This document shows positions 1 to 17,966 of a stretch of 17,966 bases of DNA, piece by piece; within the stretch, counting starts at the first letter, position 1; every line of letters starts with the position of its first letter. The DNA comes from Promethearchaeia archaeon (GTDB taxonomy: Archaea > Asgardarchaeota > Lokiarchaeia > Sigyniarchaeales > SOKP01), in NCBI GenBank assembly GCA_046497275.1, contig JAWOFX010000027.1, positions 1 through 17,966 on the forward strand, read 5' to 3'. The notes under the pieces were generated by a model. The model made no database searches, was not told the origin of the DNA, and was given only the letters and a program-made list of their open reading frames with translations. Position numbers and translations under genes: made by a program.

Positions 1-270
1 TATGATCTGGGATTAATTAATGACGTTTTACCACAAAAAGAGTTAATGCCTTATACCAAAAGTCAAGCATTAAAATTAATCCCTCCTCTCGGTCCAAGTT
101 TATCCATAAGACTTATGAAAAAAACAATGCATAATTACTTTCGAGATATTATTGAAGAGCAGCTGGATTTAGAAAACAAATATTGGGTAAAAACGCTCAC
201 ATCCAAGGATTTCAATGAATCTCTCAACGCTCTTAAAGAAAAGCGAGATCCCAGATTTAGTGGTAAATAA
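1..270 (+). CDS. Enoyl-CoA hydratase/isomerase (crotonase) family protein, 3' partial
   Basis: Frame 1 is open from base 1 (YDLGLINDVLPQKELMPY...), so the track's Met at 46 is internal. The GLIN-V motif and the C-terminal 'SKDFNESLNALKEKRDPRFSGK' match the crotonase tail (D..E...AF.EKR.P.F.GK). Confidence 0.88.
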   Translation, partial: YDLGLINDVLPQKELMPYTKSQALKLIPPLGPSLSIRLMKKTMHNYFRDIIEEQLDLENKYWVKTLTSKDFNESLNALKEKRDPRFSGK

Positions 271-471
271 GAAAAAAAATTATTTGAATCTTTTTCCACT
301 CTTTTTTCTCGTAGATGAAGGTATCATTTTGAGAATTTCATAATCTTTATATCGAAATTAATATATTTTTAATTAAATCTATATTATAGTTCGTTCTAAA
401 GAGAAAAGAACTGAGACTAAAAAAATAAGAAAAAAATTGATTTCAACATAGTAAAGAATAGTGATAAATAT

Positions 472-753
472 ATGGCAGAAGATGATAATTCAAATGTATA
501 CATTGGAAAGAAGAGGTCAATGAGTTATGTAATGAGTGCTATGACAAGTTTGAATGAAGGAAAATCCACTTGGCTTCTCGCTCGCGGTAGAGCGATTTCA
601 AGAGCAGTCGACGTTGGAGAATTGTTGATAAATAAATTCGCCAAAGGTGCTAAATACGGCGAAATTAGAATCAACACCGAAGAGGTTACCAATAAAGATG
701 GCTCAAAAAGCAATGTATCCGCTATGGAAATAGAAATTTTACCAGGGAATTAG
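472..753 (+). CDS. albA: DNA/RNA-binding chromatin protein Alba
   Basis: 93 aa with VYIGKK, SYV, ARGRAISRAVDV, NKF and C-terminal SNVSAMEIEI, all Alba family signatures. Confidence 0.96.
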   Translation: MAEDDNSNVYIGKKRSMSYVMSAMTSLNEGKSTWLLARGRAISRAVDVGELLINKFAKGAKYGEIRINTEEVTNKDGSKSNVSAMEIEILPGN

Positions 754-807
754 ACTAGGTAAAATTTGTGAAATATGATTTAATTTATTGGAGCAAAAGT
801 GAATTCT

Positions 808-834
808 CTTTATTTTTTTATTTTTATTATTTCT
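808..834. terminator. T-rich tract between convergent alba and cooT stops, probable archaeal-type terminator
   Basis: Consecutive T runs (ctttattttttta tttttattatttc) lie between two convergent stop codons. Oligo-T termination is established for archaea, but activity here is inferred. Confidence 0.4.
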
Positions 835-1134
835 TTATAAATTCGTTTTCAAATCCTGTAATTTATTTATAAGATTTTCGATATCTTGGACTGTTGCTTT
901 ATCTTGATTCAGTTTATCAAGAACCTCTAAAAATGGTTTCACAATAGGATGTTGAATTATTTTACATTTTGTGTCCAGAGTATCCACCTCATATATCAAA
1001 GCGGAGTCTATTTCCTCAGAGATCCCAAGAATATCCCTAAGCTGAAGGGTTTTATCATCAGAATATGATAATACTAAAATCTCTTCCGCAAGTTGGCTTT
1101 CATTCTTTTTATCTAAGATTTTAAATTCACACAT
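835..1134 (-). CDS. cooT: CooT-family nickel-binding protein with C-terminal helical extension
   Basis: Starts MCE (the Cys2 Ni ligand of CooT). Pattern 'EEILVL...LQLRDILG...IYEVD' fits CooT. GAGGT RBS upstream on the - strand. Lies about 1.1 kb from cdhB. Confidence 0.75.
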   Translation of the reverse strand: MCEFKILDKKNESQLAEEILVLSYSDDKTLQLRDILGISEEIDSALIYEVDTLDTKCKIIQHPIVKPFLEVLDKLNQDKATVQDIENLINKLQDLKTNL

Positions 1135-1233
1135 TTAAATGACCTCTAACTGGAATAATTATAATAATATAATCAATATTTAGGGAAGTGAATTACTCGA
1201 TTTAAAACTCACTATCCCTTTTTTATTCTATGT

Positions 1234-1959
1234 CTATGACTTAATGAAAAGAATAATCAAAAACGAGGGGAGAATAAATCCAGAGTAAAATTCAAGTGCG
1301 CTTGATATGAGAACGATTCTGGTGATAAATAAACCAAGAACATCTAAATCTATTGAAGCATCGAGAACTGAACCCACACAGAATGAGCAAAACGCTAAAA
1401 TCAATAACTTTCCTTGTAATCGGACTGTTGGATGTTCTGATTTTAAGGAAGTAATTCCGAAAAGAATACCCCCAACAAAAAATGTCAAAATCGTAAAAAT
1501 CAAATAAAGCGAAGCAAAATTACGATATTGAATATCCACAGGAGTTTTCAATATTCCTATGAAAGTGGGAGAATATATGATAAAATAAACATAAGCAACT
1601 GTAAAGATTAATCCAATAACTCCATAGAATGTTAATATAATTTTTTTAGTCTTTTGCCATAATAAATCAGTAAGTGCTTTCAAATAAAACATGAAAAATA
1701 ACGGTATTAATGTAATGGTCACTAATAAATAAAGTTCAAGAGAAATTCCCTGCCCATTATTAAATAATCCTACGATAAATGAGATGCTAGAGCCCCACCA
1801 TGGGCTTGTAATTCCAATCCACGTTAAGCCCATATAAATAAATGTTGATTTTTTAAGGGATATGTATTTTAGAATAATTTTTATTCCCACGACTAGAGAC
1901 AAAATTACAAAAATAATACTAAAAACCCCATTCAAAAACTCAATTTGTCCGAACTCCAA
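1234..1959 (-). CDS. Stand-alone seven-transmembrane protein of unknown function
   Basis: 241 aa with seven hydrophobic stretches by eye. TTG start with a GGTGAG RBS upstream. No cytoplasmic output domain. Confidence 0.8.
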   Translation of the reverse strand: MEFGQIEFLNGVFSIIFVILSLVVGIKIILKYISLKKSTFIYMGLTWIGITSPWWGSSISFIVGLFNNGQGISLELYLLVTITLIPLFFMFYLKALTDLLWQKTKKIILTFYGVIGLIFTVAYVYFIIYSPTFIGILKTPVDIQYRNFASLYLIFTILTFFVGGILFGITSLKSEHPTVRLQGKLLILAFCSFCVGSVLDASIDLDVLGLFITRIVLISSALEFYSGFILPSFLIILFIKS

Positions 1960-2266
1960 AAAAACTCACCAAATTTTTTATTTATTTAATATTACAATAT
2001 CCCTATCTAATAGTGATCAATATAATTTGATAATTAATAAATTTAGATATTATTGCACCGCAAAGAAAAATTTCACTCTCTATGATAACAATCAATTTGC
2101 TTAATCTCACTCGTGTTTTGTAGGCGTTGATAGGCTTCTTTTTCGAATACTATATTAAACTTTCTGTAATAAAAATAAATTTTTTATTATATACATTATA
2201 CTTCTAAATAATAGTATTTAGATTAATTAAAACAGCAAATATTACAAATATTCAAAGTGATAAAAA

Positions 2267-2797
2267 ATGGCAAGACCATATCAAAAAGCTAATATCCCAG
2301 GACCTGAAATGGGCACAACCGTAAGTGATCCCAAGGTTATGGCCAATATAATTAAAGCACCAAAGAAGAAAGTTTTTGTTATTGGCTCAGAATCATTAAC
2401 ATGGGAACTAGACGGGAAAAAACTTGTAGACTATTTTATTGAAATCGCCAAAAAATTAAACTGTGACGTTGTGGGAACTGGACATGTGTATAAGTATTTG
2501 AAAGATAAGTTTGAAAATGGAACCTTATATGAGATGCCCCTTATTAATCTTACAGATAGATTAGCAGATAAGGACTGGGAAGGGTTAGACGGAGAAGGTC
2601 AGTATGGCATGGCTATATTTTGCGGTCATCTCGTATTTTACGTTAGTCAAACTTTAAGTAGACTTAAAAATTTCACTAACTGGGTTAGGACAGTTGATTT
2701 AGACAAATTTGCTCATCCAAATGCACGATTTAGCTTACCAAATATAACTGATGCTGAATGGAAAGAATTTTTAGAAGAATTAATCGAAAATTTATAA
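2267..2797 (+). CDS. cdhB: Acetyl-CoA decarbonylase/synthase (ACDS) epsilon subunit
   Basis: N-terminal PYQKANIPGP, 'INLTDRLADKDWEGLDGEGQY' and 'HPNARFSLPN' are typical of CdhB. Directly upstream of cdhC. Confidence 0.93.
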   Translation: MARPYQKANIPGPEMGTTVSDPKVMANIIKAPKKKVFVIGSESLTWELDGKKLVDYFIEIAKKLNCDVVGTGHVYKYLKDKFENGTLYEMPLINLTDRLADKDWEGLDGEGQYGMAIFCGHLVFYVSQTLSRLKNFTNWVRTVDLDKFAHPNARFSLPNITDAEWKEFLEELIENL

Positions 2798-2840
2798 AAA
2801 TAAACAATTAAATTATATAAATATTGAAGAGGTAAATGTT

Positions 2841-4274
2841 ATGAGTTTTTCCGATATGCCTACGGATGTTGGGCCAGTTTACGAAGGGGAGCGTATCCGT
2901 TCTAAGCAGATGTTTGTGGAGCTCGGCGGACCTAAAGTAGATAAAAAATTTGAGTTAGTAAAGGTTAGAAAAGAAAGCGAAATTGAAGATGGCAAAGTAG
3001 TAGTAAGGGGACCAGATCTCAAAGATATGAAGGAAGGTGAGCGATATCCTATGGGTATCTTAGTAGAAGTAGCTGGTTCACAACTTGAAGAGGATTTAGA
3101 AGCAGTTTTTGAAAGAAGAATTCACGAATTTTGCAACTTCGTTAATGGCATCATGCATCTCAATCAAAGATATACCATGTGGATGAGAATATCTACGAAA
3201 GCATTTGAGAAGGGATTTGACACCTTAGAATATTTAGGAACGATATTAATCCGTCTTTTTAAAGCAGAACTTCCAATTGTAGAACAAGCCCAAGTAACCT
3301 TAATTACTGATGCGAAAGTGATTGATGAATACTATCAGATGGCAATGGATACATATAGTAAAAGAGATGAACGAGCCAAAGGACTACACGATGAGGATGT
3401 AGATATGTTTTATGGATGCGTTCTATGTCAGAGTTTCGCTCCAACTCACGTTTGTACAATCACACCTGACAGAACAAGCTTGTGTGGTTCTATTAACTGG
3501 TTTGACGCACGAGCCGCTGCGAAAGTGGATCCAAAAGGACCTATTTTTGAAACTCCACCTGGAGAATGTATTAATAAAGACGCTGGAGAATATAAGGGAG
3601 TAAATGAAGTAACGAAGAAACGTTCATTAGGAGAAGTAGACAGAATTTGGTTATATTCAGCAATGGAGTTTCCTCATACCTCATGTGGATGTTTTGAAGC
3701 TATAGATTTCTACATTCCAGAGGTCAATGGCCACGGTATTATTGATAGGAATGCTGATATGGTGGCAATTAATGGACTTGCATTTTCCGCTATGGCAAAC
3801 CAAACTGGAGGAGGTAAACAGATGCCAGGATTTAATGGTGTCAGTTTACAATACATAGGAAGTCCTAAATACCAACAGTATGATGCTATGCAGGAAGGAT
3901 TAGACCATGGAATCGAATTAACCGTATGGATGAATAGTGATTTAAAGGAGAGAGTAAAACAAGACATTCCAGAGGAATTGTTTGATAAGATCGCTACAGA
4001 AAAGGATGTGTCTGATATGAGCGAACTACGAGAGTTTTTAAAAGAAAAAGAACATCCAATAGTGAACACTTGGAAAGAAGAGGAAGAAGAAGAGGAATAC
4101 GAAGAAGAATGGGAAGGAGAAGGCGCGATGGTTCCAATGGGTACACAAACAATGACGATTCCTGGAGCTGGTGGAATGGGAGGATTTAAGATCATTCTTA
4201 AAAACTGCAAAGTACATGCTGATGCCCTCATCATAAAGAGGATAGATACCAAGAAGAAGAAGAAAAAGAAATAA
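2841..4274 (+). CDS. cdhC: ACDS beta subunit (acetyl-CoA synthase, A-cluster)
   Basis: DVGPVYEGERIR and ELGGPK N-terminus. A-cluster ligands C-x2-C-x8-C-x9-C (GCVLCQSFAPTHVCTITPDRTSLCG) and SCGCFE. Acidic C-terminal linker. GAGGT RBS. Confidence 0.97.
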   Translation: MSFSDMPTDVGPVYEGERIRSKQMFVELGGPKVDKKFELVKVRKESEIEDGKVVVRGPDLKDMKEGERYPMGILVEVAGSQLEEDLEAVFERRIHEFCNFVNGIMHLNQRYTMWMRISTKAFEKGFDTLEYLGTILIRLFKAELPIVEQAQVTLITDAKVIDEYYQMAMDTYSKRDERAKGLHDEDVDMFYGCVLCQSFAPTHVCTITPDRTSLCGSINWFDARAAAKVDPKGPIFETPPGECINKDAGEYKGVNEVTKKRSLGEVDRIWLYSAMEFPHTSCGCFEAIDFYIPEVNGHGIIDRNADMVAINGLAFSAMANQTGGGKQMPGFNGVSLQYIGSPKYQQYDAMQEGLDHGIELTVWMNSDLKERVKQDIPEELFDKIATEKDVSDMSELREFLKEKEHPIVNTWKEEEEEEEYEEEWEGEGAMVPMGTQTMTIPGAGGMGGFKIILKNCKVHADALIIKRIDTKKKKKKK

Positions 4275-4280
4275 GCTTAC

Positions 4281-4302
4281 ATTTTTTTATTTTTATTTTA
4301 TT
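4281..4302 (+). terminator. Oligo-T tract after cdhC
   Basis: atttttttatttttattttatt begins 7 nt after the cdhC stop, and the next gene is convergent. Confidence 0.5.
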
Positions 4303-4489
4303 ATTATCAATTTTGAATTAAGATCTGATATACCTAATTATTATCACTGCTTTTTGTTCTTCGAAATTTAACTTATTTTGTTATTTTAAAAACAAGTCTT
4401 CAAAAATAAAATCAGAGTGCATAATTTTAAATTAAAAGTGAAGAGCAAATTTAAAGAACATAAAGATTGGACTTTCAAAAAGAGAAATG

Positions 4490-4948
4490 TTAGATATAAT
4501 AGCCAGTATTATCTTCATTTATGTTGTCGTTATCGTCATCATCATCGTCTTTATTAGCACCAAAAAACTTTTTATAGAAATATTTTATAATGTCCTCTGG
4601 ATCGCCGTCCATATCAAGGTCTTTGAAATCTTTAGGATTAATCCTGATAATCCCTCCCTGTTTCATGGGGATCATATTACTTTTGAACTTCTCTTGCATT
4701 TCTCTTCTCTTTTTATCTCTGAGGCTAAGTTCCTTTTTCATTAGATTCTTTAGTTCATCAGCTACCAAGTCATCCAATTCTTCAGGAGTAAACCTTAAAA
4801 GCTCTTCAGGGCTATAATTTTTACTCACGTTATGAATCGCTCGTTCTCTTTTGTATTCCGGTATCATATTTATAGATTGGAGATCTAATTTCTTAAGGAT
4901 ATTTAGCCAATCCAATTGCACGGTCCAAATAGAATCTTTTTTTGACAT
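4490..4948 (-). CDS. Hypothetical protein (152 aa, charged, acidic tail)
   Basis: Long ORF with host-like composition and a D-rich C-terminus (DDDDDDNDNINED). No family recognised. Confidence 0.8.
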   Translation of the reverse strand: MSKKDSIWTVQLDWLNILKKLDLQSINMIPEYKRERAIHNVSKNYSPEELLRFTPEELDDLVADELKNLMKKELSLRDKKRREMQEKFKSNMIPMKQGGIIRINPKDFKDLDMDGDPEDIIKYFYKKFFGANKDDDDDDNDNINEDNTGYYI

Positions 4949-5214
4949 TTTCTTAAGTGTGAATATTATAGATATATAAAATTTCTAATTGTGTTTAATT
5001 TTTGTAATTCACGAATACTAAGTAAATTACACGAATCTAACAATTTAAATTTATATCTTTTAGCATATAAATATTTTCATGAGGAATTCTTCAAAACTAA
5101 ATAAAAAATTACATATTTGGGCAATCTCCTAAATTTTGTAATAATTTTCTTTTATACTATAATTTCATTGGTATTATTTCAAGTATTGGTCTAATTAAAT
5201 ATTAAAGAGAAGTA

Positions 5215-5466
5215 ATGAATGATTTACAATACATCTAAAATTTATGAAGGTTTTACAATATAGAAAAATTACAATCCCCAATTCCAGAAGAATTCGCAAT
5301 ACAAATTTGCCAAGAAATTAGAGAAAGAAATAAAAAATTATCATGGTCCAAATAGCAATGTTAGGGATGCATGAAATTTTCAGAGTATGAAGACCGTGGA
5401 AGGGGTATTTATGGAGAACAGGAGACGCTTCGTGGATGTAACTTGGTTAACAAGGTTTTCGAATAA
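5215..5466 (+). pseudogene. Uncalled small Cys-containing reading frame with in-frame stops (pseudogene or recoded gene)
   Basis: Manual frame-1 translation gives MNDLQYI*NL*RFYNIEKLQSPIPEEFAIQICQEIRERNKKLSWSK*QC*GCMKFSEYEDRGRGIYGEQETLRGCNLVNKVFE*. Stops are TAA 5236, TGA 5245, TAG 5353 and TAG 5362, with no frameshift. The stretch is more GC-rich and protein-like than its flanks. Confidence 0.55.
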
Positions 5467-5504
5467 AAAAAAAGTTAAAATAATAAAAATTTCTAATTGG
5501 TGTC

Positions 5505-5732
5505 TTATTTCCAATAGAATCTTAGGGAATTGCCAAATTCGTTTAAGTATGAATTATTAATTTCACCGAATTTAATCTCTCCAAAATCATCCAAGAAGTT
5601 TGGATAAATTGAATCATTAATTTCTAAATAATGTTCTAAAAAGTCCTCATATTCTTCTATACAGTAATTATCGATTTCCCCAAATTTTATCTCTCCAAAC
5701 TGTTGCAAATAATGAGTTTCTGAGATGGACAT
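5505..5732 (-). CDS. Small acidic protein with two internal FGEIKFGE repeats (paralog A)
   Basis: 75 aa. GGTGA RBS at 5742-5746. The internal repeat FGEIKFGEI is identical at protein level and differs only at synonymous positions. Confidence 0.85.
   Translation of the reverse strand: MSISETHYLQQFGEIKFGEIDNYCIEEYEDFLEHYLEINDSIYPNFLDDFGEIKFGEINNSYLNEFGNSLRFYWK
5560..5699. repeat. 26-bp intragenic direct repeat (5560-5585 and 5674-5699)
   Basis: atttcaccgaatttaatctctccaaa vs atttccccaaattttatctctccaaa has 3 mismatches. All are third-codon positions on the - strand (ATT/ATA, TTC/TTT, GGT/GGG). Confidence 0.9.
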
Positions 5733-5908
5733 ATTTAATTTTCACCTTTTAAATAATTATTTCGAAAATTAGTTACATAATTAATGATGAGTTAGTTTGA
5801 AAAAGATAGGTACTATGTCCTAAAAAAAATATGAAATTATTGATTTCAAATTGAAAAATAAATTGAAAATATTGTTTTAAAATATAAAACTAGGATAAAA
5901 AATCTTAT

Positions 5909-6115
5909 TTAACGGAAATATTTCTCCAGGGATTTTTCAAAATCGTCCGAAAGTTCGCTATTAACTTCGCCGAATTTATATTTTCCGTGAATATGTTTTT
6001 CTTCTTTAAAATATTTCTTTAATGAATGCTGGTAATCTATGCTGCAGAGATTGTTTTCTTCGGCAAATTTTATACGCCCAAAATTGGAAAGATATCCTAA
6101 TTCAAATTTAGACAT
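5909..6115 (-). CDS. Small protein with two KF(G/A)E repeats (paralog B)
   Basis: 68 aa. GAGGTGA RBS at 6128-6134. Aligns without gaps to the repeats of 5505..5732. Confidence 0.85.
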   Translation of the reverse strand: MSKFELGYLSNFGRIKFAEENNLCSIDYQHSLKKYFKEEKHIHGKYKFGEVNSELSDDFEKSLEKYFR

Positions 6116-6460
6116 TTTTGGTTTTTTTCACCTCATTTTTTTTATCTAGATATTTTTTTAATTAAATCTTATTTTGATTAAATATTATAATTTATATTTA
6201 AATGTTTTAATAAGAATAATATTTTTATTGATGTTGTTAGGAATTAATCATTTTTTATTTTAAAGACCACTATTTTTTATAAAAATTTCATTCTTGATGA
6301 TCAATATCAATCATTCACTCCTCTTTTTAAAATTACTAACAAGATTTCGTAGTTGAAAATAAAGGCAGTTTTAGTAGTTTATTTTTAACACTATGAAGAT
6401 ATAAAATGTTATTTGGATTTTAATATATAAAGAAAGATGAAATTTATACTGTGATGTCCT

Positions 6461-7624
6461 ATGTCATACATGATCAAATTATTAAATAACTTGCGAGTAA
6501 ATGAACTAAAAGATATATGTCGAGATTATGAGATAAGTGGATATTCGAATCTTACAAAAGCAGAAATTATTTCTCTTATCGCAAAAACGTTACCAGAGAA
6601 TAATATTCAGGATATTCTGAAAAAAAGGGGATTAATTGAAGATGATATTATTCCAATCGAAGATATAAAACCTCTGATAGAAACGGGGAGGGAAGTTGAT
6701 AATAGAACTTATCTTATGTACTTGATGCATTCATTAAATGTAAATGAATTGAAGCAAGTATGTAGAGATTTTCAACTCTCTGGATACTCAGGTCTTAAAA
6801 AAACAGATTTAATTCAGTTTATTCTCGATTCACTTGCTGAAGAAGAATATATACGCTTCCTTTATGAACGTGAATTAGAAATCATTAATAAAGAAATATC
6901 GACTGCGATTGATAAAATACAAGGCAATGAACGGGAATCTATAGATGAAATCAAAATAGTGAATCCAGATCTAAATGAGATTGAAATTACCTTCAAAGGA
7001 TTCAATTGGGAAACAGTTTCATTTCTCTCCATCACAGATGATAATATAGATAACCCCGATCGGGATTGTGATTGTAGAACAGGTTCAAATATGGGGTTTT
7101 GTAGCCATTTTTGGGTGGGTTTTATTTTTTCCCTAAAGGAAGGATATTTTGGTCTTTCTGATTGGTCTTTAACTCAATTACCGAAAGATTTTGAACAGAG
7201 AATAAAATCAATTCAAATTAAAGCATCTCCCGAAAGCACGCAAAAAGAGGAGGAGCTGATCCTAATCGATAAAAGTACAGATTCATCTGAATTAATGGAA
7301 TATTTAGATTCCAGAATAACTGTTTATGAGAGTGAAATAGAGGAGATTGAGAAAAAAACGTCTGAATTTCAAGATATCATTACCACTTATTATCTATTAA
7401 CGTTAAAGGATGTCACGTTTGGGCCACAACTTAAAAAGAAAAGTGAGTATGATGAAAGCAACCTCAAGACCCTCGATAAATTAGTCGTGAGAATAAGTGA
7501 TAATGCGTTTGATAAAGTAAACCCTTCAGAGGGGGATAAAATCACATTAAATGGTACTGTTAATAAAGATAATTTTCTCAAAATGTTTTTACTTAAGCGT
7601 GCTACCAAACTCAAAAAATTATAA
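6461..7624 (+). CDS. Multidomain protein: two HeH/Rho-N-like modules, SWIM zinc finger, OB-like C-terminus
   Basis: Repeats LRVNELKDICRDYEISGYSNLTKAEII and LNVNELKQVCRDFQLSGYSGLKKTDLI. SWIM motif CDC-x8-CSH. C-terminal 'EGDKITLNGTV' beta pattern suggests an OB fold (inference). Confidence 0.8.
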   Translation: MSYMIKLLNNLRVNELKDICRDYEISGYSNLTKAEIISLIAKTLPENNIQDILKKRGLIEDDIIPIEDIKPLIETGREVDNRTYLMYLMHSLNVNELKQVCRDFQLSGYSGLKKTDLIQFILDSLAEEEYIRFLYERELEIINKEISTAIDKIQGNERESIDEIKIVNPDLNEIEITFKGFNWETVSFLSITDDNIDNPDRDCDCRTGSNMGFCSHFWVGFIFSLKEGYFGLSDWSLTQLPKDFEQRIKSIQIKASPESTQKEEELILIDKSTDSSELMEYLDSRITVYESEIEEIEKKTSEFQDIITTYYLLTLKDVTFGPQLKKKSEYDESNLKTLDKLVVRISDNAFDKVNPSEGDKITLNGTVNKDNFLKMFLLKRATKLKKL

Positions 7625-7717
7625 CCTAAAAAGCTTAATATTTTATATCTTTCTTACCCTAAATTAAAATATCTCTAAATTAAATTAGTTTTTCACCCAT
7701 TTTAAGAGGAAATCAAT

Positions 7718-9091
7718 ATGGAAGCAAAGAATTGTTTTATAAATGAGGATAATGTAATTCTCTCCACAGATTTTTACCAAATTACAATGTGTGCGGCATA
7801 TTATCAATATAATTTAGAAAATAATATAGAAGAGAAAGACGACATAGCAACATTTGAACTCTTCGTTCGAAAATTTCCTAAAAATCGGAATTTCCTGATT
7901 TTTGCGGGATTAGAACAAGTTCTCCATTATATACAGAACGCTCGCTTCACCCCAAGAGTTATTGAATACTTAAAAGGGAGAGAGATGCTTGAAAAGATTG
8001 ATGACAGTTTCTTTGATGAATATCTTCCTAATTTTAAATATAACCTTGATATCTGGGCTATGCCAGAAGGAACCGTATTTTTTCCAAATGAACCAATTGT
8101 ACGAGTGACTGGTCCTATGTTTCACGCTCAATTGCTAGAAACTTATATTTTAAGTGTAATCAATTATCAAACGATTGTAGCATCTAAAGCAGCAAGGATA
8201 AGAAAAGCAGCAAAAGATAAATTAGTATTAGAATTTGGAACCCGAAGAGCACATAGTCCCCAAGCAGGGATATATGCTGCAAGAGCAAGTTATATCGGAG
8301 GGTTTGATGGCACGAGTAATGTTGTATCTGACTTAGAGCTAGGTATTGAGGCGTCAGGAACGATGGCCCATAGTTTTATAGAAAAATTTGGTGAAATGGA
8401 AAGTTTTGAAATTTTTTACAAATATTATGGTAAAAATACTATCAATTTAATTGATACCTATGATATAAAAGAAGGCACCTTGAAATCTACCAAGTTTGGA
8501 AATAAGATTTTAGGAGTGAGGATCGACTCTGGAGATCTTGCAAAAGAAACAAAGCGAGTAAGACAAATTTTAGATGAGAATGGCTGTGAGGAAGTAAAGA
8601 TTGTATTAAGTTCAAATTTAGATGAATATAAAATCAAAGAAATCCTGGACAAAGGCGCTCCTGCTGATGCCTTTGGTGTTGGGACAGAATTGGTGACTTC
8701 AAGTGATGACCCGACTCTGAGTGCGGTATATAAACTTATGGAACATAATGGAGAGCCAAAGATAAAAATAAGCGAGGGGAAAAAAACCTATCCCAGTCGA
8801 AAGCAAGTTTACCGAAAATTCGATAAGTACGGCAAATTTACAAAAGATATATTAATGCTGGAAGATGAAGAACCTCCGAAAAATGCATTTCCCTTGCTTG
8901 TCCCTATTATGAAAAGTGGTAAATTAATTTATGAGCTCCCGAGTTTGGATGAAATAAAAGAATATCGTGCTGATAATATAGATAAACTCCCAGAGAAATA
9001 TAGGCAATTAAAGCAAATTAAGGTGGAAAAATTAAGAATCTCAGAAAAATTAGATAAACTTATGGACTCACTTATTAAGAAATATGAGTAA
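7718..9091 (+). CDS. pncB: Nicotinate phosphoribosyltransferase
   Basis: STDFYQITM, EFGTRRAH, GTMAHSF (phospho-His), GVRIDSGDL, FGVGTELVT and KTYPSRKQVYR motifs. GAGGA RBS. Confidence 0.95.
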   Translation: MEAKNCFINEDNVILSTDFYQITMCAAYYQYNLENNIEEKDDIATFELFVRKFPKNRNFLIFAGLEQVLHYIQNARFTPRVIEYLKGREMLEKIDDSFFDEYLPNFKYNLDIWAMPEGTVFFPNEPIVRVTGPMFHAQLLETYILSVINYQTIVASKAARIRKAAKDKLVLEFGTRRAHSPQAGIYAARASYIGGFDGTSNVVSDLELGIEASGTMAHSFIEKFGEMESFEIFYKYYGKNTINLIDTYDIKEGTLKSTKFGNKILGVRIDSGDLAKETKRVRQILDENGCEEVKIVLSSNLDEYKIKEILDKGAPADAFGVGTELVTSSDDPTLSAVYKLMEHNGEPKIKISEGKKTYPSRKQVYRKFDKYGKFTKDILMLEDEEPPKNAFPLLVPIMKSGKLIYELPSLDEIKEYRADNIDKLPEKYRQLKQIKVEKLRISEKLDKLMDSLIKKYE

Positions 9092-9337
9092 TCGTTTTAT
9101 CTTCTTCTTAGGAGAGGTTAAATCTGATCTTATCAAAATTCACCTATCGTAAAGACATTGACTAATGACTTTCACGTAGTTCTCTTTGCCTATTTTTATA
9201 TATTTTTCTCATAAATTTTGCGATTTAGGAAAAATTACACAAAGATTTTAGTATCAAAATTTAAATATCTCTCAATATTCTTCTTAAGTGAATAATTATT
9301 CAATAATTGTTCAAAATCAATTTCATGGTGGTTTAAA

Positions 9338-9526
9338 GTGTCAAGCCGATTAGTAGTTAAAGAAGAGGATAAACTCGATAAGAAACATAAATATAGATCA
9401 CAAACAGAAGTTAAGAAACGATGCTGGGGATGTGGAAAAGAAGTTACAGAAGGATATATGGTATTTAATGATTCTTCGTCCCGTATGATATTTTTATGTG
9501 AAAATTGCTCTGACAAATTTCTTTAA
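9338..9526 (+). CDS. Small zinc-finger protein (CxxC...CxxC)
   Basis: 62 aa with CWGC and CENC. GTG start preceded by GGTGG. Confidence 0.7.
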   Translation: MSSRLVVKEEDKLDKKHKYRSQTEVKKRCWGCGKEVTEGYMVFNDSSSRMIFLCENCSDKFL

Positions 9527-9862
9527 AATTAATCTTTGAATAGTCCAAAATTTCCTAACCTTTCTATTCTTTTTTTCTTTTTTCTCAAAGGCTCATTCAA
9601 TTCTTTTTCGTATTTATTATTTTTAATATGAATGGTCTGAAGTACCTTTGGAAAGTTATTCTGAATTATGTTCAGTCAAGAAAAATTACAGAATATAAGA
9701 TGAAATCGAAATAATCTGCATACATTTCAGAAAATTCTTGAATCTTTTACATGTTTTTAAATCTTTTAACCAATGGTCCATAGTGAATAGACTATAAAAG
9801 GTTGATATTTAAACAACAATAAATTAGCGTTATTGAAAAACATTAATAAAAAAGAAAAGAAA

Positions 9863-10633
9863 ATGGAAAAAACAAGATTTACTCGGGAATTTGAAGACTT
9901 TGGCATTAAAATGTATGTCCTCGCAATTTTATCCATAATAAGCATTTTTACCAGTGGAATTGTCCAATTGGCAATGTTTATTATTATGTTAGCAGCACTC
10001 AGTGACATCAAGAATGCCAATTTAGAAATGCAAAACGAGAAGTTAGAGAAGTTTCGAAAATACATCATATATTCGGTAATCGTAGGAATCGTTGGAACTA
10101 TATTAATCATTGTGATTGCTGCCATTATAGGAATTCTATTTATATCGTCAATCCCAGGATTTACATTCAGTTCACCCATTACAGTACCAGAATTTCAACA
10201 AATTTCACCATTGATTCGAATTCTTTTAATGGTATTATTTGGAGGGGTACCGGTAGGTGCTATTTCTTTAGGACTTCTAATTATGGCATGGAATAATTTC
10301 TATCTTTTCCTAGAGAATAATTCTGGATTGTTCCCAAGTATTGTTGCTGAAAAAGCTAAAGAAGGGGCGGGGAAAATAAAAAAATCGTATCTATATCTTT
10401 TAATTTCGCTTATTATTAGTGAGATTTTAGTTTTAATTGCGATTTTTATATATCCCCAAATCGAAGCATTGATTATTGACTTCATTGGAGGGTCCACTCC
10501 TTCATTGGGACAACTTGGAGGTATTATCGCGATTTTTGCCATTCCAGGTCTTGGAATTGCGATTCTTGGACTAGCAAGTTTCATTTTAATGATTCTTGGC
10601 TATTTCAAGCTTTCAGAATTAAAACATCTTTAA
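9863..10633 (+). CDS. Integral membrane protein of unknown function
   Basis: Several long hydrophobic segments in two similar halves. The ATG at 9863 (MEKTRF) is preferred over the TTG at 9833, which would add an A-tract-derived Lys-rich leader. Confidence 0.8.
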   Translation: MEKTRFTREFEDFGIKMYVLAILSIISIFTSGIVQLAMFIIMLAALSDIKNANLEMQNEKLEKFRKYIIYSVIVGIVGTILIIVIAAIIGILFISSIPGFTFSSPITVPEFQQISPLIRILLMVLFGGVPVGAISLGLLIMAWNNFYLFLENNSGLFPSIVAEKAKEGAGKIKKSYLYLLISLIISEILVLIAIFIYPQIEALIIDFIGGSTPSLGQLGGIIAIFAIPGLGIAILGLASFILMILGYFKLSELKHL

Positions 10634-10729
10634 CTTTTTTTTTTCTTAAACCCTCTAATAGAATTTTTAATTCCATTTTTTCTTTAAATACGACTGGAGT
10701 CTCATATCTTTAAAAAAATATTTAGAATA

Positions 10730-11119
10730 ATGATCAGTCAAAAAAAATTTAAGATTATCGAGATCGAAGAGACTCGAATTGAACTCTCAGATCTCTCATT
10801 ATTTGAGATTTTCCGAGATGTATTAGATGAACATGCTAAAGGTACAATCAACTTGTTAAAAGAGGATACCTTGCTCTATCTCTTGTACTTTGTAGAATTT
10901 CATGAGCGGGATATTGCAAGAAGCTTTCTAAGGGAGGCAGAATGTCTCATGCGCACTCAAGCCTATATAGAAGATTTTGGTTATAAAAGACTTGCCTACT
11001 TGTTAAAGCAAATGCGTGGGCAGCTTTTATGTGATTATTTCGTATTTGGGTCAATTTTTATCACCAGAGATAATCTCATGGTCAATGATAAATTATATAT
11101 TCGTCAGATTTTAGACTAA
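10730..11119 (+). CDS. Hypothetical protein (129 aa)
   Basis: Uninterrupted ORF with a helical, charged composition. No motif recognised. Confidence 0.65.
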   Translation: MISQKKFKIIEIEETRIELSDLSLFEIFRDVLDEHAKGTINLLKEDTLLYLLYFVEFHERDIARSFLREAECLMRTQAYIEDFGYKRLAYLLKQMRGQLLCDYFVFGSIFITRDNLMVNDKLYIRQILD

Positions 11120-11437
11120 CATGATTTAATACATTGAAAAAAATAGTGGTTTTTAGATCATTACTACCGTCCAGTAAAATTTATTAAACTTTCCGAGGTT
11201 TTTTAATAAAAACGATCTTTTCTATAGAGTTCTTATTTTATATCATTTTATAATCATATACGATGGGTTTGATATATTTCATATCTTTATCACCATTTTA
11301 CCCCACTTTAATTCATAGATACTATCTTATTCAAAATAAAACCTCTTAAGTAAGACATAGTTCAAAAAACCACTGTTCAATAGTATGATTTGTTTGAAAG
11401 GTTTTTAAAGGAATCTATATATTTTTATTATAAAAAA

Positions 11438-11457
11438 TTGGTATAATTTTATACCAA
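11438..11457. promoter_or_regulatory. Perfect 9-2-9 inverted repeat, putative operator upstream of tes
   Basis: TTGGTATAA-TT-TTATACCAA sits directly after a TATA-like tract (tttttattataaaaa, about 11422-11436) and 96 nt before the tes start. Confidence 0.6.
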
Positions 11458-11553
11458 CTATAATAATATTAATTGTAAGAAAGAGTTAAAAATATTTAAG
11501 CACTTTAAATATTAAATAGAAATTTATTTGATTAAAAAATTAGGTGAATTAGA

Positions 11554-13305
11554 TTGTACCATTTAGACGGATCGGATATATTAGAAGAAAAATATTACCA
11601 TAAAACAAAGAGTGTTTGCCCTGAATGTTTGGGCAAAATTGACGCAGAAGTGTTCGAGGAAGATGGTGAGATCTGGATGAAAAAAACCTGTCCAGAACAC
11701 GGAGATTTTAAAGATAAAATCAGCTCATCCGCGAAATATTACAAATGGACCCATTATGCCCATAAAGACAAAAATGGGAATGTTGATTGGAAGTTTTTGA
11801 AAAATGGAGAGGCAAATCCTCCAGATTGTATAGGAGAAGATCCTCGTGGATGTCCTTATAATTGTGGTTTATGCGAGGAACATAAATCAACATGTACATT
11901 ATTGCTTATTGACCTTACAAATAGATGTAATTTCAATTGTAGTTTTTGTTATGCAAATGTAAGAAAGGCAGGATATCTTATTGAACCCTCCTTAGAAGAA
12001 CTTGATAGAATTATGAAACATTTTCGAGAAAAACCTATTCCAGCGCCAGCGATTATGTTTGCGGGTGGAGAACCAACTGTAAGAGCAGATTTTCCAGAAA
12101 TTTGTAAAATGGCGAAAGATAATGGATTTAAAGAAGTGATCTGCGCAACAAATGGATTTGGGTTTCAAAGGAAAAAGGGCGGACTTGAATTTACAAAAGA
12201 ATGTTTTGAGAATGGATTAGATACATTATATTTACAATTTGATGGAATAAATAATGTTACATTAGAAAAAACTCGTGGAATTAAAAACTTATTTCCATAT
12301 AAACAACGAGTGATTGAAAATTGTCGAAAAGCAGGATTAACGTCTATTGTGTTAGTCCAAACTGTTGTGAAAGGGATTACAGATTTAGAGATTGGAAATG
12401 TAATTCAATATGCGATTGACAATATTGATGTAGTGAGAGGTATCGTATATCAACCTGTATCTTTATGCGGTAGAATTACAGCTGAAGATATGATGGATAT
12501 ACGGATCACGAATGCGGATGTTATTAAAGAAGTAGATAAGCAAACAAATGGCAAAGTAGGTATTGAAAATGCATGGTATCCTCTAAGCACTATTGTAGAG
12601 CTTGGTAGAATCATCGCATATCTAGCCGACGTTGAGCCAGTAGAGTTTACATGCCATCCTGATTGTGGTTTCGCTACATACTTGGTTGTTGATCCAGATA
12701 CTGATCAGATGGTCCCAATCATGGAATATTTTGATCCATTAAAAATTGTAAATTTTGCAAACAAATTCTGGGAAAAAATTAAAAACAAAGAGAAAGAACC
12801 AATCAAATTTTTCGAGAGTATTCTCGGGGAAGCTGGAGCACCATTAGATAAAGGACTAAATTGGCTGGATAAACAACAATTACGAGCAAGATTTTTAGCA
12901 GGAATGCTCCAATATACGAAAAAGCCAGGGAAACTTATGGAAATGTTCACCAGAATTCTTTTAAACGGAGAATGGGAGAGTATTAGTGCATTCACTCATG
13001 GAAGCTTATTAATCGGGTCGATGCATTTCCAAGATGCATATAACATGGATATTGAGAGAACAAGCAGATGTATTGTTCATTTTGGAGTTGCGATGCCTGA
13101 TGGGAGCGTGTTTGAATCCCCCTTCTGTACCATGAATACCTTACACAGACCGCGTATAGAAAAAATGGTGGCTAAAAAACTCACTGCGAAAGTAGAAAAT
13201 GAGTTTGACACCTCAAAAGGAATTAAAGTAGGGGAAGTGTCTCAACAAGATTTAATGCAACAACAAGAAGTAGCCCATAATGGTGGAACAAAAAAGGAGG
13301 AATAG
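11554..13305 (+). CDS. tes: Radical SAM tetraether lipid synthase (Tes / GDGT-MAS, MJ0619 family)
   Basis: N-terminal rubredoxin-like CPEC...CPEHG and auxiliary CPYNCGLC. SAM motif CNFNCSFC, plus GGEPT and YLQFDG. C-terminal cluster FTCHPDCG...RCIVH...PFCTMN. TTG start with GGTGA RBS at 11543-11547. Confidence 0.88.
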   Translation: MYHLDGSDILEEKYYHKTKSVCPECLGKIDAEVFEEDGEIWMKKTCPEHGDFKDKISSSAKYYKWTHYAHKDKNGNVDWKFLKNGEANPPDCIGEDPRGCPYNCGLCEEHKSTCTLLLIDLTNRCNFNCSFCYANVRKAGYLIEPSLEELDRIMKHFREKPIPAPAIMFAGGEPTVRADFPEICKMAKDNGFKEVICATNGFGFQRKKGGLEFTKECFENGLDTLYLQFDGINNVTLEKTRGIKNLFPYKQRVIENCRKAGLTSIVLVQTVVKGITDLEIGNVIQYAIDNIDVVRGIVYQPVSLCGRITAEDMMDIRITNADVIKEVDKQTNGKVGIENAWYPLSTIVELGRIIAYLADVEPVEFTCHPDCGFATYLVVDPDTDQMVPIMEYFDPLKIVNFANKFWEKIKNKEKEPIKFFESILGEAGAPLDKGLNWLDKQQLRARFLAGMLQYTKKPGKLMEMFTRILLNGEWESISAFTHGSLLIGSMHFQDAYNMDIERTSRCIVHFGVAMPDGSVFESPFCTMNTLHRPRIEKMVAKKLTAKVENEFDTSKGIKVGEVSQQDLMQQQEVAHNGGTKKEE

Positions 13306-13316
13306 GTGAGTGAAAA

Positions 13317-13595
13317 ATGTCTCAAGAAGAAGTTGTAACAAAAGATGGATTAAAAATTAGGAAATTAGTTGATTTAAAAGCCACTACTGCAGAAGAATAT
13401 CAAGAAGCAATGCTTCATAGAGTTGAACACTTCTCAAAACGGAAAGATTCCGTATTTAATGATTTTGTAGAAAACACCATCGTCCAAGGATTGAAACTAG
13501 CATTAAATGCTAAAGTTCAAGTGGACAAGATGTTAGGAGAAAACAAAGAAAAAATTCAAGAGATGCTTGAGAAAGTACTCTTTCTCGGGCTATAA
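13317..13595 (+). CDS. Small hypothetical protein translationally coupled to tes
   Basis: 92 aa, predicted helical. Starts 11 nt after the tes stop, and its GGTGA RBS overlaps that stop (TAGGTGAG). Confidence 0.8.
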   Translation: MSQEEVVTKDGLKIRKLVDLKATTAEEYQEAMLHRVEHFSKRKDSVFNDFVENTIVQGLKLALNAKVQVDKMLGENKEKIQEMLEKVLFLGL

Positions 13596-13714
13596 CTGAT
13601 TTTAATTTATATTTTATTTCTATCCTTTTTATTGTTTTTTTTAAGAAATAATTCATATAAGAGTTTAAGTAATGCGAATTGTTTTTTAAGAGTAAATCGT
13701 TCATAGAGGTAATA

Positions 13715-14800
13715 ATGACGTGGAATTATCTTTTGATTTCAGTGAGTGTGATATTTATTGCCAACGCCTTCGGTCAATTATATTATGCGATTATTTTAAA
13801 AAAGAAATTTCCAAAAGACCACAATTTTATTAATAGTATATTAACCTTCATTTTATGGATAGTCGCAGGAATTTTTTATCCATTTTATTTTTGGCCACAT
13901 TCAGATGACTTGATCTTATTTGAAGTGCTCTCAGTATTATTTATTTGTATTTTTACCCCTGTAATGATTTTTCTAGTGATACTTTATCAATATTTTATAA
14001 TAATCAGAAAAAATTCTGAGATAAAAGAAAAAAGAACTATTCATCTTTTTTTGGACAGGTTTGATAGGGAAAAAAATAGTCGTAATTTAAAGGATTCTCA
14101 CACTCTAAAAATTGATGTATATAGAAAAGCATTACATCTATTTCCAGCGCTCGTGATTATTTTTCTATGGACTTTTGCTGTGTATATTTGGGATGGAGTT
14201 TGGAATGCAGATCTATTTTGGGGAATATCAGGAAGACAATTTGGAAGATTTTTGATAATCACTGCGGGATATTCAGGCATATTGGTATTTGCAGCTCTAG
14301 ATTATATTAGGTTATCCTATATATTTCCTAAAAAGAATTTATTTCATTTTCTTCCTAACAATGTATTAGATCTATTAGCTAAGTCAATGAAAAGAAGGGA
14401 AATATTCGAATTCACAAAACCCGTAGCTTTAGTTCTTGCGTTTACTCCCATTTTCTTTTTACCGTTTGGCATATTTTCTTCTATAGCTTTAATTTCAACG
14501 ATCGGTGATGGGGCAGCTTCATTAATGGGATTAAAGTATGGAAAAAAACATTTCCCAAAGGATAGTAAAAAAACATGTGTTGGGTATCTTTCTGGTATTC
14601 TCACTTCATTTATCGTGTGTTTTGTATCTCTTTTTTTATTTCAACCCATATTAAATTTTCAAGAAATTATAATACTTTCGGTGATAGGAAGTATATCATT
14701 TCTCATCATAGATTTATCTAATCTCAATATTGATGATAATATTCTCAATCCTCTCTTTTGCGGATTTATGGTGGGATTCGTTTATTTGGTCTTTTTTTAG
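13715..14800 (+). CDS. CTP-dependent polyprenol kinase family membrane protein (phytol/farnesol/dolichol kinase-like) with extra N-terminal TM region
   Basis: RKALHL, IGDGAASLMGLKYGK, KKTCVG and DDNILNP motifs of the SEC59/VTE5 family. GAGGT RBS favours the ATG at 13715 over the track's 13679. Confidence 0.8.
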   Translation: MTWNYLLISVSVIFIANAFGQLYYAIILKKKFPKDHNFINSILTFILWIVAGIFYPFYFWPHSDDLILFEVLSVLFICIFTPVMIFLVILYQYFIIIRKNSEIKEKRTIHLFLDRFDREKNSRNLKDSHTLKIDVYRKALHLFPALVIIFLWTFAVYIWDGVWNADLFWGISGRQFGRFLIITAGYSGILVFAALDYIRLSYIFPKKNLFHFLPNNVLDLLAKSMKRREIFEFTKPVALVLAFTPIFFLPFGIFSSIALISTIGDGAASLMGLKYGKKHFPKDSKKTCVGYLSGILTSFIVCFVSLFLFQPILNFQEIIILSVIGSISFLIIDLSNLNIDDNILNPLFCGFMVGFVYLVFF

Positions 14801-14861
14801 CGATGTGATAAAATAAAATGAGAGATTTCTTTTTTAATAGTGAAGCCCCTACAAAAGAAGA

Positions 14862-17800
14862 TTAAAAAAAGGCATCCATTTTTTTTATTCCTTTAATTTC
14901 TTGCCAAGTGATTCCCAGCGCATCTAAGACTTGTTCAAGAGCAGATTTTAATAATTCTCGATATTTTTTTACATCAATATCTTGTAACTTCGCGATTTCA
15001 GTCGCCTTTGCTCCATTTGAGGTTTTAGTCTTTACAAAAGAGATCATTTCACCTTTTTGGTATTCTTTACCTGTTATTTCCCTAAGTTCTAAAGCCGCCG
15101 CAATATGTTGAGGAGTGACTTTATATTTATTTAAGTTTTTTGTAATTGCGGTATTAATTGCATAATCTGATAAATCAAATGCTCCTTCTTTTCCGATTTT
15201 TCTAAGATTTTCTCGTACAATAGTTACTATTTGGTCTCTTTTTTCTTTGAATTCATCATCATTTGTAATTTGTTTTAATATTTCAATTAATTCTGCGAAG
15301 ATTGTCTTTATAAACTCTGGGGTATTTCGTTTTTTCGCTAACAAACCCTTGATATCGGGATATTTAGAATCTTTGTAAATTCCAATATAATTTTTCTTAC
15401 GTTCTGAAAGGGCTAAGAATTGATAGGTTTTTTCTTCCTCAAGATCAAGGTCCAATTCTTTCTTACTCCATTCAGATATTTTATTCAGTTGTTCTTCTGA
15501 GGGATTAGCTAAAAATACACTATCAGTATTATGTAATAAAATCATTCCACAAGCATCAATAAACATCTCAGTATTTTCAACTGATAAATCATAAACATAT
15601 CTTTCTTTAGTAGGCAATTTAGATAATTTTGTTTTTATAGGATGCATAGAATCAATAGCTCGTTCTCTTTCTCTTATTCTATAGACATCTCGCTTTTTAT
15701 AATAATAAATTGAAGTATCTATCTTCCAAGATTTAAGTAGATAGCATAATCCACTAACAAGTCTCAATGATTTAGTTGTAAATGCATTTTTACCTTGTTC
15801 TACACTCCCATCTCCAATTAAATAGTATTGATAAAGAAACTTTTGAAATTTCTTTTTAACATTAAAAATAAAAGATGGAAGATGTTTGTTTTTACTTCCA
15901 GCACCACATAAACTTCTAAAAAACGCCATCCAAGTGGTACTATTCATTTGAATTTTATGAGTTTTATCTTCATATTCATATCCTTGAATTTTTCTAATTC
16001 CTTTACTTGTGCGTATAATGCTAATTGTATGGTTATAATCAATATGCTTTATGATTTTCTTAATTTCATTTAAAAAGGAAATATCATGGCTTGATATGCC
16101 TGCTCCTGATTTGTACCCATATTTACTTTTATGGATTGATGAATGTCCATCGGCAATATAAATGCCAAGTATCTTACAAAGATCACTTAGGTTACAATAT
16201 CTATGTATTTTTTTTTGATCTTTCCTATTAGTCCATCCAAACCATATGTAATTCTCATCAGCGTTCCATTTATTGAGCTTTTTCTTCCCTTTATATTGAG
16301 AGTAATAATGATAATGTTTTACCAAAGGATATAGGTCAATTGTTTCATTCAAAATAGAAGGTTCATAAGGTGTTTCATTTAGAAATAAGATCTTTTTATT
16401 CTCGATCTCTTCTAGTTTAATTGGTTGATAATCTTCTGTAATTAATGAATGATCTTCGGTACAAATTGTTTCTCCATTCTTTTGGTTCACGCGATATATA
16501 TCTTTATTAGTTTTATGACGAATAATTTGTTTTATTTTTTGCCATTTTCCATTTTTACTTAAGGTATACATTGAAATAGGTTCTTTAATCTCTTTTCCAT
16601 TTATGATTTGAATAGAAGCACTACAATTATGCCACACTTCTTCAATTGGTGTTACATCAATTAATTCATTTTCCTTTATTACTACACATCGACTCCCAAT
16701 GACACTGTCCCCATAAAGCACATCCACACCCATACTCTCAGCTTTTTCTATAGTTTTTTTAATTGAATACTGTCCTATCCCGGTTGTGCTTTCTGCGACT
16801 GGTAAGCAAAAAAGTGGAAAATTTCGACTACCAAACACACCATATGAATTATGCACTACTATACCATTAGTGGCAATGAACCATCCATTAGCAGTCTCAA
16901 TATCATAAACTTTAATCTCTTTTACAATTTTCTTAATATCTTTAATCCTAACTGGTGTTGTTCCGTTAAAATTAACTAAACCATGAGCTTTTCTTCGATA
17001 TTTTCTTCCTTCTGTTTGAATTATTCGATATATATCTGTGGGTTTTTTAGGATTAACAACTGAGCAATAACCATCTAATGCCCCAATGAGGTAAACTAGA
17101 TCATTCTTAAGTTGTTTACTCTTAGTAGAATAACGAATCCATTTCCCTTTTTTTAAATTACCATCACCGAGGTAATAATTTTTAAGCAAGAATTTTGCTC
17201 TTTTATAATCCAATAATTCTAATGGTATTTTTTTATTAGCTGCTCCTTTTGAACAAAATCTAATGAACAATTGCTTAAGCACTTTTGAATTAATCCTTAT
17301 ATTCTTCTTATTATCATAAGTAAATGGATATTCTAGAGATTTTAATAAAGAGATTATATAATTATATCGTTTAGGATGCAATTTCTTTTTTTGAGTTATT
17401 GAGATTCGGTTTTTATCAATACTCCCCTCCGCAATATACCAACCAAGTAAACCAAAAAATTCAATTGTCAGATCTAGAAAACAAAATATCCACTTACCAG
17501 ATTCTTCTCCATATTTTACAGAAAAATGTAAATCATAATTTATAGATTCTTTCTCAATTAACTTTTTTTCAGAGGTTTCTAATTCATCCCATAAACATTT
17601 GTAAATTTTACTTACTTTTGAATATTTGAACTTTGAATTTATCAAATTGATAATTGGATTATCTTTTGATTCATTTGTTCTATATGAATATTTCTTATAT
17701 TCCTTTCTTTCCAAGGAGACCCATAAATTATTAGTTGGAATATAATTTGGAATAAAAATCTTTTTTGGAGGATTATTATTTAATGGATTTTTATGAAAAA

Positions 17801-17966
17801 TTAATATCTCATCTCCAACTTTCAAATTCCCCGCTTTAATTTCATTAATTTTAGATAAATTCTCAATTTTAGGTATAATATGATTGGAAGTACATTGAAC
17901 TTTTCTACCATCAGATAAAGTGATTTCAAGGTATTCCTTAGCTTTTCGAGTGGTTAATCCAACAAT
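14862..17966 (-). CDS. polB1: Family B DNA polymerase, PolB1 type, 5' partial, containing two inteins
   Basis: The frame stays open to the window edge. Exteins SYGVFG...PVAESTT...YGD|TDSVF, KKNY, IKGLLAKKRNTPEFIK, TPQHI and EQVLDALG match crenarchaeal-type PolB1. C-terminal PIP-box-like KKMDAFF. Confidence 0.95.
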   Translation of the reverse strand: MVGLTTRKAKEYLEITLSDGRKVQCTSNHIIPKIENLSKINEIKAGNLKVGDEILIFHKNPLNNNPPKKIFIPNYIPTNNLWVSLERKEYKKYSYRTNESKDNPIINLINSKFKYSKVSKIYKCLWDELETSEKKLIEKESINYDLHFSVKYGEESGKWIFCFLDLTIEFFGLLGWYIAEGSIDKNRISITQKKKLHPKRYNYIISLLKSLEYPFTYDNKKNIRINSKVLKQLFIRFCSKGAANKKIPLELLDYKRAKFLLKNYYLGDGNLKKGKWIRYSTKSKQLKNDLVYLIGALDGYCSVVNPKKPTDIYRIIQTEGRKYRRKAHGLVNFNGTTPVRIKDIKKIVKEIKVYDIETANGWFIATNGIVVHNSYGVFGSRNFPLFCLPVAESTTGIGQYSIKKTIEKAESMGVDVLYGDSVIGSRCVVIKENELIDVTPIEEVWHNCSASIQIINGKEIKEPISMYTLSKNGKWQKIKQIIRHKTNKDIYRVNQKNGETICTEDHSLITEDYQPIKLEEIENKKILFLNETPYEPSILNETIDLYPLVKHYHYYSQYKGKKKLNKWNADENYIWFGWTNRKDQKKIHRYCNLSDLCKILGIYIADGHSSIHKSKYGYKSGAGISSHDISFLNEIKKIIKHIDYNHTISIIRTSKGIRKIQGYEYEDKTHKIQMNSTTWMAFFRSLCGAGSKNKHLPSFIFNVKKKFQKFLYQYYLIGDGSVEQGKNAFTTKSLRLVSGLCYLLKSWKIDTSIYYYKKRDVYRIRERERAIDSMHPIKTKLSKLPTKERYVYDLSVENTEMFIDACGMILLHNTDSVFLANPSEEQLNKISEWSKKELDLDLEEEKTYQFLALSERKKNYIGIYKDSKYPDIKGLLAKKRNTPEFIKTIFAELIEILKQITNDDEFKEKRDQIVTIVRENLRKIGKEGAFDLSDYAINTAITKNLNKYKVTPQHIAAALELREITGKEYQKGEMISFVKTKTSNGAKATEIAKLQDIDVKKYRELLKSALEQVLDALGITWQEIKGIKKMDAFF
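15528..16706 (-). mobile_element. Intein (393 aa) with LAGLIDADG homing endonuclease at the motif-C site YGD|TDS
   Basis: Starts with Ser (SVIGSRCV). Block B CTEDH, endonuclease blocks ILGIYIADG and YYLIGDG, block H FTTKS. Block F/G YVYDLSVE...LLHN, with +1 Thr. Confidence 0.95.
16848..17966 (-). mobile_element. Intein with LAGLIDADG homing endonuclease in motif B, N-terminus outside the window
   Basis: Block B CTSNH near the window edge. LLGWYIAEG and YYLGDG endonuclease blocks, YSTKSKQL. Block F/G VYDIETANGWFIATNGIVVHN, with +1 Ser (SYGVFG). Confidence 0.93.

Follow-up and report, generated by a model that had tools for sequence, protein, structure and literature searches.

The two adjacent genes described here belong to an undescribed family of small proteins (42–91 aa), which among the Asgard archaea is confined to a single GTDB family (f1 in the following). 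Each gene product carries two copies of a unit of about 31 residues with a helix-loop-helix arrangement, and both genes, termed A and B, were confirmed as real, coding and conserved paralogous genes. For their products we favor, at a probability of roughly 45%, a pseudo-dimeric four-helix module made of these helix-loop-helix units, which would act by stoichiometric binding or as an adaptor and would be neither an enzyme nor a processed peptide. The window analyzed is a whole contig of 17,966 bp (G000:C11) belonging to a genome of 3.85 Mb that is 99% complete.

Gene A (5505–5732, 75 aa) and gene B (5909–6115, 68 aa), both defined by ORF and translation, are separated by 176 bp in AT-rich surroundings (GC ~25%). 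The sequence-only reading had given these coordinates and sizes correctly and had placed the genes on the same strand, which is the minus strand. Orthologues of gene A were found at 88%, 56% and 46% identity and an orthologue of gene B at 63% identity. The gene A product is acidic, with a net charge of −12, and the gene B product has a net charge of 0. In a search within their own genome A and B were paralogues with 39% identity (E ~7e-6), and no third copy was found there. Shine-Dalgarno (SD)-like motifs precede both genes on the minus strand, GGTGA at 5742–5746 for gene A (9 nt 5′ of the ATG) and GAGGTGA at 6128–6134 for gene B; the strong ribosome-binding site originally credited to each gene holds in that both have a GGTGA-type site, but the spacing of ~12 nt to the ATG of gene B is rather long. 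Archaea use oligo-T tracts as terminators, and two minus-strand tracts are candidates for this role, a T6 tract (5897–5902) located 7 nt past the stop codon of gene B and a T9 tract (5465–5473) located ~32 nt past that of gene A.

Convergent with gene A lies a gene for a 73-aa CxxC-containing protein (5215–5466, plus strand) that is disabled in the window, with two TAG codons in place of the two Trp codons flanking the Cys pair and with the start Met lost (IEKL vs MKEL). This gene is intact in two metagenome contigs sharing 90% DNA identity (L075 451–672 and L076 297–518; MKELQSPIPEE...KWQCWGCMKF...), and an RNA-library contig (5246–5669) has the same letters as the window.

The unit is described by the consensus x-(F/Y)-L-x-x-F-G-E-I-K-F-(G/A)-E-x-(N/D)-(S/N)-x4-D-(F/Y)-E-x-(S/A)-(L/F)-x-x-Y-F, in which a short helix (x-Y/F-L-x-x-F) is followed by a loop (G-E-I-K-F-G/A-E-x-N/D-S/N) and an amphipathic helix (x4-D-F/Y-E-x-S/A-L/F-x-x-Y-F). 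Units 1 and 2 cover approximately residues 6–36 and 43–74 of gene A and approximately residues 5–37 and 42–68 of gene B. Aligned without gaps over 25 residues, the four units shared 9–13 of 25 identities in pairwise comparisons. The best internal 25-mer gave a BLOSUM62 self-score of 68 for A and 64 for B, 8–9 SD above shuffled sequences (2000 shuffles, mean ~8, SD ~7, maxima of 37 for A and 42 for B), and the observed score was reached by none of the shuffles. The repeat was further confirmed family-wide by hhalign of the N-terminal against the C-terminal half, with a probability of 98.9% and an E value of 1.1e-17 over 31 columns. The four units quoted in the sequence-only reading had been correctly read, and its description of each gene as a dimer of one unit holds. 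The same applies to the copies of FGEIKFGE in gene A, said to differ only at synonymous sites: the two FGEIKFGEI stretches differ at 4 of 27 bases, all of them synonymous third positions. A Cys noted at the same position of both first units is indeed present in A and B (Cys24) but is not a feature of the family, being found at this position in only 22% of 73 members.

Using a profile built from 73 sequences, relatives were detected in 111 of the 134 genomes of f1, the GTDB family of the window; of 265 genomes sampled from the rest of the phylum, 3 gave a match. Two of these three matches were borderline (E 3e-4). The third (L042 in G357:C267, E 2e-27) lies on a 2562-bp contig binned in another family; its protein is one residue off that of a genome of genus g11 (L043), the same 152-aa gene stands beside it and it nests in the clade of one f1 genus, and it is probably a case of wrong binning and not a genuine occurrence. 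A word-indexed search of 5.8 billion proteins returned 32 relatives of 60–75 aa, all unnamed or ‘hypothetical’, with the named ones all originating from ‘Promethearchaeota archaeon’ MAGs. When 1.84 billion cluster representatives were searched exhaustively with HMMER, only 60 proteins were obtained at E ≤ 1e-3, 58 of them 42–91 aa in size. The two exceptions were a 153-aa protein with an N-terminal extension and a 1528-aa bacterial surface-repeat protein (P0091, E 7e-4), the latter rejected as a chance match via a repeated HTFGKIN string. Fused forms of the family were not found in these searches, and no viral relatives were present in IMG/VR or phage records.

No already described family was matched, in agreement with what had been proposed from the letters of the window. 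Searches of NCBIfam, PHROGs and PADLOC gave nothing significant, a profile search of PDB sequences returned only scattered local matches at E ≥ 0.0056, a feature-based search of the ESM Atlas with A, B and a consensus-like B-type protein produced no usable match, and nothing on the family was found in the literature, including by its motif strings. In Pfam there was a weak, local match to Phage_int_SAM_5, which is considered below. Together with the confinement to one Asgard GTDB family (111/134 vs 3/265), these results uphold the view of an unrecognized, lineage-specific family. Within f1, the gene is absent from genera g3 and g4 and was not found in four of the seven genomes examined from the window's own genus; in G006 of the same genus and in G033 of g3, the two genes that flank it elsewhere are directly divergent, ~320 bp apart, with no small ORF between them, and besides G006 two further genomes of that genus are without the gene. 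The gene has been lost repeatedly, and its role is therefore dispensable.

Three subtypes, A, B and C, could be distinguished. The B-type, with the signature FGEIKFAEENS ... GRYKFGEINN, is the commonest and occurs without A in most genomes. It is flanked on one side by a gene for a 152-aa protein to which no function is assigned (4490–4948 in the window) and on the other by a divergent gene for a HeH-SWIM protein (6461–7624, plus strand). Among 44 fetched loci (±1.5 kb), at least one of the two flanking genes was present in 38 and both were present in 26, and the six loci without either were A-type or single-unit genes, or short contigs. A-type proteins are acidic and retain a full second x-F-L-x-x-F-G; the A-type gene adjoins B in three genomes of the window's genus (G000, G002 and G004) and in another genus is found elsewhere, at an unrelated locus where it is flanked by an AlaX-like gene and an ABC permease gene. 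The C-type, of 75–81 aa and with the signature IFQxTNIAEINS ... KFEKTNxSFLKDF, was found in two large genera, g11 and g2, and always ~30 bp 3′ of, and on the same strand as, a gene for an NMO-family (PF03060) FMN enzyme, with which it may form an operon; in its loci (L053–L056, L060–L062, L064 and L066) the small gene lies at about position 4000–4240, with an enoyl-CoA hydratase gene and a UPF0047 gene nearby. The neighbors of A and B are the 152-aa protein, the HeH-SWIM protein, NAPRTase and CODH/ACS. Of the NMO orthologues in the genome of the window, the closest is followed by nothing in the ~350 bp fetched 3′ of it, so far as its contig extends, and a second one is followed by unrelated ORFs. 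Since the three subtypes lie in unrelated contexts, and genomes of the same and of a sister genus retain the flanking genes where the small gene is missing, the family protein is not an obligate subunit of a neighbor's product, and for the same reasons the neighbors give no partner.

Two further observations concern the B-type locus. The HeH-SWIM protein contains two Rho_N/SAP repeats in the window's genus and one in most other genera; its orthologues can be aligned from residue ~75 onward, and fused relatives of 1369–1613 aa occur in G001, G004, G012 and G020. In several genera a CATTTGAA(T/C)AAAA element is conserved within ~40 nt 5′ of B-type starts (L011, L012, L017, L020, L029, L031, L040, L046 and L050), which could be a promoter (BRE/TATA) or an operator, and which is not obvious 5′ of gene B in the window.

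A Maximum Likelihood tree, which is based on few columns and in which deep forks are weak, placed the B genes of all genera in one clade (support 97/80) and grouped A with A-type genes of its own genus and of another genus. As B groups with B and A with A, the two subtypes separated before the genera arose and do not represent a recent tandem duplication. The idea that the two genes arose side by side through a recent local duplication is contradicted by this cross-genus B clade and by the occurrence of the A-type at a different locus elsewhere. Gene A is a faster-evolving, very acidic paralogue that still lies beside B in the window's genus, the position of B being fixed. The proposed order of events, intragenic duplication before gene duplication, is borne out by the two-unit architecture of subtypes A, B and C, the sole single-unit form being confined to one genus. 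This form, of 46 aa (…YPNFIENYGKIKFAENDNFWVNDFYDSFVNYFFKE), is near-identical in four genomes of genus g8 (L019 1474–1614, L021 1474–1614, L074 1780–1920 and L022 1486–1626); its gene has a strong AAGGTG SD motif and does not adjoin the HeH-SWIM gene, and no second-unit remnant was seen past its stop codon. A different arrangement was observed at L048 (925–1152, G240:C53), where, 160 bp past a normal B-type gene, a 75-aa ORF combines 45 N-terminal residues resembling the start of an alpha/beta-hydrolase (…GEPLILLHGFPEFWY…) with 30 C-terminal residues that correspond to unit 2 of the family; this ORF is probably a chimeric remnant.

Structure prediction supported the helices of the unit more than their packing. 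The AlphaFold2 model of B, from 73 sequences, had a pLDDT of 71.6 and a pTM of 0.33, with well-supported helices at residues 23–37 and 54–67 (block means ~81–86) and low confidence in the conserved FGEIKF loops. The AlphaFold model of A, from 34 sequences, had a pLDDT of 57 and a pTM of 0.33 and showed a helix, a short strand and a helix, twice. In both models the predicted helices are usable and the tertiary arrangement is not to be trusted. An ESM-Atlas model of B had a pLDDT of 0.46, and a prediction of the A+B complex scored 0.00, a value obtained without controls that weighs neither for nor against binding; the A/B hetero-oligomer offered by the sequence-only reading gained no support, and B stands without A in the majority of genomes. 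Because the models give no trustworthy tertiary arrangement, fold searches with them came out empty: in the PDB, Foldseek matches were no better than E 8.8, and a wide VIA-align search gave a best Z of 3.0 at an rmsd >8 Å. In the family sequences, conserved aromatic or aliphatic positions recur at i, i+4, i+7 and i+8 of each long helix and the median aromatic content is 19%, which fits a packed core better than a disordered peptide. No catalytic motif, signal peptide or membrane segment is visible in these sequences. Among the members, net charge extends from −15 to +10, and a shared nucleic-acid-binding role was rejected as unlikely because of this spread.

In the reading we prefer, the two units would pack against each other into a pseudo-dimeric four-helix module with the paired conserved loops juxtaposed, a model suggested by the two-fold repetition of the unit, by the viability of a form with one unit and by the Gly/Ala-Glu that is invariant in each loop. 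The 46-aa protein of g8 would then represent half of the molecule and would form the same arrangement by homodimerization. The family protein would act in a stoichiometric manner, as a small binding or adaptor module in the cytoplasm, and the invariant polar residues (E19, N/S22, D27 and E29, with their unit-2 equivalents) may contact a conserved cellular partner or an ion. Against this reading stands the fact that no tertiary fold was predicted for either monomer (pTM 0.33 in both) and that the most conserved loop residues are the least confident ones; the data are also compatible with folding upon binding, or with a mode that uses linear motifs only. A wider proposal appears doubtful, namely that the ~31-residue unit represents a novel microprotein fold capable of pairing with itself, which originated in a single family of Lokiarchaeia-type archaea, possibly de novo in the AT-rich spacer between divergent genes, and that its half-molecule and its fused two-unit acidic, neutral and basic paralogues constitute a lineage-specific binding module regulating a core cellular hub.

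A specific version of the linear-motif mode would have each unit present a PIP-box-like (E/Q)-x-S-(L/F)-x-x-Y-F with which a bivalent protein docks on a hub such as PCNA, competing with clients or bridging them. The end of the unit, which we take to resemble a PIP box, reads QHSLKKYF in unit 1 of gene B, formally a Q-x-x-L-x-x-Y-F motif. Family-wide, the hydrophobic positions are well kept in unit 1 (L/F in 93% of members at position 32, Y/F/H in 98% at position 35 and F/L in 85% at position 36) and in unit 2 (F/L in 89% at position 63, Y/F in 82% at position 66 and F in 77% at position 67). The second motif is C-terminal in most members, and many archaeal PCNA partners carry their PIP box at the extreme C-terminus. 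However, the Gln that defines the motif is not conserved, Glu occupying its place in 77% of members, and conservation extends over the whole preceding helix (D-F-E-x-S), which is predicted as a regular alpha-helix that a PIP box does not need. We consider this mode of action improbable.

The polar residues in and near the loop could instead be read as cation ligands, with E14, E19, N21, N/S22, D27 and E29 binding Ca2+ or Mg2+ in a paired-loop domain like an EF-hand pair or a dockerin. Such a domain would account for a helix-loop-helix that occurs twice in ~70 aa as two ~30-aa loop-helix repeats, for a loop Gly/Ala with a hydrophobic residue two positions apart, and for the conserved E, N and D around the loop. 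PDB EF-hand proteins were weakly matched at E 0.025–0.09 and one member weakly matched the EF-hand-like domain of SAPC2 (SAPC2_N, E 2.8e-5), but these weak matches are not significant, and none of EF-hand_1, EF-hand_5, EF-hand_6, EF-hand_7, EF-hand_8 and Dockerin_1 was among the Pfam matches listed at E ≤ 1 (all 13 families for 34 members, the first 25 of 35 for 73 members). The register also argues against it: with the conserved Gly/Ala set as position 6 of the loop and Ile as position 8, G, I and F fall on positions 1, 3 and 5, and a variable residue instead of Glu takes position 12. A domain of this type is distinctly unlikely.

A relationship to the SAM-like (core-binding) domain at the N-terminus of tyrosine recombinases, either as a remnant of it or as a relative, was suggested by a match of A to PF13102 (Phage_int_SAM_5) with an E value of 1.1e-4 and 23.0 bits (cut-off 22.3), and by weak matches of A to PF14659 and to an integrase PHROG. 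Such a relationship is very improbable, as the PF13102 match spans only 32 of 98 profile positions (30–61), B is unmatched, and PF13102 appeared in 4 of 73 members (E ≤ 1, among the matches listed); moreover, members and flanking ORFs contain no recombinase catalytic domain, the loci show no mobile-element context and there are no viral or phage relatives.

The sequence-only reading had also offered a processed precursor peptide. A RiPP-like precursor of processed or modified peptides, with one core peptide per unit, would fit repeated units in a small ORF, two precursor-like genes in tandem and the location of subtype C 30 bp past the FMN-dependent NMO-family gene. Yet none of the three subtypes has a conserved neighbor of the radical-SAM, YcaO, lanthipeptide, protease or transporter type, their neighborhoods are unrelated to one another, the proteins have no leader, double-Gly or dibasic site, or signal peptide, conservation tracks the periodicity of an amphipathic helix and the Cys is not conserved. 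With no conserved maturation enzyme, no leader or cleavage pattern and helix-periodic conservation, this suggestion found no support and is judged highly unlikely. A type II toxin–antitoxin pair was likewise considered and rejected: A and B are paralogous rather than unrelated, they lie 176 bp apart and each has its own SD motif and T-tract, B mostly occurs without A, and no PADLOC match was obtained.

The coding status of the pair was examined by selection, translation signals and RNA. Gene A gave dN/dS values of 0.34 against the 88%-identical and 0.38 against the 46%-identical orthologue, and gene B gave ~0.10 against the 63%-identical orthologue, a comparison in which dS is saturated. These ratios support the selection on the peptide first surmised from the synonymous differences between repeats. 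Of 49 family genes, 38 have an SD-like GGTG or GAGG motif 5′ of the start, and several of those without one have TTG starts that ATG-only ORF calling skipped; reading frames are intact in 111 of the 134 f1 genomes. Contigs 100% identical to the window were recovered from salt-lake metatranscriptome libraries, for gene A in 4 runs of 2 studies (covering 5405–5740) and for gene B in 2 runs of 1 study (covering 5929–6151). These are assembled contigs from unstranded libraries, in which DNA carry-over is possible and from which neither strand nor level can be read; parts of the 3.5 kb compared are uncovered and none of the contigs spans A to B, which is evidence neither of silence nor of separate transcripts, and contig depth is much higher over B, such depths being unable to rank genes. 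An Rfam scan of 4300–6600 gave one sub-threshold chance match only. The notion of chance ORFs in AT-rich intergenic DNA, or of a non-coding element, is barely credible: AT-rich surroundings (GC 25%) and a composition in F, Y, N, K, I and E such as AT-rich DNA is expected to give would suit it, but the frame is kept in more than 110 genomes with dN/dS well below 1, SD motifs are conserved, the repeat differences are all synonymous and there is no Rfam match.

The novelty of the family lies at the level of the protein family and not of a mechanism. Asgard archaea draw attention as the prokaryotes most closely related to eukaryotes; annotation is missing for most genes specific to their lineages, and the present family is a clean example of such dark matter. 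Selection on a short protein, its presence in RNA libraries, its repeat anatomy, three subtypes, single-unit variant and natural knock-outs in sister genomes make it tractable for structural and partner work, and it can serve as an example of the origin, internal duplication and diversification of microproteins.

Compared with known systems, the family shares with PIP-box PCNA binders, including small archaeal PCNA regulators, a small size and a C-terminal (L/F)-x-x-Y-F, and differs from them in having no conserved Gln and in the placement of the motif inside a longer conserved helix. EF-hand pairs and type I dockerins, which consist of two loop-helix repeats of ~22–30 aa, resemble it in their size of ~70 aa, in internal duplication and in a loop Gly with a hydrophobic residue and acidic or amide residues nearby, and a pseudo-twofold pairing of the units is plausible; in contrast to them, the family has no sequence model of these domains among its Pfam matches listed, has hydrophobic residues at the canonical ligand positions and has no confidently predicted fold. 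The likeness to Phage_int_SAM_5 is local, a loop and then an amphipathic helix within F-x-E-I-x4-I-x2-F-x2-Y-L, whereas the family proteins are free-standing (42–91 aa), only a third of the domain is covered and 69 of 73 members are unmatched. Repeat-bearing RiPP precursors, such as the multi-core precursors of the cyanobactin type, have in common with the family a small ORF, repeated units and tandem paralogues; unlike them, the family comes without maturation genes or recognition and cleavage sequences, and its conservation is of the helical-core type.
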